DNA of 64,000 nt from assembly GCA_038065655.1 (NCBI GenBank), contig JBBTQO010000001.1, forward strand, positions 2,517 through 66,516, given 5' to 3'. Each line of letters opens with the position of its first letter. The first letter of the stretch is position 1. This document shows, piece after piece, positions 1-64,000 of the stretch. This stretch comes from Patescibacteria group bacterium. Lineage in GTDB: Bacteria; Patescibacteriota; Minisyncoccia; Phycocordibacterales; WO2-35-19. Both the position numbers and the translations under genes were made by a program. Under the pieces are notes generated by a model. That model was not told where the DNA came from. It made no database searches and was given only the letters and a program-made list of their open reading frames with translations.

Positions 1-271
1 TTTGGGTAATTCCCATAACATCACAATCAAAGAATGAAAAATTTTATAATAAATTTATATTTGATGAAAAAATATATTTTAGTTGTATTACTCAAATAAG
101 GACATTGAGTACCAAAAGATTTTTAAGAAAAATAGGTATGATGCAAGAAAATGATTTTAATAAAATAATAGATAAAGTGGGGAGTTTCTTAAAAAACGAA
201 ACCCCGCCAAATGACGGAGAATCTCGGAGGCCGAAGCCATAATCAAAGATAGTATAGCAAGTACAAAATAA

Positions 272-2056
272 ATGTCAAGAAAAATATTTAAAAAAATAAT
301 AATAGCGATACCTATACTCATCATCACTTTTGTAATGGTTTTTAATTATGAACCGACTGAAATAAAAGCTTTGACAGTGACTGGCTCGCCAAGTGCTGGC
401 GCTGGGGTGGGGGACAGTGGTACCAGTTGCAACAATGCCGACGGGGACTGGGCTAATCCAACTTTTGCCGCTAGTTCCAATAACTCATATACAGATTTTG
501 GTGGAAACTTTTTTGACGCCAATGAAATTTCTGATGAACTGCAAGTCTCTAATCTTGGTTTAGCATTGCCAGCCGGTTCAACTATTGATGGGATTACAGT
601 AGAAATTGAAAAATATGCCGGTGGGGGCGACTTGGCAGTAGATTATGATGTAAGACTGACAAAAACAGCTGGAGTGCAAATCGGTACCAATAAAACTGAT
701 ACGGCGACTAATTGGGCGACTGCAGATCCAAACTCCTATGTCTCATATGGTGGAGCAACTGATAAATGGGGCACGACTTGGACTGAAGCTGAAGTAGAGA
801 CAACAGGTTTTGGTTTGGTTTTTTGTGGCAAATCAAACAACGATGCTAATGTGAATTTATATATTGATCATATTCAAATTACGGTCTACTACACACCAGC
901 AATTTCAGTTGATCTGTCAGGGACGGTTTATCAAAGTAGCGGGGGTTCAAATATTGGGGCAAGTAAAACTATAACAGTTTACAAAAATGGTTCTACCTCT
1001 TTGGGTAGTGATACTACTGATATAAATGGAGCTTGGGCTTTGACCGGGCTCAATATTTCTTCGGGCGATATTATAAATGTATATATAGATGGAGATGCTA
1101 CATATAAAGGGAATACAGTCTTTGTCTCTGACGGCAACAATCAAACTAATGTTGATATTTACGGTAGCACCTTGATTGTTCGCCACGATACGGGAAGCAA
1201 CATAACAAATACAAATCTCTCTACTGCTAGAGTGGGGACTGACGCGAATGATATGGTCTATTCTGTTTCAGGTACAAATTTAACTGCTACTACTAGTGCT
1301 GAAATTCATGTTTGGACGGGGGACACATTTGCACCAGATGGTTTTATTAAAACTAATGGAGCTGTAAGCAATTTGCATATTGACGATAATGCTAGTGTAT
1401 CTCTCTCAACGACCGACAATATTATAAATGGAAATATCACGATTAATACTGGAGCAACACTTACCATATCAGCAGATACCAAACTTGGCGGCAACTTAAC
1501 CAACAACGGCACATTTACCCATAGCGCCAATACTTTGGAATTTATAAATAGCGCTACTCCATCTACTATTTTAAGCGCAACCGATATTTCGTTTAGCACT
1601 CTCAAATCAAGTGCGGCCGGTAAAATTATAAAATTCCAAAAACAAATCGCCGGCTCACCCAAGTTTACCATCACCGGACAATTTAATTTTCAAGGTCTTG
1701 CTGGTAATCCAATCAATATTAGTTCTGATACGTCAGGGACAGAGTGGCATATACATCTAAATTCAAGTCAAAGCAGTGTAAGTAACATCAGAGTCACTGA
1801 TTCGGCTTGCGCCGTTGGTACCAATTCAATATCAGCAAATGCCTCCATCATTGATGGGGGTAATAATGGTAGTTGCTGGGGGATAATAAATGTGAATGCT
1901 CCGCCTGCTGTTGGCGAAAGTCCTGGAGGGGGAGGGGGGACATTGAAAACCGGAGGTGGTCGAGGAGGTCAACAACCATCTGGCGCGACAGCAGATGGTG
2001 GCGGAGATTTAGAAACGGGAGGCACTGTTGCCCCGCCGACAGTAATATCACCGTAG
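272..2056 (+). CDS. Secreted/cell-surface protein with N-terminal signal-anchor, Thr/Ser/Gly/Asn-rich beta-rich body and a Gly-rich C-terminus
   Basis: 594-aa ORF; hydrophobic N-terminal helix (IIIAIPILIITFVMVF); low-complexity T/S/G/N-rich repeats; C-terminal GGGGGTLKTGGGRGG stretch; no recognisable catalytic motif. Confidence 0.5.
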   Translation: MSRKIFKKIIIAIPILIITFVMVFNYEPTEIKALTVTGSPSAGAGVGDSGTSCNNADGDWANPTFAASSNNSYTDFGGNFFDANEISDELQVSNLGLALPAGSTIDGITVEIEKYAGGGDLAVDYDVRLTKTAGVQIGTNKTDTATNWATADPNSYVSYGGATDKWGTTWTEAEVETTGFGLVFCGKSNNDANVNLYIDHIQITVYYTPAISVDLSGTVYQSSGGSNIGASKTITVYKNGSTSLGSDTTDINGAWALTGLNISSGDIINVYIDGDATYKGNTVFVSDGNNQTNVDIYGSTLIVRHDTGSNITNTNLSTARVGTDANDMVYSVSGTNLTATTSAEIHVWTGDTFAPDGFIKTNGAVSNLHIDDNASVSLSTTDNIINGNITINTGATLTISADTKLGGNLTNNGTFTHSANTLEFINSATPSTILSATDISFSTLKSSAAGKIIKFQKQIAGSPKFTITGQFNFQGLAGNPINISSDTSGTEWHIHLNSSQSSVSNIRVTDSACAVGTNSISANASIIDGGNNGSCWGIINVNAPPAVGESPGGGGGTLKTGGGRGGQQPSGATADGGGDLETGGTVAPPTVISP

Positions 2057-2153
2057 AAGAAATAGGACCAATAAGACCTATCAGTCCTATTTGACTTAAC
2101 AAAATTTTTAAATTTTATGATAAAATATTAGTATATTAATATATATAACTACT

Positions 2154-2642
2154 ATGAATGAAATTAGATTTAGTCAACCAGTTAGAGAAACTCCACCAGT
2201 AGAAAGTTCTTTGCCACAACCACCCAAAACTCCTTTTTTAAAAACTTTCTTTAAAATTGTCGGCTTGATTGTTGTTTTTGGTTTGATCATTTATGGAGCA
2301 ATACTTGTAAAGGGCAATTTTTTGGATAACTCAATTGAGGCTAGAAGTTCTTCTTACAGCGCCGTGTTTCTCATAAACGGGCAAGTTTATTTTGGCAAAA
2401 TGGTTAAAAATAATAATGAAGAAATAGTTTTAAATGATGTGTATTATCTTCAAGTAAACTCCGACAATCTTTCGGGAGGTCAGACAAATGCTCTAAACCA
2501 ATCGACCTTTAATTTGGTCAAACTGGGCAATGAACTTCATGGCCCAACCGATGAACTCTTTGTCAATAAAACGCAGGTTATATTTTATGAATATTTGAAA
2601 GATGATAGCAAAGTAGTGCAGTCTATAAAAAACTATAAATAA
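2154..2642 (+). CDS. Hypothetical membrane-anchored protein
   Basis: 162-aa ORF with a single TM helix (IVGLIVVFGLIIYGAILV) after a Pro-rich N-terminus; no recognisable family. Confidence 0.4.
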   Translation: MNEIRFSQPVRETPPVESSLPQPPKTPFLKTFFKIVGLIVVFGLIIYGAILVKGNFLDNSIEARSSSYSAVFLINGQVYFGKMVKNNNEEIVLNDVYYLQVNSDNLSGGQTNALNQSTFNLVKLGNELHGPTDELFVNKTQVIFYEYLKDDSKVVQSIKNYK

Positions 2643-2644
2643 TA

Positions 2645-2661
2645 CAGAAGGTGCCTTTCTG
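2645..2661. repeat. REP-like hairpin (family 1) upstream of RAYT: cagaagg-tgc-ctttctg
   Basis: 7-bp stem (one mismatch), 3-nt loop, 29 bp upstream of RAYT start; same motif at 2848-2864 and 3352-3368. Confidence 0.6.
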
Positions 2662-2689
2662 CAATTTACAATATATATAGAATAGGGGA

Positions 2690-3349
2690 ATGAGAAATAG
2701 AGATTATAAAATTTTTGCTCCAGATAGTTATTATCACGTATTTAATCGTGGAAATGCCAAAATGAAAATTTTTCTAGACCAGGAAGATTACAGATTTTTT
2801 CTTTGGCGTTTAAAAGAAAACTTATTTCCTGAACAAGTTGAAAAAAACAGAAGGGCACCTTCTGCAAATCTCCCAAAAGAAAGATATGTTCGCAAACTTC
2901 TACCGCCCAATTCGTTCAGTTTGATATGCTATTGTCTTATGCCGAATCATTTTCATCTTTTAATTAGGCAAAATTCTAAAATAAAAATAAGCGAACTAAT
3001 GCTTCGTGTTTGTGGTAGTTATGCAAAGTATTTTAATAAAAAATATGATCGTGTTGGGTCACTTTTTCAAGATCAATTCAAGGCTACTTTGGTAAACAAA
3101 AATAATTATTTGCTTTGGTTATCTGCGTATATACACGAAAATCCTCGAAAAGGAAAACTGGTAGATGAATTGGGGGATTGGGAATGGAGTAGTTACCTGG
3201 ATTATACGAGTCAAAAGCAAGGTGGTTTCTGTGAAAAGGAAATAATACTGGATCAATTAAACTCTAATGGTTACAAGGCATTCGTTAATCAGAATTTTGG
3301 TAAAAAAAGAGCTATAGAATTAAATGCTTTTCTTTTAGATTTTGAATAG
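2690..3349 (+). CDS. REP-associated tyrosine transposase (RAYT; IS200/IS605-like Y1 transposase, COG1943-type)
   Basis: 219 aa; N-terminal YHVFNRGN motif and HuH motif LMPNHFHLLI, typical of Y1 transposases; flanked on both sides by the same hairpin repeat. Confidence 0.8.
   Translation: MRNRDYKIFAPDSYYHVFNRGNAKMKIFLDQEDYRFFLWRLKENLFPEQVEKNRRAPSANLPKERYVRKLLPPNSFSLICYCLMPNHFHLLIRQNSKIKISELMLRVCGSYAKYFNKKYDRVGSLFQDQFKATLVNKNNYLLWLSAYIHENPRKGKLVDELGDWEWSSYLDYTSQKQGGFCEKEIILDQLNSNGYKAFVNQNFGKKRAIELNAFLLDFE
2848..2864. repeat. REP-like hairpin (family 1) copy inside the RAYT coding sequence: cagaagg-gca-ccttctg
   Basis: Perfect 7-bp stem with 3-nt loop; encodes in-frame residues (..NRRAPSANL..) of the RAYT itself. 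Confidence 0.6.
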
Positions 3350-3351
3350 TA

Positions 3352-3368
3352 CAGAAGGTGCCCTTCTG
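3352..3368. repeat. REP-like hairpin (family 1) downstream of RAYT: cagaagg-tgc-ccttctg
   Basis: Perfect 7-bp stem, 3-nt loop, begins 3 nt after the RAYT stop codon. Confidence 0.6.
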
Positions 3369-3613
3369 TATGGTGTTTTTATCCACTGTTTTTGCTTGAT
3401 AAAAAACCTAGATTTGCCAAAATATAGTTAGATTTATCAGTAGGTTATTAGTTAATAATAGTCTTTTCAAAGCTCCTTATTTTAGGAAGAAAAAAGAATC
3501 CGGATCTTTTTGCAGGTTTGCCGTCCTCGCTAAGCGGGGCACAGGCGAACGGAAAGAGATGGAATGCTGTTTTTTCTTCTTTTAAAACAAGAGGGAATAG
3601 GAAGGACCCAAAT

Positions 3614-6067
3614 AATATGGAACAAAATGTGGAGGCTCAAGTGAGCCAAAATAGTTCGGGTATGCCTGCGCATACAGGAAATGTGCTAGTCAAAAAACTG
3701 GGAGTTATTCTTTCGGTTTTTGTTTTTTTAATACCGGTGTTTTTTATGCCGGTAGCAGGAATTAGTTTGTATGTGGCTAAAATAACTCTCCTCGCAACGG
3801 GGCTGGTAGCCATGTTTTCAGTTTTTCTCTCCTCGGTCCTTTCAACCGGAGTGATTGAAATGCCTAAAGTTAAGTACCTTATACCCCTCAGTCTTTTTGC
3901 GGTAATAGCGCTAATATCATCAATACTCTCTGGGACGATTGAGTCCTCAATTGCAGGGGACATCTTTGATCCGGGTACTTCAGGTTTTATTTTGATGTTG
4001 GTTTTTTCGCTATTTCTGACGGTAGTGTCAGTTAGAAATATTGGTACGGTCGGCAAGGTGATGACGGCTTTTATTTATTCCACTATCGCTTTGGCGGTTT
4101 ACACATTGTTAGGAACATTTGGCTCATCACTGTTGCCAGAAGCTCTCGCTTCAAGAATGCCCATTTTCCTTTCCGGAGGTCTCATTGATACGGCTATAAT
4201 ATTTGGTGCGGCTGTCATACTCTCTCTTTGCGCTCTCAACATGACTGAAATATCCAAAAGAATGAGATACATTCTTTTGACTTTGATCGCTTTTTCTCTA
4301 CTGTTTATTGGCGCTGCCAATTTTTTGCCCGTAGTCGTGATGCTTGGCGTAGTTTCTCTAGTTTTCTTTGTCTATATTTTGTCATGGTCATTTGGCAGTC
4401 GCAGTGGATCGGGGGATGACTATATGCAAAATGCTTCAAATGGTGAAGGCGTTTATCAAGAAAATCCTGAGACCCACCAGAAAAAGATTTCTCTTTCATC
4501 GCTCGTGGTGCTCATTGCCATGGTGGTCCTTATCTTGGGCGGTTCAAGTATTGGTGGTTATCTTTCAAGAGTAATGAAAGTGCAATCAACCGAAATCAGA
4601 CCAAATTTTGAAACTACAATGAATTTGGCGATGAGCTCGTGGAAGCAAAATTTTGCTCTTGGTATCGGTCCAAATCGTTTTGCTTCATTCTGGGCTTCAC
4701 ACAAGCCGGTAGAAATTAATCAGACTCAATTTTGGAATTCAGATTTTTATACCGGCTCCGGTTTTGTACCGACTCTCGCTATCACTACCGGACTTCTCGG
4801 TTTACTCTCTTTGCTCGCATTTATCGTGATGTATATGATGAGTGGTATAAAAGCCATTTTCGCTCAAGCCAATGCGGGGCGTTCTAGATATCTTGCCACG
4901 GCTTCTTTCCTAGTTTCTCTTTATTTGTGGGTAATGCTTATTCTTTATACACCAAGCATTGCCGTCCTTGTCTTGGCTTTTGTTTTCACCGGTCTATTTA
5001 CTGTCACCCTAGTTCCTCAGGGGATTGTTGGTCTTTGGAGAATAAATATATTCTCAAATCCTAAAACTAATTTTCTTTCTGTTTTGACTACTGTGATTTT
5101 GCTTATAATGTCTGTGGCTGGCGGTTACTTTGTTTGGGAGAGAGCGGCCGCATCATATGTTTTCCAAAATGGCGTCTTGGAATATCAAAAGACGGGTAAT
5201 GCGGTTCTCGTCAAAGAATCAATAGTCAAATCCATCAATTTAGTTTCCAGAGATGTTTATTGGCGTGGCTTGGCTGAAATTTCTATGACTGATCTTGGTG
5301 TAGTTTTGGGAAAAATAACAAATCAAAATCAAATCACAGATACCGTCAGGACCGAAGCCCAGACTTTGATGGCCAATGCAGTTGAATCAGCTAAAAAAGC
5401 AGTAGAAATTGACAGAAGTAGTTTTCAAAACTGGTTTGCTTTGGCTAGAGTTTATGAAATCCTGGCTTCTAATGGTATAGAAGGATCATTAGATAGCGCT
5501 CGCGCTGCTTATGCTGAGGCGGCTTTGCGCTCGCCAAGCAATCCTTCGGTGCCACTTGCCGTCGCTAGATTGGACGCTATGGCTGGTAAAATTGATGATG
5601 CTAGAGCGAATATAATAAAAGCTTTGGAACTTAAGAATAATTACACTGATGCTTATTTTACTTTAGCTCAACTTGAAGTTGGGGCTAACAATATTCCAGC
5701 AGCTATAAGGTCAGTCGAGGCGGCCACTGTAGTAGAACCAAACAACGCGGGTCTTTTCTTCCAATTGGGTCTGCTCAAATATAATCAAAGAGACTTTGTT
5801 GGAGCTATTGGGGCGTTTGAAAGGTCAGTTACACTAGTCCCAGATTATGCTAATGCCAAATATTTCCTCGGGCTTTCTTATTATCAATCAAATAAAAAGG
5901 AAGATGCTCTAAAGCAATTTGAAGAAATTGGTGTCTCTAATCCAGATAATGAAGAAATAAAAACGATTCTGGCCAATCTGAGGGCGGGTAAGGCAATTTT
6001 CCAAGATGAGAAACCACCAGTTAGTACTCCAGAAAAAAGAACTGAACCGCCTATAAAGGAGGAATAA
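3614..6067 (+). CDS. Polytopic membrane protein (O-antigen ligase/Wzy-like region) with C-terminal TPR repeats
   Basis: ORF 3518-6067; proposed start at ATG 3614 preceded by GAAGGA SD. At least 10 predicted TM helices, then a C-terminal ~250 aa with TPR-like A/L/Y-rich repeats (..ALARVYEILASNG.., ..YFLGLSYYQSNKKEDALKQFEE..). Confidence 0.55.
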   Translation, partial: NMEQNVEAQVSQNSSGMPAHTGNVLVKKLGVILSVFVFLIPVFFMPVAGISLYVAKITLLATGLVAMFSVFLSSVLSTGVIEMPKVKYLIPLSLFAVIALISSILSGTIESSIAGDIFDPGTSGFILMLVFSLFLTVVSVRNIGTVGKVMTAFIYSTIALAVYTLLGTFGSSLLPEALASRMPIFLSGGLIDTAIIFGAAVILSLCALNMTEISKRMRYILLTLIAFSLLFIGAANFLPVVVMLGVVSLVFFVYILSWSFGSRSGSGDDYMQNASNGEGVYQENPETHQKKISLSSLVVLIAMVVLILGGSSIGGYLSRVMKVQSTEIRPNFETTMNLAMSSWKQNFALGIGPNRFASFWASHKPVEINQTQFWNSDFYTGSGFVPTLAITTGLLGLLSLLAFIVMYMMSGIKAIFAQANAGRSRYLATASFLVSLYLWVMLILYTPSIAVLVLAFVFTGLFTVTLVPQGIVGLWRINIFSNPKTNFLSVLTTVILLIMSVAGGYFVWERAAASYVFQNGVLEYQKTGNAVLVKESIVKSINLVSRDVYWRGLAEISMTDLGVVLGKITNQNQITDTVRTEAQTLMANAVESAKKAVEIDRSSFQNWFALARVYEILASNGIEGSLDSARAAYAEAALRSPSNPSVPLAVARLDAMAGKIDDARANIIKALELKNNYTDAYFTLAQLEVGANNIPAAIRSVEAATVVEPNNAGLFFQLGLLKYNQRDFVGAIGAFERSVTLVPDYANAKYFLGLSYYQSNKKEDALKQFEEIGVSNPDNEEIKTILANLRAGKAIFQDEKPPVSTPEKRTEPPIKEE

Positions 6068-6084
6068 AAAGTATTTAAACATTT

Positions 6085-6122
6085 AAGCATTCAAACAAAG
6101 CCTTATGTTTGAATGCTTTTAT
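6085..6122 (+). terminator. Rho-independent terminator after the TPR membrane protein gene
   Basis: 12-bp perfect stem aagcattcaaac / gtttgaatgctt with 10-nt loop, followed by TTTTAT. Confidence 0.5.
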
Positions 6123-6136
6123 GTTAATATGTTAGT

Positions 6137-7765
6137 ATGGTAAGGAAAACCTTAAAGGCAATCACCGCTAAAATCAGCGGCTTACACGAGGCCGCTTTTT
6201 GGCTAGCTGGATTTTCCATTTTTTCTCAAGTTTTAGCTTTTTTAAGGGATCGTCTCTTGGCTCATTATTTTGGCGCTGGCCAAGCTTTGGATATTTATTA
6301 CACCGCCTTTCGGATTCCGGATTTTATTTTTGTGACCGCAGGCTCTCTGGTTTCAATTTCTGTGTTGGTGCCTATGTTTTCAAAAAAAGCGGTTGACGGA
6401 AATAGTGATGAGGTGAAGTCTTTTGTTAATTCTATATTTACCAGCTTTTCCATTTTGATTGTAGCCAGTTGTCTGCTGGCCTTTGTCTTTATGCCCCAAA
6501 TAATCCCTTTTTTGTTTAGAGGTTTTGATACAGAAACATTAACTCAAATAATAAAGCTTTCAAGAATATTGCTTTTATCCCCGCTACTGCTTGGGTTTTC
6601 AAATTTTTTTAGCAGTATCGTTCAGTATGAAAAAAGATTTTTATTGTATTCTTTAAGTCCACTTCTTTATAATGTTGGTATTATTGTCGGTACTTTTTTG
6701 GGAGCCAATAATTTTGGGGTGATGGCAGTAGTTTTTGGAGTAATATTGGGGGCAATACTGCATCTGGCAACCCAAGCTGGCTACGTCATTTTTTCTGGTA
6801 ATTCGCCTAAATTGACCACTAAAATAAATTTAAAAGAAGTAAAAGAAACAGCTCTCATTTCTATTCCGAGAGCTTTGGCCCTATCTGTGACTCAAATCAT
6901 CAACATTGTTTTTACAACAGTGGCTTCATTTTTTGGTATTGGCGCTGTGGCGGTCTTTAATTTGGCTCTTAATTTGCAATCAGTGCCACTTTCCATTGTC
7001 GGAGCTAGTTATTCCTTGGCCGCTTTTCCTACTCTTTCTGAACATTTTGCTAAAAAAAATATTAAAGAATGTGGCCGTTATATAAGTGAATCTTTGCGTT
7101 ATATGATTTTTTGGACCTTGCCATTATCGGCTCTTTTTATTATTTTAAGAACTCATATTGTGAGAGTAGTATTGGGTTCCGGTGCTTTTGATTGGACCGA
7201 TACCAAGTTGACCGCCGCTGTAATGTCTATTTTTGCTCTGTCTTTTGTTTTTCAAAGCATTCAACTTTTTTTAACCCGAGCTCACTATGCTCTTAATAAA
7301 ACTAGGGTGCCACTTTTATTAGGATTTTTGGGAGCATTTATTACCATTATTTTAGCTTATTTATTGTATTTTGATTTCTTGTCACCACTCGTAGTCTGGT
7401 TTGAAAAATTTCTTGAAATAGAAAATGTCACTGGATCAAAAATAATTATTTTGCCGATGTCCTTTTCTCTCGGAGCTATGTTCACTTCCATCGGCCTTTG
7501 GTTTTTCCTAGACAAAGAAACAAAATATATAGCCAAAGAAGGTGTTTTTAAAGCTTTTGTAAATGTTTCTTTTGCTTCTGCCGTAATTGGTTTGGTAACT
7601 TTTTATTCTCTAAGAATTTTTGATAATTTCTTCACGCTTGATTCGCTTCCTAATGTTTTCGGGCACGCGTTTATTTCAGGAATGGTGGGGATTTTGGCGG
7701 GGATTGTAGTTTTGTATTTTATTAAAAACAAAGAGTTAAAAGAGGTCATAACTAAATTCCGTTAA
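6137..7765 (+). CDS. murJ: Lipid II flippase MurJ (MviN family)
   Basis: 542 aa, ~14 TM helices, N-terminal LAHYFGAGQALDIYYTAFRIPDF motif typical of MurJ/MviN. Confidence 0.8.
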   Translation: MVRKTLKAITAKISGLHEAAFWLAGFSIFSQVLAFLRDRLLAHYFGAGQALDIYYTAFRIPDFIFVTAGSLVSISVLVPMFSKKAVDGNSDEVKSFVNSIFTSFSILIVASCLLAFVFMPQIIPFLFRGFDTETLTQIIKLSRILLLSPLLLGFSNFFSSIVQYEKRFLLYSLSPLLYNVGIIVGTFLGANNFGVMAVVFGVILGAILHLATQAGYVIFSGNSPKLTTKINLKEVKETALISIPRALALSVTQIINIVFTTVASFFGIGAVAVFNLALNLQSVPLSIVGASYSLAAFPTLSEHFAKKNIKECGRYISESLRYMIFWTLPLSALFIILRTHIVRVVLGSGAFDWTDTKLTAAVMSIFALSFVFQSIQLFLTRAHYALNKTRVPLLLGFLGAFITIILAYLLYFDFLSPLVVWFEKFLEIENVTGSKIIILPMSFSLGAMFTSIGLWFFLDKETKYIAKEGVFKAFVNVSFASAVIGLVTFYSLRIFDNFFTLDSLPNVFGHAFISGMVGILAGIVVLYFIKNKELKEVITKFR

Positions 7766-7769
7766 TTTT

Positions 7770-9659
7770 ATGAATAACATCAGAAATTTCTGTATCATTG
7801 CTCATATTGACCACGGTAAATCTACTCTGGCAGATAGGATGCTTGAGATAACTGGCACCATAGAAGCTCGTAAAATGAAGGCTCAAGTGCTGGATTCTAT
7901 GGAGCTTGAAAGAGAGCGGGGGATTACTATAAAAATGCAACCTGTGCGGATGCTATATCATCCGCAAGCACGAAATCCGAAATCCGAAATCCGAAATTTC
8001 GAATTTGATGCTTCGAATTTAGAATTTGCAAATTCAGAATATATTCTGAATTTGATAGATACCCCCGGCCATATTGATTTTTCATATGAGGTTTCAAGGG
8101 CATTGAAAGCGGTAGAAGGAGCGATTCTTTTGGTTGACGCTACTCAAGGTATTCAAGCGCAAACTTTGTCGGTACTGGCTATGGCTAGAACCCAAGGTTT
8201 GGTTGTTATCCCAGCTTTGAGTAAGTGTGATTCGCCTTTGGCTAGAGTGGAAGAAGTAAAAGCGGAGATAATTTCACTACTTGATTGTCAGGAGGAAGAA
8301 ATAATAGAAACTTCTGGCAAAACAGGGGAGGGAGTGGAAAAACTTTTACTTAATATTATAGAAAAAATTCCAGCGCCAAATCTTGCCAAAGATGCCCTTT
8401 GCCATTTTCCGCTTCAAGCTCTTGTTTTTGATTTTAAATATTCCGCTCATCGGGGTATTATAGTTTTTGCCAGAATAATGAAAGGAGAAGTTTCGGCTAG
8501 AGAAAATTTAATTTTTAGAGTGGCGGGGCAAAAATTTGTGGCCTTGGAAGTGGGTATTTTTAAACCAGATGAAGAAGCTCAAAAATCATTAAAAGCTGGA
8601 GAAACCGGTTATATTGTCACCGGTATTAAAACTCCGGGCATAGTTTCTGTCGGCGATACTATTGGCAAAGAAAAAGAAAATGGCAAAGCCTTAGAAGGTT
8701 ACACCCTGCCAAATCCAGTAGTTTGGGCATCTGTTTTTCCTGAGGATCAAAGCGATTTGGTGGCCCTAAAACAGGCTTTGGCAAAATTGAAATTAACCGA
8801 CTCCTCGCTTTTTTATGAAGAAGAATCATCGGGAGTTTTGGGTAAAGGTTTTAGATGCGGTTTTTTGGGGATGCTTCATTTGGAAATTATTACTGAAAGA
8901 TTGAAAAGGGAATTTGATCTGACTTTGATTATTACTCAACCGTCCATCACTTATCATTTAGAATATAAAAATGGTAAATTTGAAAAAATTTTTTCGCCAG
9001 CCTTTTTCCCGGAAGATGGTTTAATTGAAAAAATAGAAGAACCTTGGGTCAATGTTCACATTATTACCCCTTCTCAATATGTGGGGGGCCTTTTGCCGCT
9101 ACTTTATGAATATGAGGCTGAAATAGTTTCTGCCGAAGGGCATCTTCAAAATGCTCCGATCCCAGAAGATGCCCTTCGGCGGAAAACAAACATCCACACT
9201 CTGATGCCATTAAGGGAGTTGATGCGTGGTTTTTTTGATAAGCTTAAGAGTGTCTCTCAAGGATATGCCTCTCTCTCCTATGAAGAAGCGGGGATGAGGC
9301 GGGCTAATGTCACCAAACTCTGTGTTTTGGTAAATGGAGAAGAAGAACCGTCTCTTTCTCGAGTAGTTTCTAAAAGAATTGTCGAAAGAGAAGCGGAGTC
9401 TATTGTGGAGAAACTTAAAAATCTTTTACCGCGCCAAATGTTTGAGCTCAAAATACAGGCAAAAGCTCTCGGTAGAATCATCGCTTCGCGTTCTATTTCG
9501 GCTTATCGAAAAGATGTTACTCAACATATGTATGGTGGGGACATTACTCGCAAAATGAAGCTTAGAGAAAAACAGAAAAAGGGCAAAAAGAAAATGAAAG
9601 AAAGAGGTAAAATATTGATACCCCAAGATGTTTTTATAAAAATAATGCGCCCCGACTAA
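7770..9659 (+). CDS. lepA: Elongation factor 4 (LepA) with an in-frame low-complexity insertion in the G domain
   Basis: N-terminus NIRNFCIIAHIDHGKSTLADRMLE, DTPGHIDF, C-terminal LepA domain. An extra ~20 aa (PQARNPKSEIRNFEFDASNLEFANSEY) lies before DTPGH; it is encoded by the hairpin plus heptamer tandem repeat at 7944-8046. Confidence 0.9.
   Translation: MNNIRNFCIIAHIDHGKSTLADRMLEITGTIEARKMKAQVLDSMELERERGITIKMQPVRMLYHPQARNPKSEIRNFEFDASNLEFANSEYILNLIDTPGHIDFSYEVSRALKAVEGAILLVDATQGIQAQTLSVLAMARTQGLVVIPALSKCDSPLARVEEVKAEIISLLDCQEEEIIETSGKTGEGVEKLLLNIIEKIPAPNLAKDALCHFPLQALVFDFKYSAHRGIIVFARIMKGEVSARENLIFRVAGQKFVALEVGIFKPDEEAQKSLKAGETGYIVTGIKTPGIVSVGDTIGKEKENGKALEGYTLPNPVVWASVFPEDQSDLVALKQALAKLKLTDSSLFYEEESSGVLGKGFRCGFLGMLHLEIITERLKREFDLTLIITQPSITYHLEYKNGKFEKIFSPAFFPEDGLIEKIEEPWVNVHIITPSQYVGGLLPLLYEYEAEIVSAEGHLQNAPIPEDALRRKTNIHTLMPLRELMRGFFDKLKSVSQGYASLSYEEAGMRRANVTKLCVLVNGEEEPSLSRVVSKRIVEREAESIVEKLKNLLPRQMFELKIQAKALGRIIASRSISAYRKDVTQHMYGGDITRKMKLREKQKKGKKKMKERGKILIPQDVFIKIMRPD
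7944..8046. repeat. Intragenic structured repeat in lepA: 8-bp hairpin, 3.5 x heptamer cgaaatc, palindrome cagaatatattctg
   Basis: tgcggatg-ctatat-catccgca hairpin (7945-7966); tandem cgaaatc cgaaatc cgaaatc cgaaatt (7969-7996); perfect 14-nt palindrome at 8033-8046; shares an aatttagaatt core (opposite orientation) with the repeat in the methyltransferase gene at 28632-28703. Confidence 0.55.
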
Positions 9660-9738
9660 CTCACCCTAAATCCCTCTCTTACCCTAATAGAGGGACTTTC
9701 GAAAACCCCTCTTAAGATAAGAGGGGGTAGAGGGAGTT
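9660..9738. repeat. ~80-bp MITE-like element, copy 1 (terminal inverted repeats aactcaccct / agggagtt; two internal hairpins)
   Basis: Hairpins ccctct...agaggg (9672-9694) and cccctctt...aagagggg (9706-9727) separated by ctttcgaaaac; lies immediately after the lepA stop; near-identical architecture at 14330-14408. Confidence 0.6.
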
Positions 9739-9865
9739 ATGCAATTGGGATATATATCAAGACCATACCGATTATCAAAAATATGGCTATGATAAACCAC
9801 AAAACTTTTATTATTTTTTGTGCTTTTGGATTCCAGAGCATGATATTATGTTAACATAAAAACAT

Positions 9866-10249
9866 ATGAGCTTGAAAGGTATAAAAAACAGAGAAAGTGG
9901 GAAGTGGAAAAGGTTAGGGATTTTTTTAATATTACTTTTAGTGTTTGGGTTGCTTCTAAATTCAGTCAGTAAAGTTTACAAAAAAAAGCAGGAAGCGGAA
10001 AAGATTTTGGTCCGTATGGAGGAACAAGCAACTGAACTAAAACAAAGAAATCAGTTTTTAAAAGAATCTTTGGAAAAGCTGGCGACTGAAGAAGGTGTTG
10101 AATTTGAAATTCGTAAAAAATTGAATGTGGCGGAAGTAGGGGAGAGTGTGGCGATTATTGTAGAAGAAGAACCAATCGCTTCTACCTCTAACCCCCAAAT
10201 CTCCTCTTGGCAAAAATTCAAAAACTTTTTTACTGAGCTATTTGAATAA
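9866..10249 (+). CDS. Small bitopic coiled-coil protein, possibly FtsL/DivIC-like cell-division protein
   Basis: 127 aa; N-terminal TM helix then a coiled-coil region (EQATELKQRNQFLKESLEKLATEE); assignment by architecture only. Confidence 0.35.
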   Translation: MSLKGIKNRESGKWKRLGIFLILLLVFGLLLNSVSKVYKKKQEAEKILVRMEEQATELKQRNQFLKESLEKLATEEGVEFEIRKKLNVAEVGESVAIIVEEEPIASTSNPQISSWQKFKNFFTELFE

Positions 10250-10261
10250 ATAAAATATTAT

Positions 10262-10315
10262 ATTAGACGCTGAGCGTTTAGTATAGTTATTTTATAAAAA
10301 TATTGTGTAATAATT
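10262..10315. repeat. Intergenic motif containing hairpin gacgc-tga-gcgtc followed by tattgtgtaataat; second copy at 29073-29130
   Basis: ttagacgctgagcgtttagtatagtt...tattgtgtaataatt here versus ttagacgctgagcgtttcgtatagtt...tgttgtgtaattttaataatt at 29073-29130. Confidence 0.4.
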
Positions 10316-10321
10316 TGTTTG

Positions 10322-10392
10322 TGCGGGTAGGGGGAATCGAACCCCCGTCTCAACCTTGGGAAGGTCGCATCATACCACTAAACTATACCCGC
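10322..10392 (-). tRNA. tRNA-Gly (anticodon CCC)
   Basis: Minus-strand GCGGGTATAGTTTAGTGGTATGATGCGACCTTCCCAAGGTTGAGACGGGGGTTCGATTCCCCCTACCCGCA; acceptor stem GCGGGTA/TACCCGC; canonical T-arm GGTTCGATTCC; anticodon stem CGACC/GGTTG with loop TTCCCAA; CCA not encoded. Confidence 0.8.
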
Positions 10393-10659
10393 ATTGTTTT
10401 CTAAATAATTTTGGATTCTTTTATTTAAATACCCCCTACCAAAACCTGTTTTTAGTTGGAGCTCTCTTTTTCTGGAATCTGTTTTGTCCATACACGCTTC
10501 ATAGTAGACCAGTGTAATTCTATCAAATTTTTTTGTTGTTTGGACCTCACCTAATTTATGTTCCTTTAATCTATTGCGCAAATCACTTGTTGAGCCTATA
10601 TAAAAATTGTTTGCTCTTGTTTTCAAATTTTCACAATGTAGTACGTAAGTATAAAACAT
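10378..10659 (-). CDS. GIY-YIG family nuclease (small standalone Slx1/YhbQ-like or homing-endonuclease-like)
   Basis: ORF 10378-10755; likely start at MFYTYVLHC (10659). GIY-YIG signature: YTYVL..FYIGST.DL..RL.EH, conserved R and E (KRELQLK). C-terminal codons A-G-I-V-stop are read from the first 15 nt of the tRNA-Gly gene. Confidence 0.75.
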   Translation of the reverse strand: MFYTYVLHCENLKTRANNFYIGSTSDLRNRLKEHKLGEVQTTKKFDRITLVYYEACMDKTDSRKRELQLKTGFGRGYLNKRIQNYLENNAGIV

Positions 10660-10740
10660 ATTATTGCTTGCCCGCCAAAAGGTCTGCGAGACCATTTGGG
10701 CGGGTCCGTCTAAATGTTCGCAAAGCGAACTTTTGACGGA

Positions 10741-10774
10741 GGAAGGTCGCATCATACCACTAAACTATACCCGC
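10741..10774 (-). repeat. 34-nt duplicated copy of the tRNA-Gly 5' half (positions 1-34); direct repeat with 10359-10392
   Basis: Exact match GCGGGTATAGTTTAGTGGTATGATGCGACCTTCC then divergence. Supplies the last four codons (AGIV) and the stop of cysS. Lacks the T-arm and 3' half, so not a functional tRNA. Confidence 0.8.
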
Positions 10775-12154
10775 TAAGGTTTTTTTGATGATACTTTCTT
10801 TTTCTTTATCTTCTAATACATAACCTTCTCTCTCAATTTCTTTTCTTAGCTCGTCACTTTTTTGCCAGTTTTTTTGCTCTCGGGCAGAATCTCTCTCTTT
10901 TTTTAATTCTAAAATATGTTCGGGAATATTTTCTTTTGTTTCTTTAGCCAGTTTAGCAATATTTAATCCTAAGACTTTATCCATTTCTAATACTGTTTTT
11001 TGACTCTTTTTAGAGCTAAAAGTTTCGTGGAGGAGGGCCAAAACTTTTGGGGTATTCAAATCATCAGCTATAAATTCTTTAAATTGATTTATTGTTTCTT
11101 TGTCTATTTCTCCATCAGACAAGTTATCAAATTCAAAGACCAATTTTTCCAAAGCCTTTTGAGAACCTAAAACAGAATCCCAAGTAAAGTTCATGGGGGA
11201 CCCATAATGACCAGAAAGAAGCAAAAATCTAAATGATAATGGATGAATTTTTCTCTGCTTTAAATCTGAAATGGTGTAGGTATTTTTTAATGATTTGGAC
11301 ATTTTTTCACCTTCTATCGTCAGAAATTCATTGTGTAGCCAGAAGTTGGCTAGTGGTACTCCAAAAGCACATTCGGACTGGGCGATTTCATTGTTGTGAT
11401 GAACAGGGATATGATCAATGCCACCAGTGTGGATATCAAAAGGTTGACCCAAATACTTTTGGCTCATTGCCGAACATTCAATATGCCAGCCGGGAAAGCC
11501 AACGCCCCAAGGACTCTCCCATTCTTGTAATCTGGAAGATTGCCCCGAGCCCGCTCCCGGGCTAAATTTCCACAAAGCAAAATCAGCGGGGTTTCTTTTT
11601 TCGCTGTTTTTTTCTATCCGAGAGCCCTCTTTTTGTTCTTTTATGTTTATATTACCGAGTTTGCCATAATCTTTAAATTTGCTAGTGTTAAAATAAACGC
11701 CATCAGTAGTTTGATAAGCAAAACCCTTTTCTTCTAATATTTTTATTATTTCTATTTGCTCTGTTATATGCTCAGTGGCTCTTGGGAAGATGGTGTTTTG
11801 AGTATTTATATTTAAATCTTTTAAATCTTCCAAGTAGGCCTTCTCATAAAAACGAGCAATTTCGGTTACTGTTTTCTTTTCTTTTTTTGCCACCTCCTCA
11901 ATTTTATCATTTCCAGTATCGCTCTCGTCGGTTAGATGCCCGACGTCAGTAATGTTTATGACTTGTTTTACCTCATACCCGAAATATTTAAGAGTTTTTC
12001 TTAAAATATCAGCAAAGACATAGGCTCGCATATTGCCAATATGGGCAAAGGAATAGACCGTCGGCCCACAATTATACATATGAACAGCTTTTGATTTTAT
12101 AGACTTAAACTCTTCTTTTTGATTACCCAGAGTATTATGTAGCTTTATTTCCAT
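10760..12154 (-). CDS. cysS: Cysteine--tRNA ligase
   Basis: 464 aa; HIGH-type motif HMYNCGPTVYSFAHIGN, KMSKSLKN, Zn-binding Cys/His residues; class I CysRS. Confidence 0.9.
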   Translation of the reverse strand: MEIKLHNTLGNQKEEFKSIKSKAVHMYNCGPTVYSFAHIGNMRAYVFADILRKTLKYFGYEVKQVINITDVGHLTDESDTGNDKIEEVAKKEKKTVTEIARFYEKAYLEDLKDLNINTQNTIFPRATEHITEQIEIIKILEEKGFAYQTTDGVYFNTSKFKDYGKLGNINIKEQKEGSRIEKNSEKRNPADFALWKFSPGAGSGQSSRLQEWESPWGVGFPGWHIECSAMSQKYLGQPFDIHTGGIDHIPVHHNNEIAQSECAFGVPLANFWLHNEFLTIEGEKMSKSLKNTYTISDLKQRKIHPLSFRFLLLSGHYGSPMNFTWDSVLGSQKALEKLVFEFDNLSDGEIDKETINQFKEFIADDLNTPKVLALLHETFSSKKSQKTVLEMDKVLGLNIAKLAKETKENIPEHILELKKERDSAREQKNWQKSDELRKEIEREGYVLEDKEKESIIKKTLAGIV

Positions 12155-12169
12155 CAGAATTTAAATTAG

Positions 12170-13072
12170 TTATACCCATCTTTTATACTTGAAGTAGACA
12201 AACATAGCAATACTGACAAAAAACATAATACCTATTACTATCCAAAAATCATTTTGCCAGCCGACTATGGGAATAAAAGAAGTATTCATTCCAAATATGC
12301 TTGCTATAAGTGAAAGTGGGAAAGTAACAAAAGCTAATATTGTAAGAATTTTCATCACCTCATTTTGTTTAGTGGAAAGCATTGAATTGTTTGTTTCTCG
12401 GAGCTGGGTGATTAAATCTATTTGGTTGTTTACGATTCTCATCACATGGCGCCAATCTTCAATTAGTATTTTTGTTTGAGTGCCAAATTCCCGACCAAAT
12501 TTTTCAGTCCCATTTTCTTTTAAGAATTCAAAAATACCTCCATGAGGGTCAACGATTCTTCTAAAATTTAAAATATTTCTACCGGTGTTGGATATGGCAA
12601 ACACCATTTCTTTTTCCTGTCCGTCAAAAATATTTTTTTCAATTTCTTTCATCTGGTCTTCCATATAAGAAAGCTCGTCTCGCATTGCGTTGTAGACCTC
12701 TTTCATCATGCCAAAAAATAGATGAACATTTTCTCCTTTATTTAATATTTCACTCACCTCAATTTGTTTAGCAAAATAATGCAAAGCATCAATTGAATCG
12801 TATCTGGCGGTTATTAAATTATCGGCTGATAGGATAATATCTACTTCCTGAGTATCGCAAATAGAGCGGGAACGCTTAAAAGTCGGTAAATGTAAAATAG
12901 CATAAATACTCTTACCTCTGTCTTGGGCATGCTGTGCCGGTGTTGGCGCTACCAAATCTTTGGCAACGGACGGATCTATATTATGAGTTAAAACCAATGA
13001 ATCCGCCTCTTCTTTGGTGGGAGAGTTTAGGTCAATCCATGTTTGATTCATAAATGAACGAGTTGTAATCAT
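12170..13072 (-). CDS. corA: CorA family magnesium/cobalt transporter
   Basis: 300 aa; two C-terminal TM helices with the signature GMN motif (FGMNTSFIP) and cytoplasmic N-terminal domain. Confidence 0.8.
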   Translation of the reverse strand: MITTRSFMNQTWIDLNSPTKEEADSLVLTHNIDPSVAKDLVAPTPAQHAQDRGKSIYAILHLPTFKRSRSICDTQEVDIILSADNLITARYDSIDALHYFAKQIEVSEILNKGENVHLFFGMMKEVYNAMRDELSYMEDQMKEIEKNIFDGQEKEMVFAISNTGRNILNFRRIVDPHGGIFEFLKENGTEKFGREFGTQTKILIEDWRHVMRIVNNQIDLITQLRETNNSMLSTKQNEVMKILTILAFVTFPLSLIASIFGMNTSFIPIVGWQNDFWIVIGIMFFVSIAMFVYFKYKRWV

Positions 13073-13117
13073 TTTATTTTTGATAAGGACTAAATATATG
13101 ATATATTATAACAGAAA

Positions 13118-14329
13118 ATGAATAAGGAAAGATACACCCAAATTACAGCTTCAGTACTCATCGCAGGAGTTTTATTTACCACTGGTTTTTATGTTGGTAA
13201 AAATAATTTACAAGGCAATGAATCAACCCAATTTCTAAATGCTACCAGTACTAAAAATGTTGATATGGCTGTCTATTGGAAAGCGTGGGGGATATTGGAC
13301 GAGAAATTTGCAGCATCATCCTCTACTACTCCAGCAGTAAGTAGTGAAGATAAACTCTGGGGCTCCATTGAAGGCTTGGCTAGTTCCTATAAAGATCCCT
13401 ACACCGTATTTTTCCCTCCCATAGAGTCAAAAGCTTTTGAAGAAGAAATAAGCGGTTCTTTTGGGGGGGTGGGCATGGAAGTGGCATTACAAGAAGGAGG
13501 GCTCACTGTGGTGGCGCCTCTCAAAGGAACTCCAGCCGAGAAGGCCGGTGTTTTGGCTGGGGATAAAATTCTTATGATTGGAGATAAATCTACCGCAAAA
13601 ATGTCTACCGATGAAGCTATAAAATTGATTAGAGGTGAAGTGGGCACTCCTATCATTGTCACTTTTAGCAGAAAAGGAGCAAAAGAGCCAATCATTAAAA
13701 CTTTGATTAGGGCCAATATTGAAATACCAACCATAAACACAAAACTCTTGCCGGAAAATGTTTTTGTGATCAGTCTTTATAGTTTCTCGGCTATTTCTCC
13801 AAATTTGTTTCGGGGAGCATTGCGAGAATTTGTAGAATCCGGCTCTGATAAATTAGTATTGGATTTACGCAATAATCCGGGTGGTTATTTGGAAGCGGCT
13901 CTTGATATGGCTAGTTGGTTTTTGCCAACTGGTAAAGTGGTGGTTACTGAAGATTTCGGAAATAAAAAAGAACCAAAAATGTATAGAAGCAAAGGTTATA
14001 ATGTTTTTATCGATGATTTGAAATTTGCTATTTTAGTAAACGAAGGTTCGGCTTCAGCTTCTGAAATTTTAGCTGGAGCTCTAAGAGAGCACAATAAAGC
14101 TATTCTTATTGGTAACAAGACTTTTGGTAAAGGTTCGGTTCAGGAATTGGTCTCTTTAACTTCAGATACTTCTCTTAAAATAACAGTAGCTCATTGGTTA
14201 ACGCCACTTGGTACATCTATCTCTAATGGTGGTCTTGCTCCTGATATTGAAGTCAAGCTGACTTCGGAAAACACTAAAGATGGTAATGACCCCCAATTAA
14301 ATGCAGCTGTTAAATATTTGTTGAAATAA
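13118..14329 (+). CDS. ctpA: C-terminal processing (tail-specific) peptidase, S41 family, with PDZ domain
   Basis: 403 aa; N-terminal TM anchor; PDZ region (GVLAGDKILMIGDK); S41 motifs NNPGGYLEAALD and catalytic region GSASASEILAGAL. Confidence 0.8.
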   Translation: MNKERYTQITASVLIAGVLFTTGFYVGKNNLQGNESTQFLNATSTKNVDMAVYWKAWGILDEKFAASSSTTPAVSSEDKLWGSIEGLASSYKDPYTVFFPPIESKAFEEEISGSFGGVGMEVALQEGGLTVVAPLKGTPAEKAGVLAGDKILMIGDKSTAKMSTDEAIKLIRGEVGTPIIVTFSRKGAKEPIIKTLIRANIEIPTINTKLLPENVFVISLYSFSAISPNLFRGALREFVESGSDKLVLDLRNNPGGYLEAALDMASWFLPTGKVVVTEDFGNKKEPKMYRSKGYNVFIDDLKFAILVNEGSASASEILAGALREHNKAILIGNKTFGKGSVQELVSLTSDTSLKITVAHWLTPLGTSISNGGLAPDIEVKLTSENTKDGNDPQLNAAVKYLLK

Positions 14330-14408
14330 CTCCCCCCAACCCCCCTCTTACATTAAGAGGGGGGCTTTCCGAACCCTCTCTTGTTGTAAGAGAGGGCAGG
14401 GTGAGTTA
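14330..14408. repeat. ~80-bp MITE-like element, copy 2 (TIRs aactcccc / agggtgagtt; two internal hairpins)
   Basis: Hairpins cccccctctta...taagagggggg (14340-14364) and ccctctc...gagaggg (14374-14396) separated by ctttccgaac. The right terminus agggtgagtt is the exact reverse complement of the copy-1 left terminus aactcaccct. Confidence 0.6.
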
Positions 14409-14418
14409 TGATATGTTT

Positions 14419-14862
14419 ATGAAAGTAATTCTTAAAGAGAACATAAAAGGAGTAGGGCATAAATATGAAATAAAAGATGTATCTGATGGTTATGCCAACA
14501 ATTTTCTGATACCAAAAAAACTAGCTGAGTATGCCAGTCCAGATGCTGTCAAAAAAGCTGAAATTTTGAAATCAGCAAACGAAGCGGAAATTGAAATAAG
14601 AGAAAAATTAACTGAAAAACAGATAGAGATGCTAAAAGGAGTAACAGTTGTTTTAAAAAAGAAAGGCAACGAAAAAGGACATTTATTTGAAAAAATTCAT
14701 CCAGAAGAAATATCGGCTGTTTTAAAAGAACAGGCAAAAATAGAAATTGATTCAGAATTTATTATTCTTGAAAATCCTATTAAGGAAATAGGGGAGCACA
14801 CAATAGCTGTTAAGGTGGGCAAGAGTAAGGGAGAATTTAAATTAAAAATAGAGCTAATCTAA
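14419..14862 (+). CDS. rplI: 50S ribosomal protein L9
   Basis: N-terminus MKVILKENIKGVGHKYEIKDVSDGYANNFLIPKKLA is canonical L9; the ORF finder extended to 14401; ATG at 14419 chosen. Confidence 0.85.
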   Translation: MKVILKENIKGVGHKYEIKDVSDGYANNFLIPKKLAEYASPDAVKKAEILKSANEAEIEIREKLTEKQIEMLKGVTVVLKKKGNEKGHLFEKIHPEEISAVLKEQAKIEIDSEFIILENPIKEIGEHTIAVKVGKSKGEFKLKIELI

Positions 14863-14871
14863 AAACTCTTT

Positions 14872-14980
14872 CTCGTCATAAGTTTTGAAAAGCACGCATA
14901 ATTTTCTGCTGAAAATTTGCTCACGCTCGCCTCAGTCAGTCTGCGCGAGTCTTTTCAAAACTTACGACCACGACGAGTTT
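14872..14980. terminator. Bidirectional structured terminator between convergent rplI and rpmA
   Basis: Long imperfect stem ctcgtcataagttttgaaaag ... cttttcaaaacttacgaccacgacgag enclosing smaller hairpins (aattttc-tgctg-gaaaatt), followed by TTTTTT. Confidence 0.5.
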
Positions 14981-14981
14981 T

Positions 14982-15254
14982 TTAAACTACAGTGGCGATT
15001 TTTTTGACAATAGTGGAGCCGTCAAAGTGGACTTTTCTTTTGGAAGCCATTTTGACTTTGCCGTCTTTGAGAGCAAAAAGAGTATAATCTCTGCCCATAC
15101 CGACACCATTGCCGGGTAGGATGTTTGAACCTCTTTGACGCACCAAAATACAGCCCGTATTGCAGGAGCTTCCGTCTGAGAGCTTAATTCCTAGAAATTT
15201 TGGGTTGGAATCTCTCCCGTTTTTAGTTGTACCGGCGGCTTTTTTATGTGCCAT
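14982..15254 (-). CDS. rpmA: 50S ribosomal protein L27
   Basis: [24 protein letters not shown]... canonical L27 N-terminus. Confidence 0.9.
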
Positions 15255-15283
15255 ATAAAGAGTATAATAGATAATAATCTAAA

Positions 15284-15724
15284 ATGCAAGATGACAAAAA
15301 AATAGAAGAATATATAGAAGAAGAGGATTTTGAGAATAAAGGGGGTAGGGGATGGAAAGGAAAATTTATAGATTTTATTGGGGGAAAATATTTTGTGCCA
15401 ATTACTATCGTTTTAGTAGCTATAATAGCTTTTTCTTTAGGGAGAATCTCGGGATTACAGGAAAAAAGGGAGCCGGTGAGGGTTTTAAATAACACAGTTT
15501 CTGTGGAAAACCCAACATCCAATGTTGGGCAAACGGCAGCGGTTGGTGCAAGTAATGCTAGTGGAGGATCAGTGGTGGCGTCAAAAAATGGTACTAAATA
15601 TCATTATCCTTGGTGTGCCGGCGCTAAACAAATATCAGCCAAAAATTTGGTTACTTTTGATTCTATTGAAAAAGCTCGCACCGCTGGCTACACTCCAGCT
15701 AGTAATTGTAAGGGACTCAAATAA
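15284..15724 (+). CDS. Membrane-anchored protein with C-terminal Ada-like metal-binding domain
   Basis: 146 aa; TM helix (ITIVLVAIIAFSLG); C-terminal KYHYPWCAGAKQISAKNLVTFDSIEKARTAGYTPASNC resembles the Zn-binding N-terminal domain of Ada (..CRPSC...NV.F.S...A...GFRPC..). Confidence 0.4.
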   Translation: MQDDKKIEEYIEEEDFENKGGRGWKGKFIDFIGGKYFVPITIVLVAIIAFSLGRISGLQEKREPVRVLNNTVSVENPTSNVGQTAAVGASNASGGSVVASKNGTKYHYPWCAGAKQISAKNLVTFDSIEKARTAGYTPASNCKGLK

Positions 15725-16077
15725 TAGAGAGAGGTAATAAATGGCTTAAATAAAGGGGATTTGGTAGAATTTTAGAAATAAATTTGACCACATTTTCTCC
15801 TTGACAGCAAGGTTTAAAAATGCTACACTATACGTAAGTCCAGTAAATGCTGGATTTTGTCGTTATAGGGATGTTCTTTGGCTCAGGCAACAATTTTAGG
15901 TTCGCGCTTGAGGTTTATCTGATTTGCATCTCTATCCAGCCCTAACTTCCTTAGTTATTAAATTAATTCTTAATAGGAATAAGAATTAATGAAATAGGCT
16001 AGGGGGGTTATAATCTAAAAAATGAGTTAGAGCTGGAATTAAAATTAAACAATAGGCTTATTTTTCAGACTACTGCT

Positions 16078-16554
16078 TTGGGGTTTATAATGATAGCTTC
16101 AAATATTACTGGTTTTGGTGGGGCATCGTTTGTGCCAAACACCTTACCACCAGAAGTTATAAAAATTAAAGAAACTCTTCCAAGTGACAATAAAAAAATT
16201 GTAACTAAGAAGAATATAACCGTCGAAGAGTATGTGAGAAATTATTTCTCAGACATACCAGTTTTGGTTGAAATCGCTAGATGCGAATCTCGTTTTCGTC
16301 AACATGATAAAGAGGGAGGAGTTTTGCGTGGTGAAGAGAATAATCTTGATCGTGGAGTTATGCAGATCAATGAATACTATCACAACGAAAATTCTGACAA
16401 ACTTGGATATGACATCCTTACTCTAGAAGGGAACACCGCCTACGCTAGACACCTTTTTGAAAAGTATGGTGTCAAGCCTTGGAAGTCCTCTATCAGGTGT
16501 TGGGGGGGGACTGTTGCCTACTCTGAATATAAAGACCTGGCGGTTAACAAGTAA
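16078..16554 (+). CDS. Lytic transglycosylase-like (SLT/lysozyme-like domain) protein
   Basis: 158 aa; IARCESRFRQ (candidate catalytic Glu-Ser), GVMQINEYYH, AYARHLFEKYG motifs reminiscent of SLT-domain transglycosylases. Confidence 0.5.
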   Translation: MGFIMIASNITGFGGASFVPNTLPPEVIKIKETLPSDNKKIVTKKNITVEEYVRNYFSDIPVLVEIARCESRFRQHDKEGGVLRGEENNLDRGVMQINEYYHNENSDKLGYDILTLEGNTAYARHLFEKYGVKPWKSSIRCWGGTVAYSEYKDLAVNK

Positions 16555-16571
16555 AATTAAAAAAGGAAAAA

Positions 16572-16600
16572 TAGCTCCTCCAAACGGGGGAGCTGTTTTT
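16572..16600 (+). terminator. Rho-independent terminator after the transglycosylase-like gene
   Basis: agctcc-tccaaacggg-ggagct hairpin followed by TTTTTC. Confidence 0.5.
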
Positions 16601-16668
16601 CTTAGTAAAAGCCAAAGGGCACCTTCTGGGACCGGGGCATTCTGAAGGTGCCCTTTGGCTTTTACTAA
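16600..16668. repeat. 26-bp perfect inverted repeat (REP family-1 doublet) with 17-nt spacer
   Basis: cttagtaaaagccaaagggcaccttc / gaaggtgccctttggcttttactaag; arms contain the gggcaccttctg core of the RAYT-associated hairpin at 2645-3368. Confidence 0.7.
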
Positions 16669-16776
16669 GAGATGGTAGGAACGTCGCACAATATATCTTC
16701 GCGACTCAACCAAAGGTTGGGTCGCGAAAGATAACGCCCATTTTTAGAATAAAATAATTATATTAAAAATATTCCC

Positions 16777-17037
16777 CTACTTTAACTTGGCTATGAGATT
16801 TTTTGCAAATTCAGAAACGTAATTCCAGACCCTGATTATGGCCCCGTTGTATTTTTCCCAGCCTTGAGAGCCCAGGCTGTAAAATTGATCCAAGAGCTCC
16901 TTAAATCGGCCTTGGGTCAAGAAACCCACAACATCTATGTTGTATACATATTTTAGAAGCACTAATGCGCCGATAATTATAATAATTATTTGGATAAAAC
17001 CAGTTTTTTTAGGAGATTTTATTTTTTTGTTTTTCAT
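16777..17037 (-). CDS. Small hypothetical membrane protein
   Basis: 86 aa, one TM helix (IQIIIIIIGALVLL); no recognisable family. Confidence 0.3.
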   Translation of the reverse strand: MKNKKIKSPKKTGFIQIIIIIIGALVLLKYVYNIDVVGFLTQGRFKELLDQFYSLGSQGWEKYNGAIIRVWNYVSEFAKNLIAKLK

Positions 17038-17064
17038 ATAATTTTAGATATGATTTTTAATTTA

Positions 17065-18363
17065 TTAAAAGTATAACATAGGGTCTAAGTAAGCATTGAT
17101 ACCTGATACCGGGATACTTACATTTTTACAATTAATACTAGAAGAATATTTTTGGATTTGAACTCCTTGACTAGCGTAAAGAGTAAGATGAAGATGAGGT
17201 CCGGTTGAATAGCCAGTTTGGCCGCTGTAACCAATCACCTCTCCGGTTACAACTTTTTGGCCAGCTACTACCTTAATTAAATCAAGATGACCGTAAAGAG
17301 TTGATAAACCATTTGGATGCTCTACTAAAACCCATTTACCATATGAATAGCACCCTTTTTGTTCGTCTGTGTTGCCGGTGCCAATTACGGTTCCATTAAG
17401 AGCTGCTTTAACTGGAGTGCCACGACTCGCTCTAAAATCAATTCCATTGTGAGTACCTGATGTGTAGAGGCGTTTAGCATCAATTGTTTTACCAAAATAT
17501 TGAGTGATAAAGACATTGTCCAATGGCCACGAAAGGATACCTTTACCAGAAGAAGGATAGCTATTTGGGTCAATGGCTCTTTTGAGTTGAGATTCAAATA
17601 AGAAAAGTTCTTTCTCAAATCTCTCCTTTTCCGCTTGCCTATCGGTTAACATTTTTTTGTATTCCGTCTCTTTATTTTTGGTAGTGGTTAACAGAGTACT
17701 TTTTTCTTTTTTATTTACATCTAAAATTTTGTTTTGGTCACCAAGCTCTGATTTAAAAAAAACTAATTTGTTTTTTTCTGTTTCGCTGACAGCTTTTTTA
17801 TTAAATAATTCATTTCTATAAATTTCAAGCTCTTTTGATTGGGCCCTTACTTTTTGCTGAAATTGGCCGATTGATTCATATTCATCTAAAACATCAGCTA
17901 AACTCTTGTTGGTTAAAAAACTTTCAATAAGTGATTCATCATCTTTTTGTCGCATATCGCCTAGAATTTTTGAGATAGCTAAAACATTAGATTCTATTTT
18001 TTTTTCCATGTCCCCTATTTCGCTACCGAGATTTTTAATGGTCAGGTTAGTTTTTTGGATATTAGTTTCGGTTTTCTTTATTTCTGTACCAATTTTTTGT
18101 TTGTTGATGTCAAGAACTTTTATAGCATTCTGTAGAGTTTTAGTCTCTCCGCCAACAACCTCAATTTGTTTTTCATAAACTTTTATTTCTGCGTCAAGTT
18201 GTTTAATTTTATCATTGTGACCTTCGATATTTTGTTTTATTTGGTCTACCGATTGAGCATTAGCATAATATCCTATGATAATAATAAATCCGATAAGTCC
18301 CACAAGACAAATTTGACTTATAAGTTTAATGTGGTTTATTTTTTTAAAGTGTTTGTATGGCAT
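17065..18363 (-). CDS. M23 family metallopeptidase with N-terminal coiled-coil (EnvC-like murein hydrolase/activator)
   Basis: 432 aa; TM anchor; ~250 aa coiled-coil; C-terminal M23 motifs HNGIDFRASRGTPV and GYSGQTGYSTGPHLHLTLY. Confidence 0.8.
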   Translation of the reverse strand: MPYKHFKKINHIKLISQICLVGLIGFIIIIGYYANAQSVDQIKQNIEGHNDKIKQLDAEIKVYEKQIEVVGGETKTLQNAIKVLDINKQKIGTEIKKTETNIQKTNLTIKNLGSEIGDMEKKIESNVLAISKILGDMRQKDDESLIESFLTNKSLADVLDEYESIGQFQQKVRAQSKELEIYRNELFNKKAVSETEKNKLVFFKSELGDQNKILDVNKKEKSTLLTTTKNKETEYKKMLTDRQAEKERFEKELFLFESQLKRAIDPNSYPSSGKGILSWPLDNVFITQYFGKTIDAKRLYTSGTHNGIDFRASRGTPVKAALNGTVIGTGNTDEQKGCYSYGKWVLVEHPNGLSTLYGHLDLIKVVAGQKVVTGEVIGYSGQTGYSTGPHLHLTLYASQGVQIQKYSSSINCKNVSIPVSGINAYLDPMLYF

Positions 18364-19705
18364 TTTTAATTCTATTTATTACTTCTGGTATGCCAAGTAT
18401 TTCAATAAGTGTAAATGGATCTGGCGACTTTTCTCTGCCTGATAGGGCATAGCGTAATGGCCAAAGTACCTCCCCTTTCCCTTCTTTTTCCGCCAACTTC
18501 CAAATTTCTTCTTTTATTTTTTCATAATCTTTCTCATCCATAATACTTAATACTTCTTCCGTAATACTTTTAGCCTTTTCTTTGCCTTCTCCTTTCCAGC
18601 ATATCTTGTTAGTCTCTAAAACTGGTTTTTCAAAAAAATAATCGTATTCTCCCATTTCTACTAATTCTTTTACCTCTCCCCATCTATGAATCTTGTCCAA
18701 AAATAGTTTTAGAAGTTTTTGCATAAATACCTCATCTTTTGTTTTTTCACTACCTCCCCATTTAGTTTTTGAAAATTCTGAATTAAAATTTTCAAATTTC
18801 TCTTTATCTGAAAGATGAAGAATATATTCACGGTTTAACCAATCGAGTTTCTCTACATTAAAAATTGCTCCCTTTTTTTGAACTTTTTTAATATCAAATA
18901 TTTTGATGAGTTCTGTCATACTAAATATTTCCTGGTCTATCCCCGGATTCCAGCCAACCATAGCCAAAAAATTTTTAATCGCTTCTGGCAAATATCCTTT
19001 TTCTCGATAATAAGAAACCGAAACTTGTTCGCCGTGCTTCCTTTTTGAAAGTTTTGTTTTGTCCGGCGCTAATATTAATGGCAAGTGGGCATAAATTGGT
19101 CGAGGAGCGCCAATTGCTTCTTGGATAAGGATTTGTCTAGGAGTATTGGAAATGCCATCATCGCCTCTGATAACATAATTTACCCCCATTTCAAAATCAT
19201 CTATGACCACTGCTAAGTGATATACGGGCTCTTCTAAACTTTTGGCAATAACAAAATCCTTGAGTTCGGTAGTATCAAACTCAATATCACCCCTTATAAG
19301 ATCATTAAATACTATTTTTTTGTTTGGATTTCTAAATCTAATAACTTGCCCCGAGCTTGTCGAATAGGCTTCATCATTTTCATCTTTTCTCTCTTCGGCT
19401 AAATAAGCTTTATCTTCGCTTATTAGTTTCTCCAAGTATTTTTTATAAATTTCGCTTCTTTCAGATTGCTTAACAGTTGTAGCAAAATCTGGCTCGATAC
19501 CAAGCCATTTTAAATTTTCTATTATATCGTTCGCATATTCCTTCTTAGATCTTTCTTTATCGGTGTCTTCTAGTCTAAAAACTATTTGGCCGTCATTCTG
19601 TTTGGCAAAAAGATAGTTGAAAAGAAAGGTTCTAGCGTTACCGATATGAAATAGCCCGGTTGGACTTGGTGGAAATCGTACCACCACTTTTTCTTTGTTT
19701 TCCAT
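18344..19705 (-). CDS. gltX: Glutamate--tRNA ligase
   Basis: 453 aa; class I motifs RFPPSPTGLFHIGNARTFLFN (HIGH) and KLSKRK (KMSKS). Confidence 0.85.
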   Translation of the reverse strand: MENKEKVVVRFPPSPTGLFHIGNARTFLFNYLFAKQNDGQIVFRLEDTDKERSKKEYANDIIENLKWLGIEPDFATTVKQSERSEIYKKYLEKLISEDKAYLAEERKDENDEAYSTSSGQVIRFRNPNKKIVFNDLIRGDIEFDTTELKDFVIAKSLEEPVYHLAVVIDDFEMGVNYVIRGDDGISNTPRQILIQEAIGAPRPIYAHLPLILAPDKTKLSKRKHGEQVSVSYYREKGYLPEAIKNFLAMVGWNPGIDQEIFSMTELIKIFDIKKVQKKGAIFNVEKLDWLNREYILHLSDKEKFENFNSEFSKTKWGGSEKTKDEVFMQKLLKLFLDKIHRWGEVKELVEMGEYDYFFEKPVLETNKICWKGEGKEKAKSITEEVLSIMDEKDYEKIKEEIWKLAEKEGKGEVLWPLRYALSGREKSPDPFTLIEILGIPEVINRIKNAIQTL

Positions 19706-19775
19706 AGGGCTATTATAACAGAAAATCGAATTCTGAGGATGGATAATTAAAAATCAAAATAGCTAAGATAATATA

Positions 19776-20909
19776 TTATCCTAAATTCTCGTGAGAAAGA
19801 ACGATGGAAAGTAGTTCGTGGGCGATGGTATCACTGGCACCGGGCTTGAAGAAATTTTTAGCTCCTTCTATCATTTTTCCACTGATTTCTTTACTTTCTA
19901 TTATTCTTTTTATTTCAGTCAACAAGATGTTTGGTTTCAGATTTTCTTCTTGAATAACAGAACAAGCTCCAATCTTGGCATAGGTAAAAGCATTTTTCAC
20001 TTGATGATTTCCGTTAGAATTGGTAATCGGAATTATGATGGCAGGTTTGCCCCAAGAAGCAATTTCAAATATAGTCGAACCGGCCCTGCTAATAATTAGA
20101 TTTGCTACACCGGCGGCCATTCTCATTTCAAGACCATTTAGATAAGCAAAAGGTTTATATCTAGCTCTGTGCTGATTTTCTAAAAGTATGGCGGCGGCCG
20201 ACTCTTTCATTATTTCAATATTAGCCTGGCCCGTTTGATGTATTATTTGAAAACTTTTAACTAAGTCTGGTAGGATATCTAAAATGGCATTATTAATAAA
20301 TTCGGCGCCTTGAGATCCGCCCATAATAAATAAAGTAGGAATAGTTTGATTAAAGCCAAAAAATTCAGTGGCGCTATTGGTAATAGGGGTAAGTCGTTCT
20401 TCTAAAATTGGTTGACCGGTATGAATAGTTCTGTCTTCCTTAAAAAAGGGAAAGGCTTCTTTGTAGGAAATTCCAACTCTAGTGGCAAATTTACCGGCCC
20501 ATTTGTTGGCTTTACCGGGAACAGAATCTGATTCATGTATGAATACGGGAATACGCAAAATGCGAGCGGCTAAAACAGTCGGGAAACTACCAAAACCTCC
20601 TTTGCTAAATACCACATCAGGATAGATGTCAAAAACATCTAAAAGAGCGCCAATCACCCCCCAAGCAGTTTTAAACAGATCAAAAAAATTTAAAATAGAA
20701 AAATATCTACGGATTTTGCCGGCAGTCACTTTTTTAAATTTGATATTGTGGTCGTAAAGCAGACCCTGATTATATGGAGCGGGTGCAAAAAAATACATTT
20801 CTGGCGTTATCAGTTTTTTTTCTTTAGCTATTTTTTGGATTGATTCAATAATAGCAATAATCGGATAAAAATGTCCGCCTGTTCCCCCGCCTGTAAAAAT
20901 TATTTTCAT
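19776..20909 (-). CDS. murG: UDP-N-acetylglucosamine--N-acetylmuramyl-(pentapeptide) pyrophosphoryl-undecaprenol GlcNAc transferase
   Basis: 377 aa; MKIIFTGGGTGGHFYP N-terminal glycine-rich motif and GT28 C-terminal domain. Confidence 0.85.
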   Translation of the reverse strand: MKIIFTGGGTGGHFYPIIAIIESIQKIAKEKKLITPEMYFFAPAPYNQGLLYDHNIKFKKVTAGKIRRYFSILNFFDLFKTAWGVIGALLDVFDIYPDVVFSKGGFGSFPTVLAARILRIPVFIHESDSVPGKANKWAGKFATRVGISYKEAFPFFKEDRTIHTGQPILEERLTPITNSATEFFGFNQTIPTLFIMGGSQGAEFINNAILDILPDLVKSFQIIHQTGQANIEIMKESAAAILLENQHRARYKPFAYLNGLEMRMAAGVANLIISRAGSTIFEIASWGKPAIIIPITNSNGNHQVKNAFTYAKIGACSVIQEENLKPNILLTEIKRIIESKEISGKMIEGAKNFFKPGASDTIAHELLSIVLSHENLG

Positions 20910-20945
20910 ATTGTTAAAATTTTCAATTTTAAATTAAAAATTCTG

Positions 20946-22055
20946 CTACCCCTTTGACCTTGCATATCTAGATATATTCATTACTATTCCGACTTCGACT
21001 AAAGTAATGAAAAGAGCGGTTCCACCGTGACTAACAAAGGGCAGGGGTATGCCAGTCAAGGGTAAAACGCCAATCATCCCACCTATATTTACAAAAGCCT
21101 GAGACACTATCATTATAACAATTCCCAGGGCCAAGAGTCTACCAAAATGGTCATTAGAATTTGAAGCTATTTTTAGACCTTCCAAACCAAACATTATGAA
21201 GAGAGCAATAATAATAAAGGCGCCAACAAAACCAAACTCTTCGGCGGCTACTGCAAAAACCGAATCCCCCACTGGTTCTGGCAGGTAGCGAAACTTCTGA
21301 ATACTTTGGCCAAATCCCCTACCCCAAATCTGACCAGAACCGACGGCGATAAGTGATTGATTGAGTTGATAACCACTAGTTTGATTGTTGGCCGATGGGT
21401 CGAGCATCACTTGGATTCTTTGTTTTATGTAAGGTCTGGTGAAATAAAGGATCACTAAAATGGCCGCACCGGCAACTAGTATTGTTAAGATATGACGCCA
21501 TTTAGCGCCAGAGGCAATATACATTGATAAAGCAGCAAAAAGAATTACCGCAAAAGTATCTGTATCTGGTTGAGCCAACAAAATTACTCCGAGTATTCCA
21601 ATGAATATTCCGAAAGGCAAAAGTCCCCAAGAAAAAGTGCCCACTTTATTTTTGATTCCAGAAAGCCAAGCGGCAAAATAGGCAATAAAGGCAATTTTTA
21701 AAATTTCAGCGGGCTGAAAAGAAATAAAACCTAAATTAATCCAACGCTTAGCGCCACCGTGCTCTATCCCAATACCGGGCACAAAAACCAAAAGAGTTAA
21801 AACAATAGCACCTATCAAAAAAACAAAAGAATATTTTTTCCAAACGTGGTAATCAATTTTGGCAAAAATAAGACAAGCAATCGAACCCAAAAATAATCCG
21901 TAGAAAATTTGATTGAAAGCGACATTGGAAAATTTGACTTCGTCTCTCGCTAAAACTCCGAGTGAGGCAGAACTAAAAATAAAAAAACCAATCACAATCA
22001 AAGTGATTGTCCACGCTAAAAAAGGTCGACTTATTTTCCCGAGTCTGGTTGCCAT
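20946..22055 (-). CDS. ftsW: SEDS family peptidoglycan polymerase FtsW/RodA
   Basis: 369 aa; ~10 TM helices; conserved SEDS region LPEPVGDSVFAV and GGTALF. Confidence 0.8.
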   Translation of the reverse strand: MATRLGKISRPFLAWTITLIVIGFFIFSSASLGVLARDEVKFSNVAFNQIFYGLFLGSIACLIFAKIDYHVWKKYSFVFLIGAIVLTLLVFVPGIGIEHGGAKRWINLGFISFQPAEILKIAFIAYFAAWLSGIKNKVGTFSWGLLPFGIFIGILGVILLAQPDTDTFAVILFAALSMYIASGAKWRHILTILVAGAAILVILYFTRPYIKQRIQVMLDPSANNQTSGYQLNQSLIAVGSGQIWGRGFGQSIQKFRYLPEPVGDSVFAVAAEEFGFVGAFIIIALFIMFGLEGLKIASNSNDHFGRLLALGIVIMIVSQAFVNIGGMIGVLPLTGIPLPFVSHGGTALFITLVEVGIVMNISRYARSKG

Positions 22056-22083
22056 ATAAACATTTTAGCATATGTTTTCTTGG

Positions 22084-23157
22084 CTACCCAATTAAAGCTA
22101 AAGTGATGCCGAGGAGGGCGCAGACAAGGGAGAAAATCCAGTAACGCATAGTGACTTTATAAGCGGGCCAACCAATGGCTTCAAAATGGTGGTGTAAGGG
22201 TGCTACCAAAAATACTTTCTTGCCTCTTATTTTTTTAGATATGACCTGAATAATGTTGGATAAAACAGTGATAACTAAAGGCAAAGCGATAACTGGTAAA
22301 ACCAAAAGACCATAACCTTCTCCTAATCTATCGGTCATAAAAGCAACAACCGTCAAAGTAATGGTCAAGCCCATTGTTCCCGTCTCAGACATATAAAATC
22401 TGGCCGGTGGAATATTAAACCAAAGAAAGGCCAAAATACCTCCAGTAACAGTGGCACAAAAGGCTGCCAAGTCTATTTGTTGTTGATAAAAAGCGATACC
22501 GGCATAAGCAGCAAACATAGTGGCAAAAACGCCGCCAGCCAAACCATCGAGCCCGTCAATCACTCCCCCTGCATAAATAAAAAGTGCGGTTCCTAAAAAT
22601 AATAAAATAAAAATCGGTCCAAGATAAAGTTCTCCCCCGTTTAAGCCAAATGGGAGGCCGATACTGACAACATCTAGTTTTATAAAAAACCACCAAGCGC
22701 AGGCTAAAGCAATTATTGAAACTATTGATAAACGTATTCTCAGCGATAGACCTCCGCCATTAGTAGAACCTTTTATTTCTAAATAATCATCAATGAGTCC
22801 TGCTAATGCGCCGAGTATTAATGTAGCCAATGGTACCCAAGTTTGGCTTCGAGAAAGAAAATCGAGTTTGATGGTTGATTCGGTTGGTATTAAATAAGAA
22901 AGAGCCCAAATCAAAAACATCATTAGCCCAGCGCTAAACCAAATAATAACGCCACCCATTCTCGGAGTGTTTATTTCTTTTTCCTTATGAAGTTCATTAA
23001 AAATTTTGGCCTCAGTGCCATCAAGAGCCGTCTTGCCACTTTTCTTTTTCCACATCTGATGGGAATAAAGATAATTGGTCAAAATTGGCGTTAGCAAAAC
23101 TCCGAGCACGAACGCCCCCACCGCTGGCAAAAAAACTTTTACAATATCTATCATCAT
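22084..23157 (-). CDS. mraY: Phospho-N-acetylmuramoyl-pentapeptide transferase
   Basis: 357 aa; PTMGG-like TPRMGGVII, DDYLEIKG, HHHFE motifs of MraY. Confidence 0.85.
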   Translation of the reverse strand: MMIDIVKVFLPAVGAFVLGVLLTPILTNYLYSHQMWKKKSGKTALDGTEAKIFNELHKEKEINTPRMGGVIIWFSAGLMMFLIWALSYLIPTESTIKLDFLSRSQTWVPLATLILGALAGLIDDYLEIKGSTNGGGLSLRIRLSIVSIIALACAWWFFIKLDVVSIGLPFGLNGGELYLGPIFILLFLGTALFIYAGGVIDGLDGLAGGVFATMFAAYAGIAFYQQQIDLAAFCATVTGGILAFLWFNIPPARFYMSETGTMGLTITLTVVAFMTDRLGEGYGLLVLPVIALPLVITVLSNIIQVISKKIRGKKVFLVAPLHHHFEAIGWPAYKVTMRYWIFSLVCALLGITLALIG

Positions 23158-23178
23158 AAATTTAAATTATACTACTTT

Positions 23179-24123
23179 TTATTTCTCTTGTTGAATATAT
23201 TTTAAACTTGAATCTACTAATTTCAAAGCATCGGTGAAGCGACCATCTGCGGAAGAACCAAGAATAGAGACAATAATGGGGCGGCCAAGCCCGGCATCAA
23301 AAGCAATAACTAAATTACCGCCAGCCAAATCGGTGTAGCCGGTTTTGGAGGCGATAAGGTTTGGTATTTGATCGACGAAATCGTTGGTGTTTGTGGCAGA
23401 GTAAACTTTTTCGGCACTTTTGAATTCCAAATTTTTATAACGAGTGGCCTCTAACATTTCGGGAAAATTTTTAAGCGTGTATTCAAAAAGGAGTGCCGTA
23501 TCTTTGGCCGAGCCATAGGCGCCCCCCCTATCAACCGTCCTATCTAAACCGTGCTCATTAAAAAATCTACTATTAGAAAGACCGATTTCAGATGCGGTAT
23601 TGTTCATTTCTTCTATAAATTTATTTCTCAAATCTTCATTTTTTAGAGTATTATTTTCAAATGCGTTTTCTTTGGCCTCAGCCACTGCCGCCAAAGCAAA
23701 AGCGCCATCATTGGACGAAGTGAGTAGTGTAAAATCCCTTAAATCATTTGCTTGCCAAATGTCGCCTACTACTAATTTTGAGTCCCCTTCTGGCTCTAAA
23801 TATTCTTGCAAAATTTCTATATTGGAGGAATTTGGAAATTTGGAAATTATTACTAACGCCGTCATCACCTTGGTTAGTGAAGCCAAAGGCAAAGAGATAT
23901 CAGCATCTTTAGAAAATAATTCTCTATTATTTATCACATCCCAAACTACGGCGCTTTTAGCTTCTAACATTATTTCTTGGAATGGGTTTGGTTTTTTAGT
24001 CGCTAGGTCATTTTTTCTTCCCATCAAAGATTTTTGACCAATAATCAAAAGACCGAAAACTATGGCCGAGGCAATAAAAAGAAAAACAAGAACATTAATA
24101 AAATATTTTGTTCTTTTTTCCAT
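23179..24123 (-). CDS. Serine-type D-Ala-D-Ala carboxypeptidase (PBP5/DacA-like, S11)
   Basis: ORF to 24204 overlaps scpB; start chosen at MEKRTKYF (24123). SxxK motif LPLASLTKVMT, SxN and KTG (SKTGYT) motifs. Confidence 0.7.
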   Translation of the reverse strand: MEKRTKYFINVLVFLFIASAIVFGLLIIGQKSLMGRKNDLATKKPNPFQEIMLEAKSAVVWDVINNRELFSKDADISLPLASLTKVMTALVIISKFPNSSNIEILQEYLEPEGDSKLVVGDIWQANDLRDFTLLTSSNDGAFALAAVAEAKENAFENNTLKNEDLRNKFIEEMNNTASEIGLSNSRFFNEHGLDRTVDRGGAYGSAKDTALLFEYTLKNFPEMLEATRYKNLEFKSAEKVYSATNTNDFVDQIPNLIASKTGYTDLAGGNLVIAFDAGLGRPIIVSILGSSADGRFTDALKLVDSSLKYIQQEK

Positions 24124-24142
24124 TTCAAAAAATTTTTTTGAA

Positions 24143-24685
24143 TTATTCCACATTTTCTTTTTCTGTGTTTCCTGCTTCTTTAATTTTATTTTTAAACATT
24201 TCAAACTCCGGCAACTCTCTTATTGTTTTTAAACCTAAATGAGCTAAAAGAGATAAACTGCCTTTGTACTTAAAAATTCTCTGATCCTTAGAATCTAGCT
24301 CTCTTTCAACCAATCCTCGGATACAAAGATTTCGCAATATAAAAGTCGAATTGACTCCCCTCACATAATCAATCTCTCTTCTGGTTACAGGCCCATTATA
24401 TAGTATAATCGCCAATGTTTCCAAGCTCGCTTTACCTATTTCTTTGCTCATTTCATCTCTAGCGATTCCTTCAATTAAGTCTTTTACGCCTTCCGCGGTC
24501 GCCAAACTTACCTCTTCTTCAGTTTTTATTAAACAAATTCCTCTACCTTCTAATGATTCTGTCAAATTTTTTAGGGCTTCCTCAATTTCTGATTCTTTTA
24601 CATCTAGCAACTGTGAAAGTTTTTTTATTTCTAAAGGCTCATTTTTGTAAAAAAGCACCGCTTCTATTTTTTGTTCTAAATTCAT
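24143..24685 (-). CDS. scpB: Segregation and condensation protein B
   Basis: 180 aa; winged-helix ScpB signature (EAVLFYKNEPLEIKKLSQLL, NGPVTRREIDYVRGV). Confidence 0.8.
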   Translation of the reverse strand: MNLEQKIEAVLFYKNEPLEIKKLSQLLDVKESEIEEALKNLTESLEGRGICLIKTEEEVSLATAEGVKDLIEGIARDEMSKEIGKASLETLAIILYNGPVTRREIDYVRGVNSTFILRNLCIRGLVERELDSKDQRIFKYKGSLSLLAHLGLKTIRELPEFEMFKNKIKEAGNTEKENVE

Positions 24686-24695
24686 AATTTAAAAA

Positions 24696-25448
24696 TTAAT
24701 AATTAGGTGTTCCCAATTCTTCTGATTCTATCTCTATATCTTTGAAGTGTTCCTCTTGACTAGCCCGTACTGCTCCTCGCTTTACCAATTCTAACATAGC
24801 CAGAAAGCCAACAATTATGTTAATTTTCTCTTCCTTCTCCATGCCAGCCCGCCCTGAGCTTGTCGAATGGGAAAAATTCTTAAAACTCATTTTAATACTG
24901 GTTTTTATTCTTTCTGTTAATTTATCAATCATCTCCTCCAAACTTATTATTTTCTGGACTACAACCTTTGGCAACTTCTCTATTTTTTGAGGCATATTTT
25001 TTAATACTTCAGCTAAGGCGCTCTTAAGAGAAGATAAAGAAATATCCGATGTTGGCGAAAAAACAACATTTGCTTTTTTATTTTCCCTAGCAAAATATAA
25101 AAAATTACCAAATATTTTACTTAAACCTCCGGACAATTCCTTATATTTTTTGTAGGAAATTAGGCGGCTTTCTAAATCTTCAATGCTCCCTTGTTCCTCT
25201 TCAGTGAGGGGAAGATTGGGCAGAAGTGATTTTGATTTTATGAGAAGCAAAGTAGAAGCGACCAAAATAAAATCAGCCGAATCAGACATAGGGAATTCTT
25301 CAAATGACTTTATATGTTCAATAAATTCATCAGCGACTTGCGAGAGTGAGAGGTCGCTGATGTGGAGTTTCCTTTTTTCAATTAAGTCCAAGACTAGCTC
25401 CAAAGGTCCTTCAAAATCCCCCACTTTAACTTTGAAATCTTCCGGCAT
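24696..25448 (-). CDS. scpA: Segregation and condensation protein A
   Basis: 250 aa; N-terminal FEGPLELVLDLIEKRKLHISDLSLSQV typical of ScpA (kleisin). Confidence 0.8.
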   Translation of the reverse strand: MPEDFKVKVGDFEGPLELVLDLIEKRKLHISDLSLSQVADEFIEHIKSFEEFPMSDSADFILVASTLLLIKSKSLLPNLPLTEEEQGSIEDLESRLISYKKYKELSGGLSKIFGNFLYFARENKKANVVFSPTSDISLSSLKSALAEVLKNMPQKIEKLPKVVVQKIISLEEMIDKLTERIKTSIKMSFKNFSHSTSSGRAGMEKEEKINIIVGFLAMLELVKRGAVRASQEEHFKDIEIESEELGTPNY

Positions 25449-25449
25449 T

Positions 25450-26886
25450 TTAATCCCTTACTTTTATGTGTAATTCACGGAGTTGTTTTTCGGAAATTTC
25501 AGACGGAGAATTCATCATAAAATCTTTACCTTCACCAGTTTTAGGAAAAGCAATCACCTCGCGAATGTTGGGCTCATTTTGGAGGAGCATCACAAGCCTA
25601 TCAAGCCCCCAAGCAATACCACCGTGTGGCGGGGTGCCAAGACGGAAAGCTTGAAGCATATGGCCAAAATCTGATTCAATTGTTTTAATATCATAACCCA
25701 AAATTTCAAAAACTTTTTGCAAAGCTTCATATTGGTGGTTGCGGATACTGCCGCCCCCTATTTCATAACCATTCAAAACAATGTCATATTGAGAAGTTAT
25801 AATATTGCCAATATTTTCTTTTTTGATTAACCATTCCATATGTTCTGGAATTGGTCGGGAAAATGGATTGTGAGTGAAAGTCCAATCCCCTTGCATTTGC
25901 TTGTTGTCAGAAGCTTTGGTTTTTTCAAAAAATGGAAAATCAATAACCCAACAAAATGCCAAAAGGTCTGGATCATTTTTGTCTTTACGTAAATCTGGTC
26001 GGTCAGTACCGTATTTTTCTGTGGCTTCTTTATAAGAAATTCTGGGGAATGGTTTTTCTTGGATTTTTTTGTTTGGATACAAATTTTCCACAATGGCGGT
26101 CAGGATTTTTTCGTTGACCTCTATCACGTCTTCTCTTTGGACAAAACTCATCTCCATATCAAGCTGAGTAAATTCGGGCTGTCTATCCCCTCTTGAATCT
26201 TCGTCGCGCAAACATTTGGCAATCTGGAAATACCTTTCAACACCGCCGGTCATAAGAAGTTGTTTGTATTGTTGCGGTGACTGAGGCAAGGCGTAAAACT
26301 TGCCCTTGTAGAGTCGTGAAGGTACGACAAAATCGCGAGCACCTTCGGGAGTTGATTTGGTGAGGAGCGGAGTTTCAACTTCTATAAAATCATTTTTAAC
26401 AAATTCGTCTCGCGTCATTTTTATTATTTCATGGCGCATTCGCATATTTTTTTGAACTCTTTGATTTCTTAAATCCAAATAACGGTATTTTAGTCTGGTG
26501 TCTTCGTTAACACCCATAGTGTCGTCTGATATGTCAAAAGGTAGAGCTTCAGCTTTATTTAGGATTTCAATATTTTTAACTTCCAATTCTATTTCGCCAT
26601 TTAAAACTCCTACTTTAATATTTTTTTCTGGGCGTTTGTTTACTACACCACTTATAGCCAAAACCCATTCGGTGCGTATTTCCCTTGACTCGCCGTAGCC
26701 TTGGCGAAGGAGACTTTGGTTTATTTCATCTATATTGTTAGTAAGCACGACACACTGGACTAATCCGGTCATATCGCGCATATCCATAAAAACCATTTTG
26801 CCTTGGTCGCGTCTGACATTAACCCAACCCTTTATAATGACTTCCTTTCCAATATGTTCTTTTAAATCTCTTATATATGTTCTCAT
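25450..26886 (-). CDS. aspS: Aspartate--tRNA ligase (archaeal/eukaryotic-type, probably non-discriminating)
   Basis: 478 aa; OB-fold N-terminus; class II motifs FRLGTPPHGGIAWGLDRLVMLL, QSPQ loop. Confidence 0.85.
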   Translation of the reverse strand: MRTYIRDLKEHIGKEVIIKGWVNVRRDQGKMVFMDMRDMTGLVQCVVLTNNIDEINQSLLRQGYGESREIRTEWVLAISGVVNKRPEKNIKVGVLNGEIELEVKNIEILNKAEALPFDISDDTMGVNEDTRLKYRYLDLRNQRVQKNMRMRHEIIKMTRDEFVKNDFIEVETPLLTKSTPEGARDFVVPSRLYKGKFYALPQSPQQYKQLLMTGGVERYFQIAKCLRDEDSRGDRQPEFTQLDMEMSFVQREDVIEVNEKILTAIVENLYPNKKIQEKPFPRISYKEATEKYGTDRPDLRKDKNDPDLLAFCWVIDFPFFEKTKASDNKQMQGDWTFTHNPFSRPIPEHMEWLIKKENIGNIITSQYDIVLNGYEIGGGSIRNHQYEALQKVFEILGYDIKTIESDFGHMLQAFRLGTPPHGGIAWGLDRLVMLLQNEPNIREVIAFPKTGEGKDFMMNSPSEISEKQLRELHIKVRD

Positions 26887-26894
26887 TATATTTT

Positions 26895-27851
26895 TTAAAT
26901 TACTCCGATAGCTTTTTTAACTTGTAACATTTTTTTATCAGCTGTTTCTCTGGCCTTTTCTTTACCATCTGCCAAAACTTTATTTATAAAATTCAAATCT
27001 TTAGCTATCTCGACTCGCCTCTCTCGCATAGGCTCTATAAATTTCTTCAAATCTTCAATCAGTATTTCTTTCAAAATTTTATACTTTCCTTTATTTTCCT
27101 CATAAATTTTTTCTAATTCGTTCTCGTCTCTAACTAATTTGTGAATAGCAAAAACGTTTTCTGGTCGCTCCCCCGCTGAGTCGGTGACGATAGCCATTAC
27201 AAATTTTTCTATCTCTTTATCTTCAGCAAATAAACCCAAATCATTTTCATGGCTCTTGCTCATCTTTTTGCCATCAGAACCGGGTACTATTTCAACATCT
27301 TTTAAAATATAAGGTTCTGGTAATTTAAATGTCTCGCCAAATATTCTGTTAAATTTTAGGGCGGTGTCTCGGGCAAATTCAATGTGTTGTTTTTGATCTT
27401 GGCCGACAGGCACGATATCAGTATCGTAAAGTAAAATATCGGCGGCCATAAGCATTGGGTAAGTAAAAGTGCCAGCGCTGACATATTCTTCGCCACCTTT
27501 GGCCACGGCATCCTTATAAGCGTGCGCTCTTTTCAAATATGGCACGGTAGTGATGGTGTCAAAAATCCAAGCCAGTTCGGTATGTTCCAACACATCTGAT
27601 TGTTTAAAAATCACCGATTTTTTTGGGTCAAGACCAATCGCCAGAAAATCAATAGCCACATCAAGCGATAATTTTCTCATTTCTTCGGCATTTTGCACTA
27701 GATTTAAAGCGTGGTAGTCAACTACACAAAAATAATTTGTACCACCTTCATTTTCATTTTGCAATTTTACAAACTGACGCATTGCGCCAAAATAGTTACC
27801 AATATGTGGCCTACCAGTCGGCTTTATTCCTGAAAATATGGTTTTTTGCAT
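26895..27851 (-). CDS. trpS: Tryptophan--tRNA ligase
   Basis: 318 aa; IFSGIKPTGRPHIGNY (HIGH) and KMSKS motifs. Confidence 0.85.
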   Translation of the reverse strand: MQKTIFSGIKPTGRPHIGNYFGAMRQFVKLQNENEGGTNYFCVVDYHALNLVQNAEEMRKLSLDVAIDFLAIGLDPKKSVIFKQSDVLEHTELAWIFDTITTVPYLKRAHAYKDAVAKGGEEYVSAGTFTYPMLMAADILLYDTDIVPVGQDQKQHIEFARDTALKFNRIFGETFKLPEPYILKDVEIVPGSDGKKMSKSHENDLGLFAEDKEIEKFVMAIVTDSAGERPENVFAIHKLVRDENELEKIYEENKGKYKILKEILIEDLKKFIEPMRERRVEIAKDLNFINKVLADGKEKARETADKKMLQVKKAIGVI

Positions 27852-27868
27852 AACTTTATAATAGCAAT

Positions 27869-28132
27869 TTATTTCTTTATTTCAAACACCTTGTTTTTAG
27901 AGGAAGTGCCGGAAAGGAGGGTGATATTTGAAGTGGAAATTTTTAAATATTCGGCCAAGAGTTTAATTATGGCTTTGTTGGCCTTGCCAGCGACCGGCGG
28001 TTCTTTAACCCAAACCGTAAACCACTCTTTTTGATCAGAACCATTATTTTCTTTTTCTTGCCATAGTCTTTGTGGTGGTGGAATTACTTTGTTTTCTTTG
28101 GCCTTGACTTTTGCTTTGACAAATATTTTCAT
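27869..28132 (-). CDS. DUF167/YggU (UPF0235) family protein
   Basis: Start chosen at MKIFVKAKV; motif GKANKAIIKLLAEYLKISTSNITLLSGTSSKNKVFEI typical of YggU family. Confidence 0.7.
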   Translation of the reverse strand: MKIFVKAKVKAKENKVIPPPQRLWQEKENNGSDQKEWFTVWVKEPPVAGKANKAIIKLLAEYLKISTSNITLLSGTSSKNKVFEIKK

Positions 28133-28139
28133 ACATATT

Positions 28140-29036
28140 TTATTTTGCTTGCCAGAGAGCGAAAATAGAGAGAGGCAGTAATTTTTCTGAACCCTCTTGC
28201 TTAATGGCGAGCTCACCGGACTCTATTGTGCCCCCTAAACCGTTAGTCATATCAGAAAGTAAATTAGCAACGGATATAGAGGAAAACTCAGTGGAATACA
28301 TATTGAAAATTACAAACAAAGGTTTATCGCTCAAAATTTCTCGGCAAGCAGAAATTAATTCTGGTAGCCCCTCTTCTATTTTCCAAACTTCGCCTTTTGG
28401 TCCTTTACCATAACTTGGCGGGTCCATTATTATGGCGTCATACTTTTTATCTTGCTTCGTTTCTTTTTTTATAAATTTAATTACATCGTCAACAATCCAT
28501 CTAATGGGCGCATTTTCTAATCCTGAAAGTTTTTGATTTTCTCTCGCCCAATTAACACTCTGTTTTGATGCATCTACATGTGTGACTTTTGCTCCCATCT
28601 TCGCACAAACTAAACTCGCAATGCCCGTATAGCCGAACAGATTTAAGACACTTAAACTGTTCGGAATTTTCAATTTAGAATTTTCAATTTTCAATTTTTC
28701 AGAAATCCATCGCCATTGTGAGAACTGCTCTGGGAAAATGCCGATATGTTTTGAAGTATTTTTGTATTTAATTTTGGCTTTTATCCAATCAAAAATTTCT
28801 ATTACCGTTTCTAATGAGTCATTTTTTATTTTTGAACTAGATGCTAGATACTGACTACTAGCTACTGCTTTCTCCCATTCTTCTTTTGAAAGTTCTGGTT
28901 TCCACCAAGCTCTTGGCTCACTTCTCACTATTTTAGTTCCATTGATTTCTTCCAGTTTCTTTTTATTCCCTGAATCCAGCAATTTATAACCGCCCATCTC
29001 TCCCACCCATATTTTTATGGTTTTTTTATTTTCCAT
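28140..29036 (-). CDS. Class I SAM-dependent rRNA methyltransferase (RlmI/RlmK-like), with an in-frame intragenic repeat
   Basis: 298 aa; SAM motifs VLNLFGYTGIASLV, DAIIMDPPSYGKG; an 8-bp hairpin plus aattttc tandem repeat at 28632-28703 encodes EKLKIENSKLKIPNS. Confidence 0.75.
   Translation of the reverse strand: MENKKTIKIWVGEMGGYKLLDSGNKKKLEEINGTKIVRSEPRAWWKPELSKEEWEKAVASSQYLASSSKIKNDSLETVIEIFDWIKAKIKYKNTSKHIGIFPEQFSQWRWISEKLKIENSKLKIPNSLSVLNLFGYTGIASLVCAKMGAKVTHVDASKQSVNWARENQKLSGLENAPIRWIVDDVIKFIKKETKQDKKYDAIIMDPPSYGKGPKGEVWKIEEGLPELISACREILSDKPLFVIFNMYSTEFSSISVANLLSDMTNGLGGTIESGELAIKQEGSEKLLPLSIFALWQAK
28632..28703. repeat. Intragenic structured repeat in the methyltransferase gene: 8-bp hairpin plus ~4 x heptamer (g/c)aatttt
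   Basis: ccgaacag-atttaagacacttaaa-ctgttcgg hairpin, then gaatttt caatttagaatttt caatttt caattttt; same architecture as the lepA element. Confidence 0.5.
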
Positions 29037-29140
29037 ACTTAAAAGATAGCAAAAATTCTCTCACCTGTCTCTAGACATCTTTATTAGACGCTGAGCGTTT
29101 CGTATAGTTTTTTTGAGAAAATGTTGTGTAATTTTAATAA

Positions 29141-30805
29141 TTACAAAAACAAGCGGACGAGGCGAAGATCGTCGTAGGAGTATTTTGGACCCAAGAGTTC
29201 TTTGACTGAGACCAGTTTATATCTTTCGCCTTCACTGACGCCGACTTTGTGAAAAGCGCTCCAAATTTCCTTGAATTTATTTTTAGTAATATCATCTCGC
29301 AAGTTGTAAATATTGTATTCCGGGTTGGCTTCTTTTATTTGTTCTATATGATATAAAATAGTACCAAGTTTCAATCCCCTTTTTTGAGCGATATCTTTTG
29401 TATTTAATCCCTCATCTAGCATTTTTCGAGTTTCGCCCACGGTGTCTAATTTCTTCTCTTTTATTTTTGTGCCTCTTATTTTATCAGCGAACTCACGGTG
29501 CATTTTTGAAAGCTTCTCATCACCCATTGTTCTAATGTGAAAAGAATTGGTCTTGGAAAAATCTCTAAATTTATTATCAAATTCTAATACTTCTTCATTG
29601 ACTCGAAGAGCCATATCGTTGATACCCTTTAGGAAAAGTCCTTCCAGCGAACGGACGCGTGAGAGGGCGACGTAGCCCATACCCTTTTCAAAAGAATTGG
29701 ATAAGTCAACCAAGGCGGTATCAAGAGACATTCCTTGGCTTTTATGGACAGTAATGGCCCATGCTAGCCGCAGGGGGTACTGATTTATCTCGGCTTTGCT
29801 TTTGCCTTCTTCTTCAATACGCCATGTTTCTCTTTCTACATCAATAACATTGCCTGAAAGGGTTTTGACTCTTATTTCTTCAAAGCCGCATTTGATAATA
29901 GTGCCCAAAGTGCCATTAACATAATCGGCCTCAAAATTATTTTTGACAAACATTACTTTGGCTCCCACCTTTAATCGGAGTGTCTCTGGTGCTAAGCAAC
30001 TTTTTTTCAAGGATTCTACTAAATGGCGCTTACCCCTTTCTTGCATTTCATATTCAGAAATTTTGCCTGGGATTTTTATTAACTCTGCTTCATTTTCCGC
30101 GTCAACATCCCTGTTGTGAGAATAAAGTTTAGTTGATTCAAACTCAGCCTTTTTATTAAACCGACTTCTTAAAATATCTACAATTTTATCTGAGACTGAA
30201 TTTTCTCTAATGGCATTTAATATTTTCAAATACTCCATATCACTTTGACGATGCTGTTCGGAAAGATAGCAAACTTTTAAATTAAGGTCCTTCCAAGCTT
30301 TTGAATGATAGGCAAAAAATACCTCTGGCTCTTGAGCCCTTCTAATTGGTGGTAGTTGGAAAAAATCACCACAAAAAACAACTTGTATGCCTCCAAACGG
30401 GTCAGTTGAATTTTTAACTTCTTTTATTATTTTTTCTATCAAATCAAGCCGAAAATGATGGAGCATCGATATTTCGTCGATGATGAGGACGGAGGCGTTT
30501 TTTATTTTACTTCTTATATGCTTTTTTTCGGCGATTTCGGCTATATCGCTTTTACTCAAGCTGTCTTTGATGCCAATTCCGCTCCAAGAGTGGATGGTTA
30601 CGCCACCCATATGAGTGGCTGCAATGCCTGTGGAAGCCGTAATTCCCGCATCAGCACCTAGTTCTTTTAAATACTCTATATATTGCCTTAAAACATAGGT
30701 TTTGCCACTACCGGCGGCGCCAGTCAAAAATACATTTCGGCCGGTTTTTAAAATGTCCAAAGCTTCTTTTTGAGTCATAGCTGGCATTTTAGCAGACTTT
30801 TTCAC
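29141..30805 (-). CDS. PIF1/RecD-like superfamily 1 ATP-dependent DNA helicase with C-terminal HTH
   Basis: 554 aa; Walker A GAAGSGKT, DEISM (Walker B), QG/motif V, C-terminal helix-turn-helix-like region. Confidence 0.7.
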   Translation of the reverse strand: MKKSAKMPAMTQKEALDILKTGRNVFLTGAAGSGKTYVLRQYIEYLKELGADAGITASTGIAATHMGGVTIHSWSGIGIKDSLSKSDIAEIAEKKHIRSKIKNASVLIIDEISMLHHFRLDLIEKIIKEVKNSTDPFGGIQVVFCGDFFQLPPIRRAQEPEVFFAYHSKAWKDLNLKVCYLSEQHRQSDMEYLKILNAIRENSVSDKIVDILRSRFNKKAEFESTKLYSHNRDVDAENEAELIKIPGKISEYEMQERGKRHLVESLKKSCLAPETLRLKVGAKVMFVKNNFEADYVNGTLGTIIKCGFEEIRVKTLSGNVIDVERETWRIEEEGKSKAEINQYPLRLAWAITVHKSQGMSLDTALVDLSNSFEKGMGYVALSRVRSLEGLFLKGINDMALRVNEEVLEFDNKFRDFSKTNSFHIRTMGDEKLSKMHREFADKIRGTKIKEKKLDTVGETRKMLDEGLNTKDIAQKRGLKLGTILYHIEQIKEANPEYNIYNLRDDITKNKFKEIWSAFHKVGVSEGERYKLVSVKELLGPKYSYDDLRLVRLFL

Positions 30806-30846
30806 TTCTCTTTTTAATAGATGGGAGTATGCTGTTGATATTGGTG

Positions 30847-30887
30847 AGTATAAAAATGAGGGCCGTCACGACAAGTCGCGACGGCCC
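30847..30887 (-). terminator. Rho-independent terminator downstream of the 105-aa hypothetical gene
   Basis: GC-rich stem gggccgtc / gacggccc followed on the minus strand by TCATTTTTAT. Confidence 0.55.
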
Positions 30888-30895
30888 TAAAATCA

Positions 30896-31213
30896 TTACG
30901 GAATGAACTGGCATTTCCTTCTTGGGAAAAAGAGATATCTCTCCGAGGGAAATTCTCTCAAAAAATCAGCTGCCCGTTTCTTCCCCGCTTTTTCTAGGGC
31001 TTGGGCGACTGCTTCTTTAAGGACCATGTAATCTTCTGTGGCCAAAGAAGAAACAAAGGCATGAGTGATTGGCGGGTTTTTCCTGAAGTCTTCTGCTGTT
31101 GGCAGTGAGACTTCAATCCCCTTCCAATCGTCTCTCAGTTCGGTGGGAGTTGCGGCTCCCGTTGGCGCTTCAAAAATTTTGATTCTTTCCATCAGCTTTG
31201 TGTTCCTTTCCAA
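30896..31213 (-). CDS. Hypothetical protein
   Basis: 105-aa ORF with its own terminator; no recognisable motif. Confidence 0.35.
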   Translation of the reverse strand: MERNTKLMERIKIFEAPTGAATPTELRDDWKGIEVSLPTAEDFRKNPPITHAFVSSLATEDYMVLKEAVAQALEKAGKKRAADFLREFPSERYLFFPRRKCQFIP

Positions 31214-31255
31214 AAAAATATTAACATTATGATGCTTTTTGTCAAATGTTATTGT

Positions 31256-32815
31256 TTATAAAGGTAATTCGATAGTGAAAGTACTGCCCTTACCTACTCC
31301 GTCAGAGGAAACTTTAATGTCGCCCCCATGAGCTTCGGTCATCTTTTTTGCTATATAAAGTCCTAGGCCCGTGCCAATAACATTAACTTTGTTTGCATCT
31401 TTAGCTCGGGAGAATTTATTAAACAACTTATCTATTTCGCTCGGGTCAATACCAACGCCACTGTCTTTGACTGAAATTTTGACTTTATTTTCATCTTTAT
31501 AAACTGAAACAAATATATTACCTTTTGGTGTGTATTTCATTGCATTGTCTATGATATTGCTCACCACTTGCTTTATCTTACTTCGGTCGGCCTTGATTTT
31601 GATTTCTTCGGTTGGTATATCGGTACCAAAAGAAAGGCCGGTTTTATCTATGTTTGGTTTTATTTCGGTTATCACTTCTTTTACTAATTCATTCACATCA
31701 AAAACACTTTTTTCATAAACCATCCTTCCCTGCTCAATTCTTGAAATATTTAAAAAGTCGCCAACAATATTTATCAAATTTTGGCAGGATTTCATTATGG
31801 TATCTACCGAGTCTTTGGCCTTTTGAGGCAAGATTCCAAAGTCACCATCTAGAAGCATAGAAGAATAACCCTTGATGGCAGTGAGTGGTGCTCTAATCTG
31901 ATGGGTCGCTAACGACAAAAATTCCGATTTCAACTGGTCCAACTCCTTCAACTTCTCATTGGCCTCCCCCAACTCCCCCGCCAACTTTTCTAAGGATCCA
32001 GCATATTTTCTCCAAATATAGATAATAACTATTGTAAGGATTGTAATTATTAATGTTAGGATTACAATAAATATCAAGAATGGTTGCAGCGTCTGTCTTG
32101 TTATTGTAAAAAAATCATCAGCTTTAATATCTGTCGCTAAAATTGCAACCACATTCCCATATCTATCTTTTATCGGAGCATAACCAGTAATGACTGTACC
32201 GTATGCGTCTGTGTATAAATCTTTATTTGTTAGAGGACCATTATAAGCTTCCCAAGCTTCCGGAATGTCAATTGCTTCGGGATAGTCTTGCCCAGGCCAT
32301 TGAAGCTTATCTGGTCCGTCTGGCTCTATTTTACCGTCACGATTTACATCGATATATTTTGATGAGTTATCACTTGTGTTAGCGTATGGATCAACAGAAT
32401 CGGCATCGGCCACAAACTCCATTCTTGTCGGATCATCTTTTTTCTTTCGGAAAATATACATAAAGACAATATCTTTGTTGCTGTACTTAGCTTTATGCAA
32501 CTTACTTGTCACATGTGTCCATTCTGGTTTTTTCCAATCCTCTTCTGTTTGGAGTGCATCAAGATCTTCCGAATCGATGTTGGTTGCTGCTGTAATGGAT
32601 ATTGTTAAAATACGTTCCCTAAGATTTTCTGTTAAAAGAGTAACTGTGCGTTCATAAAGTATTCTGGATGCAAAAATAAAGATGATGATTAAAATAGATA
32701 TGATCACAATACCAGTCCAAATCGGATTTCTTACTTTTTTGGTTATTATGTTAAGCATAATAATTAATATTATACATCTAAAAGTGTATCTACTTCCTTT
32801 TTTTCCACATCCCAC
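31256..32815 (-). CDS. Sensor histidine kinase with periplasmic Cache-like sensor domain (orphan; no response regulator in window)
   Basis: 519 aa; two TM helices flank an extracytoplasmic domain; HisKA H-box SLATHQIRAPLTAIKGY; HATPase N, G1 (DSGVGI), G2 (GTGLGL) boxes. Confidence 0.8.
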   Translation of the reverse strand: MGCGKKGSRYTFRCIILIIMLNIITKKVRNPIWTGIVIISILIIIFIFASRILYERTVTLLTENLRERILTISITAATNIDSEDLDALQTEEDWKKPEWTHVTSKLHKAKYSNKDIVFMYIFRKKKDDPTRMEFVADADSVDPYANTSDNSSKYIDVNRDGKIEPDGPDKLQWPGQDYPEAIDIPEAWEAYNGPLTNKDLYTDAYGTVITGYAPIKDRYGNVVAILATDIKADDFFTITRQTLQPFLIFIVILTLIITILTIVIIYIWRKYAGSLEKLAGELGEANEKLKELDQLKSEFLSLATHQIRAPLTAIKGYSSMLLDGDFGILPQKAKDSVDTIMKSCQNLINIVGDFLNISRIEQGRMVYEKSVFDVNELVKEVITEIKPNIDKTGLSFGTDIPTEEIKIKADRSKIKQVVSNIIDNAMKYTPKGNIFVSVYKDENKVKISVKDSGVGIDPSEIDKLFNKFSRAKDANKVNVIGTGLGLYIAKKMTEAHGGDIKVSSDGVGKGSTFTIELPL

Positions 32816-34632
32816 AGGAATGGCGCAAGCCGAGGACCGAATCTTTTCCCTAATAACAACTGATACACATGTCGGAAAAAGTGGTGTTGGCGTAACATAT
32901 TATGTGTCTTGGTGGCATGTGGTTCTTTTGGTATGGTGTAGAGCAAAGAGCAAAATTTATCTAAAGAAATAGTAGATCTGCGATTAAGCAATATTCTTAG
33001 GGCACTAATTAATTTAATATCATCCGGTTTTAATGCGACGATATGTTCCTTATTCTTTTCTTTCAGAAGCTTATAAGTGTTACATTCTTCAATTTTTATG
33101 TAACGCGGACTGGTTCTTTTGGTTAGTCCCAAATCTAAATACATTGTTCCATTTATCCCGGTGAACAGATTTCGCTCATCAGATTTAAATGGTCTTAACC
33201 TTAATAATTTTTCCACATCTTTTTTTTGTATTTTTGTGAATTGTTGTAATTGCGATTTTTCTGTTTTGATTGATTTTTTCTGAAGGATAGGTTTAGCAAT
33301 CCATTCATATATATCGCGTTGTGGTAATGTTGGCATTGTAATTATCTTCCCATTAATACTAATATTGGAAGCCCCATAACCATATCCTCCGTATGGTTGT
33401 GTTCCTCGTTCTACGCCGGGTGCATGCAAGTGTGTGTTGCGAAGTAAGGAAAATTTATTATGAAGTATTTTCTCCTTATTAGATTGTATCAATCTAATAA
33501 TGTATTTGCTTGTTCCGTATAAAGTGACGTACATTGCATTATGTATATAATGGGGGTCTTCAAAATAATATTTGAGTTCAGGATCGTTTGTGTACTCTTG
33601 AATAAAAATGATCGGAGCGAATATCTCATTGAAATTACCCCCCTTTATTAGTGGTTTGCAGATAATAGTAGGTTCGACGATGGCATCATGCGTACGAATA
33701 ATTCCTGGAGTGAAAGGATCAATCCATCCACCATTTTCAACAAGAAAATTTTGTATCCTAACAAGATCCTTGGGGTCGCTGATTGGACCGATCCGACACG
33801 ACCTATCTTTGTAATGACCAACTCTAACATGATTTATTTTGTCGCGTAGTATTTGTAAAAAATTTTGCAAGACAGCTTTATGGACAAGAATAGCATTTGG
33901 TGCTGCACAATCTTGCCCTTGATTATAGAATTGGAGAGTAATAACTGCTTCAACTGCTTCAGAAATATTGGCATCTTTGCTTACCACTACCGGATTGTGA
34001 CCAGCTCCGTTTGTAATAAATAGGGTGCGTCTATCAAATACTAGACGCAACTGGTCAGAGTGAGCGGGAATGCCTGTAAAAATAACGATGTCAGTGACCG
34101 GTCTATTTTCTTTGGTTTTTGGATTTATACGAAGAGCGGACCTATCTTTTAAAAATTCGATTCTAGTTTTAGGAGAAACAACAATATTTGGAAATGATTT
34201 AGAAATATCTAAAAGAGCGAGGACCCCTGAGAAAAAATAGCGCATACTATTAGGAATACGAAAATGCACCTCGCTTGCCATCAGTGCTGGCACGACGACA
34301 AAACATGCGAAAGCATACAAGGGCTGATTTCTGGGCAGAAATGAAGTAACTGCACCAACGCGTAAACGAAAATATTTCTTATTTTCTTTAAGGTTTCTCA
34401 AAAGATCTAGTGTCCGAGCTACTTCATCTTGAACCACTTCGTAACTTTCGTATTTTAATAAAATGTCGGTTAGATCTTTCAAACGATCTTCAATAATATC
34501 TGCCAAGTTTTTGGCTTGCTGATCAATTTCGGAAAAATTGAGAGTCGTATACGGTATATATTCCGTATCTAAGACTGGGTATTTTACGACAGAGCGTCTA
34601 TTTAGTGGCATTGGTGTCTTATAGGTTCTCAT
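32770..34632 (-). CDS. Aldehyde dehydrogenase superfamily protein (LuxC-like acyl-CoA reductase-like) with ~200-aa C-terminal extension
   Basis: 620 aa; ALDH catalytic-Cys motif FYNQGQDCAAPNAILVHK; N- and C-terminal extensions without recognisable motifs. Confidence 0.5.
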   Translation of the reverse strand: MRTYKTPMPLNRRSVVKYPVLDTEYIPYTTLNFSEIDQQAKNLADIIEDRLKDLTDILLKYESYEVVQDEVARTLDLLRNLKENKKYFRLRVGAVTSFLPRNQPLYAFACFVVVPALMASEVHFRIPNSMRYFFSGVLALLDISKSFPNIVVSPKTRIEFLKDRSALRINPKTKENRPVTDIVIFTGIPAHSDQLRLVFDRRTLFITNGAGHNPVVVSKDANISEAVEAVITLQFYNQGQDCAAPNAILVHKAVLQNFLQILRDKINHVRVGHYKDRSCRIGPISDPKDLVRIQNFLVENGGWIDPFTPGIIRTHDAIVEPTIICKPLIKGGNFNEIFAPIIFIQEYTNDPELKYYFEDPHYIHNAMYVTLYGTSKYIIRLIQSNKEKILHNKFSLLRNTHLHAPGVERGTQPYGGYGYGASNISINGKIITMPTLPQRDIYEWIAKPILQKKSIKTEKSQLQQFTKIQKKDVEKLLRLRPFKSDERNLFTGINGTMYLDLGLTKRTSPRYIKIEECNTYKLLKEKNKEHIVALKPDDIKLISALRILLNRRSTISLDKFCSLLYTIPKEPHATKTHNMLRQHHFFRHVYQLLLGKRFGPRLAPFLWDVEKKEVDTLLDV

Positions 34633-34653
34633 GTCTTATAGATGTACCCAATC

Positions 34654-35010
34654 TTACTTATGAAATTGCATCAGAACAATTCCTAAAAGTGCGAGGGTCA
34701 TCCCAAAATACTGATATAGAGAAACATTACTCCATTCATGAAATAAGAAAAGCCCAACAAGAATAGTACTTATGGTTAGTAATGAATCTACGGTTGCGGA
34801 ACTCACAGCCAAACCTAGTTTTGTCGTTGCCAATCCAAAGGTAATGAAAACAAATGGAGAAATAATAACAACTAACAAAAGCCATATTGTGAGCTTATTT
34901 TCCTTACTGGCCCAAATTGCACTTATGGAATTTGCTGCAAGGGCAATAAGAACAGCACTAATAACATAAAACCAAATTTGAAATTTACCCATTATAATAA
35001 TCTTATACAA
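34654..35010 (-). CDS. Small multidrug resistance (SMR/EmrE-like, DMT superfamily) transporter
   Basis: 118 aa; four TM helices; conserved membrane-embedded Glu in TM1 region (WASKEN..); typical SMR size. Confidence 0.65.
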   Translation of the reverse strand: MYKIIIMGKFQIWFYVISAVLIALAANSISAIWASKENKLTIWLLLVVIISPFVFITFGLATTKLGLAVSSATVDSLLTISTILVGLFLFHEWSNVSLYQYFGMTLALLGIVLMQFHK

Positions 35011-35021
35011 GACATAATATA

Positions 35022-35246
35022 TTATACTACAAATTTAAACTTTTTATTACTCACCTGCTCTAAAATTTCAATGGTGGCTTGGACGGAAGGATTGTCAGAT
35101 TTTTTTAATAAGAGCCTATCTTCAAATCTATCTAATAGTTTGGACAGAAATTCATCACCCCAAGATGGCAAAAAAGCCGAATAAGCCTCTCTTCCGGTTT
35201 GCCTGAAAATAAGTGTCGTTCTAAATTTTTTTAATTCAATTTTCAT
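35022..35246 (-). CDS. Hypothetical small protein
   Basis: 74-aa ORF; no motif. Confidence 0.25.
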   Translation of the reverse strand: MKIELKKFRTTLIFRQTGREAYSAFLPSWGDEFLSKLLDRFEDRLLLKKSDNPSVQATIEILEQVSNKKFKFVV

Positions 35247-35348
35247 ATATTTAATATTCTAACATCAAATAATACAAAACCATAACAGATTTTATCTAAA
35301 TCTATGCAAGTTCTTTGCAAAATCCTAGTAAATCCAAACATTTTTTAA

Positions 35349-35710
35349 TTATACCAAATGTACTGGACCCCTTTCTTTAGACACTAACCTTGTTAACTGA
35401 ATTGTATTCCCTGGCCACCAAAAGTGCAAATTGCTGTGGTGGCATTTTGAGTGCTGAGTGGATGCGTGAATTGTTGTAGCAATAAATCGTTTGATATATT
35501 TCGTATACCAATTCACCAAGTGTTTTGAATCTAGACGGATCACTCATATCAATTTTGAATTTATCATAGATTGTTTTGTAAAGCGTTCATGAATGCTGAT
35601 AACACAAGTTGCACGGAGTGTGTGGTGTAAACCGACACCCCATCGTTTTTAATTCGATTGATAATCTGATCCTTCACATCAGAAGCTATTTTGTGTCTTT
35701 TCATATGTCT
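35349..35710 (-). pseudogene. Internally deleted, frameshifted IS-family transposase remnant (HTH N-terminus plus rve-like C-terminus)
   Basis: Minus frame A: MKRHKIASDVKDQIINRIKNDGVSV (HTH-like transposase N-terminus), then stop. Minus frame B (around 35400-35570): ..DMSDPSRFKTLGELVYEIYQTIYCYNNSRIHSALKMPPQQFALLVAREYN, matching the canonical C-terminus of IS3/IS481-type DDE transposases (..IF.YIE.FYN..R.HS.LGY.SP..F). Confidence 0.65.
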
Positions 35711-35776
35711 TGTATTAATTATTATCTGCTAATTATATACAAGATTGGTGTTCAAATTTTGGGGTCCGGGCCACTT

Positions 35777-38700
35777 TTAAAATTCTTTATAATTTGGGTC
35801 AACGGCAAAGTTGGCAATGACGGTTTTGTTACCAGACATATTGATGGTGCAAGAAATGTTTCTGCCGCATGATGTGCCATCTCCTCCCCAACCGGTAAAT
35901 ATTCTTCCACTCACTATCTGGGCAGTAAGTATAACATCATCACCTTCATCATAAGTCCAACAATTTGGAATATCGGGGATCCCAGTTGGATTACGGCTGA
36001 CTGTTCCCTGTCCTGATTTTACAATACACAGATTATAATCAGATCCTATTGGTGGGGCGACATTTACTGTGACACTGTCGGAAACCGGTCCGGGGTTGCA
36101 GGAGAGAGTATAAGTTTTTGATGCTGTTAAGTTGCCAGTAGATTGAGTGCCGGAAAGACCGGTCCAGCCAGTTGGAGAAACAGAACAAGAAGTAGCGTTA
36201 GTTGATGACCAAGTAATATTTGTAGCTGTATTATACGGAATATTTGTAGAATCAGCGCTTATGTTGGCAGTAGTTGAAACGGGCAGAGGACACTGAGCGC
36301 TGACACCATAAAACATAGCTGGGTTAGATTGGTTGTTGTATTCGGTCGCTATCCATTGTGCGGAGCGGATGCTGTTAGACAACCTAAACTCATCTAGTTT
36401 ACCGTTAAATGCTCTATCATTTAAACTCCTATTTCCGATCGTTAAAGTTGCAGATCCAGTTTGTAAGGTTCCAGATGGAGCGGTAACTTCCGTAACTGAT
36501 TGAGCCACACCATCTAGATAATAAATAGGATCATTTGAAATTGAACTCCCATTATAGGTAATAGCAATGTGATGCCAGGCCCCTGTACTTGGAGTAGGTA
36601 TTCTCCAAGCTGCAGCTCCAGACCAGCCAACCTGAAATTGCAATAAATTTGTTGAGTCAATAAATAACTGGTCTTTTAAGTTGCCATGTTCCCAAAACCT
36701 TCGGGCTGATGCATCAATAGCATTAACAAAAAACCAAGTTTCCCATGTTCTCTGTGCAGTAGCAGTGATAGTAGATGTAATCTTGTGCATATTGGTACTG
36801 CCACCAAAACTGGCTGAGCCGTCTATTTTCCCAGTAGTAGCTGACGCTCCGGAAATCGTCCCATTTTTATTATTGATAGTAGAATCAAGAGCAGATAATG
36901 TTGAGCCATTTGGATAATGATAAACTGCGGCATAATTACTATCCCAAGTCCCGGCAACATTTTGCTGATTTATTGCGCTGGGGTTACCATAATACATATA
37001 TATTTTTGTGTCCGCTGTACTGGAAAGACTTGGTACTTTTACCCAAGCAATGAGTTCGCCTGTCCCAGAAACATATTTTTCTATTTCGTGATCAAGTTTT
37101 GTTCCACTTGAGTTAGTAAATAAAATATCAAAACCATCTGGCCGAGCGTTGGCTTGCAATCCAGCATCAGAAGTTAGAGAAATCATAACAGGAAAGTTTG
37201 ATTGGGTAGCTGGGACTTTTGCGTCATCAATCTGGAAAATCTTACGATAACCCCAAATTCCACCAGTTGAATACCAAGGAGTCGCATCGGTACAAGAAGG
37301 ATTTACAACTCCTCCCCCAGCCGCACTCACAGTCACTGTTGTCCAAGCACTACAGTTATTCCCCTCATTTGATTCGGTGATAGTTCCAACCATTGAAGCA
37401 TTATTATCTGCGCATACTTGTACAGAATATGTTCCCGCCGAGGGGAATGTGTAAGAAGAAGATATGACAGTTCCAGAAGCACCCGCATTAAGAGCGCCTA
37501 GTTGAGTAACTGAAATTGTAGAAACTGTTCCAGTTCCACCTGCACCAGTTGCTACTCGGAAAAAATTGTTGAATGAAGCACCGGTAGCTGCTGTTCCGCT
37601 GTTTGTGATTGTAGATGAAAATGCTTGTGGTGTCCCGGCTGTTGCGGCAGTTGGAGTTATAACGCCTGGGGTTAGGTCTGGGGAGGAAGTATTTACACAA
37701 TCAATCTGACCTCCTATTGGATCACTCCATGAGTAAGGTGATGATGTGAGTTTTGTTTGAACTCCCCAGTAATATGATATACCAGCCGTTGTAAGAAAAT
37801 TTGTTTTTGCTGTCCCAACAAAATTATTATCCCATGCAGTAGATCCAGTAAGAGATGTCCAAGCTGGAAGTTCATACAACCTCGTATAAAAAGTACCCCA
37901 ACTGCTTATACCACCAACGCTTTGAGTTGGGGCTATCCATGAAAATGAACCGAGGTTGCCCGGACTTGGACAGGAACCTGAGCCATTGGTGGGTGGAGGT
38001 GGAATATTTATGATGACAGAATTAGATGCCGTATCTCCACTTGAACTCGTACAAGATAATGTATAAACCAGACTTGTGGTATTTAGAGGATAAGTATACG
38101 TATCTACAGTACCTCCAGATACACTTACTGGTGAACCATTCAATGTACAAGAAGATGCATTACCCACAGCACCCCATGTTATTTTATATGGAGCTTGACC
38201 ATAAGCCCAAAGTGGCCCATCACCAGTTTGGCTACCAAAAATAACCGATCTTCCGCCATCATTCCAAATAGTTGCCTTTACATCTACTCCGGTGGGAGGA
38301 GAGGGTGGTTCACAATTGTAAGTATCAGTATAAGAACCACCAGGTTTATAATACTCGCAATACACACCAGTTGGTTCTTGGAAAAGACATCCAGGTTGAG
38401 TACCTACAAATTCTGGAGCACAAGAAGAAGGAGATACAGTTCTTTTTGACCCAGTAATTTTCGTCTCAGAGCAAGAGTATGTCCTCTGGCACCACCCTCC
38501 ACCAATAGGTTTATCTTCTACTAAAGTTATTACACCCCCATTTGCGGTGGATTTACAACCCATAAGTTCTGGAAGACAATATGTTCCGCCACCAGTATCA
38601 GTAGTGCCTGCGGCACAATAATCCAGCGATGTATTATAGGTAGTCCCAACATTATGCTTAAAAGGATAATTTGTGCATATTACACCAATTGGTGGATATG

Positions 38701-38971
38701 TTGAAGGAGTACAAGAATATTCACTACCAGGAACGATTAAAGGACAAAATGATTGACAATTCGTCATATCATTAAACCATGCTTTACCTTCATAAACTGA
38801 AAATGGAGAATTCACATAAGCTGGCATATTTTCATAAGATGTGACGGTTACACCCTGAGAAGCGTTACATTGAGCGGCTGCATCTACACTAGAAGTCGGC
38901 AGAAAAACAAAAAATAAAAGTATAAAAATGAATAGAAAGTGATTTAAATTTATTTTTTTTAGGTAATTCAT
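35777..38971 (-). CDS. Giant secreted cell-surface protein with Cys-rich N-terminal region, Ig-like/Thr-rich repeats, DUF2341-like and LamG/concanavalin-like domains
   Basis: 1064 aa; signal peptide; DUF2341-like segment (GGIWGYRKIFQIDDAKVPATQSNFPVMISL...KIYMYYGN); LamG-like segment (..WHHIAITYNGSS...LDGV...GKLDEFRLSN). Confidence 0.6.
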   Translation of the reverse strand: MNYLKKINLNHFLFIFILLFFVFLPTSSVDAAAQCNASQGVTVTSYENMPAYVNSPFSVYEGKAWFNDMTNCQSFCPLIVPGSEYSCTPSTYPPIGVICTNYPFKHNVGTTYNTSLDYCAAGTTDTGGGTYCLPELMGCKSTANGGVITLVEDKPIGGGWCQRTYSCSETKITGSKRTVSPSSCAPEFVGTQPGCLFQEPTGVYCEYYKPGGSYTDTYNCEPPSPPTGVDVKATIWNDGGRSVIFGSQTGDGPLWAYGQAPYKITWGAVGNASSCTLNGSPVSVSGGTVDTYTYPLNTTSLVYTLSCTSSSGDTASNSVIINIPPPPTNGSGSCPSPGNLGSFSWIAPTQSVGGISSWGTFYTRLYELPAWTSLTGSTAWDNNFVGTAKTNFLTTAGISYYWGVQTKLTSSPYSWSDPIGGQIDCVNTSSPDLTPGVITPTAATAGTPQAFSSTITNSGTAATGASFNNFFRVATGAGGTGTVSTISVTQLGALNAGASGTVISSSYTFPSAGTYSVQVCADNNASMVGTITESNEGNNCSAWTTVTVSAAGGGVVNPSCTDATPWYSTGGIWGYRKIFQIDDAKVPATQSNFPVMISLTSDAGLQANARPDGFDILFTNSSGTKLDHEIEKYVSGTGELIAWVKVPSLSSTADTKIYMYYGNPSAINQQNVAGTWDSNYAAVYHYPNGSTLSALDSTINNKNGTISGASATTGKIDGSASFGGSTNMHKITSTITATAQRTWETWFFVNAIDASARRFWEHGNLKDQLFIDSTNLLQFQVGWSGAAAWRIPTPSTGAWHHIAITYNGSSISNDPIYYLDGVAQSVTEVTAPSGTLQTGSATLTIGNRSLNDRAFNGKLDEFRLSNSIRSAQWIATEYNNQSNPAMFYGVSAQCPLPVSTTANISADSTNIPYNTATNITWSSTNATSCSVSPTGWTGLSGTQSTGNLTASKTYTLSCNPGPVSDSVTVNVAPPIGSDYNLCIVKSGQGTVSRNPTGIPDIPNCWTYDEGDDVILTAQIVSGRIFTGWGGDGTSCGRNISCTINMSGNKTVIANFAVDPNYKEF

Positions 38972-38978
38972 ATAAATT

Positions 38979-39458
38979 TTATTTTTGGCTAAAGTGAACT
39001 TGAACTTCTACTTTTTTGCTTTGAGAATTTTCAGTTATAAATATATTTAATGTTGTATTATTTTTTTGTCCTGTGAGAGACATTACTTTGGGAACTACCT
39101 CCATTACAAATGGATTCCAGCCACCTGTCTCCATATATGTCCTGAATGTGTCCACATTCTCATTAAAAGAAAAAGGACTATCCCAAACCAAAGTATATTC
39201 TAAATAGCCATTTATTTCCCTCTGAAATTCTTGCGTTGGAGTAGCGCCATTTACAGGCAAAGGAAAATCACTCGGCACAAGCTCTTTTTTAGATTCAGTG
39301 GTATTTAGAGAATACACTGGCACTTGGGGCTTTTGATTTTTATATTTATTTAACCAAAAAAGTGATAAAAATCCCACAACTAATATCATGAAAATAACAA
39401 TTATCCAAACAAACTTTCTTTTTTTTTGGGTCTCTTCCATTGTATTTGAAAATAACAC
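38979..39458 (-). CDS. Hypothetical membrane-anchored protein
   Basis: 159 aa; one N-terminal TM helix; no motif. Confidence 0.35.
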   Translation of the reverse strand: MLFSNTMEETQKKRKFVWIIVIFMILVVGFLSLFWLNKYKNQKPQVPVYSLNTTESKKELVPSDFPLPVNGATPTQEFQREINGYLEYTLVWDSPFSFNENVDTFRTYMETGGWNPFVMEVVPKVMSLTGQKNNTTLNIFITENSQSKKVEVQVHFSQK

Positions 39459-39545
39459 TAAATAATTGTCTATATTATATCATTTTTTCATTATGCAAAT
39501 ACTAATCTGTTTATAAAAACTGTGCATAAGGTTTTTAAAGTTTAG

Positions 39546-39586
39546 GTATGAAAAAAGCCGTCCCGCGCGAACGCGAAACGGCTTTG
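39546..39586 (-). terminator. GC-rich rho-independent terminator of the GC-rich foreign ORF
   Basis: Minus strand: AAAGCCGtttcgcgttcgcgcgggaCGGCTTT followed by TTTTTC; a second hairpin gcgaccCGGAggtcgc lies at 39595-39610. Confidence 0.6.
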
Positions 39587-39615
39587 ATTTGTTGCGACCC
39601 GGAGGTCGCTGTGTG

Positions 39616-40458
39616 CTATTTAGAGAAGAGGCGCCTGTACTGGGCTTGGAGGGAAGCATTTGCGTCAACCTCCCCATTTGGTCCAATCACTGGGACTTCC
39701 CCACCGAGCAATGGAACAACGCACGACACCCCATGTTTGTCCGACAGGTGAACGAATAGGGGTTCCCCGACCAGAAAAGCACTCATAGGAACTTCAATCT
39801 TTTCGACTGAGTAATCCCCGGAATAGACCTTCTGAAAGGTTGCTTCGTTCCCACTGTTATCCTGAACGAGTTGGAATACGACAGCTTGCGTGGGTCCATT
39901 TCCACCAATCTCGACGGATAGTTTGTTGTCGCTTGAGCTCTTACTCAACACGACAGCCCCCAATTCAGCAAACACAGGGAGTTCGTCTGGTACTCCCACT
40001 ACCAGTAGCGGAACCTCCGAGTGTAGAACCACACTGGAACAGGTTTTACTTGTTCTACTGGTGAGGTTTTCTGCCACCACCATATAGAGACCGGGCTGGA
40101 CCCCATTGAGCCAGAGACCATGGAAACTGTAGAGATGCCGTTGCGCTTGGAATCTCCCGGCAAACCCTGAAGACACCATATTCCCGAGTTGGAGTTTTCC
40201 TGTGCCATTCCCCACCTGCATCATGTACCACAGCCCGTCGTATTTGATGGCGTGGTACAACTGAAAAGTTGCCTCATATTCACTGACACAGGTCGGACTG
40301 ACCTGGATGACCCCGAGATCAATCCCATCATTAGTCTTGGTCAACGTCAGAGCGACGCTGGCCACCTGTTGTTCTGGCACGACCTGTGCCGGAATCACCA
40401 TCATGCTCATGCTCGACAAGAGCACGAGCAAAAACATTGAAAAGTACTTGCTGAGCAT
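39616..40458 (-). CDS. Secreted hypothetical protein encoded on a GC-rich (~50% GC) foreign cassette
   Basis: 280 aa; N-terminal signal peptide (MFLLVLLSSMSMMVIPA); codon usage and GC content strikingly different from the flanks (~35%); no recognisable family. Confidence 0.5.
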   Translation of the reverse strand: MLSKYFSMFLLVLLSSMSMMVIPAQVVPEQQVASVALTLTKTNDGIDLGVIQVSPTCVSEYEATFQLYHAIKYDGLWYMMQVGNGTGKLQLGNMVSSGFAGRFQAQRHLYSFHGLWLNGVQPGLYMVVAENLTSRTSKTCSSVVLHSEVPLLVVGVPDELPVFAELGAVVLSKSSSDNKLSVEIGGNGPTQAVVFQLVQDNSGNEATFQKVYSGDYSVEKIEVPMSAFLVGEPLFVHLSDKHGVSCVVPLLGGEVPVIGPNGEVDANASLQAQYRRLFSK

Positions 40459-40569
40459 GTTGATGCCCTCCTTTTGCTATTATACAGATAACCCCAATCT
40501 TGTCAAGGGGTCATATTATTTGTCAATATTTTAGGTCGTTGTGAATTTGATGGATTATTCAAGGTCTAT

Positions 40570-42369
40570 TTACATAAAACCACTCATTTGGAGGTCCCAC
40601 AACTTTTTATAAAGTCCACTTTCTTTGTTTGAAAGTTCATCATGAGTTCCGTCTTCAACGATTGAACCTTTGTCCATAGATATTATACGGTCCATTTTTT
40701 TGATGGTAGAAAGTCTGTGTGCGATGACGATGGTGGTGCAGTTTTCCATTAAGATTTTCAAAGCATCTTGAATGAGCGATTCGGAATAGGAATCTAAACT
40801 TGAAGTAGCTTCATCAAAAATTAGAATAGGAGCCTTTTTGAGGATTGCTCTGGCGATGGCTATCCGCTGGCGCTCTCCACCAGAAAGCTTAATTCCCCGC
40901 TCACCGACATACGTCTCATATTTCAAAGGTAAATTTTCGATAAATTCATCACAATGAGCGAGTCTGGAAGCCTCTTTGACTTCTTCGTCAGAAACATTTC
41001 GGCAACCATAACGGATATTTTCCAGTAGTGTTCGATGAAAAAGGACAGGATCTTGTGGCACGAAACTTATGTTTTCCCTTAAACTGTCTTGGGTGATAGT
41101 GCGGATATTTTGACCATCAATAATGATAGAGCCAGAGGTCAAATCATATAGGCGCATTATAAGTCTTACAAAAGTCGTTTTGCCTGAACCTGAGTGTCCC
41201 ACCAGCGCCACCTTTTCTCCACTCTTTATTGTTAGATTTATATTGTTTAATGTTTTATTTCCTTGATTGAATTCAAACGACACATTATCAAAAACTATTT
41301 CTCCCTTGGTTACAATTAATTTTTTTGCATTGGGCAAATCTTCTATATCGTGTTTGGTAATTAATATGTCAACCATTTCTTTGGAATCGGCCAAACTTTG
41401 AAAGATACTGCGAATAATTTTGTTTAGTCCCCAAAGTTGTTGAGATAGGCCGATTATGTAGGTTTGAGCCAATACAAAGGTTCCTATAGTGATTAATCCC
41501 CTTTCCCAATATTTTATAGCGTAATAAAACACGAAGAACTCTACCAAAAAAATGAGCAATACTTGTATTCCATCAACTAATTCGGCTAATCGCCAAGAAA
41601 ATAGGGTTTTTCTAGCCTGTTCGTTAGAAATTTTTTGGAAACCCTTAGATTCGTGTTTGTGTCCTGTAAAAAAGGATATGGCGTTGTTATTTGTGATTGA
41701 ATCTGCCAAATAACCAGTAGTGTGGGAATCAGCTTCAGCAGACAATTTGTCATATTTTAATTTCCATGTTGAAAATGAAATACTAAATACTGATATGATA
41801 AATACCCATGAAATCATAATAATAGAAACTATTGGGGCGATGAAATACATTATCCATATTGAACCGACGACGGTTATAACAAGCGGTATGAGATTAAAAG
41901 CGAGACTATCGGCTAGAGATTCAAATGCACGACTGAATCGGTTTACTTTTTGGACCAACCCACCACTAAAATTGTTGGCAAAAAAAGTGTGAGAATGTCC
42001 CATCATATAATCAAAAGAGTTTTGCTTCAGTTTTGCCATTACCCGCGTTTCCATCATGTCAAAGAGAAACATTCCGACTCTAAAAAAGACCCAGTTAATA
42101 GCGTGGAAAATTAATATAAAAGTTACGATTTTAATAAGGGCAAGAGCGGTTTCGCTTGGGCTCACAGATTTGCTTATAACGTCAAAAAAATCTTTATAAT
42201 ATAAAGGGATAAATAAATTAATTAAATGGGCAACAAAAAATAAAAAATATGCACTAAAAAACAAGCCTTTGACTGACCTTACTCCTTTCCAAAACTGACT
42301 CATTATTTGGCCGACAGTTGTTTCTTTGGTTGGTTTGCTTTTGGTTTCTTCTCTACCAATGGTGTCCAT
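40570..42369 (-). CDS. ABC transporter, fused permease/ATPase (type I exporter, MsbA/multidrug-like)
   Basis: 599 aa; 6 TM helices; Walker A GHSGSGKTT, signature LSGGERQRIAIARA, Walker B ILIFDEATS. Confidence 0.85.
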   Translation of the reverse strand: MDTIGREETKSKPTKETTVGQIMSQFWKGVRSVKGLFFSAYFLFFVAHLINLFIPLYYKDFFDVISKSVSPSETALALIKIVTFILIFHAINWVFFRVGMFLFDMMETRVMAKLKQNSFDYMMGHSHTFFANNFSGGLVQKVNRFSRAFESLADSLAFNLIPLVITVVGSIWIMYFIAPIVSIIMISWVFIISVFSISFSTWKLKYDKLSAEADSHTTGYLADSITNNNAISFFTGHKHESKGFQKISNEQARKTLFSWRLAELVDGIQVLLIFLVEFFVFYYAIKYWERGLITIGTFVLAQTYIIGLSQQLWGLNKIIRSIFQSLADSKEMVDILITKHDIEDLPNAKKLIVTKGEIVFDNVSFEFNQGNKTLNNINLTIKSGEKVALVGHSGSGKTTFVRLIMRLYDLTSGSIIIDGQNIRTITQDSLRENISFVPQDPVLFHRTLLENIRYGCRNVSDEEVKEASRLAHCDEFIENLPLKYETYVGERGIKLSGGERQRIAIARAILKKAPILIFDEATSSLDSYSESLIQDALKILMENCTTIVIAHRLSTIKKMDRIISMDKGSIVEDGTHDELSNKESGLYKKLWDLQMSGFM

Positions 42370-42466
42370 TATAGATATCTTAACATTATTGGATTAAAAC
42401 TTGAAGATTATTTGACAAAATGGTATAAATATATTAACTTAATAATCAGAAAGGTTGTAAAAACAA

Positions 42467-43477
42467 ATGAAAAAGAAAAAAGAGTCATTAGTCTTGGGGC
42501 GTATGTTGCAAAAAATCGCGTCTCGCATTGGGGCAACTATCATTTTGGAACCTGAATGGGGTATTGTTGGCCAAATTACCTTCAAGAGTGGCCGCTTTTC
42601 CTATTTCAGGTATAACACTGTGGATTTGAATCCAATGGGAGCTTCGGAAATTGCAAAGGATAAAGACTATGCCAACTTCTTTATGAAGCGCATGGGCTAC
42701 CCCATTGTTCCGGGCAGTAAGACATTTTTTTCGGATTCATGGGGTAAGGCTATCGGAGCATCTCATCGCAACACCCTTGCTGCTTATCGGTATGCTCAAA
42801 CGCTGGGCCTGCCGGTTATTGTAAAGCCAAACAGCGGTAGTCAAGGAAGAGGGGTCACTCTCGTTCATAACAAACGCGAATTCTACCGAGCAATGCGCAC
42901 AGTCTTTGAGATTGATCGCGTCGCTTTGGTCCAACAGCCTGTGCATGGCAAGGATTATAGAATAGTCGTTTTAGACGAAAGAGTGATTTCAGCTTACGAG
43001 CGGATACCACTCAATGTTATTGGCAACGGGAGGTCAACGATAAGTAATTTGCTCAAAAAGAAGCAGCAAGAATTCGTTGCTTCAAGCCGTGACACCAATA
43101 TCAAGAAGAATGACCCTCGCATAACTGAGAAGCTGAAGCATCAAGGGTTAAATCTTCAGTCAGTTTTGGCTCAAGGGGAGAGGGTTTTTCTTCTTGATAA
43201 TGCCAATCTGTCTGCTGGTGGAGATTCGGCAGATGTCACAGCAAACATGCACCCAACCTTTGGTAAGATTGCCATAAAGCTGACCAAAGATATGGGGCTT
43301 CGTTTGTGTGGGGTTGATCTTATGATTGATGGCGACATCAGCCAAAAATCATCACCTTTTTGGGTCCTTGAGATTAATTCTGCACCTGGTCTTGATCACT
43401 ATTCAAGGTCCGGTAAGGCGCAGGAGAAAATTGTTGAGGATTTATATCTCGAAGTACTGAAAAGTATGGAGAGATAA
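42467..43477 (+). CDS. Standalone ATP-grasp ligase resembling the ATP-grasp (G) domain of cyanophycin synthetase CphA
   Basis: 336 aa; motifs IVKPNSGSQGRGV, DYRIVVLDERVISAYERIPLNVIGNGRSTI, DNANLSAGGDSADVT, VLEINSAPG. From memory these align with the CphA ATP-grasp core (..VIGDGRSTI.., ..ANLSTGG.., ..EVNAAPG..); also RimK/CofF-like. Confidence 0.65.
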   Translation: MKKKKESLVLGRMLQKIASRIGATIILEPEWGIVGQITFKSGRFSYFRYNTVDLNPMGASEIAKDKDYANFFMKRMGYPIVPGSKTFFSDSWGKAIGASHRNTLAAYRYAQTLGLPVIVKPNSGSQGRGVTLVHNKREFYRAMRTVFEIDRVALVQQPVHGKDYRIVVLDERVISAYERIPLNVIGNGRSTISNLLKKKQQEFVASSRDTNIKKNDPRITEKLKHQGLNLQSVLAQGERVFLLDNANLSAGGDSADVTANMHPTFGKIAIKLTKDMGLRLCGVDLMIDGDISQKSSPFWVLEINSAPGLDHYSRSGKAQEKIVEDLYLEVLKSMER

Positions 43478-43520
43478 TGCTGGGGTATCCTACCCCAGCA
43501 TTTTTTAATAAACCTTTATT

Positions 43521-43979
43521 ATGAAAACCAAATCTTCTCTTCAAAAAATAAAACAGATAATATCAAAGTATGACTCATTTATTCTTTATAAACCACTATC
43601 TGATGAAGTTGATTATAATAATTTATCTTTTCCCTTGAAATTTTTTTCAGAAAATATTATGTTGCCAAGCAATAAAAATAGCAACCCGCTCTTATGGGCA
43701 ACTAAGTGTATTTCTAAATATAAAAATAGTAATCCTTGTGTCTTAGTCCCCGGCACTCGGTTTGATATTTATGGAACCCGTCACGGAAGAGGAAAGGGTT
43801 GGTATGACCGCTTTCTTTCTAAAATACCAAAAAAATGGTTTCGAGTAGGGATTACTCATGCATCAAAATTTTCGTTATTTCCAATTTCGTTTCAAGAATG
43901 GGATGAACAGGTTGATTTGGTTATAACCCATGATGGTTTTCACTGGATGGTTTATGAGACTTCTGCTCGGAATAAGTAA
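43521..43979 (+). CDS. 5-formyltetrahydrofolate cyclo-ligase (MTHFS) family protein (short)
   Basis: 152 aa; motif VLVPGTRFDIYGTRHGRGKGWYDRFL matches the 5-FCL family PG..FD..G.R.G.G.GYYDR core. Confidence 0.6.
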   Translation: MKTKSSLQKIKQIISKYDSFILYKPLSDEVDYNNLSFPLKFFSENIMLPSNKNSNPLLWATKCISKYKNSNPCVLVPGTRFDIYGTRHGRGKGWYDRFLSKIPKKWFRVGITHASKFSLFPISFQEWDEQVDLVITHDGFHWMVYETSARNK

Positions 43980-44658
43980 ATATCTTTGAGTAAATATCTG
44001 TCTTTGGTGAAAGTGCCAAACTTGTCTTTTTAAATGTTTTTTTATTTGTAAATTCTATGGGAGCATTTTTGATTATAACAATAGGAATTTGTTCAATTCC
44101 TTCCCCCATTACAAGCACTGCGCTAGTTGCTAAGGCATCAGCAATATTGCTTTGAGTTAGACGACTTTTCCGCCCAAATAAATCTTTTTTCCCGATGTAA
44201 CTCCTCAATGGATTAAAACCAATATATGCAATCGGTCTGCCAACGGTACCAACCCTAAGTGGTATACTTTTTGTGTCTGTGATGATAACGCCAATATGTT
44301 TGAGAGAAAAATGTTTCAGCAAATTTTTTTGTATTTGCTCGGCAACTTTAAAAGGATTTTTTGGTAAAAGAATTACATTATTTTTTGCATTTGATTCATC
44401 GATTCCCGCATTGATGCACCACTCCCCTTCAGTTAGGGTAAGCAAAGCCCAAGGGGTCTCAATTATTTTTTGAGAATTTTTCTTTATTAATTTTTCTTTA
44501 TCCTTTATTTTTCCAGTTCTTCCTTGAGACAGGGCGATAATTTTTGAGGTAATAACAATGATATCGTTATCATTAAGAGAGTTAATTTGCTTATGTAAAA
44601 AATTTATTAAATTTTCGTTTTCCTTAAAGATTGGAGTTTTGATAGCCAGTATTTGCAT
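43921..44658 (-). CDS. CofE-like F420-0:gamma-glutamyl ligase family protein
   Basis: 245 aa; motifs VITSKIIALSQGR and ADALATSAVLVMGEGIEQIPIVII characteristic of the CofE/FbiB-N gamma-glutamyl ligase fold; 3' end overlaps the convergent 5-FCL gene by 59 nt. Confidence 0.6.
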   Translation of the reverse strand: MQILAIKTPIFKENENLINFLHKQINSLNDNDIIVITSKIIALSQGRTGKIKDKEKLIKKNSQKIIETPWALLTLTEGEWCINAGIDESNAKNNVILLPKNPFKVAEQIQKNLLKHFSLKHIGVIITDTKSIPLRVGTVGRPIAYIGFNPLRSYIGKKDLFGRKSRLTQSNIADALATSAVLVMGEGIEQIPIVIIKNAPIEFTNKKTFKKTSLALSPKTDIYSKIFTYSEQKSHKPSSENHHGL

Positions 44659-44670
44659 AAAAGAATTTAA

Positions 44671-45738
44671 TTACATTCCCTCTTCTTTTAATTTTTGGAC
44701 CGCTTCGTTTTTGGATCTTTCGACCATAAATTTTACAGCCTCGTTCATATTTATATTTTGGATTTTTATGTTCGGTCTTTTGTCTTTAAAAACTCGGTAT
44801 ATTTCATCAGCAAAAGCTTGACCGATTGTCGGTACGCGGTCATAATCCATTATGATTATTTTAAATTTTTCAAGACCTGATAATATTCTGCGGGCTTGTG
44901 ATCTAGATATATGAATTCCGCCCATTGTGTATAAACGCACCCTTATTTCAGTCTTATCAAAACCATAATCGCCATCTTTCTCCATATCGGTATGTTCTTT
45001 AAAAATATCATTCAAGTGGCGGGTGTTGCTTGTATCAATGCGAAAAGTCACCCTGGTTCCCTGTTTTTGCCCTTTGGTTTTTTTAATAAAAACATCTTTT
45101 ATTTTATTGTTTACCGTTAACTCATAACCATAACTGTCCAATATAAATTCGTCCCCCGCTTTTGAGGTAAAAAATATACCCTCTCCGGAATGAAGCTTGG
45201 GGGCGGTTGTTGTTTTACCCTTCAATAGATCTTGGATTGCTTCCATTTCTGAATTTAATCTCCTTTTCTCCATAATATTTTTGAAAACTCCTACGCCAAA
45301 ATCATCAACTATAAAAAATAAAGTGTTTTTGTTTAAACCAACAGAGAATTTTATTTTTTCAGATTTTGAATGTTCAATGGCGTTATTAAACATCTCGGAA
45401 AAAGCGTATTCAAAAATACTTTTTATGTTTTCAGGAAATTTAGCCAGATTTTGAAAATTGTGTTCAATGTCGTCAAAAATTTTGTGTTCCTCTAGTTGCT
45501 TGTTTATCAATGTTTTTGAATAACTCGCTGGGATAAGACTGGGATTTTTTTGCAGATACTCCGCTGTGACATAAATAGCTGATCTGGTTGAGCCAATCTT
45601 CACAAGTTTTTTTTCGGTTACAAGTTTGGATATAAGTTTTGAGGCGTATTGCCTAGATACACCAAAATCACCAATAAAATCTATTGTTTTTATAGTTCCC
45701 TTTTTACTAGCCAGATTCAATATTTTTTGGGTGGTAAG
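44671..45738 (-). CDS. Fusion regulator: winged HTH + GHKL/histidine-kinase-like ATPase (RsbW-like) + STAS-like (DUF4325-like) domain
   Basis: Start chosen at MLTTQ. N-terminal wHTH (..FGVSRQYASKLISKLV..). HATPase N-box NAIEHS, G1 DDFGVG, G2 GEGIFF. C-terminal ~90 aa resembles STAS/DUF4325. Located immediately downstream of dnaJ. Confidence 0.55.
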   Translation of the reverse strand, partial: LTTQKILNLASKKGTIKTIDFIGDFGVSRQYASKLISKLVTEKKLVKIGSTRSAIYVTAEYLQKNPSLIPASYSKTLINKQLEEHKIFDDIEHNFQNLAKFPENIKSIFEYAFSEMFNNAIEHSKSEKIKFSVGLNKNTLFFIVDDFGVGVFKNIMEKRRLNSEMEAIQDLLKGKTTTAPKLHSGEGIFFTSKAGDEFILDSYGYELTVNNKIKDVFIKKTKGQKQGTRVTFRIDTSNTRHLNDIFKEHTDMEKDGDYGFDKTEIRVRLYTMGGIHISRSQARRILSGLEKFKIIIMDYDRVPTIGQAFADEIYRVFKDKRPNIKIQNINMNEAVKFMVERSKNEAVQKLKEEGM

Positions 45739-45809
45739 CATATGTAAACACAATTGTAAACCTATGGTTAGTGATTGTCAACCAATTGTCAACTAACTGT
45801 TAAATACTC

Positions 45810-46925
45810 CTAAATTCCCTCTTGTTTGAGCCGCTCAATTGCTTCGCGGGCAGATTTGGAGAGTTTTTTGGGAAGGGCCACGCGGACATGAATCAAAATA
45901 TCACCACGATTGCGGTTTTGATTTGGCACACCCTTGCCTTTGATTTGCAAAATATCACCGGTGTTTACACCTTCTGGAATATTAAGAGTCGAAAGTCCGT
46001 CCAATGTTTGGATATCTATTTTGGCGCCAAGTAAGGCATCAGAAAGTTTAACATTTAAATTCATTATCAAATCATTGCCTTCTTTGTGAAAGGTTTTGTG
46101 TTTTTTGACGTGAGTTTTTATATAGAGGTCACCCGAAGTACCGCCCTTAATCGCTTCCCCGCCTCCAGAAAAACGAATCATCTCGCCGTTGTCTATGCCA
46201 ACCGGAATTTTTATTTTTATTTCTTCTTCTTTTTTGAGAATACCTAAACCATCACAGATATTGCACTTTTCTTTTGGCACTTTGCCATTACCGGTGCAAG
46301 CTTCACAGGTACGAGTCATTTCAATAGAGCCAAAAATGGACCTCTTCATTTCTCTGATTTTGCCTTTGCCGTTGCAGGTCTGACAGGTGATTTGCTCTGT
46401 CCCCTTTTTGCCACCGGTACCGTTGCAGGTCTGACAAACTGAAATTTTATTTAAAAGAATAGAACGGTCTACACCAAAAACGGCTTCTTCAAAATTAAGC
46501 TCTATATCAATTGAAATATCTCTCCCTCGCTTCGCTCGGGATCTTCGATTCCCACCACCAAAAAATTCACCAAATATATCTCCTAAATCAAATCCTTCGG
46601 CTGAAAAACCCCCCGCACCTGCGGGGCCATTGGTAAAACCCGAAAAATCAAAGCCAGATTGCTGAGCAAAATCCTGCCAATTACCCTGGAAGCCATTAAA
46701 ACCCCCACCATTGCCACCAGCAAAAGTTTGACCGTAAGTGTCGTATTGAGCTCTTTTTTGGTCATCAGAAAGGACGCTGTAAGCTTCGTTGGCCTCTTTA
46801 AATTTCTCAGCATCTCCACCTTTTTTATCGGGATGATATTTGTGGGCTAGCGTTCTAAAAGCCTTTTTAATCTCGTCTTTTGAGGCTTTTTTGTCTATGC
46901 CTAAAATGTCGTAGTAATTTTTCAT
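45810..46925 (-). CDS. dnaJ: Chaperone DnaJ
   Basis: J domain YYDILGIDKKASKDEIKKAFRTLAHKYHPDK, G/F-rich region, four CxxCxGxG zinc-finger repeats. Confidence 0.9.
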   Translation of the reverse strand: MKNYYDILGIDKKASKDEIKKAFRTLAHKYHPDKKGGDAEKFKEANEAYSVLSDDQKRAQYDTYGQTFAGGNGGGFNGFQGNWQDFAQQSGFDFSGFTNGPAGAGGFSAEGFDLGDIFGEFFGGGNRRSRAKRGRDISIDIELNFEEAVFGVDRSILLNKISVCQTCNGTGGKKGTEQITCQTCNGKGKIREMKRSIFGSIEMTRTCEACTGNGKVPKEKCNICDGLGILKKEEEIKIKIPVGIDNGEMIRFSGGGEAIKGGTSGDLYIKTHVKKHKTFHKEGNDLIMNLNVKLSDALLGAKIDIQTLDGLSTLNIPEGVNTGDILQIKGKGVPNQNRNRGDILIHVRVALPKKLSKSAREAIERLKQEGI

Positions 46926-46949
46926 AATTACGACCATTATATCAAATTT

Positions 46950-48848
46950 TTAGCTTTTTGTCTCGTCTGGTTTCTCTTCTTCTTTCGGTTCTTCAGGTTT
47001 TGGCTCTTCTGATTTCTTTTCCTCGCTACTAGATGCTTGCTGTTGGCTGCTATTTTTCATATACTCCCCTATCTTTTGGATTTCTTTGGAGAGATTTTCG
47101 GTGGCAACTTTAATCGCTGAAATGTCATCTTTATCTTTTGTATTTTTTAATTCAGTCACTTTTTCTTCCACACCCTTTTTAATTTCTTCAGAAATTTTAC
47201 CTTCGGCGTCTTTGAGCGCTTTTTGGCTTGTGTAAATAAGCTGCTCGGCTAGGTTTTTGGCTTCAATCATTTCCTTCTTTTTGAGGTCATCAGTGGCGTG
47301 GGCTTCGGCATCTTTTTGCATTTTTTCAATTTCTTCTTTTGATAAGCCGGAGCTACCTTCTATTTTTATGGACTGTTCTTTTCCACTTGATTTGTCTTTG
47401 GCTTTGACGTTTAAAATACCATTGGCGTCAATGTCAAAAGTAACTTCAACTTGTGGCATACCACGGGGAGCCGGAGGAATACCGTCTAAAATAAAGCGAC
47501 CGAGTGTGCGATTGTCGGTGGCCAATGGTCTTTCTCCTTGAACTACGTGTATTTCAACGCTGGTTTGATTGTCAGCGGCGGTAGAAAATACTTGAGATTT
47601 GGAAGCTGGGATAGTGGTGTTTCTTTCAATAAGTTTGGTGGCTACGCTCCCCATAGTTTCGATACCTAGTGAAAGCGGGATAACATCAAGAAGCAAAATA
47701 TCCTTGACATCACCGCCTATGATACCACCCTGAATGGCGGCGCCTAAAGCAACCACTTCGTCGGGGTTGATACTTTTGTTTGACTCTTTGCCAAAAAACT
47801 TTTTAACTTCTTCAATTATTTTTGGCATACGAGTCTGACCTCCGACCAAAACTATTTCTTCGATTTCACCGACTTTAAAAGGCGAAGCTTCTATAGCGCG
47901 TTTGGTAATTTCCATTGCGCGTTGGATAAACTCATCAGCCAATTCTTCTAACTTGGCGCGGTTCATTTTAATTAACAAATGTCTTGGCCCGGAAGAGTCT
48001 GAGGTTATAAATGGAATATTAACTTCTGTGTCAGTGGCGGTGGAAAGCTCAATCTTGGCTTTTTCAGCGGCTTCGTCCAATCTTTGAAGAGCCAACGGGT
48101 CTTTGGTTATATCAATACCACTTTCTTTTTTAAATTCACTCGCTAACCAATGAATGATTTTTTGGTCTATGTCTTTACCACCGAGATGGGAGTCGCCGTC
48201 GGTCGCTTTTACCTCTACCACATCATCGCCCACTTCTAAAATAGAAATATCAAAAGTACCGCCACCGAAGTCAAAAACAGCGATCTGCTCGTTTTTCTTT
48301 TTATTAAATCCGTAAGCTAAGGCAGCGGCGGTCGGTTCGTTTATAATTCGGAGGACATCAAGACCAGCGATTTGACCAGCGTCTTTTGTTGCCTTCCTTT
48401 GAGCGTCGTTGAAATAAGCGGGCACAGTGATGATGGCTTGGGTAATCTTTTCGCCCAATTTGGCTTCGGCATCAGCTTTGAGTTTGGAAAGAATCATGGC
48501 GGAAATTTCTTCGGGTCGGTAAATGCTATCATTCATTTTGACTTGCACACTGCCGGTACTAGACGCGGAAATTTCAAAAGGCACAGTGTTCTTATCTTTT
48601 TGTACCGCTTCCTCTTTGAAATCGTGGCCGATAAATCTCTTGATGCCAAAAACGGTGTTTTGGGGATTGGTGACAGCTTGTCTGCGAGCCAAAAGGCCTA
48701 CCAGCCTCTCGCCGGTTTTGGAAATCGCGACAATAGAAGGTGTGGTGCGTGCCCCTTCAATATTTTCAATTATTTTTGGATTGCCGGCTTCCATCACAGC
48801 GACGGCACAGTTGGTTGTTCCTAAATCTATTCCTATGATTTTTGACAT
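46950..48848 (-). CDS. dnaK: Chaperone DnaK (Hsp70)
   Basis: 632 aa; [22 protein letters not shown], canonical Hsp70 motifs. Confidence 0.95.
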
Positions 48849-48909
48849 ATGATATACGAATTAATGAATAATTTTTGTTTTGTGAATCGAATTATACTCG
48901 TCCTCTAAT

Positions 48910-49449
48910 TTATTTCAACTCCCCGACTTTAACTTTAGGGGCGCGGATGATTTTGTTTTGGAGTTTGTAGCCGACACTCATTACCTCAATTATTTTGCCA
49001 TTATCTTTTTCATTTTCTACTGCTACATTTTCTATTGCTTCGTCTCTTTGGGGGTCAAACTGCTCACTGAGTGGATTTATAACGGAGACTCCGTGATTAC
49101 CCAAAACATTTATAAGCTGGCTGTGGATGTACTCTACTCCCCTTCTCCAATTTTCATCTACTTTTTCCCAAGCCTCTTTATTTTTAAAAGCTGAATCAAA
49201 TGAGTCTAAAACAGAAATGAGCTCAGTTGAAATATCTTCTTTGGCAAATTTAGTAAAATCCTTTTTTTCCTCGTCTAGTCTTTTTCTCAAATTTACTCCA
49301 TCAGCCCTTTCTTTTTGCCAGCCAGTCAAATATTCTTGGCTTTTTTCTTCTAGTTCTTTTATTTTTTGTCGCAGTTTTTTTATTAAAACGGCTGAATTAT
49401 TTTCTTCTGTTTCGTCAGAAAAAATTATGTCATTATTTTCATCTTGCAT
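48910..49449 (-). CDS. grpE: Nucleotide exchange factor GrpE
   Basis: 179 aa; coiled-coil N-terminus and C-terminal GrpE beta domain (..VISVGYKLQNKIIRAPKVKV). Confidence 0.85.
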   Translation of the reverse strand: MQDENNDIIFSDETEENNSAVLIKKLRQKIKELEEKSQEYLTGWQKERADGVNLRKRLDEEKKDFTKFAKEDISTELISVLDSFDSAFKNKEAWEKVDENWRRGVEYIHSQLINVLGNHGVSVINPLSEQFDPQRDEAIENVAVENEKDNGKIIEVMSVGYKLQNKIIRAPKVKVGELK

Positions 49450-49457
49450 ATTAATTT

Positions 49458-49871
49458 TTATCTCTTAGACCACTGAGGAGCTTTGCGGGCTTTTTTGAGG
49501 CCGAATTTGCGTCGTTCTTTGGCTCGGGGGTCGCGTTTTAGGAAACCGGCGGTTTTGATTTTGGTTTTGAACGATTCGTCATGTTTGACTAAGGTGCGAG
49601 CAATGCCGTGCCTTATAGCTTCAGCCTGAGAGTGGACACCGCCGCCTTTAACATTTATGGTAATAGTGAAATTACCAGCTTTTACTTTGTTTAGTGCTTC
49701 TTCTATCACTTTTCGAAGTTCAGCTGTTGGGAAATATGAAGCCAGGTCGCGGTCATTTATTTTGAAAGTATTTTTAGCAGACGGAGTGATGCGTACTCTA
49801 GCGACTGAGGTTTTCCTTCTGCCTACCGCTTCTATGTATCGCTCAGTTTTTGTTTTTTCTTTTGTTGTCAT
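49458..49871 (-). CDS. rpsI: 30S ribosomal protein S9
   Basis: C-terminus RRKFGLKKARKAPQWSKR is canonical S9. Confidence 0.9.
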   Translation of the reverse strand: MTTKEKTKTERYIEAVGRRKTSVARVRITPSAKNTFKINDRDLASYFPTAELRKVIEEALNKVKAGNFTITINVKGGGVHSQAEAIRHGIARTLVKHDESFKTKIKTAGFLKRDPRAKERRKFGLKKARKAPQWSKR

Positions 49872-49872
49872 A

Positions 49873-50217
49873 TTAATTCAGTATTATTAAATTTTTCATC
49901 ATTCTATCTCGCAACTTGTTTTTTGGGAGCATACCTTTGATAGCAATCCGCAAAGTCTCTTTCATTCCTTTATCAGCCACTACTTTTTTCATAGTTCTTT
50001 CCCGCAAGCCACCAGGATAGCCAGAATAATTTTTGTATATTTTTTGATTCAACTTTTTGTTGGTGACAGAAATCTTTGAAGCGTTTATCACTTTCAATTT
50101 TAATTCAGGGATGGCATTACGAACAAAATCAGCGCGATTTTTGCCTATCAAGATAACGGCGATTTCGCTGGCCAATCTGCCTAACTTTTTATTTTGTGCG
50201 TCAATTTCGTAATTCAT
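49873..50217 (-). CDS. rplM: 50S ribosomal protein L13 (short form)
   Basis: 114 aa; L13-like N-terminal region (..GRLASEIAVILIGKN..); shorter than typical bacterial L13. Confidence 0.75.
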   Translation of the reverse strand: MNYEIDAQNKKLGRLASEIAVILIGKNRADFVRNAIPELKLKVINASKISVTNKKLNQKIYKNYSGYPGGLRERTMKKVVADKGMKETLRIAIKGMLPKNKLRDRMMKNLIILN

Positions 50218-50226
50218 AAATATTTG

Positions 50227-50574
50227 TTATACAAACTCTATTATTGCCATCTTGCTACCGTCGGAAAGTCTGGGTTTGGTTTTGGTAATTCGCAAATAAC
50301 CACCCTTTTGGTCCATATATTTTTTTAAAAGTGTGTCCATCAGTATTTTTGTGGCATTTGGCCCCACTTTTTCAATGATAGCTCTTCGGGCAGCCACTGT
50401 CTGAGCCTTGCCTTTGGTCACTAATTTTTCTACAAATGGTCTGATCTCTTTGGCTTTTGGTTCGGTGGTTCTCATCTTTTGGTGCAATATTAATGAACGA
50501 GCAAGTGAATTTATCAAAGCTTTTCTTACTTTGCGCACTCTGCTAAATTTTCTGTTTGCGTTGTGGTGTCTCAT
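50227..50574 (-). CDS. rplQ: 50S ribosomal protein L17
   Basis: MRHHNANRKFSRVRKVRKALINSLARSLILHQKMRTTEPKAKEIRPFVEKL canonical L17. Confidence 0.9.
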   Translation of the reverse strand: MRHHNANRKFSRVRKVRKALINSLARSLILHQKMRTTEPKAKEIRPFVEKLVTKGKAQTVAARRAIIEKVGPNATKILMDTLLKKYMDQKGGYLRITKTKPRLSDGSKMAIIEFV

Positions 50575-51563
50575 TACTTTAATGTGATTCCGTGTTCTCC
50601 TAAAACCCTTTTAATTTCGGCAACTCCTTTGGCTCCCAAACCTTCTACTTCCAAGATATCCTTCTCTTTCTTTCTAGCCAAACCGCCGATAGTTCTGATG
50701 TTGGCGCTAGAAAGAGCGTTCAAAGTTCGAGCGGAAAGGTTTAGGTTTTCAATGCGAGTTTTCAAAAACTCCGGGTCCATTTTTTGAGTGCTATTATCAC
50801 TATCTTCTTTGCCACCTTCGGAATCTTCAGTTGCTAGTTTCTCGCTTACTTCTTCTTTGTCTTCAAACCCGGTAATAGCCTTCAATTGTTCTATCATAAT
50901 GTTGATAGAACTTTCAAGGGCCTCTCTTGGGGTGAGACTGCCGTCGGTTTCCATAGATATTCTTAGACGATTGAAGTCAGTACGGTCACCAACTCGCATA
51001 TTTTCTACTTCGTAACTAACTTTTAGGATTGGAGTGAAGTTTGCGTCTAAAATAATGGTGCCAATATCAACTTTATTTTTACCAATCATATCGCGACCAA
51101 CAAAACCTAGACCTTTTTCCACAGTCATTTCCATATTTAATTCTGAATCTTTGTCGGTTAAAGTAGCAATCACCATTTCGGGATTTATGATTTCTACTTG
51201 TCCGGGTGCTTCAATGTCTTTAGCGGTGACCGTCTTTACCCCTTTAGCTTTTATGGAAAGAGTTTGGGGTTCGTCGGTCAGCATCTTGATGCGAAGTTTT
51301 TTTATATTAAGCATTATCATTACCAAATCCTCCTTGATTCCTTTGATTGAAGAAAATTCGTGCTCGACTCCGTCTATCTTGATTGAGGTGATGGCGGCTC
51401 CGGGTAGAGATGACAAAATAATACGACGCAAACTGTTGCCAATGGTAAATCCATAGCCGGGATAAAATCCGTCAATCTCATAAATTCCTCTGCTTTCTTC
51501 TTCCAAAATAATTTTTGGTCTTGAAGGCAATATAATAGCTTTGTCAAAATTGTCCGTAGTCAT
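50574..51563 (-). CDS. rpoA: DNA-directed RNA polymerase subunit alpha
   Basis: 329 aa; N-terminal dimerisation domain and C-terminal alphaCTD (LSARTLNALSSANIRTIGGL). Confidence 0.9.
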   Translation of the reverse strand: MTTDNFDKAIILPSRPKIILEEESRGIYEIDGFYPGYGFTIGNSLRRIILSSLPGAAITSIKIDGVEHEFSSIKGIKEDLVMIMLNIKKLRIKMLTDEPQTLSIKAKGVKTVTAKDIEAPGQVEIINPEMVIATLTDKDSELNMEMTVEKGLGFVGRDMIGKNKVDIGTIILDANFTPILKVSYEVENMRVGDRTDFNRLRISMETDGSLTPREALESSINIMIEQLKAITGFEDKEEVSEKLATEDSEGGKEDSDNSTQKMDPEFLKTRIENLNLSARTLNALSSANIRTIGGLARKKEKDILEVEGLGAKGVAEIKRVLGEHGITLK

Positions 51564-51601
51564 AATATTAAAAAATTAGAGTTATAAAATTTCTATTTAA
51601 A

Positions 51602-52216
51602 TTATCTTTGATAATATTCAATCACTTGACCGAGATTGAATATTAGGTCAGCTTTTTCAGTGAAAGAGCCGTCCTTGACGTTAATTTCTTTCTTGTCTTC
51701 ATCCCAAGATAGCCAATTTATCATCAAAGTTTCGGTTTTTTTGTCTGCGACATCGCTAAACAATTTGCTGGCGCGGCTGCCTTCACGAATACTGATTTTG
51801 TCTCCATTTTTGACAGAAAAGGATGGAACATAAACCTTTTTACCGTTAACCAAAAAATGACCATGAGAGACAGCTTGTCTGGCAGATAAGTGAGTTGGCA
51901 AGATACCGGCTCTCCAAACGACATTATCAAGACGGTGCTCCAAAGATTTCAAAAGATTGACCGCTGGTGAATTGGTTTTTTTGGCTAAAGCTTGTTTAAC
52001 GTATTTAGCAAATTGTTTTTCGGTAACACAATAAAACATTCTAGCTTTTTGTTTTTCGTTTAGCTGAATACCAAAATCAGTTTTTGGTCGACCAAAAGAT
52101 TTCTTCCTACCTTTGCCCTTGCGTTCTTCACGAAGAGCAAACTTTTGGGTTTGAGTTTTTTCAAAGATAGGGGCTTTTAGTCTGCGGGCTATTTTGTATT
52201 TTGGACCAATTTTCAT
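51602..52216 (-). CDS. rpsD: 30S ribosomal protein S4
   Basis: 204 aa; S4 domain (SRLDNVVWRAGILPTHLSARQAVSHGHFLVNGKKV). Confidence 0.9.
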   Translation of the reverse strand: MKIGPKYKIARRLKAPIFEKTQTQKFALREERKGKGRKKSFGRPKTDFGIQLNEKQKARMFYCVTEKQFAKYVKQALAKKTNSPAVNLLKSLEHRLDNVVWRAGILPTHLSARQAVSHGHFLVNGKKVYVPSFSVKNGDKISIREGSRASKLFSDVADKKTETLMINWLSWDEDKKEINVKDGSFTEKADLIFNLGQVIEYYQR

Positions 52217-52230
52217 ATATTTTTTATAAA

Positions 52231-52674
52231 TTAAACTCTCCTTGGTTTCTTTGGTTTTGGACCGTTATGAGGAACAGGGGTGACATCTTTTATAGAAGTG
52301 ATATTTATTCCTTTTGAAATAAAACCTCTAATTCCTGACTCTCTACCCGAACCGACACCTCGCACTACTACTGAAATCTCTTTGATGCCAAGGGTTTGCG
52401 CTTTAATACCTAAGGTTTCGCCGACCTTAGCGGCCGCAAAGGGAGTACCTTTCTTAGCTCCTTTAAATCCTAAACTGCCGCTGGAAGCGGTGGCGATGAC
52501 ATTGCCTTTTTTATCGGTCAGTATAAGCGCGGTGTTGTTGTAGGTTGATTGAACATGTAAAATACCGGTGTCAAACCTCTTCTTGCCAGAAACCGCAGCA
52601 ACTGAGACATCTTTTGTCTCGACTGTTTTTTCTGTCCCTTCCTCTTCTGTTTTAACGATTCTTTTCTTTCCCAT
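52231..52674 (-). CDS. rpsK: 30S ribosomal protein S11
   Basis: 147 aa; ..GFKGAKKGTPFAA.. and C-terminus TPVPHNGPKPKKPRRV canonical S11. Confidence 0.9.
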   Translation of the reverse strand: MGKKRIVKTEEEGTEKTVETKDVSVAAVSGKKRFDTGILHVQSTYNNTALILTDKKGNVIATASSGSLGFKGAKKGTPFAAAKVGETLGIKAQTLGIKEISVVVRGVGSGRESGIRGFISKGINITSIKDVTPVPHNGPKPKKPRRV

Positions 52675-52683
52675 AATTATAAA

Positions 52684-53064
52684 TTATTTTTTATCAACTG
52701 CTCGACGACCGGTACCCATAGTCTTTCGGGTATTACCTCTACGAGTTCGAGAGTTTGTTTTCGTTCTCTGGCCTCTGGTTGGTAGGACGCGACTATGTCT
52801 TACTCCACGGTAACATTTTATATCTTTTAGTCGTTTGATGTTTCCGGAAATTTCTCTTTTTAAATCACCTTCAATTTTTAAACTTTCTACTATTTTTCTG
52901 ATCTCGTTTTCTTTTTCTTGACTCAAATCTTTTGCTCTGGCGCCCCAGTCTACTTTAGCTTTATCTAAAATTTGTTGAGCGCGAGAACGGCCGACTCCAA
53001 AAAGAGTGGTCAGCCCAATTTCAAGTCTCTTTGTTTCTGGTATTGTAATTCCTAAAATTCTCAT
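52684..53064 (-). CDS. rpsM: 30S ribosomal protein S13
   Basis: MRILGITIPETKRLEIGLTTLFGVGRSRAQQIL canonical S13. Confidence 0.9.
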   Translation of the reverse strand: MRILGITIPETKRLEIGLTTLFGVGRSRAQQILDKAKVDWGARAKDLSQEKENEIRKIVESLKIEGDLKREISGNIKRLKDIKCYRGVRHSRVLPTRGQRTKTNSRTRRGNTRKTMGTGRRAVDKK

Positions 53065-53076
53065 ATTTTTGTCTTT

Positions 53077-53193
53077 TTATCCTTGTCTTTGTTTATGTTT
53101 TGGGTTACTTTTGCAAACTACAAATAAAACGCCTCCTCGGCGAACTAATTGGCATTTTGGACACATCTTTTTTATTGAAGCCTTTACTTTCAT
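53077..53193 (-). CDS. rpmJ: 50S ribosomal protein L36
   Basis: Not in the ORF track (38 aa). Manual minus-strand translation: [38 protein letters not shown], canonical L36 with C-x2-C...C...H zinc ribbon. Confidence 0.85.
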
Positions 53194-53202
53194 TTTTATG
53201 AA

Positions 53203-53433
53203 TCAAACTATTTTTCTATTATCAAGTCTGTGCACAATCCTCCCCTTCCCCCCATAAGGGTCGAGAACAACCTCTACAGAATCGCCGATTAAAACTTTGA
53301 TTCTGTTCATCCTCATTTTACCGGACAAATACGCTAGTATTTCTTGTTCTTTAAATTTAACACGGAAAAACGCATTTGGAAGCGCTTCCATTACCATACC
53401 AACACTTGTCTCTGGTCGCTCTTTTTCAATCAT
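53203..53433 (-). CDS. infA: Translation initiation factor IF-1
   Basis: 76 aa; S1-like OB fold; ..GKMRMNRIKVLIGDSVEVVLDPYGGKGRIVHR canonical IF-1. Confidence 0.9.
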   Translation of the reverse strand: MIEKERPETSVGMVMEALPNAFFRVKFKEQEILAYLSGKMRMNRIKVLIGDSVEVVLDPYGGKGRIVHRLDNRKIV

Positions 53434-53480
53434 TTTAACAATGCAAAGAGGTTATCATATAAACCTTATCAATGTCAAGC

Positions 53481-54908
53481 TTATTTAGCGACAACGACTT
53501 GGACACGTATTTTTGATGAATCAGTAGGAAATGTCCGTTTCCAAATAGGCCTTATTACTGCGGTTATACTCGAAATACCGGCAAATTCATCCATTATTTT
53601 CTGGAGGTCCTTTTTTGGAGCTCCTAGTAGTTTTTGGCTTATAGTATCTGTGTTTATCTCTGCCCAAGCTAGAACTCGGCCTTTTATTTGTAGGCTTATT
53701 TTCTCGCTACCCTCTAAATTGCCAGCTATCTTTTCAACCACTAAAGGAGAGAAATCAATAATTTGAGATTTTATATTATTCCAGCTATCAAATTCGGAAG
53801 CATAAGCTACAATTATTTTGTCTGATAATTCTTTTTTATTTAACATCAGGGCATAAGCGGTAATCTCTTTTCCTACCAAAACAGATGAAGACTCTTCTTT
53901 TTGAGGTAATTCTCTGGATTTGTAAATAATAGAATTGGATAATAATACTAACTCCACTGGTACTTTTGATTGCAATTCTTTTTCTAAATCGACTTGTATC
54001 TCTGTGTCGATATTTTGCATAGCTACTTGCTTTTCGGTTGGAAGCACCGTTTTCATTTTGCCAACGAATCCACCAGTCATCTCAGTGGCAGATCTAGCAT
54101 AAAAATTGTTGTAACGCTGAGGGTCGCTCTTAAAACCGGGGATAATAAAATCAGTCTTGCCTATGTTGTACTTTTCTCCCGGTTCATCGGCAAAAACTTC
54201 CACTTCTATACTGCCGGGAGTTTCGGCGCCATTTTTGGTTGTTTTGCCTGGTACCACTATTGATTCGGGGATTCTAAAAATAAGACCTTCTTTAGTTTCA
54301 AATCGGGTGCGAATGATTAATCTTTGAGGTTGGGAGGAAAAATTGTTGTAAACTATTATTTTACCAGAAGACTTAAGTTCAACAGCTTCCTCACCGGTAG
54401 CAGGGATAGAGACTGTTTTAGATTTGGCAAGTTTAACAACTTCATATCTAACACCCCCTTTCTCTATTTCTTTTACACCAGCTATCTCAGTGGCTACGTT
54501 AAGGTTTTGACTTCTGGGTGTGATATTGACTGTAGCTGAGGCAAACACAGTCATCATTCCTACTATGAAAATAACAATCAACACAGCAATAATGCTACCA
54601 AATATCCACGTTTTCTTTCTTGATTTGGTTGAGCCGTTATTGTAATTTGATACTTCTTTATTTTTTGGGTAATAATATTCGTAAGCGTTGTTGCTTTTAT
54701 TTTCTGTAATCTCTGACCCTTTGGTTTCAAAAGTCGGAGTATTCAATGGCATAGGGGCAATCTTTGGAGGCGGTGTTATTTCTGGTTTGATATTAATAGG
54801 CGCTTTTCTTTTGCCGCCATTGGGAATAGGAATATCCCTAATGCTTCGTCTATTGTCTGGTGGAGTAACATCACTAAATTGTATTCTTGGCATAACTTTA
54901 TTATACAC
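53481..54908 (-). CDS. Hypothetical membrane-anchored protein (Pro-rich cytoplasmic N-terminus, single TM, large extracytoplasmic domain)
   Basis: 475 aa; TM helix WIFGSIIAVLIVIFIVGMMTVF; no recognisable catalytic motif. Confidence 0.4.
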   Translation of the reverse strand: MYNKVMPRIQFSDVTPPDNRRSIRDIPIPNGGKRKAPINIKPEITPPPKIAPMPLNTPTFETKGSEITENKSNNAYEYYYPKNKEVSNYNNGSTKSRKKTWIFGSIIAVLIVIFIVGMMTVFASATVNITPRSQNLNVATEIAGVKEIEKGGVRYEVVKLAKSKTVSIPATGEEAVELKSSGKIIVYNNFSSQPQRLIIRTRFETKEGLIFRIPESIVVPGKTTKNGAETPGSIEVEVFADEPGEKYNIGKTDFIIPGFKSDPQRYNNFYARSATEMTGGFVGKMKTVLPTEKQVAMQNIDTEIQVDLEKELQSKVPVELVLLSNSIIYKSRELPQKEESSSVLVGKEITAYALMLNKKELSDKIIVAYASEFDSWNNIKSQIIDFSPLVVEKIAGNLEGSEKISLQIKGRVLAWAEINTDTISQKLLGAPKKDLQKIMDEFAGISSITAVIRPIWKRTFPTDSSKIRVQVVVAK

Positions 54909-54951
54909 CCACTCTTTGCATTTTGTGCAACAAATATGTGGAAAAATAAAA

Positions 54952-55692
54952 TTAGTCGGTTAAATTGTTCCCAACGTCGGACGTTTGGATATCAAAATTG
55001 TTGGGGTTAAGCGATAACCATTCAAATATTTCTTTTTTTAATATTTTTGGATCTACGAAATATTCTGGAAAATCTTTTTTAGACAAAATTTCTTTTTCCA
55101 TTCTATTTTTCCCACAGTAATCTTGATAACTACTCCACCCATAATCTTCTAAAAACTTTTTTGCCTTTTCTATATCTTTGATACCATTTTCTTTCCACAT
55201 TGGATCAATAAGTTTTACTGGATTTAGATGAATGTAAGAAAAAATGTATTTTGAGTATGGATCAGTGTCTACATAAGAACCTTTAAAATTAGTTTCAAAA
55301 AGTCCACCAGTACGTTTATATTTTGTATTGAAATATTTTGAATAAGAAGTGCAAAGTTTTTTCATAAAAAGACTTATTCCGTTCCTTTTGTGTTTCTCAC
55401 TAATGTTGGACGTTTGTTCAGGGGAAATAGTTATGAGGAGATGAAAATGATTTGGCATGAGGACCCATGCACCGATTGAAACAATTGGTTTTCCTCTGTC
55501 AAATTCCCAAACATCTATTTTTCTTCTAACTATGTCCTCTCTAAAGTTAATATATTTTTTTGAGTTAGAGAGATATAGCATTTTTACAAATCTTTTTCTA
55601 TCATAATCATCAAGAAAAATATTTTGTTTACTATTTCCTCTATTATAGAGATGGTAAAACTCACCTTCTACAAAAGGTTCTTTTCTTTGCAT
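54952..55692 (-). CDS. Second REP-associated tyrosine transposase (RAYT; IS200-like Y1 transposase), distinct family from the one at 2690
   Basis: 246 aa; YHLYNRGN and HuH motif LMPNHFHLLITI; flanked by direct copies of cccaa(c/t)gtcggacgtttggatat (54962-54984 within its 3' end; 55713-55736 upstream of the start). Confidence 0.8.
   Translation of the reverse strand: MQRKEPFVEGEFYHLYNRGNSKQNIFLDDYDRKRFVKMLYLSNSKKYINFREDIVRRKIDVWEFDRGKPIVSIGAWVLMPNHFHLLITISPEQTSNISEKHKRNGISLFMKKLCTSYSKYFNTKYKRTGGLFETNFKGSYVDTDPYSKYIFSYIHLNPVKLIDPMWKENGIKDIEKAKKFLEDYGWSSYQDYCGKNRMEKEILSKKDFPEYFVDPKILKKEIFEWLSLNPNNFDIQTSDVGNNLTD
54962..54984. repeat. REP family-2 element (cccaacgtcggacgtttggatat) overlapping the RAYT-2 C-terminal codons
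   Basis: Near-palindromic core aacgtc-g-gacgtt; same sequence at 55713-55736; inverted doublet at 63598-63643. Confidence 0.6.
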
Positions 55693-55712
55693 ATAAATAT
55701 TTTAACACACTT

Positions 55713-55736
55713 CCCAATGTCGGACGTTTGGATATG
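55713..55736. repeat. REP family-2 element (cccaatgtcggacgtttggatatg) between alaS stop and RAYT-2 start
   Basis: Direct repeat of the 54962-54984 copy, 21 bp upstream of the RAYT-2 start codon. Confidence 0.6.
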
Positions 55737-55737
55737 A

Positions 55738-57486
55738 TTATTCCAAAACTGCTTTGATGCGGCGGACGCCGAGAGAGACTGCTTCTTCTTTCAAAATTTT
55801 AAATTTACCGAGATCCTTTGTGTTAGAAATGTGGGGACCGCCGCAAAATTCCTTGGACCAAGCGGTCTCTAGCGAATCACCAACAAAGTAAATAGAAACT
55901 TCATTACCGTACTTATCACCAAAAGCGTGGACGGCGCCAGTTTTTTCGGCATCAATTTTTTTCATTACAATTTTATTGACCGGCAGATTTTCTGAAATTT
56001 TTTGGTTAACTAAATCTTCAACTTTTTGTTTTTCTTCATCTGTCATTTTGCGGCCAAAACCAAAATCAAAACGCAATCGCTCACTATTGATGTTGCTCCC
56101 CTTCTGCCTGATAGGTTCACCCAAAATAATTTCAAGAGCTTGGCGTAAAAGATGAGTAGTAGTATGAAGTTTTTTTGTTTCTTCTCCCGCATCCGATAGT
56201 CCGCCCTTAAACATACCAGCGCTGGAAGTACGTGAAAGTTCTTGATGTTTTTTTAATTCTTCATTAAATTTATTCTCATCAATTTCCTCTCCTTTTTCTT
56301 TAGCTAATTCCTTGGTGAGCTCTAGTGGAAAACCATAAGAAGTGAAAAGAGTGAATGGATCTACTCCCTTTTCAAATTCTTTCAAACCATTTTCCAAAGT
56401 TTTTTCAAATTTTTCTTCTTCTTGAGATAAATTAGATAAAACAAAATCTTTATTTTTGTTTAATTCCGGATAAACATCTTTATATATTTCTATTACAACC
56501 TCGGCAATTTCTTTGGTGAAAGATTTGAGACCAAGCTGTTTGCCGTATCTTACTGCGCGTCTAATCAATCGGCGCAAAACATAACCTTGGCCCGTATTGG
56601 CTGGAGCAATCCCCTTTTCATCACCTAAAATAAAAGCAGAAGCTTTTAAATGATCGGCGATAATACGCATAGCTCTCACATTTTGACCCCCATATTTTTT
56701 ACCAGAGAGTTTTTCTATTTTTTGCATAATAGGCCAGAAAAGTTCTGTTTTATAATTATCATCCAATCCGTTCATTACCGCCAAAGTTCTTTCCAGGCCC
56801 ATTCCGGTGTCTACATTTTGTTGGGTTAGAGGTTCAAATTTGCCACCAGATGTTTTGTTATATTGCATAAAAACATCATTCCAGATTTCCAACCATTGGG
56901 GGTTATCATCATTAAAACTCTTAGGTACTTCTTTTGGATCTCCTACCCAATAAAACATTTCGGTGTCGGGTCCACATGGTCCTGTTTTCCCCGCTGGCCC
57001 CCACCAATTATTTTTTTTGGACAATTTAGCTATTCTTTTTTCTGGAATTCCCAGAGATTTCCATTTTTCAAATGCTTCCTCATCAAAAGGAGCATCATCA
57101 TCTCCTTGGAAAACTGAAACAGCAAGTCTGTTTTTATCAAGGTCGAGCCACTCCTTTGAGGTTAAAAATTCAAAACTCCACTCAATGGCTTCTTCTTTAA
57201 AATAATCTCCGAGCGACCAATTGCCGAGCATTTCAAAAAAAGTGTGATGACTACCATCCCCGACTTCATCTATATCTCCGGTCCTAATGCATTTCTGAAC
57301 ATCAGCAAGTCTATTTCCGGAAGGATGTTTTTCGCCTAAAAGATAAGGAACAAGTGGATGCATACCTGCGGTAGTAAAAAGTACTGACGGATCGTTTTCG
57401 GGCACTAAAGAAGAGCTCGGGATTATTTTATGCCCTTTCCCTTCAAAAAACTCTAAATATTTTTTTCTGATTTCTGCCGGGGTCAT
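55738..57486 (-). CDS. alaS: Alanine--tRNA ligase, short form lacking the C-terminal C-Ala domain
   Basis: 582 aa versus ~870 in typical bacteria; N-terminal catalytic motifs (..FTTAGMHPLVPYL..), editing-domain HxxxH and C (..TTHLLRQAL.., ..FCGGPH..). Confidence 0.85.
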   Translation of the reverse strand: MTPAEIRKKYLEFFEGKGHKIIPSSSLVPENDPSVLFTTAGMHPLVPYLLGEKHPSGNRLADVQKCIRTGDIDEVGDGSHHTFFEMLGNWSLGDYFKEEAIEWSFEFLTSKEWLDLDKNRLAVSVFQGDDDAPFDEEAFEKWKSLGIPEKRIAKLSKKNNWWGPAGKTGPCGPDTEMFYWVGDPKEVPKSFNDDNPQWLEIWNDVFMQYNKTSGGKFEPLTQQNVDTGMGLERTLAVMNGLDDNYKTELFWPIMQKIEKLSGKKYGGQNVRAMRIIADHLKASAFILGDEKGIAPANTGQGYVLRRLIRRAVRYGKQLGLKSFTKEIAEVVIEIYKDVYPELNKNKDFVLSNLSQEEEKFEKTLENGLKEFEKGVDPFTLFTSYGFPLELTKELAKEKGEEIDENKFNEELKKHQELSRTSSAGMFKGGLSDAGEETKKLHTTTHLLRQALEIILGEPIRQKGSNINSERLRFDFGFGRKMTDEEKQKVEDLVNQKISENLPVNKIVMKKIDAEKTGAVHAFGDKYGNEVSIYFVGDSLETAWSKEFCGGPHISNTKDLGKFKILKEEAVSLGVRRIKAVLE

Positions 57487-57490
57487 GTGG

Positions 57491-57898
57491 TTATTTTATA
57501 TTATTTAAATCTCCATTTAAAACAATTCCATCAAAAGAAACCAATTCATCATTGATGTATTTTTGGTTTGGTAGGGGGTTGAGAATAAAAATCTTATTAC
57601 CATTATGGTGAGCAAAAGCCATTTCAATAAATGTATTGGCTCCGATATAATTTTTAATATCACCTTTTGTGTAATTTGCTACCAAAATGGCATCTGATTT
57701 CTCAATCTTATTTAAATGTTCGTTTACAAGTCCTAATCCTTTTTTGGCTTCAATCCGACTTTTTCCATCTTCGGACCAATAGTCTACCCCGACAACTTTT
57801 ATTGGCATAAATACTTCGTGACCGTTTGCTTTGAGCTGTTTCTGAAACCCAACCATTTCATCGAAAAATTTTATTGATCCGCAAATTGTTATTTTCAT
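57491..57898 (-). CDS. DNPH1/Rcl-like 2'-deoxynucleoside 5'-phosphate N-hydrolase / nucleoside 2-deoxyribosyltransferase family protein (copy 1)
   Basis: 135 aa; N-terminal KITICGSIKF (Rcl VYFCGSIRGG) and catalytic-Glu region NYIGANTFIEMAFAHHNGNKIFIL (Rcl ..GVGYELGRAVALGKPIL). Confidence 0.6.
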   Translation of the reverse strand: MKITICGSIKFFDEMVGFQKQLKANGHEVFMPIKVVGVDYWSEDGKSRIEAKKGLGLVNEHLNKIEKSDAILVANYTKGDIKNYIGANTFIEMAFAHHNGNKIFILNPLPNQKYINDELVSFDGIVLNGDLNNIK

Positions 57899-57901
57899 AT
57901 A

Positions 57902-58369
57902 TTAAATTATTTTTAATTCTTTAAACCATTCATACATTACCGGCTCAAGTCCGGGATTTTGGTTCCATTCTTCTTCTGGGATTTCTTTTTTGTTGTATCT
58001 TTCTGTTTTATTTCCAAGCTCCCTTATTTGATCTTTGGTGTACCAATTTGCCTGTTTGGTCTCACTTTCACTTCTTTCAATATTACCTTCTATATTAACT
58101 TGATATATTTTCCAATAATGCCAAGTGCCACTTTCTCTTCTACAATGGTTTTCTTTCTTGCCCTCAATGACCAATTTTATTTCTTTTGTATCTAGACCAA
58201 CTTCTTCTTTCAGTTCTCGCATCGCTGATTCTTCAAATGTTTTGTCTCCATCTACGTGACCTGCTGGAATAGCAAAACCAAAAGGAAATTTTGCTCTTTC
58301 AATTAACAACAATTTATCATCTTTCCAAACTAACATCCCTACACTTGTGTGGTCGCAAACTTTAGACAT
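57902..58369 (-). CDS. NUDIX hydrolase
   Basis: 155 aa; Nudix box GHVDGDKTFEESAMRELKEEVGL (G-x5-E-x7-REUxEExGU). Confidence 0.8.
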   Translation of the reverse strand: MSKVCDHTSVGMLVWKDDKLLLIERAKFPFGFAIPAGHVDGDKTFEESAMRELKEEVGLDTKEIKLVIEGKKENHCRRESGTWHYWKIYQVNIEGNIERSESETKQANWYTKDQIRELGNKTERYNKKEIPEEEWNQNPGLEPVMYEWFKELKII

Positions 58370-58700
58370 ATTTTTTTATATTATTTACATAAGCCATTCC
58401 CATTTCCATCAAACAGTTTCCACCGATATAATTTTGGACTCCTTTTTTCTCTAGATTTACAATAAGAACTGCATCGCTCTCAAGAATATGTTTGTAATGT
58501 TGGCGAATATAATCGTTTTGCTTTTTCCATTCTGCGTGTTCACCAAGAGAAAGTGCTTCTACGATTTGTTGTTTATCTCCGCGAATATGAGCTTCATAAT
58601 CTGGATGTATCCAACCATCATAACCAAACTCACACAACTCATCTTTGTATTCAACCATTTCTTTTATAAAACTATTGCTCCCTAAAACATATATTTTCAT
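58362..58700 (-). CDS. DNPH1/Rcl-like nucleoside 2-deoxyribosyltransferase family protein (copy 2, paralog of 57491-57898)
   Basis: 112 aa; MKIYVLGSNSF N-terminus and NYIGGNCLMEMGMAYVNNIKKYV Glu motif; paralogous to copy 1. Confidence 0.55.
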   Translation of the reverse strand: MKIYVLGSNSFIKEMVEYKDELCEFGYDGWIHPDYEAHIRGDKQQIVEALSLGEHAEWKKQNDYIRQHYKHILESDAVLIVNLEKKGVQNYIGGNCLMEMGMAYVNNIKKYV

Positions 58701-58795
58701 ATCCCCATTTTACAACAAAAAAGCTTTATTTCCAATAATTGATTTTAGGCGGGTTTAAGGTTATATTTGTGGAACTATTATTTTAATTTATAAAA

Positions 58796-60064
58796 ATGAA
58801 TTACAAAAAAAAGGTTTTAAAAAATGGTTTGAGGATTGTAGTAGTACCCATGAAGGGCTCACCTTCGGTTACTGTTATGTCACTTATTGAGGCCGGTTCA
58901 AAATACGAAAACAAACAAAATAATGGTATTTCACATTTTTTGGAACATATGTGTTTTAAGGGGACGAACAAGAGAACCAAGGCTGGAGATATCGCTAAAG
59001 AATTTGATTCTCTTGGCGCTCAAAATAATGCTTTTACTGGCCCGGAAGTAACCGGTTATTGGGGCAAAGCACACAAAAAACATACAGATAAAATGTTGGA
59101 TATTACCGCTGATATGTATTTGAATCCAACTTTTCCTGAAAAAGATTTGGAGACTGAAAAAGGAGTAATAGTAGAAGAAATAAATATGTACGAAGATTTA
59201 CCTCAAATACTTGTAAATGAAGTTTTTGACAAACTTCTATATGGAGACCAACCGGCCGGATGGAGTGTCGCTGGTACCAAAGAAAATGTTCGCTCGTTTA
59301 ATAGGAATGATTTTATAAATTACAGGAAACAGCATTATGTGGCTTCTGCGACTACTATTGTTGTTGCTGGCGATGTGGATGAAAAAGATATATTTAAAAA
59401 AGTGGAAAAATATTTTGCTAATATCCCGAAAGGCAAGAAAACAGCTAAGAAAAAAGTTATTGAAAAACAAACATCACCAGCGGTAAGTGTCAAATTTAAA
59501 GAAACTGACCAGACCCATTTGGTTTTGGGAGTGCGGGCTTTTGGCCTTTATGACAAAAGAATACCAGTTCTTAATTTGTTATCGTCTATTTTGGGTAGAG
59601 GTATGAGTTCTCGACTTTTCCAAAAAATGAGATATCAACTTGGCATTTGTTATTATGTGAAATCTCACATTGAAAATCTTACCGACCATGGCTATATGGC
59701 TATCTCTGCTGGAGTTGATTCAAAAAGAGTTGGAGAGGCCATTAAAGGGATTTTAGAAGAGCTTACAAAAATCAGAGATGAAAAAGTTCCGGAAGAAGAA
59801 TTGCGTAAGGTTAAAGACCTTGTTATTGGAAGAATGTATCTAAGTTTGGAATCTTCAGATGCTTTGGCCAACTTTTTTGGCGGTCAGGAAATAATGAAAG
59901 AAAAAATAAAAACACCAAAAGAACTAGAGGAAGAAATTGAAAAAATAACTACCGCTGACATAGCAAAAGTGGCAAAAGAAGTTATCCAAAACAAAAAACT
60001 CAACCTTGCTATTGTTGGTAAATATAATGATGAATCTCGCTTCAAAAATATTCTGAAAGTTTAA
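58796..60064 (+). CDS. M16 family zinc metallopeptidase (insulinase/pitrilysin-like)
   Basis: 422 aa; inverted zinc-binding motif HFLEHM (HxxEH) and downstream E (..EE..). Confidence 0.8.
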   Translation: MNYKKKVLKNGLRIVVVPMKGSPSVTVMSLIEAGSKYENKQNNGISHFLEHMCFKGTNKRTKAGDIAKEFDSLGAQNNAFTGPEVTGYWGKAHKKHTDKMLDITADMYLNPTFPEKDLETEKGVIVEEINMYEDLPQILVNEVFDKLLYGDQPAGWSVAGTKENVRSFNRNDFINYRKQHYVASATTIVVAGDVDEKDIFKKVEKYFANIPKGKKTAKKKVIEKQTSPAVSVKFKETDQTHLVLGVRAFGLYDKRIPVLNLLSSILGRGMSSRLFQKMRYQLGICYYVKSHIENLTDHGYMAISAGVDSKRVGEAIKGILEELTKIRDEKVPEEELRKVKDLVIGRMYLSLESSDALANFFGGQEIMKEKIKTPKELEEEIEKITTADIAKVAKEVIQNKKLNLAIVGKYNDESRFKNILKV

Positions 60065-60670
60065 TTACAAATCTTTCAAAATAGCGAAGTCGGTTTTGAG
60101 TTGATCGAGGGTGTGGGAATTGTAGACGGCGACGGCAGGATGGTAGAGCGGAACGATTTTGATGGCGCCATAGGTAGCAGTGCCGTCAAAAACTTTGCCA
60201 TGATTTTGGCTTATTGGTTCCAGTTCAAATTCCAAACCGAATTTAGGCATTATGTAGTACATGGCATACCGACCGAGAGTAGCTATAATTTTGGGCTGTA
60301 TAATTTCAATTTGTCGATCCAAAAATGGTCCGTAAATTTCTATCTCTTCCGGTAGAGGGTCGCGATTCATTGGTGGTCGGTCTTTGACAATATTTGTTAC
60401 ATAAACATCTTCTCTTTTTATACCGACAGAATTTAAGAGTTCATCTAAAATTTGGCCAGCGCGACCACAAAATGGACGGCCCGTCTTTGCTTCGTTGCGG
60501 CCGGGCGCCTCGCCGATAAACATTATTTTGGCGGAATGGCTTCCCTCGCCTATCACCGGCAAATTTTTATTTTCAATTCTAAATTTATAAAGTGGCGACT
60601 TCTTCAACGCTACCACCTCATCTTTTATCTTTTTCATCAATTCCTTCCTTTCTTCTATAGTTTGGGTCAT
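60065..60670 (-). CDS. Uracil-DNA glycosylase, family 4
   Basis: 201 aa; family-4 motifs GEGSHSAKIMFIGEAPGRNE and FCGRAG, C-terminal HPA(A/V) region. Confidence 0.8.
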   Translation of the reverse strand: MTQTIEERKELMKKIKDEVVALKKSPLYKFRIENKNLPVIGEGSHSAKIMFIGEAPGRNEAKTGRPFCGRAGQILDELLNSVGIKREDVYVTNIVKDRPPMNRDPLPEEIEIYGPFLDRQIEIIQPKIIATLGRYAMYYIMPKFGLEFELEPISQNHGKVFDGTATYGAIKIVPLYHPAVAVYNSHTLDQLKTDFAILKDL

Positions 60671-60748
60671 GCTGGAATAATACCAGAGTTAACTAATTTT
60701 ATAAACTATTTACCTATTCGCACGAATTAGAGAATACAAAATTACTTT

Positions 60749-61378
60749 CTACTTTAATTTAACGAATGCAAAACCCGGATATTCAGTGAACTCAACTTTA
60801 TCACTTTCTTTTTTATGAATTCTAAACACAGATTGTCTTATCGGAATTACCATAACTCCTCTGGGTTTTAGAATTTTAACTAGATTTTTAGGAATTTCTT
60901 CAGCGGTGGCGTTTACCAAAATTCGGTCGAATTTTTCCTTCTCGCCAACGAATAATCGGCCGTCTTTGCATTTTATTTCCGCATTTGGGAAACCATATTT
61001 TTTTAAATTATTTTTTCCCATCCTCGCAAGTTCAGGGATGATTTCCAACCCAAGCACTTCTCCGTTCGGGACAAGATGAGCTATAAGAGCAGTCGTATAA
61101 CCAGATCCAGATCCGATATCAAGAACTTTATGATCCGGTTTTAAATCAATCAGTTCAAGCATGAAAGCAACTGTGGTTGGCTGGGAAATAGTTTGTCCAA
61201 AACCTATAGGCAAAGGATAATCTTCGTAAGCTTCATTTTTGTAATTAGTATTTACAAAATCTACCCGGTCAATTTTTTCAAATGTTTTCTTAATCCCAAG
61301 TGTCTGCAAGACCTTGGTCTCTTCTAAATGTCTAATTAATTGCTCTTTGGTATTCATTGGCGTATTTGCAATACTCAC
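60749..61378 (-). CDS. pcm: Protein-L-isoaspartate O-methyltransferase
   Basis: 209 aa; SAM motif VLDIGSGSGYTTALIAHLV and PIMT-type pre-motif ISQP. Confidence 0.8.
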   Translation of the reverse strand: MSIANTPMNTKEQLIRHLEETKVLQTLGIKKTFEKIDRVDFVNTNYKNEAYEDYPLPIGFGQTISQPTTVAFMLELIDLKPDHKVLDIGSGSGYTTALIAHLVPNGEVLGLEIIPELARMGKNNLKKYGFPNAEIKCKDGRLFVGEKEKFDRILVNATAEEIPKNLVKILKPRGVMVIPIRQSVFRIHKKESDKVEFTEYPGFAFVKLK

Positions 61379-62090
61379 AATTTGGATTGGCTTTGGGAAT
61401 GTCGTCAGAATCCAAACATTTTTTCATATTCATTAAGGTTTTTTCTACCCAATCATCTTTACCAGTGTAAGGAATAAGTTTGATATCAAATTCAAGTTTG
61501 CCGTCAAAAGCTTCCCTATCACGCTTGCCATTGCAATAAACAAAATAGCCGGTGTCAGAAACTTTTAAATCATTATGTCGTAAGAGCCACTGATAAACTT
61601 CCATTTGTCTTTTGTAGCCGTCTTGCCACTCGGCATCCAAATTTACTTCTTCATCTTTGCTAGTCGCTTTGTAATCAACCACTATTAATTCCCCGCTTCC
61701 TCCGTCAGCACCTTCGGCGTTTTTTTGCCAAATATCATCAACGGCGCCAAAAACCACAAAATTGGCTGGTTCAAAAAAGGCTTCCACACCTGTAAAATTT
61801 TCACGCCATTTTTCTATTCGTGTATCTTGAAATGGCACTGCGTCTATACCATAACTTTCCATAAGAGGATGGGGAGTTTTTTGTTTGCGATGAATATCAA
61901 ATTCTTTTTTAAGCAAGGTATCAACGGCACTATTTAAATTGAAAGGAAATCCTTGTGGCCGAGAAACACCGATTCGACGATCTAAATAAAAACATCTCGG
62001 GCACTCAACAAACAAATCAATCTTTGAGCGACTTACTTTAAAGGCTTCTTCTGCCTTTGGATTGTATAATTTTTTTCGGTAAAATGCCAT
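61332..62090 (-). CDS. PD-(D/E)XK superfamily nuclease with N- and C-terminal Cys pairs (Cas4/RecB-like fold; standalone)
   Basis: 252 aa; core ..GAVDDIW...IVVDYKATS.. (D...D/E-x-K); Cys motifs ECPRCFY (N-term) and NPNCEYCKY (C-term) suggest a metal/Fe-S site. Confidence 0.55.
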   Translation of the reverse strand: MAFYRKKLYNPKAEEAFKVSRSKIDLFVECPRCFYLDRRIGVSRPQGFPFNLNSAVDTLLKKEFDIHRKQKTPHPLMESYGIDAVPFQDTRIEKWRENFTGVEAFFEPANFVVFGAVDDIWQKNAEGADGGSGELIVVDYKATSKDEEVNLDAEWQDGYKRQMEVYQWLLRHNDLKVSDTGYFVYCNGKRDREAFDGKLEFDIKLIPYTGKDDWVEKTLMNMKKCLDSDDIPKANPNCEYCKYANEYQRAIN

Positions 62091-62091
62091 T

Positions 62092-62922
62092 TCACTTTTG
62101 AATCAAATCTATTTCGGCCAGCATTTTGGAAATTTTTTCGTCGGAAAGACCAGCCTGTTTGAGAATGTCGGGGTTGTCTTTGGCTTGTTTGCAAAGGACG
62201 ATGCCAGCCTGCATCAAAAGCTTTTCATCACTGGGAGTGCTTGAGTTGAGACAAGTAATAGGGTGCAAATGTGCTTCTTCAATCAGATCCTGCAAGTTGC
62301 CAACTTCTGGATAATTCCAACCGACTAATTTCATATTTCTGCATTTAGCGTACTTGATAGCGGATTCGGAAAATTTAGTATTGGTCACGAGCCAACCTTC
62401 GCTCATTTTTTTATTTTGACTAAACTGTTCAAATTCCTGATTTTCTAAATCATCCCATCTGGCTTTTATATAAAGCGCAATTTTGAGGTCTGATTTGATA
62501 CCGAGCTCATTGTGAAATTTGGCTTCAACAAAAATTAATTTTTCTTTGTTCCAAGCAACAATATCAATCTCGTGGTCGGCGCATTCTCCCTTAGCAATAA
62601 AATCAGTGGTGGTTTCAAACCCTTTGGCTCTGAAAATTTCTGCCACGAATTGTTCAAAAGGAAAACCGGTTGGACCAAGTTCCATCACTGCGCGACGAAG
62701 CGAATATCTAGCGGCGGCCGGGCTCTCTTCTTTGCCTAAAAGTTGAAAGGCGTGTCTGTAAATATCTCTAGTGGTATCACCGTCTTTGAGCTCATTTTCT
62801 ATTTGGCTAACAATTTTTTCAGTAATTTCTGAGCCGGCCTGAGCTCGCAATAAAGAATCTTTTAATTTTTGAGGGTTAAATTCTTCTCTTTCCCCTATTG
62901 CCTTTATTATATATTTTGCCAT
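62092..62922 (-). CDS. ATP-cone domain fused to Mrr-like restriction-endonuclease catalytic domain, with C-terminal HhH-like tail
   Basis: Start chosen at MAKYIIKA. ATP-cone (IIKAIGEREEFNPQKLKDSLLRA..). Mrr_cat-like core FVAEIFRAKGFETTTDFIAKGECADHEIDIVAWNKEKLIFVEAKFH (D...D-x..E-x-K). C-terminal LMQAGIVL..ILKQAGLSDEKI HhH-like. Confidence 0.55.
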   Translation of the reverse strand: MAKYIIKAIGEREEFNPQKLKDSLLRAQAGSEITEKIVSQIENELKDGDTTRDIYRHAFQLLGKEESPAAARYSLRRAVMELGPTGFPFEQFVAEIFRAKGFETTTDFIAKGECADHEIDIVAWNKEKLIFVEAKFHNELGIKSDLKIALYIKARWDDLENQEFEQFSQNKKMSEGWLVTNTKFSESAIKYAKCRNMKLVGWNYPEVGNLQDLIEEAHLHPITCLNSSTPSDEKLLMQAGIVLCKQAKDNPDILKQAGLSDEKISKMLAEIDLIQK

Positions 62923-62924
62923 CA

Positions 62925-63998
62925 TTAATCTATTATACCACCCCCCAAACAAATTTCACCATCATATAAAACCAAAGATTGACCGGGAGAGATGCCTATT
63001 TGAGGTTGGTCAAAAATGACTCTTGTTTGCCCGTCCTTGATTTGAATTTTGCATTTTATTTTTTCTTGACGGTATCGGATGCGACAAGATAAATTTTTGT
63101 TTGGGATTTTTCCGATTAAATTTATATCCTTGATAGAAATTTCTTGGGACAAATTTGACGACCGTCCAAAATGTCGTAACTCTTGTTTTGAACTTACTGT
63201 TATCAAGTTTTTTTCAACATTTTTAGCAATTACATACAAAGGCACTTCGCTCTCTGTTTTTTGGGTAATGGTAAAGCCGTGGCGTTCGCCGATAGTGAAA
63301 AAGAGAGCACCGTTGTGGTGGCCGATTATTTCCCCATCCAGATCTAAAACGTCACCTCTTTTTTGAGGAATATATCTGGCCAAAAATTCTTTCATATTAA
63401 TTTTGCCCAAAAAGCAAAGCCCTTGGCTATCCTTCCTTGTTTCTTGTGGCAGGCCAAATTTACCTGCAAGTTTTCGAACTTCTGATTTTTGCAGATGGCC
63501 GATAGGAAAAAGAATGTGTTTAAGTTGTTCTTGGGTTAAGGTCCAGAGGAAGTATGATTGGTCTTTGTTTTTATCAATACCTTCAAGAAGCTGATTTCCC
63601 AATGTCCGACGTTTGCAACGGTTCCCAACGTCGGACATTGGGGGCATTCTTGCATAGTGTCCGGTAGCTACAAAATCAGCGCCATTTTTTAAAGCAAATT
63701 TTAGAAAGTGGCCAAACTTTATTTCTTTATTGCACATCACGTCTGGATTGGGAGTCCGCCCTTGCCTGTATTCATCAATCATATAATCAACCACTTCTTT
63801 TTTATATTCTTTTTCTAAATCAAGAGTGATGAAAGGAATATTTAAAATCGCGGCCACCTTCATGGCGCTCCGCCTATCTTCCTTCCAACTGCAAGGATAA
63901 CCTTCTGGTGTCCAAGCCTTAATAAAAACTCCAGTCACATCATAGCCATCTTTTTGCAACAAAGTTACTGAAACAGCGCTATCTACTCCGCCCGACAA
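62925..63998 (-). CDS. mnmA: tRNA-specific 2-thiouridylase MnmA (5' end runs off the window), carrying an in-frame REP family-2 doublet
   Basis: PP-loop SGGVDSAV, ..GHYAR.., NKDQSYFL, C-terminal domain. The ORF-finder start is a TTG; the true start is likely beyond coordinate 64000. The insert MPPMSDVGNRCKRRTLGN is encoded by the palindromic repeat at 63598-63643. Confidence 0.85.
   Translation of the reverse strand: MSGGVDSAVSVTLLQKDGYDVTGVFIKAWTPEGYPCSWKEDRRSAMKVAAILNIPFITLDLEKEYKKEVVDYMIDEYRQGRTPNPDVMCNKEIKFGHFLKFALKNGADFVATGHYARMPPMSDVGNRCKRRTLGNQLLEGIDKNKDQSYFLWTLTQEQLKHILFPIGHLQKSEVRKLAGKFGLPQETRKDSQGLCFLGKINMKEFLARYIPQKRGDVLDLDGEIIGHHNGALFFTIGERHGFTITQKTESEVPLYVIAKNVEKNLITVSSKQELRHFGRSSNLSQEISIKDINLIGKIPNKNLSCRIRYRQEKIKCKIQIKDGQTRVIFDQPQIGISPGQSLVLYDGEICLGGGIID
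63598..63643. repeat. REP family-2 inverted doublet (perfect 16-bp arms cccaatgtccgacgtt / aacgtcggacattggg) inserted in-frame in mnmA
   Basis: Arms are exact reverse complements separated by tgcaacggttccc; 48 nt total, a multiple of 3, in a variable loop of MnmA between GHYAR and NKDQSYFL. Confidence 0.7.
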
Positions 63999-64000
63999 TC

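Follow-up and report, generated by a model that had tools for sequence, protein, structure and literature searches.

Bacteria have few mobile-repeat systems that are long-lived and inherited vertically; RAYT genes with their REP palindromes belong to these. The REPIN-RAYT systems of Pseudomonas and Enterobacteria are reportedly the groups 2 and 3 described by Bertels and Rainey in 2011, and for the Rickettsia palindromic elements (RPEs) we know of no cognate transposase. In a survey of Y1 enzymes that covered the complete genomes of 1354 species (Quentin et al. 2018, PMC6006769), non-IS Y1 genes were found to be typical of large genomes, and REPs within the gene were unique to one subclass. 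In subclass 2.4 (Bertels group 4), which occurs in Cyanobacteria and Bacteroidetes, tnpA-REP itself carries in-frame REPs (Quentin et al. 2018, PMC6006769). The signature Y---NP marks class 2 (RAYT/TnpA-REP) and Y---Q marks class 1, that of IS200 (PMC6006769). We found no candidate-phyla genomes in the text or supplements of this survey (PMC6006769), and no paper in the literature searched links REP/RAYT systems with Patescibacteria, so that the first-pass annotation was right to call such a system in this group noteworthy.

The window, i.e., the whole stretch of 64 kb of DNA that was analysed, belongs to a Patescibacterium from groundwater with roughly 37% GC and holds two RAYT-like genes. 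One of them is bracketed by hairpins and contains a further copy in its own reading frame. This hairpin-gene-hairpin layout with an in-gene copy recurs in many relatives, and it is a real variant of known bacterial repeat systems. In-frame REPs within RAYT genes are already known; the position of the copies and the phylum differ here.

The enzyme and its three hairpins

The features of the locus, and those related to it elsewhere in the window, are collected in Table 1.

Table 1. Position and character of the RAYT-like gene, its hairpins and the related doublets in the window
Feature	Position	Strand	Remarks
RAYT-like Y1 HUH gene, 219 aa	2690..3349	+	HuH = H87-F-H89; catalytic Y147 in YIHENP; W-SSY tail motif
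Upstream hairpin, CAGAAGGTGCCTTTCTG = CAGAAGG-TGC-CTTTCTG	2645..2661	+	one stem mismatch (C>T); found only when mismatches are allowed
Internal in-frame hairpin, ACAGAAGG-GCA-CCTTCTGCA	2847..2866	+	inverted relative to both flanking copies
Downstream hairpin, TACAGAAGG-TGC-CCTTCTGTA	3350..3370	+	directly 3' of TAG; followed by GGTGTTTTTA, terminator-like
REPIN-like doublet, CCGAAGGGCATCTTC-N17-GAAGATGCCCTTCGG	9133..9179	+	shares the hairpin core; in frame in lepA (ORF 7770-9659)
Intergenic REPIN-like doublet	16601..16669		26-bp perfect stem, 17-nt loop; arms with GAAGGTGCCCTT

That ORF 2690-3349 encodes a Y1 HUH enzyme of the RAYT/TnpA-REP type is supported by its profile score, its motifs and its predicted fold. 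As the first-pass annotation had anticipated, the protein passes the Pfam profile Y1_Tnp (PF01797) with 46.1 bits against a cut-off of 23 (E 6.5e-12), and the alignment is restricted to residues 65-151 because a loop has been inserted before b2. Both histidines of the HuH motif and the catalytic tyrosine are invariant across 35 aligned homologs (alignment A1), and YIHENP, which is YIHxNP in the family consensus, carries the class-2 Y---NP signature. In the AF2 model, with a pLDDT of 82.7, the HuH motif is placed on b3 and the tyrosine on a helix spanning residues 138-154, while residues 54-75 form a low-pLDDT loop into which the internal hairpin falls. The best Foldseek match of this model is E. 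coli TnpA-REP bound to a REP hairpin (4er8_A, E 5.6e-7, TM 0.70), and the top 30 matches are all TnpA-REP, ISDra2, IS608 or IS200 TnpA. A protein sequence search against the PDB gave no match, and a sequence profile search reached 4ER8 only marginally (E 0.57). Among the NCBIfam models the best-scoring one is REP_Tyr_transpos (NF047646), yet its 53 bits lie under the equivalog cut-off of 80, and the IS200 model gives 13.4 bits against a cut-off of 55. Because of the score under the RAYT cut-off, and because the hairpins lack a GT[AG]G foot, the protein is called RAYT-like here and not a canonical RAYT; the type originally assigned to the ORF is thus retained and the plain name is not.

The three hairpins first proposed for this gene are all present, two of them perfect and the upstream one with the mismatch listed in Table 1. 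The internal core at 2848-2864 (CAGAAGGGCACCTTCTG) and the downstream core at 3352-3368 (CAGAAGGTGCCCTTCTG) each form a perfect stem of 7 bp closed by a loop of 3 nt; extended over 3350-3370, the stem of the downstream hairpin has 9 bp. In the order upstream, internal, downstream the loops are TGC, GCA and TGC, which bears out the earlier description of an alternating loop with copies in both orientations. The upstream hairpin lies 2 nt past the stop of the preceding ORF and 28 nt from the ATG at 2690, and the downstream one begins 2 nt past the TAG, or 0 nt past it if the stem is taken in its extended form. The internal hairpin spans codons 52-58 (N-R-R-A-P-S-A), the ORF of 219 aa stays open through it, and, read from the antisense strand together with an A-run, it resembles an intrinsic terminator. 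Two exact matches to the hairpin were observed with 0.00 expected (100 shuffles), and five matches with at most two mismatches when 0.12 were expected. The folding energy of the downstream hairpin is -7.3 kcal/mol (z -5.9), and the upstream hairpin alone is a weak fold (-2.8 kcal/mol, z -0.9). Its mismatch is recent, since a 92.6%-identical strain has the upstream hairpin in perfect form; orthologous upstream hairpins are present also in three further loci (L211, L212 and L213). An Rfam search placed a known RNA family at none of the hairpins and gave a single tRNA in the window.

Cognate palindromes and internal copies across the family

The protein belongs to a family with more than 4000 relatives in metagenomes. 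At 51 of 65 homologous loci the upstream and downstream flanks have at least a 12-mer in common, when cross-locus controls give 3 of 638, and a flank shares such a word with the ORF at 31 of the 65 loci (controls, 14 of 638). The sequence of the palindrome varies from locus to locus and agrees within a locus. From this, i.e., from a locus-specific palindrome on both flanks at 51 of the 65 loci, follows that the hairpins are the cognate partners of the enzyme, as the first-pass annotation had proposed. GT[AG]G or C[TC]AC was found at the stem foot in 0 of 64 flanking hairpins; many of them instead take the form NCA(R)AGG...CCT(Y)TGN. Surplus hairpin copies number about 7 in roughly 330 kb of homolog flanks.

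When a locus has the flanking pair, it holds an additional in-frame copy in about 40% of the cases (22 copies in 21 of 55 loci). To call a REP copy within the transposase gene unusual, as was first done, is therefore an overstatement, the more so as such copies are documented for subclass 2.4 (PMC6006769). All 22 internal copies lie either 26-35 codons before the HuH motif, a range that becomes 23-37 codons when the first hot spot is defined by a search for perfect hairpins, or 67-76 codons after it. The first hot spot is the variable aB-b2 loop before HuH (site A), where the window gene has its copy, and the second lies just past the helix of the catalytic tyrosine. The two positions recur among homologs at 35-85% identity. 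Site A is a hypervariable, indel-rich region of alignment A1, and the length of its loop varies from 0 to 33 additional residues, often with no recognisable hairpin. The internal copies fall outside the HuH-Y interval, the spacing of which is 60 aa in 64 of the 65 loci having both motifs and 61 in the remaining one (L079). A few 11-mer matches between flanks and this interval were taken as chance, the sequence being AT-rich.

Among close relatives the internal hairpin is conserved as DNA. In L211, L212 and L213 it is identical at 20-21 of 21 nt, when third codon positions are only 58-71% identical. In L214 the upstream, internal and downstream copies alike read CACAAGG/CCTTGTG, i.e., both arms have undergone a concerted compensatory change. 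The enrichment of internal copies over the surrounding +-3 kb is about 30-fold. The peptide encoded by the hairpin differs between loci, whereas at every locus the DNA agrees with the flanks found there; a constraint, if there is one, is thus on the nucleic acid. For the same reasons, together with the alteration of both arms in L214, the RRAPS peptide was rejected as the conserved object and main cause. The orientation of the internal copy relative to the flanks is inconsistent among loci.

Dispersed doublets and genomic context

Within the 64 kb, the exact single hairpin is confined to the RAYT-like gene. The core GAAGGTGCCCTT, with at most one mismatch, occurs seven times in the window when 0.24 are expected, and away from the gene only in the two doublets of Table 1. 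The doublet in lepA has a folding energy of -23.3 kcal/mol (z -7.2) and the intergenic one of -31.5 kcal/mol (z -10). The loop of the intergenic doublet is homologous, as reverse complement, to that of the lepA doublet, and the differences between their arms are compensatory. A doublet is present in mnmA as well, where the reading frame continues through it. Copy density looks low, with 2 doublets per 64 kb, and the dispersed doublets may be linked to the window enzyme through a common core of only 12-13 nt.

The lepA doublet argues for recent mobility of the repeat, since in a syntenic relative (L211) exactly 30 nt, or 10 codons, are missing at its site. The net difference between the window LepA and Thermus EF4 is +8 aa. 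That the element is an ancient feature of CPR LepA was considered and rejected: a near-identical copy of the doublet sits in a different gene, an ORF of Saccharibacteria (L120), and from the syntenic LepA the 30 nt are absent. The idea of an active or recently active system is thus favoured by the related doublets and by the lepA difference, and the confinement of the exact single hairpin to the RAYT-like gene speaks against it.

Contigs were also scanned with the pattern AGGGCAYCTTC-N14-20-GAAGRTGCCCT. Among the matches listed at least four loci are relevant (L120, L159, L161 and L209), and L159, from another Hainich Patescibacteria MAG, holds a homolog of the intergenic doublet. Doublets of these types occur in ORFs and in spacers of other Patescibacteria genomes. 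None of the 120 doublet-pattern loci among the matches listed has a RAYT-like gene. The matches listed belong mostly to an unrelated-looking repeat family of the actinomycetes Catellatospora, Micromonospora and Amycolatopsis.

The gene itself looks domesticated, i.e., single-copy and vertically inherited. Its sole paralog in the window is 35% identical, its gene context is the same in all 20 contigs, and the order RAYT-TPR-MurJ-LepA is conserved in a Zambryskibacteria MAG (GCA_043799105.1) at 85% identity. No TnpB-like neighbour gene was found beside it. The second paralog has a degenerate hairpin copy at the position typical of subclass 2.4, and its presence means that the window contains more than one system. 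The other strong hairpins of the window belong to different sequence families.

Interpretation and comparison with known systems

We take the locus, with a probability of about 0.7, to be a REPtron-like unit consisting of a class-2 Y1 HUH endonuclease and its cognate short palindromes, in which the in-gene copy is an in-frame REP and in which binding, cleavage and transposition by the enzyme are probable activities. If it acts as E. coli TnpA-REP and IS608 TnpA do, the enzyme would bind the hairpin in single-stranded DNA and would cut and rejoin beside it. Such cutting and rejoining would scatter hairpins, chiefly as REPIN-like inverted doublets, and in gene-dense genomes these would often be inserted in frame within coding sequences. 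The in-gene copy would then be an in-frame REP in a disordered surface loop that tolerates added residues. Since this copy keeps its nucleotide sequence among close relatives and changes in step with the flanking copies, it is not simply decaying; it may either be replaced or converted repeatedly from the pool of REPs, or be retained as a site for the enzyme.

The last possibility leads to the likeliest of the alternatives, namely that selection keeps the internal hairpin as a cis-element and that it is not a tolerated passenger. As an operator or a site of processing, it would let the enzyme or the RNA of the hairpin control the gene. Conservation of the hairpin at the nucleotide level within an otherwise hypervariable, indel-rich loop, the concerted change in L214, the recurrence of just two positions over homologs at 35-85% identity, the freely varying peptide, which places the constraint on the nucleic acid, the enrichment of about 30-fold over the neighbouring +-3 kb and the terminator-like antisense reading with the A-run would all follow from such a role. 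Yet an internal copy is missing from about 60% of the loci that have flanking hairpins, site A varies from 0 to 33 residues and is often hairpin-free, as expected from insertion followed by decay, and the orientation relative to the flanks changes among loci. Furthermore, the repeats occur in frame also in the unrelated genes lepA and mnmA, from which follows that they generally insert into permissive loops, and local hopping combined with conversion could yield the same pattern. A cis-element is therefore a tentative proposition, and one that would refine the REPtron-like reading rather than exclude it. Such an element might work through binding to single-stranded DNA or mRNA, through antisense termination, or through cleavage and rejoining between flank and internal copy, by which the gene would be switched or truncated; a regulatory function of the internal copy is presumptive. 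In its full form, that the RAYT-like enzymes of Patescibacteria keep their recognition hairpin within their own gene, in a disordered loop at one or the other of two fixed positions and co-evolving with the flanks, as a selected cis-site, the proposal is doubtful. If it were true, the enzyme or an RNA hairpin could regulate or rearrange the gene, for instance by replication-coupled flank-internal cleavage and rejoining or by antisense termination; the REP-type repeats of ultra-small, gene-dense genomes would lie largely within coding sequences and shape protein loops; and the reported trend that ties non-IS Y1 genes to large genomes would be contradicted.

That the module represents an autonomous insertion sequence of the IS200 kind, with the flanking hairpins as subterminal left-end and right-end structures, is quite unlikely. 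Its layout is indeed that of IS200, with about 28 nt between the first hairpin and tnpA, about 7 nt between tnpA and the second hairpin and a total of about 730 bp, and its fold matches IS608, ISDra2 and IS200 TnpA as well. However, such an element would hardly be present in single copy in the window with one paralog of only 35% identity, nor occupy one chromosomal site in all contigs and in the 85%-identity relative; the protein has Y---NP and not the Y---Q of IS200 and scores 13 bits with an IS200 model that demands 55, the neighbourhood has no TnpB-like gene, and the two ends share one near-perfect palindrome where distinct, imperfect left and right hairpins would be expected. Least probable of all is a reading in which the hairpins have nothing to do with the enzyme and serve as ordinary transcription terminators or as stabilisers of RNA, the internal copy being a coincidence. 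REPs can serve in both capacities (PMC3733652), both flanking hairpins directly follow stop codons, and the downstream one, which is followed by a T-run, could simply be a terminator. What this explanation leaves unaccounted for is the same locus-specific palindrome on both sides of the gene and within it at dozens of loci, the concerted compensatory change and the doublets within lepA; the window's other strong hairpins, moreover, are unlike these in sequence.

The in-gene hairpin is of interest for its frequency, its restriction to two positions and its conservation as nucleotide sequence. With three identical sites and an enzyme of 219 aa in about 0.75 kb, the locus is also a compact natural system that could serve to test what RAYTs do with hairpins and whether the in-gene site is passenger or control element. 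In streamlined genomes, REP-type repeats can remodel the loops of core proteins such as LepA and MnmA.

Among the closest described systems is the E. coli REPtron (TnpA-REP, i.e., RayT/YafM, 4ER8), which is the best structural match and has in common with the window enzyme the Y1 HUH fold and the combination of HuH with Y---NP. In both cases the gene is single-copy at a fixed chromosomal position with its own palindromes at both sides, and inverted doublets occur elsewhere. In contrast to E. coli TnpA-REP, to which it is only about 13% identical, the window protein has an additional C-terminal region of about 60 aa and the variable loop before b2. Its hairpins have 7-9 bp stems, 3-nt loops and no GTAG foot, and the system is of apparently low copy number in a Patescibacterium with about 37% GC. 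With subclass 2.4 it shares cognate REPs in the transposase gene, an intact frame, a variable peripheral region and a HuH motif of the form NH[IFV]H. In the window family, however, the copies take another position, before HuH or past the Y helix with HuH-Y constant, and by motifs, which are the basis of the subclass assignment, the family differs in having FQ (FQDQF) and not WQ and in lacking GT[AG]G or a 'double foot' REP; it also belongs to another phylum.

The REPIN-RAYT systems of Pseudomonas and Enterobacteria resemble the present one in the inverted-doublet unit that forms a long hairpin with compensatory arm differences, and in a RAYT that is single-copy and vertically inherited; there, tens to hundreds of copies are extragenic, whereas here only a small number is seen, several of them intragenic and in frame. 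RPEs and intragenic REPs (Ogata 2000; Di Nocera 2013, PMC3733652) are likewise in-frame palindromes in housekeeping genes, here lepA and mnmA, that add 10-30 loop residues, but RPEs measure about 100-150 bp, and the repeats of the window measure 47-69 nt and are accompanied by matching RAYT-like genes in the same window. From the IS200/IS605 transposases TnpA of IS608 and ISDra2, finally, which have the same fold, catalytic motifs, hairpin-gene-hairpin layout and, presumably, recognition of hairpins in single-stranded DNA, the window gene is set apart by its class-2 Y motif (NP, not Q), by the absence of TnpB, and by being syntenic across species and not multi-copy.

Hairpins at the RAYT-like gene and in its close relatives

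The first-pass annotation had described hairpins on both flanks of the RAYT-like gene and a third in frame within it, and a pattern search finds all three (see table). This hairpin-flanked, hairpin-containing gene is real and was spotted correctly. The sequence proposed for the hairpin, CAGAAGG-NNN-CCTTCTG, for which exact matches occur zero times in 100 shuffles, holds for the internal and the downstream copy but not fully for the upstream copy, which has one mismatch and folds weakly on its own. The defect is recent, since the upstream hairpin is perfect in a strain (L008) with 92.6% identical DNA and an identical protein. The internal hairpin is translated as NRRAPSA (codons 52-58) and resembles a terminator when read on the antisense strand; the downstream hairpin is joined by a T-run and may well have transcription termination as an additional role.

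Features of the window and doublets in actinomycete loci
Feature	Position	Strand	Remarks
Upstream hairpin	2645-2661		loop TGC; one C>T mismatch in 3' arm (search with mismatches allowed)
RAYT-like ORF	2690-3349	+	219 aa
Internal hairpin	2848-2864		loop GCA; exact match
Downstream hairpin	3352-3368		loop TGC; exact match
Doublet in lepA	9133-9179		in frame; ORF 7770-9659
GC-rich hairpins	9706-9726, 14340-14364, 14374-14396		(C)CCCTCTTA...TAAGAGGG(G)
Terminator-like hairpin	16577-16600		CTCCTCCAAACGGGGGAGCTGTTTTT
Intergenic doublet	16601-16669		26-bp stem
Further spacer hairpin	16701-16727		CGCGACTCAACCAAAGGTTGGGTCGCG
Second RAYT-like paralog	54952-55692	-	246 aa, 35% identical
Paralog motif, further copy	54968-54990		within 3' end of ORF
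Paralog motif	55711-55733		ATCCAAACGTCCGAC[AG]TTGGGAA; 19 nt 5' of start
Inverted doublet of paralog motif	63596-63644	-	inside ORF 62925-63998 (-)
Actinomycete doublet, L091	6556-6595		
Actinomycete doublets, L103	37-76, 847-886		

Consider now four close relatives, with protein identities of 85%, 81%, 74% and 73% (BLASTP). One of them, L211, has the gene order RAYT-TPR-MurJ-LepA, syntenic with the window, which argues for vertical inheritance of the RAYT-like gene. The sequence ACAGAAGGGCACCTTCTGCA occurs at the same place in the window, L211, L212 and L213, with neighbouring codons that differ by indels. In a codon alignment, 20-21 of the 21 nt in the seven hairpin codons are identical, compared with 58-71% of the third codon positions outside the hairpin. 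In L214 all three copies, upstream, internal and downstream, have the stem CACAAGG/CCTTGTG, with one further mismatch in the internal 3' arm (CCTTGCG); this is a compensatory double change common to all copies. It follows from the L214 change and the kept sequence across relatives that the copies evolve in concert, which could come about by replacement or conversion, or by joint selection to match the enzyme.

The flanking hairpins differ in another way between orthologs. When window 2645-2661 is compared with L211 258-277, L212 44-63 and L213 500-519, the loop changes between TGC and GCA, amounting to three simultaneous changes, while stems and outer bases are kept. Such a pattern points to inversion of the loop or template switching, or to a precise swap for an oppositely oriented copy.

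The gene family and its protein

The flanks and ORFs of 80 homologous loci from metagenomes were compared locus by locus, with shared words defined as exact matches of at least 12 nt. In 51 of the 65 complete loci the two flanks have such a word in common, against 3 of 638 cross-locus controls. The word is nearly always a palindrome, matching within each locus and different between loci. The typical flanking hairpin has a stem of 6-10 bp and a loop of 3 nt, at median positions 27.5 nt 5' of the start codon and 7 nt 3' of the stop; the canonical GT[AG]G foot occurs in 0 of 64 hairpins.

The in-gene copy is a family trait. The ORF shares a word of at least 12 nt with the upstream flank in 31 of 65 loci (2% in controls) and with the downstream flank in 22 of 65 (1% in controls). 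When each locus is searched with its own palindrome core, internal copies appear in 21 of 55 loci, and all 22 copies are confined to two places. Site A lies 26-35 codons 5' of HuH, window copy included (23-37 with a perfect-hairpin search added); site B lies 67-76 codons 3' of HuH, right behind the catalytic-Tyr helix. Both sites are filled in one locus, and in one locus site A is filled by a doublet. Roughly 330 kb of DNA on the flanks contains the same cores about 7 times, and the RAYT-like gene is therefore enriched about 30-fold. The peptides that result (RRAPS, GRPLH, TGSRPV, LQGPTLQ and others) show no resemblance to one another; the common element is the DNA. Between the N-terminal NRG motif and HuH the distance varies from 46 to 79 aa, and HuH and Y are 60 aa apart in 64 of the 65 loci with both motifs and 61 aa apart in the remaining one.

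The Y1_Tnp profile, proposed earlier as a check on the ORF, gives it 46.1 bits (cut-off 23). The alignment starts at residue 65, owing to an insertion of about 25 residues ahead of strand b2. The top NCBIfam model is REP_Tyr_transpos (53 bits, under its 80-bit equivalog cut-off), and the IS200 model scores 13 bits. A database search gives more than 4271 relatives, nearly all of 200-235 aa, the named ones belonging to MAGs of Patescibacteria (Zambryski-, Doudna-, Paceibacterota). H87, H89 (HuH) and Y147 (YIHxNP) are invariant across 35 aligned relatives, and a hypervariable region, differing in both length and sequence, separates NLFPE from Y-x-RK-x-LPP. In the AlphaFold model (pLDDT 82.7) the core is confident, and the hairpin-encoded residues are predicted to sit in a loop of low confidence, residues 54-75. 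Searched with this model, the nearest fold is E. coli TnpA-REP bound to its REP hairpin (4ER8, E 5.6e-7, TM 0.70), followed by ISDra2, IS608 and IS200 TnpA; a sequence search of the PDB gives no match or marginal ones.

Dispersed doublets and the second paralog

The window contains 7 occurrences of the 12-nt core GAAGGTGCCCTT (at most one mismatch), where 0.24 would be expected: three are the gene-associated single hairpins and four are arms of two inverted doublets. Both doublets have very stable folds, homologous 17-nt loops, one as the reverse complement of the other, and arms that differ by compensatory changes. LepA of L211 (80% identical) is shorter by exactly 30 nt at the doublet site and has the arm-like native sequence GCCGAAGGGTATCTT there, which suggests insertion beside an arm-like target, or templated copying of adjoining sequence. 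Relative to Thermus EF4 the protein of the window has gained a net 8 residues, in a loop.

A pattern search of contigs mostly returns an actinomycete repeat that shares the core; four loci among the matches listed are useful. A homologous doublet lies in a 363-aa ORF of the Hainich Patescibacteria MAG H43-bin098_1 (L159, 4047-4091), and a near-identical lepA-type doublet lies in a 1024-aa ORF of a Saccharibacteria MAG (L120, 4985-5029), in the same reading frame as the lepA copy. The other two useful loci are intergenic: a doublet built from the exact RAYT single hairpin in a spacer of another genome, and a doublet in a second MAG of Saccharibacteria.

The actinomycete doublet, GGAAGGGCACCTTC-loop-GAAGGTGCCCTTCC, has many copies in Catellatospora, Micromonospora, Amycolatopsis and others (L091-L210). 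It has a 13-14-nt core in common with the Patescibacteria hairpins and a different, self-pairing loop; the 8-kb actinomycete loci contain no RAYT-like gene. The common core may reflect convergence or an old shared repeat type. In the window, hairpins flank the intergenic doublet on both sides, and the 220-nt spacer is therefore structured almost throughout. A separate GC-rich hairpin family has three copies, one of them 47 nt past the lepA stop, and probably represents terminators or a further repeat family.

The second paralog has the motifs NHFH, YIHLNP and WSSY and a Y1_Tnp score of 20.9 bits, just below the cut-off. A degenerate copy of its motif lies right after HuH (~55400-55420), where there are about 11 extra residues. 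The arms of its inverted doublet are CCCAATGTCCGACGTTGGG ... AAACGTCGGACATTGGG, translated in frame as PPMSDVGNRCKRRTLGN between GHYAR and a KDQSYFL motif; the host ORF is read, from its protein sequence, as mnmA, a second housekeeping gene with an in-frame repeat besides lepA.

Reading of the locus and known systems

The locus is probably a REPtron-like unit, built around a domesticated class-2 Y1 enzyme whose hairpins are non-canonical and footless; the in-gene copy would be a REP inserted in frame where a loop is permissive, and maintained in step with the copies on the flanks. Were the module instead an IS200 element, or the hairpins plain terminators, the structural likeness to IS200 TnpA or the downstream T-run would be accommodated, but synteny, motif class, co-variation and the internal copies make both readings unlikely. 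That the internal hairpin is a selected site, serving cis-control rather than being a passenger, has about one chance in four.

The class-2 (TnpA-REP-like) signature is Y---NP (Quentin et al. 2018, PMC6006769); judged by its motifs NHFH, FQ, YIHxNP and W-SSY, the present family belongs cleanly to no single subclass. In that classification no REPs were found for subclass 2.1, subclass 2.6 has atypical structures, and large genomes are reported as the usual setting of non-IS Y1 genes; candidate phyla are not mentioned in its text or supplements. Our literature search found no paper that joins REP or RAYT terms with Patescibacteria. Other genes, too, have been documented with intragenic in-frame REPs (Di Nocera 2013, PMC3733652; RPEs). 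In-frame REPs within tnpA-REP are described as a unique feature of subclass 2.4, in Cyanobacteria and Bacteroidetes (Quentin, Siguier, Chandler and Fichant 2018, PMC6006769), where they are placed just after HuH, as is the degenerate copy of the second paralog. The in-gene REP is of a kind already known; the novelty lies in the phylum, the positions of insertion, the type of hairpin and the evidence for maintenance at the nucleotide level.

Follow-up and report, generated by a model that had tools for sequence, protein, structure and literature searches.

On balance, the locus between cysS and DivIC (Pfam) in the window, i.e., the whole 64,000-nucleotide stretch of Patescibacteria DNA analyzed here, is probably a selfish element in its short form, one that spreads horizontally, enters tRNA genes of CPR/Patescibacteria, and carries an Slx1/UPF0213-like nuclease. 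In this module, a double-hairpin element (DHE) and a GIY-YIG gene are joined to a tRNA gene. No description of the arrangement was found in the full-text literature, and the element is apparently undescribed so far.

Anatomy of the locus

A 34-nt direct repeat, GGAAGGTCGCATCATACCACTAAACTATACCCGC, was present without a mismatch at 10359–10392 and 10741–10774 (Table 1). On the tRNA strand, it corresponds to nt 1–34 of tRNA-Gly(CCC) and ends past the second anticodon base. There was no third copy with three or fewer mismatches in the 64 kb, and none is expected in shuffled sequence (100 shuffles). Both ARAGORN and Rfam called a single intact tRNA-Gly(CCC) on the minus strand, as anticipated in the initial annotation of this DNA. 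The same annotation had allowed for an inexact repeat, but the copies matched at 34 of 34 positions. The identical locus was carried by 11 contigs, drawn from several samples of groundwater metagenomes, so the arrangement is not an assembly accident.

Table 1. Features of the tRNA-Gly(CCC)–cysS region (positions in the window).
Feature	Position	Strand	Evidence and remarks
Intact tRNA-Gly(CCC), 72 nt	10321–10392	−	ARAGORN; Rfam tRNA 64.7 bits, E 2e-13; sequence check
GIY-YIG nuclease ORF, 93 aa + stop, single catalytic domain	10378–10659	−	Pfam PF01541, family alignment
Spacer CAATAAT, 7 nt, from the tRNA remnant to the ATG	10660–10666	−	Sequence
CAAG, continuation of the orphan tRNA past the double hairpin (nt 35–38)	10667–10670	−	Sequence
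DHE, 70 nt, within the anticodon loop of the orphan tRNA	10671–10740		Fold, covariance model R1
DHE hairpin 2	10671–10704		Hairpins fold at −17 and −19 kcal/mol each
DHE hairpin 1	10705–10740		Hairpins fold at −17 and −19 kcal/mol each
Orphan tRNA-Gly(CCC) nt 1–34	10741–10774	−	34/34 identical to the intact gene; gives the last four codons and stop of cysS
cysS, 464 aa	10760–12154	−	Pfam tRNA-synt_1e 1.2e-98; neighbor, outside the element

As had been recognized earlier, cysS and the GIY-YIG ORF each end with A-G-I-V-stop inside a repeat copy, with the last 15 nt of either gene lying in the tRNA sequence: cysS (..IKKTLAGIV*) in the orphan and the nuclease ORF (..NNAGIV*) in the intact tRNA, whose first 15 nt thus double as its last four codons and stop. 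The ORF starts at the ATG at 10659, as placed by family alignment, and its TAG (10378–10380) is nt 13–15 of the tRNA. The 348 bp between the repeats had been taken to carry the nuclease gene only. In fact, they consist of part of this ORF plus 81 nt, comprising the 70-nt DHE, CAAG, and the 7-nt spacer. In the interval 9600–11000, the tRNA alone scored against Rfam (E ≤ 5), and neither a group I intron nor a ribozyme nor any known motif turned up; a promoter and terminator scan of the minus strand gave nothing informative. A second copy of the cassette, the protein, or the DHE was absent from the 64-kb window.

The cysS genes of two relatives have their own stops, ending with ..VLASIN* at locus L147 and ..TLASLVKL* at L001; judged from this comparison, the native C-terminal tail of cysS in the window is replaced by A-G-I-V-stop from the orphan. 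In L147, a syntenic empty site, cysS ends ~850 nt from the tRNA, and the cysS/tRNA overlap is therefore not clearly ancestral.

The GIY-YIG nuclease

The protein matched Pfam PF01541 with 47.8 bits (curated cut-off 22.6; E 1.9e-12). In an alignment of 60 family members (A1), the catalytic residues Y5, Y20, R30, H34, and E66 were invariant, and M1 nearly so. Its AlphaFold2 model (pLDDT 87.5; elements E-E-H-E-H-H) had the three-stranded sheet with helices of the GIY-YIG superfamily, and the top fold matches were GIY-YIG domains. Foldseek returned 1zg2 (BH0048), 7wme (At-HIGLE), and the Slx1 structures 7cq2 and 6seh with a probability of 0.99–1.0 and TM up to 0.63, while the best sequence matches among solved structures, with modest E-values, were 1zg2 (E 1.3e-4) and 1ywl (E 2.5e-3). 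The closest sequence and fold relatives belong to the UPF0213/Slx1 clade. With a cut-off of 56, the homing-endonuclease model TIGR01453 gave 19.7 bits only, its match spanning 21 residues, and the PHROG homing-endonuclease hit had an E-value of 0.018. The protein is thus a bare catalytic domain of the UPF0213/Slx1 type lacking a DNA-binding domain. No relatives were found on viral contigs.

The GIY-YIG gene is under purifying selection, with dN/dS of 0.11 between the window and L001. This value and the invariant catalytic residues suggest a functional protein, for which we infer nuclease activity and a target. A 125-aa database protein is an over-extension, since its start lies in the orphan tRNA fragment and its reading frame crosses the hairpins. 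Since only two representatives of the 50% identity clusters scored at E ≤ 1e-30, the family is compact.

The double-hairpin element

Hairpin 2 is approximately the reverse complement of hairpin 1, which gives the DHE its dyad symmetry. The single copy in the 64-kb window had an MFE fold z of −3.05; its scores with covariance model R1 were 67.7 bits (minus strand) and 60.3 bits (plus strand). The DHE is a real structure, with compensatory changes in 14 of the 19 consensus pairs (36 loci). Copies were detected with the covariance model and an HMM; a strict regular expression missed many of them. Throughout 445 kb of related loci, DHEs occurred almost exclusively within modules, and neither there nor in the window was there a REP/MITE-like scatter. 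Their positions are tRNA loops, i.e., the anticodon loop, the D-loop, and once the T-loop, with the tRNA sequence resuming past the DHE, for 4–20 nt in other loci. Conserved mismatches were T.T (60) and A.A (59). The 92 DHEs contained 3 G.T vs 7 A.C single mismatches, and the two strands folded equally well by MFE; neither the G.U vs A.C test nor the MFE of both strands gave a sense-strand RNA signature. The rarity of G.U pairs and the equal folding of the strands argue for a DNA-level element.

A mini-tRNA formed by pairing of the DHE center with the orphan acceptor strand was rejected, as the DHE sequence did not covary with the tRNA type. The idea that the nucleotides past the DHE always complete the closing stem was only partly true, failing in the window, L001, and L025. 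A reading of the repeat end past the second anticodon base as the duplication boundary was also given up: this end is the point where the DHE interrupts the anticodon loop of the orphan, behind which the tRNA resumes, and DHEs also occur in the D-loop.

Recurrence in related genomes

The same layout, a tRNA 5′ piece split by a DHE followed by a GIY-YIG ORF with its stop in an intact tRNA, recurred in relatives. Of 80 genome loci encoding related nucleases, 74 had a complete ORF followed immediately by a tRNA on the same strand, and 71 had a DHE upstream of the ORF (median DHE-to-ATG gap 17 nt). In 61, the stop codon lay within the tRNA, 45 of these having TAG at tRNA nt 8–10. The downstream tRNAs were mostly Gly-CCC, but also Val, Ile, Asn, Ala, and Thr. 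An orphan 5′ piece preceded the DHE, and in 12 of the 22 loci of the anticodon-loop type it did not differ from the neighboring tRNA as far as the second anticodon base, although the tRNAs themselves varied from locus to locus. Mismatches of the orphan to the adjacent tRNA were bimodal (0 vs 3–10), the differences falling on those stem positions at which functional alleles typically diverge.

The orphan–DHE–ORF–tRNA module was found inverted relative to cysS in L001 and L007, and also in dozens of other CPR genomes, which does not agree with the earlier view of the repeat as a target duplication at the cysS junction. In L066 and L046, the orphan was not recognizable and the DHE abutted the upstream gene; L072 had a DHE remnant without an ORF. 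A D-loop DHE upstream was combined with an anticodon-loop DHE downstream in L010, which a single simple insertion does not explain. Duplicates of the tRNA 3′ end behind a different insert were seen in L001, L066, and L107.

In L025, L026, and L008, an outer tRNA, different from the intact inner one, was split at 34|35 by a DHE–ORF–second tRNA–DHE unit. The outer 5′ and 3′ orphans of L025 and L026, when concatenated, were called as tRNA-Gly(CCC) by ARAGORN, and in L008 the acceptor and anticodon stems of the two orphans were complementary. In a test of resident versus imported tRNA, the nearest LepA neighbors of these three loci were distant relatives.

Empty sites and horizontal transfer

The distribution of the module was patchy. 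Upstream of ~95 informative tRNA-Gly(CCC) genes that share the anticodon arm, there was neither a nuclease nor a DHE, and most surveyed tRNA-Gly(CCC) genes, including those of syntenic relatives, lacked the module. Occupancy of the lepA-linked tRNA site varied among genomes, some having the module there and others not. At the empty orthologous site of L147, which shares the lepA-DivIC-tRNA-cysS-CorA synteny, the tRNA was 1 nt different, and a 1-nt difference also separated the tRNAs of empty L107 and filled L066. No filled/empty pair closer than ~77% nucleotide identity in lepA was found, a range that does not extend to within-species polymorphism. The initial annotation had expected an empty site with cysS ending directly in the tRNA, and L094 (one metagenome contig) has this junction, with cysS (..IRKTLAGIV*) running straight into an intact tRNA-Gly(CCC). 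The acceptor stem of this tRNA is mismatched (5′ GCGGGTA, 3′ ATCCCGC); deletion between the two repeat copies could have produced it, or the assembly could be chimeric. An ancestral cysS stop inside the tRNA has the L094 junction in its favor and the distant cysS stop of L147 against it.

The nuclease gene has been transferred horizontally. Nuclease and LepA identities were uncorrelated (rho −0.03, p 0.66, 231 pairs), and between the window and L001 the GIY-YIG gene had 86% amino acid and 86% nucleotide identity (dS 0.6), with 51% for CysS and 66% for LepA. As in homing endonucleases, presence at an orthologous site was sporadic and the phylogeny discordant with that of the host. Both repeat copies in the window have the host-type TATGAT, as in empty L147, and neither is of the L001 type; either gene conversion took place, or the duplication truly arose from a staggered cut, or the donor was a closer one.

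Proposed mechanism and alternative explanations

According to the preferred reading of a selfish element with an Slx1/UPF0213-like nuclease, the core would be the 70-nt dyad-symmetric DHE, followed ~10–25 nt on by a gene for a ~90-aa single-domain GIY-YIG protein, whose ORF would lack its own stop codon and run into nt 8–15 of an intact tRNA gene. The element would interrupt a tRNA gene in a loop, in the window in the anticodon loop behind nt 34, and the displaced 5′ part (the 34-nt orphan plus CAAG) would remain upstream. Since a complete tRNA copy stands directly behind the nuclease gene, tRNA function is kept. In the full-length form, another DHE lies downstream together with the displaced 3′ half, a part that the window has either lost or never had. 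For the spread, the nuclease would break the tRNA gene or the hairpin structure, homology-directed repair would copy the cassette with conserved tRNA sequence as homology arms, and gene conversion between the orphan and the intact copy would keep the 5′ halves identical. The nuclease gene and the tRNA probably share a transcript. We likewise infer what the DHE does and by which route the break is repaired. As the nuclease has no DNA-binding domain, site-specific cleavage of the tRNA gene remains a proposal; the adjoining intact tRNA would itself be a target unless immune, and no immunity was identified for it.

A more far-reaching possibility, which we put forward tentatively, is a new class of bacterial mobile elements: a cassette bounded by double hairpins able to extrude as cruciforms, moved by a minimal Slx1-like GIY-YIG nuclease reading DNA shape (hairpins or tRNA-gene stem-loops) rather than sequence. 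Such a cassette would split a tRNA gene within a loop and either bring along or restore a substitute tRNA.

In the initial annotation, cysS ended in the tRNA 5′ end, and a ~350-bp homing-endonuclease cassette was inserted with a 34-nt duplication by fill-in of a staggered cut. We consider this unlikely, even though the L094 junction (..KTLAGIV* with nothing between it and the intact tRNA) looks like its empty site, the filled site exceeds it by the cassette plus one repeat copy, and the host-type sequence of both window copies is what a true target duplication gives. The module, however, stands away from the cysS 3′ end and inverted in L001 and L007, and at many other loci next to unrelated upstream genes. 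Moreover, the repeat ends at the DHE insertion point, and fill-in cannot put a DHE inside one copy; cysS has its own stop in L147 and L001, and the acceptor-stem mismatch of L094 is expected for an orphan/intact recombinant. A domesticated, non-mobile module, i.e., a nuclease and structured leader co-transcribed with the tRNA for a host function (e.g., tRNA/mRNA processing or regulation) and patchy by repeated loss, would fit the strong purifying selection (dN/dS 0.11), the rigid ORF–tRNA junction and DHE–ATG spacing, the typically single copy per locus, and the conserved lepA-linked tRNA site. It is nevertheless improbable, given that nuclease identity is uncoupled from host divergence (GIY 86% vs CysS 51%), that most tRNA-Gly(CCC) genes lack the module, that heterologous orphans, split tRNAs, and a DHE remnant without ORF (L072) exist, and that the hairpins have no sense-strand RNA signature.

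Three further readings appear weaker still. By analogy, a guided nuclease with the tRNA piece as guide and the hairpins as scaffold (RNA or single-stranded DNA), the bolder variant of the shape-reading cassette, would resemble the IscB/OMEGA-like guide–scaffold–ORF layout in its order of tRNA-derived segment, conserved structured element, and nuclease ORF; the missing DNA-binding domain and the frequent identity of the segment to the adjacent tRNA also suit it. We hold it to be very improbable: the putative guide varies from 12 to 37 nt and is interrupted at differing places, the genome itself offers a perfect target immediately adjacent, and the dyad-symmetric hairpins show no strand-specific RNA signature (92 DHEs) and, in the window, no Rfam match. 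To our knowledge, guided GIY-YIG enzymes are without precedent. Another reading is that the tRNA 5′ region was duplicated in tandem on the spot, independently of the nuclease, and that the ORF and hairpins were captured later by chance. Other short tRNA fragment duplications (the 3′-end duplicates in L001, L066, and L107) speak for it, but the same ordered module at at least 70 independent loci and with several tRNA species cannot be explained by chance capture, and this recurrence effectively refutes the reading, leaving it the least credible of all. Somewhat less remote, though still quite improbable, is an intron-like insertion of the DHE removed at the RNA level, with the GIY-YIG protein as a putative splicing/homing endonuclease. 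DHEs are found only in tRNA loops, and those archaeal tRNA introns that sit at non-canonical places in loops are regarded as mobile (PMC10714607). Against this, DHE-bearing tRNA copies are almost always truncated fragments beside an intact tRNA, a bulge-helix-bulge is not evident at the junctions, and the rare G.U pairs and equally folding strands favor a DNA-level element. Nor is a group I intron indicated, as a complete uninterrupted tRNA follows the ORF and there was no match to this or another Rfam family.

Comparison with known systems

The free-standing GIY-YIG homing endonucleases of T-even phages, such as the Seg proteins (SegB in the T4 tRNA gene cluster) and I-TevI, are proteins of 200–250 aa with a C-terminal DNA-binding domain. 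They share with the present element the GIY-YIG domain, a selfish gene by or in tRNA genes, sporadic and horizontal occurrence, and presumed spread by break-induced repair. The window nuclease, in contrast, has 93 aa and a catalytic domain only, with no viral relatives found, and we know of no tRNA fragment duplication, double hairpin, or ORF stop in a tRNA in Seg/I-TevI elements. The initial description as a homing-endonuclease-like mobile gene therefore holds for mobility and horizontal spread, but not for the protein itself. Mobile endonuclease ORFs of fungal mitochondria, among them the GIY-YIG element in Allomyces atp6, enter at the end of a gene and supply that end anew. Here too, a duplicate preserves the target function and the original fragment is left as an orphan beside a GIY-YIG type gene. 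The Allomyces element, however, is organellar and duplicates the 3′ end of a protein gene, whereas the 5′ part of a bacterial tRNA gene is duplicated here, with a conserved DHE and, in full-length forms, a whole second tRNA.

Tyrosine-integrase elements target tRNA genes with crossover in the anticodon loop or T-loop, and resemble the module in the target, the anticodon-loop junction, the flanking partial tRNA, and the preserved tRNA function. There was no integrase gene in or near the module, the 348-bp insert having no room beside the DHE and the 93-aa ORF. In further contrast, the repeat comprises the 5′ and not the 3′ part of the tRNA (nt 1–34), the enzyme is a nuclease and not a recombinase, and the element has only 0.35–0.5 kb. 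UPF0213/YhbQ, Slx1, and HIGLE proteins, the best sequence and fold matches, are likewise single domains of ~90–100 aa, yet with only 19–28% identity, and they are housekeeping or repair enzymes not known to be linked to tRNA genes or a cognate hairpin element. By analogy, the DHE is a candidate substrate of the Slx1-like nuclease, which may cleave branched or hairpin DNA. Mobile archaeal tRNA introns and split tRNA genes occupy several tRNA loop positions and behave like transposable elements; they need a bulge-helix-bulge and splicing endonuclease, and the interrupted genes are functional (PMC10714607). The insertions at several loop positions and the tRNA genes in pieces are similar here, but the module resides in bacteria, what is interrupted is a fragment with an intact gene next to it, and the protein involved is a GIY-YIG nuclease.

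Implications

Should the preferred reading hold, annotation is affected: database proteins of this GIY-YIG family often extend too far, across the hairpins and into the orphan tRNA, neighboring genes gain foreign C-termini (cysS in the window, DivIC in L066), and tRNA fragments at such loci can mislead tRNA counts in metagenome-assembled genomes. On the same condition, CPR/Patescibacteria carry a selfish element of 0.35–0.5 kb that invades an essential-type RNA gene without introns, its solution being to split the tRNA gene and supply a working copy. One of the smallest known nuclease domains would then be paired with a conserved dyad-symmetric DNA structure, offering a tractable system for target finding by a GIY-YIG domain without a DNA-binding domain, and it might find use as a small nuclease directed by structure or by tRNA. 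The preferred reading would also suggest how such elements find safe harbors, the favored target tRNA-Gly(CCC) being a redundant isoacceptor.

Architecture of the tRNA-Gly(CCC) locus

ARAGORN and Rfam call a single tRNA gene in the window, an intact tRNA-Gly(CCC). As described in the initial annotation, the first 34 nt of this gene recur as an exact direct repeat in a displaced partial copy (orphan), and both cysS and the GIY-YIG ORF end with A-G-I-V-stop, read from the orphan and from inside the intact tRNA (..NNAGIV-stop), respectively. On the tRNA strand, the last base before the repeat stops is the second anticodon base. No third copy was found within 3 mismatches, and shuffled sequences predict none. 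The GIY-YIG gene had been thought to be all that lies between the repeats. This had to be corrected, as the 81 nt from the orphan to the ORF hold two strong hairpins, then CAAG (tRNA nt 35-38) and a 7-nt spacer. The locus also turned up, identical, in several groundwater metagenome samples (11 contigs in all) and is therefore no assembly accident.

Features of the nuclease-bearing tRNA-Gly(CCC) locus (window positions)
Feature	Position	Strand	Remarks
tRNA-Gly(CCC), intact	10321-10392	minus	ARAGORN; Rfam tRNA, 64.7 bits
34-nt direct repeat, exact	10359-10392 and 10741-10774		tRNA nt 1-34 on the tRNA strand
cysS	10760-12154	minus	C-terminus ..IKKTLAGIV-stop, inside the orphan copy
GIY-YIG ORF start	ATG 10659	minus	93 aa; fixed by family alignment
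Two strong hairpins (double-hairpin element)	10671-10740		fold z = -3.05

The public entry for the window gene is a 125-aa protein whose start ATG lies in the orphan, so that its reading frame crosses the double hairpin (window 10660-10755, minus strand). The same over-extension occurs in several family members, with N-termini (MRPS..) that are translated anticodon-stem sequence. Right behind the lepA stop, at window 9660-9740, lie two further G+C-rich hairpins (CCCTCT..AGAGGG and CCCCTCTTAAGATAAGAGGGG); their matches to Rfam microRNA models were weak, at chance level, and their probable role is that of a terminator.

The nuclease consists of nothing but a GIY-YIG domain, in which the catalytic residues are invariant; its AlphaFold2 model is confident (pLDDT 87.5). 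Among proteins of solved structure, it is closest to the stand-alone UPF0213 proteins, to plant HIGLE and to Slx1, all structure-specific nucleases; with the group I intron endonuclease model it scored far under the cut-off.

Recurrence of the module in CPR genomes

The arrangement had been read as a local footprint at the cysS junction, but it recurs as a module elsewhere. At the two loci encoding the closest relatives of the nuclease (L001 and L007, 86% identity), a 34-nt orphan, two hairpins with compensatory base changes, the ORF and tRNA-Gly(CCC) follow in the same order, and the whole module is inverted with respect to cysS, which there has a stop codon of its own. Both repeat copies of L001 carry TAGAAT where both window copies carry TATGAT, the latter being the host-type sequence.

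Altogether, 80 genome loci encoding family members were surveyed, all from metagenome-assembled CPR/Patescibacteria, some with wrong taxon labels. A complete ORF was directly followed by a same-strand tRNA in 74 of the 80, and the stop codon lay within the tRNA at 61 loci, 45 of which used the conserved TAG of tRNA nt 8-10. The downstream tRNA was mostly Gly-CCC (49 loci), followed by Gly-UCC (7), Val (5), Ile (4), Gly-GCC (3), Asn (2) and Thr, Phe, Ala and Glu (one each). Most loci had an upstream orphan 5′ piece, which was identical to the adjoining tRNA through the second anticodon base in 12 of the 22 loci of the anticodon-loop type, while the tRNAs themselves vary among genomes. One locus with the tRNA on its minus strand (L121) encodes a member of another GIY-YIG subfamily, scoring 32 bits with the family profile. 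Its stop is also inside tRNA-Gly(CCC), and a small double hairpin of another kind (TCCCGAC-N4-GTCGGGA pairs) interrupts the orphan 5′ piece at nt 4|5 and 18|19. Since the layout is the same, the phenomenon may extend beyond the window nuclease's family.

The double-hairpin element

Between the orphan and the ATG, almost every locus has a conserved double-hairpin element (DHE) of about 55-80 nt with the consensus (T/C)CCGCC-AAAAG[stem-loop]CATTT-GGCGG(A/G) CCCGCC-AAATG[stem-loop]CTTTT-GGCGGG and compensatory changes at 14 of 19 consensus pairs. The second hairpin is essentially the reverse complement of the first, so the covariance model scores the two strands of the window DHE alike (67.7 and 60.3 bits). 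The recurrent mismatches in 92 copies were symmetric (59 A.A and 60 T.T), as were the bulges (A on the 3′ side in 53, T on the 5′ side in 53), G.T (3) and A.C (7) were rare, and neither strand folded better than the other. These observations point to a dyad-symmetric structure at the DNA level, not to a sense-strand RNA. A dispersed repeat was also considered and ruled out, because the 64-kb window holds a single DHE and, in 445 kb of related loci, DHEs are almost confined to modules.

Every DHE breaks tRNA-derived sequence within a loop: the anticodon loop after nt 34 (the window included), the D-loop (nt 12-17 in Gly; nt 21-22 in Val, Ile, Ala and Thr) or, in one case, the T-loop. After the DHE, the tRNA sequence continues for 4-20 nt. 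Thus, the end of the 34-nt repeat, initially taken as a duplication boundary, coincides with the DHE insertion point. One remnant has no nuclease gene (L072, 3340-3460): 26 nt separate its DHE-broken tRNA 5′ piece (nt 1-20) from the intact tRNA-Val(GAC) downstream.

Full-length forms and split tRNAs

Extra DHEs downstream of the intact tRNA are present at a dozen or more loci. Each lies within a 3′ orphan, in which 5-8 nt from the 5′ side of the loop precede the DHE and the remainder of the tRNA, up to its 3′ end, follows it. In two of these loci (L025 and L026), the outer 5′ and 3′ orphans join into a perfect tRNA-Gly(CCC) called by ARAGORN, and in a third (L008) the acceptor and anticodon stems are complementary between the two orphans. 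Because the outer orphans match each other and differ from the inner intact tRNA in both stems, these three loci are tRNA genes split at 34|35 by DHE, ORF, second tRNA and DHE. Where an orphan is not identical to the neighbouring tRNA, it has 3-10 mismatches, and these fall mainly in stems, at positions where functional alleles differ too; orphans with just 1-2 mismatches are almost absent. Judged from such sequence patterns, mismatched orphans would be halves of other functional tRNAs, which fits better than random decay. One locus (L010) is a mixed form with D-loop and anticodon-loop DHEs together. The window has the short form, without 3′ orphan and second DHE, which might have arisen by recombination of the inner tRNA's 3′ half with the 3′ orphan or by repair annealing in the inner tRNA.

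Empty sites and mobility

Scanning metagenomes with the anticodon-arm sequence yielded 119 loci, with sufficient upstream sequence for judgement in about 95; these tRNA-Gly(CCC) loci had neither nuclease nor DHE upstream. The scan also found one full module (L196). In many CPR genomes, filled and empty alike, lepA adjoins tRNA-Gly(CCC). The initial annotation expected empty sites at which cysS runs into the tRNA, and this was borne out in part. L147, which shares the lepA-DivIC-tRNA-cysS-CorA synteny with the window and a tRNA 1 nt apart, is indeed empty, but its cysS (..VLASIN-stop) ends about 850 nt away without tRNA overlap. At L094, cysS (..KTLAGIV-stop) directly abuts an intact tRNA, but the acceptor stem of the latter is mismatched (GCGGGTA / ATCCCGC). 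Such a mismatch would be expected if the orphan and the intact copy had been fused by a deletion, or if the contig is a chimera. The filled L066 and the empty L107, with tRNAs 1 nt apart, differ by exactly DHE, spacer and ORF, located between the last DivIC codon and tRNA nt 1.

The degree of nuclease identity shows no correlation with host divergence (Spearman rho -0.03, p 0.66, 231 pairs): between the window and L001, the GIY-YIG genes are 86% identical in both aa and nt (dS 0.6), compared with 51% for CysS and 66% for LepA. Purifying selection acts on the ORF (dN/dS 0.11). Just two cluster representatives (50% identity clusters) were found at E<=1e-30, against 841 broader relatives at E<=1e-10.

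Several other loci carry another, unrelated insert, about 110-190 nt long, downstream of tRNA-Gly(CCC) (L001 6340-6520, L007 3340-3519, L066 2152-2324; also L054, L107, L094 and L175); behind it, the final ~20 nt of the tRNA (T-loop to 3′ end) are repeated. This insert occurs at nuclease-filled and empty loci alike, is absent from the window, and in L066 and L107 holds the reverse complement of the T-arm (GCCGGGAATCGAAAG). The L001 lepA (1602-3899) encodes 765 aa instead of 629 aa, with an in-frame insert of ~136 aa carrying a PDDEXK_3 nuclease domain between LepA residues ~63 and ~88. The otherwise empty tRNA-Gly(CCC) genes of L094 and L155 are followed, after a few hundred nt, by YhbQ/UPF0213-like GIY-YIG ORFs (MSWYVYI.. 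and MYYVYIL.. starts).

Relation to known systems and proposed mechanism

The element behaves as free-standing homing endonuclease genes do, but it has no DNA-binding domain. It also resembles those endonuclease ORFs of mitochondria that supply a substitute for the gene end, and integrative elements targeting tRNA genes, although it has no integrase and duplicates the 5′ instead of the 3′ part. For these reasons, it fails to qualify as a member of any of the three groups. Known CPR cases are rRNA introns with homing endonucleases, and searches of the full-text literature yielded no account of the present module arrangement.

We favor, with moderate confidence, a selfish element invading tRNA genes while preserving their function. 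Its spread would start from a nuclease-induced break and proceed by homology-directed repair copying the element, with the conserved tRNA sequence providing homology; an intact tRNA copy would be left or carried by the element, and the orphan would be the displaced tRNA part. More tentatively, the DHE may be the structural recognition or immunity site of the nuclease.

The elements repeatedly remodel the C-termini of neighboring genes. In L066 (1700-1800) and L046, the DivIC-like gene upstream has lost its stop and runs into the double hairpin (..WFSAKSP..), paralleling the window cysS, which reads into the orphan. Moreover, the tRNA would now necessarily be co-transcribed with the nuclease mRNA. 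Processing by RNase P would deprive this mRNA of its stop codon, a loss that could curb nuclease expression.

Follow-up and report, generated by a model that had tools for sequence, protein, structure and literature searches.

Most work on REPIN-RAYT systems concerns Proteobacteria, in which they are regarded as extragenic sequences, and classical REPINs occur in tens to hundreds of copies per genome. BIMEs combine Y and Z REPs in a mosaic with defined linker motifs and serve as binding sites for IHF, gyrase or Pol I; IS200 is an element of ~0.7 kb that contains tnpA only, with a hairpin at each end. REPINs are REP doublets that form hairpins and are accompanied by a REP-associated tyrosine transposase (Bertels & Rainey 2011, PMC3116915; Quentin et al. 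2018, PMC6006769). Maintenance of the hairpin by compensatory change is a documented REPIN property (PMC3116915), and some of the published TnpA-Y1 subclasses are also devoid of the GT[AG]G tag (PMC6006769). Rickettsia palindromic elements (RPEs) are ~100–150 bp long, are found in alphaproteobacteria and have no known transposase partner (review PMC10969869). In the searchable literature we did not find a published description of REPINs or RAYTs in Patescibacteria (CPR). The host considered here belongs to an ultra-small groundwater CPR lineage, for which a tiny genome is expected.

We analyzed a stretch of 64,000 nucleotides from a Patescibacteria genome (the window), in which a perfect 26/26-bp inverted repeat had been noted within a cluster of hairpins at positions 16555–16740. 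The repeat is real and one base pair longer than originally described. The focal palindromic element spans 16600–16670 and has no assigned strand; its arms (16600–16626 and 16644–16670) pair in 27/27 positions around an intervening loop of 17 nt (16627–16643), and it represents the longest perfect inverted repeat within the window. The REP core GGGCACCTTCTG attributed to both arms is exact in the left arm but shows one mismatch in the right arm. Each arm furthermore holds a local hairpin, AAGG-GCA-CCTT. The minimal family element comprises 49 nt in the focal copy (16611–16659), consisting of GCCAAAGGGCACCTTC, 17 nt and GAAGGTGCCCTTTGGC, and the loop orientation of the family consensus (AGAATGCCCCGGTCCCA) corresponds to the minus strand. 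The outer 11 bp of each arm form a long-arm variant, most of which is also present in the copy from the related genome L145, and specific to the focal copy are the outermost few base pairs only. The 13-nt arm extension, a search for which had been suggested, has no other occurrence in the window, but is found with two substitutions in the L145 copy. We also considered the outer arms as a pre-existing target hairpin, an idea that was largely rejected, as L145 has the outer arm TAAAAGYCAAAGGG as well, at a different site. The three hairpins of the cluster fold independently of one another, and folding yielded energies of -58 kcal/mol (z = -12.0) as DNA and -102.6 kcal/mol (z = -12.9) as RNA.

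The focal element sits in the gap between two convergent genes, flanked by two terminator-like hairpins. The first of these, already recognized in the original prediction as a conventional terminator, extends over 16566–16601 on the plus strand, where an A-tract is followed by a 16-bp stem (88% complementary) and a T-tract (TTTTT). It closes the 158-aa gene at 16078–16554, is flagged by the terminator scan and lies outside the repeat family, and L146–L148 have counterparts in the same position with a different sequence. The description of this 158-aa gene as transglycosylase-like is plausible, although SLT-type matches were found below threshold only; a look-up of the exact sequence of its product found no record. 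The third, imperfect hairpin of the cluster is present as foreseen, at 16698–16728 on the minus strand (14 bp, 93%), downstream of an 86-aa gene. It is a locus-specific and conserved structure outside the repeat family, and its stem covaries among the window, L147 and L148. Directly 3' of it we observed an invariant 23-nt block, GATATATTGTGCGACGTTCCTAC (16675–16697, minus strand), which is single-copy and conserved in four genomes.

The focal hairpin belongs to a family of palindromic elements that are dispersed in Patescibacteria (Zambryskibacteria-like). In its minimal form the element has two 16-nt arms around a conserved spacer of 17 nt, with the small hairpin GAAGG-TGC-CCTTC present in each arm. 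The eight aligned copies (two each from the window and L141, one each from L049, L089, L145 and L148) have a common 17-nt loop with the consensus ARAMTGYYCCGRTYCCA. Their sites are unrelated, located between convergent genes for the focal copy, downstream of LepA for the L145 copy, which matches the focal one with 93.7% identity over 63 nt, and, for the others, inside LepA at two hot spots, inside TsaD and inside an S/T-rich protein. Across the aligned copies, 16/27 stem pairs are altered on both sides, with a stem covariation score of 0.386 compared to 0.187 ± 0.027 for shuffled data (0/500 shuffles reached the observed value; slid controls ≤0.18). The hairpin pairing is maintained through compensatory changes. 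The spacer is nearly invariant across the copies and the arm types differ; at L148 and L149 the same or a related spacer is enclosed by other arms, AAGGG-GAA-CCCTT and AGGGTGACCCT. The copy number of the family looks low, based on the window, holding two doublets, three single units and one remnant in 64 kb, and on two strict matches in the Hainich H43 assembly of the metagenome collection. Scanning the metagenomes with the conserved-loop pattern yielded two Hainich loci only, from a collection that evidently lacks most of the relevant samples, and a scan of viral sequences for the family gave two hairpins, both unrelated.

Besides the intergenic copy, the family also occupies coding sequences, including those of essential genes. 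The second copy of the window (9127–9185, plus strand), with 21-bp arms containing one mismatch and the loop AAAATGCTCCGATCCCA, is in frame in LepA, where it corresponds to residues ~452–472 and encodes VSAEGHLQNAPIPEDALRRK; the LepA peptide linked to this copy reads AEGHLQNAPIPEDALR. LepA with the element retains an intact 629-aa open reading frame and full domain coverage. The site is empty in close orthologues, and among LepA orthologues with 77–89% identity it is either empty (STENL|NN|K) or filled. The LepA of L142 contains a clean 49-nt element after intact ancestral codons, the one of L143 has kept a single arm, and the loop is found in both orientations at one LepA site. An arm-like remnant, GCCAAAGATGCCCTTTGC, at 8385–8402 on the plus strand (LepA residues ~206–211, AKDALC) coincides with a third LepA insertion hot spot, where L141 and L149 have full doublets and L142 and L145 have single units. 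The LepA insertions recur at three hot spots in total and involve several unrelated palindrome families. In other genomes, a TsaD with an in-frame element likewise has an intact open reading frame, and an S/T-rich (surface) protein holds an in-frame copy. In-frame insertion without gene disruption, with empty sites in orthologues, is a feature of the family, the focal copy itself being intergenic.

The window contains at 2690–3349 (plus strand) a gene for a 219-aa protein that profile, fold and motif evidence identify as a RAYT-like Y1 (HUH) transposase. The protein matches Pfam Y1_Tnp with E = 6.5e-12, and its sole NCBIfam match is REP_Tyr_transpos (REP-associated tyrosine transposase), at 53 bits, which is under the equivalog cutoff of 80 bits. 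The HUH motif (H87, H89) and Tyr147 show no variation among 60 homologues. A sequence search against the PDB found nothing, and the best fold match in the PDB is 4er8_A, the E. coli TnpA-REP in complex with a REP hairpin (E = 3.5e-6, TM 0.70, target-normalized), which outranks IS200, IS608 and ISDra2. Some of the Y1 homologues are named RayT by JGI.

The Y1 gene is part of a 736-bp cassette (2643–3378) that ends in the same kind of hairpin as found in the family. At the left end lies the 5' flanking unit (2645–2661, plus strand), CAGAAGG-TGC-CTTTCTG, in which one stem position is mismatched, and at the right end the 3' flanking unit, CAGAAGG-TGC-CCTTCTG (3352–3368, plus strand); the Y1-flank unit equals the inner part of both focal arms. 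A further, inverted unit lies within the Y1 open reading frame (2848–2864, minus strand; CAGAAGGGCACCTTCTG on the plus strand) and encodes NRRAPSA in a hypervariable, low-confidence loop of the protein, which is kept in the closest homologues. The 14-mer CAGAAGGTGCCCTT has three exact sites in the window (3352+, 2851- and 16615-) compared to 1.8e-4 expected, and these correspond to the 3' flank of Y1, the interior of its reading frame and a focal arm only. The REP core is also exact at 2853 and 3352, inside and beside the Y1 gene. In L143, with a Y1 protein of 85% identity, the two units around the gene have the inverted arrangement known from classical RAYT loci; in the window they are direct. 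The cassette is absent at the syntenic site in L139/L140, and on this comparison it is to be regarded as a discrete insertion/deletion. It is 98–100% identical to the one in the L008 strain, where the flanks are just 57–93% identical, and from these alignments it looks as if strains had exchanged it recently instead of inheriting it strictly vertically. All fetched contigs with an identical Y1 protein map to one locus, and the reported contigs have the same gene neighborhood. The contig of the L148/L149 genome starts inside MurJ, before the syntenic Y1 position.

Taken together, we consider it probable that the 27-bp hairpin is a REPIN-type element, composed of two inverted GAAGG-TGC-CCTTC units and a conserved 17-nt spacer, with its unit tied to the Y1 gene 13 kb upstream. 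The original prediction of a BIME-like REP doublet, or of a substrate for the RAYT at 2690, is largely supported by the Y1 fold, the common unit and the dispersed presence/absence family; cleavage and mobilization of these elements by the Y1 enzyme are the part that we infer. The focal element would be non-autonomous, selfish or near-neutral, and this copy would have settled where two convergent genes end, in the transcriptionally quiet gap between their terminators. As single-stranded DNA the element could adopt two folds, either the long inert hairpin or a 'clover' in which each of the two units forms its own small hairpin. These small hairpins would be bound by the HUH/Tyr enzyme and cut at their feet, and the excised single strand would be re-joined at a new single-stranded site. 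By analogy to TnpA-REP and IS200/IS605, mobilization would thus follow a single-strand chemistry. Several observations count against the REPIN reading: the apparently low copy number, with two doublets in 64 kb; the stronger conservation of the spacer than of the arms, not predicted by a simple logic in which the enzyme recognizes the arm; the L141 doublets versus a differently flanked Y1 on that contig; the element at the orthologous site in L148, which could reflect long residence and in-situ evolution, not recent mobility; and units without the GT[AG]G tag.

Alternatively, the palindromic miniature element could have spread without the Y1 of the window, by means of a different transposase, by recombination among the copies or gene conversion between them, or by quasi-palindrome template switching, in which case the Y1 cassette would merely carry or target the same kind of hairpin. 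The conserved spacer and the interchangeable arm types suggest that the arms are not the sole determinant, and the three LepA hot spots with their several unrelated palindrome families also speak for this alternative. Patescibacteria furthermore harbor thousands of diverse Y1 homologues, and the true partner could be another one. L141 has two doublets with GGGCACCTTC arms, and the lone Y1 gene on its 5.9-kb contig is 39% identical and flanked by a different hairpin, GTGTCAAAG-TCGGA-CTTTGACAC; as evidence for co-occurrence of doublets and Y1, L141 is weakened by both properties. Nevertheless, chance is a very unlikely source of the exact 14-nt match that links the Y1 flanks to the focal arm, the unit accompanies the Y1 gene in both L143 and L008, the Y1 protein has the fold of a REP nuclease that binds hairpins, and no other transposase candidate was seen near any of the copies. 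Weighing these points, we regard a spread independent of this Y1 as rather unlikely.

The covariation and the L148 data bear on another explanation, namely that the hairpin is a host-selected RNA or DNA structure, the loop of which binds a factor, insulates the convergent units or protects 3' ends, and which is selected, not mobile. A near-invariant loop with covarying stems is a classic signature of a functional structure, and the focal site lies between two terminator-like hairpins. At the site orthologous to the focal one, with an adjacent 86-aa protein of 71% identity, L148 exhibits the same loop in the same orientation, and the four positions at which its arms differ from the focal ones are compensated across the stem. 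L146 and L147, however, are syntenic at the focal site without the full element and display short arm-like remnants, both being too diverged for exact boundaries of the site, and in L139, L140 and L145 synteny ends before it. Selection for such a role is also at odds with the in-frame copies in LepA, TsaD and the S/T-rich protein, positions at which a terminator or insulator would be expected to do harm, and with a loop that occurs in both orientations at one LepA site. Moreover, neither strand has a T-run after the 27-bp stem, and the terminator scan flags only sub-hairpins inside it; the reading of the focal stem as an intrinsic terminator was rejected for lack of a T-tract. Neither the hairpins nor the conserved 23-nt block matched an Rfam family in a gathering-threshold search of the window and an E-value search of three orthologous loci. 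A purely host-selected structure is therefore, in our assessment, unlikely, and a mobile element may have been co-opted for a local role. A chance palindrome or a fold-back chimera, for which only the general tendency of assemblers toward palindromic joins speaks, has practically no credence and is refuted by a chance expectation of ~2e-9 per window (from the window base composition), by homologous copies in other genomes such as L145, and by the identical focal sequence in 7/7 independent assemblies spanning the site (ENA and Logan; different samples), because of which the hairpin is not an assembly artefact. The same seven assemblies bear out the exactness of the arms and, with contigs running straight through the focal site, give no support to the earlier idea of a recombination hotspot or assembly breakpoint.

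Returning to the REPIN-type reading, the elements might, as a tentative proposal, constitute a new class in Patescibacteria: elements of 49–71 nt combining REPIN-RAYT and RPE-like properties, inserted in either orientation, with a conserved spacer and interchangeable arms, remodeling the proteins of ultra-small genomes through repeated in-frame insertions in surface loops of essential proteins (LepA at three hot spots, TsaD, the transposase) and sharing their arm core with Actinomycetota. The arm core AGGGCACCTTC / GAAGGTGCCCT with a 17–18-nt spacing is also found in abundant REPIN-like hairpins of Actinomycetota (Catellatospora, Micromonospora, Amycolatopsis and others), the unit form named for Catellatospora aurea being GGAAGGGCACCTTCC. 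If true, this reading would point to an ancient or horizontally exchanged recognition hairpin between Patescibacteria and Actinomycetota. By tblastn we detected neither Y1 nor LepA genes near 120 loci of the genome collection, and because no Y1 was found there, the actinobacterial elements are not tied to a RAYT. The family offers a tractable natural system for how single-strand HUH transposases pick their targets and, being RPE-like with a candidate enzyme, a route to ask how palindromic DNA turns into protein sequence. It is also a possible explanation of some unexplained insertions in CPR housekeeping proteins. In annotation, the elements give rise to strong hairpins and make conserved marker genes vary in length, with possible effects on assembly, binning and phylogenetic alignments.

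Compared with known systems, the focal hairpin resembles Rho-independent terminators as a GC-containing stem-loop downstream of convergent genes, but differs by its 27-bp stem, its 17-nt loop and the missing T-tract, the adjacent hairpin at 16566–16601 being the true terminator-like one. With the E. coli BIMEs it shares the inverted pairing of REP units in an extragenic site downstream of a gene, whereas here a single conserved 17-nt spacer and additional coding copies are found and the BIME motifs and partners are not evident. The IS200/IS605-derived miniature elements (palindrome-associated transposable elements) are similar in their subterminal hairpins recognized by a Y1 HUH transposase, and the 736-bp Y1 cassette is like IS200 in size, layout and discrete insertion/deletion. 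In contrast to IS200, the Y1 protein matches RAYT models and not IS200 models, the cassette is at a single locus, and the orientation of its flanking hairpins is not fixed (direct in the window, inverted in L143). An autonomous multicopy IS200 was rejected on the single locus, the RAYT-type protein and the varying orientation of the left hairpin.

RPEs show the same in-frame palindromic insertion in unrelated housekeeping genes of a reduced genome, adding a peptide segment without destroying the gene, and have intergenic copies too. The elements described here are 49–71 nt long, have no apparent sequence relationship to RPEs, possess a candidate Y1 partner and reside in a Patescibacteria host; they are an analogue of RPEs, not a member. 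The differences to REPIN-RAYT systems comprise very short units (13–17 nt), a low apparent copy number and a missing GT[AG]G tag at the unit foot, the units reading TA-CAGAAGG...CCTTCTG-TA/CA/TT. Furthermore, the spacer is conserved more than the arms, the opposite of the P. fluorescens REPINs (PMC3116915), the copies are not confined to extragenic space, many of them being in frame within genes (LepA, TsaD, the S/T-rich protein and Y1 itself), a recent exchange of the Y1 cassette seems likely from its alignments, and the host is a Patescibacteria lineage. The features in common with REPIN-RAYT are the inverted short palindromic units that form a long hairpin with a spacer and an alternative 'clover' fold, a dispersed unit that also flanks a one-locus Y1 HUH transposase gene (REPtron), the hairpin kept by compensatory changes together with single-arm remnants (singlets), and a Y1 fold nearest to TnpA-REP (4er8).

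The region 16555-16740 lies between the convergent ORFs 16078-16554 (plus strand) and 16777-17037 (minus strand) and contains three separate hairpins, which fold independently as DNA or RNA with z-scores near -12. Among these, only the hairpin at 16566-16601, exhibiting a 16-bp stem with an A-tract and a T-tract on either side, adopts the classical terminator form. The focal hairpin comprises two perfectly matching arms (27/27; 16600-16626 and 16644-16670) separated by a 17-nt loop and is the longest perfect inverted repeat of the window, and the third hairpin (16698-16728) consists of a 14-bp stem with one mismatch. The original prediction of a palindrome cluster composed of a conventional terminator, a perfect inverted repeat and a third imperfect hairpin was confirmed by the folding analysis, the focal stem extending one base pair beyond the reported 26. 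Based on base composition, a perfect 27-bp inverted repeat within 120 nt is expected ~2e-9 times per window, excluding chance. An assembly artefact is likewise excluded, as the focal hairpin, arms included, was identical in all seven independent ENA and Logan assemblies spanning the site; the window itself originates from the 0.1-µm fraction of a Hainich groundwater metagenome.

ORF 2690-3349 encodes a Y1 HUH transposase (Pfam Y1_Tnp, E = 6.5e-12), whose sole NCBIfam match is the REP-associated tyrosine transposase model with 53 bits, below the 80-bit equivalog cutoff. The protein has 4,227 homologues at E <= 1e-10, some of them labelled RayT by JGI, and for the best 120 of these every source name is a Patescibacteria lineage. 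In 60 homologues, neither the HUH histidines nor Tyr147 varies. The AlphaFold model (pLDDT 84.5) has as its top fold match E. coli TnpA-REP with a REP hairpin (4er8_A; E = 3.5e-6, TM 0.70 normalised to the target), with the IS200, IS608 and ISDra2 transposases ranking behind. The gene is flanked by two 17-nt hairpin units of the form CAGAAGG-TGC-CCTTCTG (2645-2661 and 3352-3368), and an inverted copy within the ORF (2848-2864) encodes NRRAPSA, falling in a hypervariable, low-confidence loop of the protein. The 14-mer CAGAAGGTGCCCTT occurs at exactly three sites in the window, namely the 3' flank of the Y1 gene, the interior of its ORF and the focal arm, against 1.8e-4 occurrences expected by chance. 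Since both focal arms also form small local hairpins AAGG-GCA-CCTT, the focal element is an inverted doublet of the Y1-associated unit, in support of the proposed BIME-like REP doublet.

In the Y1 protein alignment (A2, columns ~60-95), the hypervariable, low-pLDDT segment reads RRAPSA in the closest homologues, a peptide specified in frame by the REP unit copy that the gene itself contains (window 2848-2864), and more distant homologues carry RRAPSPG, RGAPS and VPF-type peptides, apparently translated from related units. The transposase gene may harbour the hairpin that its own product recognises, which would be present as an insertion or for autoregulation.

The closest syntenic relative (L139/L140) lacks the Y1 gene; its sequence at this position is CTATAAATAA-ATC-TTATCCAC, compared with CTATAAATAA-[2643...3378]-TTATCCAC in the window. 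Compared with strain L008, the cassette exhibited 98-100% identity (window 2640-3380, L008 1788-2530), whereas the flanks reached only 57-93%, with identity changing stepwise at the flanking hairpin units. Thus, the 736-bp cassette, bounded by two units, represents a discrete, apparently recently exchanged piece, and the sequence comparison suggests its recent transfer or replacement as one unit. All contigs fetched for the identical Y1 protein map to one locus, and all contigs reported share the gene neighbourhood. In L143, a relative with an 85% identical Y1 protein, the flanking units are inverted.

A second doublet in the window (9127-9185) has arms of 21 bp that contain a single mismatch and, as in the focal copy, are spaced by 17 nt; its loop agrees with the reverse-complemented focal loop at 14/17 positions. 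Using pattern scans and protein-anchored look-ups, we located further copies with a common loop (consensus ARAMTGYYCCGRTYCCA): inside TsaD in Hainich H43-bin098_1 (L089 = L144), inside an S/T-rich ORF of a Saccharibacteria MAG (L049), twice inside one LepA gene (L141), inside LepA of L142, directly downstream of LepA in a relative with 72-80% DNA identity (L145), and at the site orthologous to the focal copy in L148. Over 63 nt, outer arm TAAAAGYCAAAGGG included, the copy in L145 matches the focal element at 93.7% identity. Most of the predicted arm extension therefore belongs to the family, and what is specific to the focal copy is limited to a few base pairs at the outer ends. In an alignment of eight copies (71 columns), both-sided changes were found at 16 pairs of the 27-pair stem, with a covariation score of 0.386 that was reached by 0/500 shuffles (0.187 +/- 0.027; slid controls <= 0.18), and the loop was almost invariant.

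The Hainich MAG contig L091 carries two doublet kinds (2666-2706, 5150-5192), one composed of two full CAGAAGG-GCA-CCTTCTG units around an unrelated 13-nt spacer, the other of AAGGGTCCCCCTT, 15 nt and AAGGGGGACCCTT. The Y1 homologue in L141 (143-790, minus strand; 39% identical to that of the window) is flanked (785-860 and 140-175) by a different hairpin, GTGTCAAAG-TCGGA-CTTTGACAC, whose stem equals the outer arm of the L089 TsaD copy (GGTGTCAAAGGGCACC...), a hint of modular or nested arms. Further sizeable inverted repeats of the window are located at 63598-63642, 14861-14982 and 43096-43202, one of them a 22-bp, 91% near-palindrome with GTCGGAC.

Homologues of the adjacent 86-aa gene led to three syntenic loci (L146, L147, L148). 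In L148, an element with the same loop orientation occupies the focal position, with flanks conserved on both sides; its arms, CCAAGGGGAACCCTT and AAGGGTTCTCCTTAAT, depart from the focal arms at four positions, the changes being balanced on the opposite side of the stem. A local hairpin, AAGGG-GAA-CCCTT, is again perfect in the left arm and nearly so in the right. At the same site L146 and L147 lack the full element and retain short arm-like remnants only. The site has therefore either been long occupied, with concerted arm evolution, or is a recurrent target.

A conserved non-coding element, present in single copy, lies downstream of the 86-aa gene (window 16675-16728, minus strand; L146 4345-4361, L147 4435-4451, L148 4413-4429). 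It starts with the third hairpin, the stem of which covaries from genome to genome, and continues with an unvarying block of 23 nt, GATATATTGTGCGACGTTCCTAC. L147 and L148 contain an extra covarying hairpin upstream, and in L148 a closing GGGGG/CCCCC helix is possible. The element matches no Rfam family; a 3'-UTR structure, an unusual terminator and a small RNA are all conceivable.

For LepA, the closest named relatives belong to Candidatus Zambryskibacteria. In orthologues 77-89% identical the LepA site is either empty (STENL-NN-KTNI), as in L149 at the DNA level, or filled. In L142 the ancestral codons are preserved and a 49-nt element (GCCAAAGGGCGTCTTC, 17-nt spacer, GAAGACGCTCTTTGGC) comes after them, which defines a minimal element of 16 + 17 + 16 nt, and L143 has only one arm left, resembling a REP singlet. 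The loops in the window (9127-9185) and L141 (4698-4768) are oppositely oriented, yielding AEGHL-QNAPIP-EDAL and AEGHL-LGPGHF-EGAL, respectively. Both orientations are open in frame (proteins P0008, P0010 and P0012 entered the comparison as well), implying either loop inversion via recombination between the arms or independent insertions both ways at one site. Two more hot spots (aa ~66-85 and aa ~195-215) contain diverse palindromic insertions in different relatives, and all genes with insertions are intact ORFs with full domain coverage.

The first of these hot spots holds, in the window, a second, unrelated palindrome (7964-8029; 66 nt, imperfect, CGAAATC-type tandem units) encoding ARNPKSEIRNFEFDASNLEFAN. 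It is lacking in T. thermophilus EF4 as well as in many close orthologues, and the peptides that palindromes contribute here in other relatives are different ones (KLKIENCKLKI, EGPERSEG).

Searching a genome collection with the pattern AGGGCAYCTTC-N12-22-GAAGRTGCCCT gave at least 120 loci (L019-L138). Among the matches listed, Actinomycetota supply nearly all and Patescibacteria-type MAGs three (L049, L089, L091); Catellatospora species account for at least 10-17 loci each, with further matches in Micromonospora, Amycolatopsis, Actinomycetospora, Saccharopolyspora, Streptomyces sp. and Rhodococcus. The abundant REPIN-like hairpins of Actinomycetota (e.g., L020 2001-2040; L032 37-76 and 847-886) agree exactly with the Patescibacteria element in their arm core (AGGGCACCTTC / GAAGGTGCCCT) and share its spacing (17-18 nt), for which coincidence appears unlikely in a repeat family. 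Their spacers are often palindromic themselves, and the outer arms appear genus-specific. A search of the 120 listed loci detected no Y1 gene.

Together, the best-supported reading of the focal hairpin is a non-autonomous REPIN-type element, cognate to the RAYT-like Y1 gene and placed in a quiet gap between two terminators. By homology to TnpA-REP and IS200/IS605, the single-strand hairpin would be recognised, cleaved and re-joined, and the element may adopt two forms, an inert long hairpin and an active 'clover', both described for REPINs (PMC3116915). Several observations do not fit a REPIN model in its simple form. Copies appear to be few: 64 kb contain two doublets, and the single Hainich assembly covered by the metagenome collection gave two strict matches. 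The GTAG tag is absent. The L141 doublets lie beside a Y1 gene (39% identical) with different flanking hairpins, the setting in which to weigh a palindromic element moved by something other than the window's Y1 gene, against which stands the 14-mer common to the focal arm and the Y1 locus. The spacer is more conserved than the arms, several arm types occurring with one spacer; here the rival is a host-selected structure with a functional loop, to be set against the presence of both loop orientations in LepA. Within the REPIN-type reading, the focal hairpin itself is an ordinary family member, and the interest lies in the family.

In the literature searched, no paper ties REP, REPIN, RAYT or palindromic in-frame elements to Patescibacteria. 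In coding regions the family behaves like Rickettsia palindromic elements (RPEs; PMC10969869), inserting in frame, without being one of them. Classical REPtrons have inverted flanking units, as does L143. The element departs from REPINs in not being confined to extragenic space, in lacking the GTAG tag and in the reversed conservation of spacer and arms, and probably in abundance, but shares with them the RAYT-type enzyme, the flanking units, the inverted hairpin-forming doublet and compensatory evolution.
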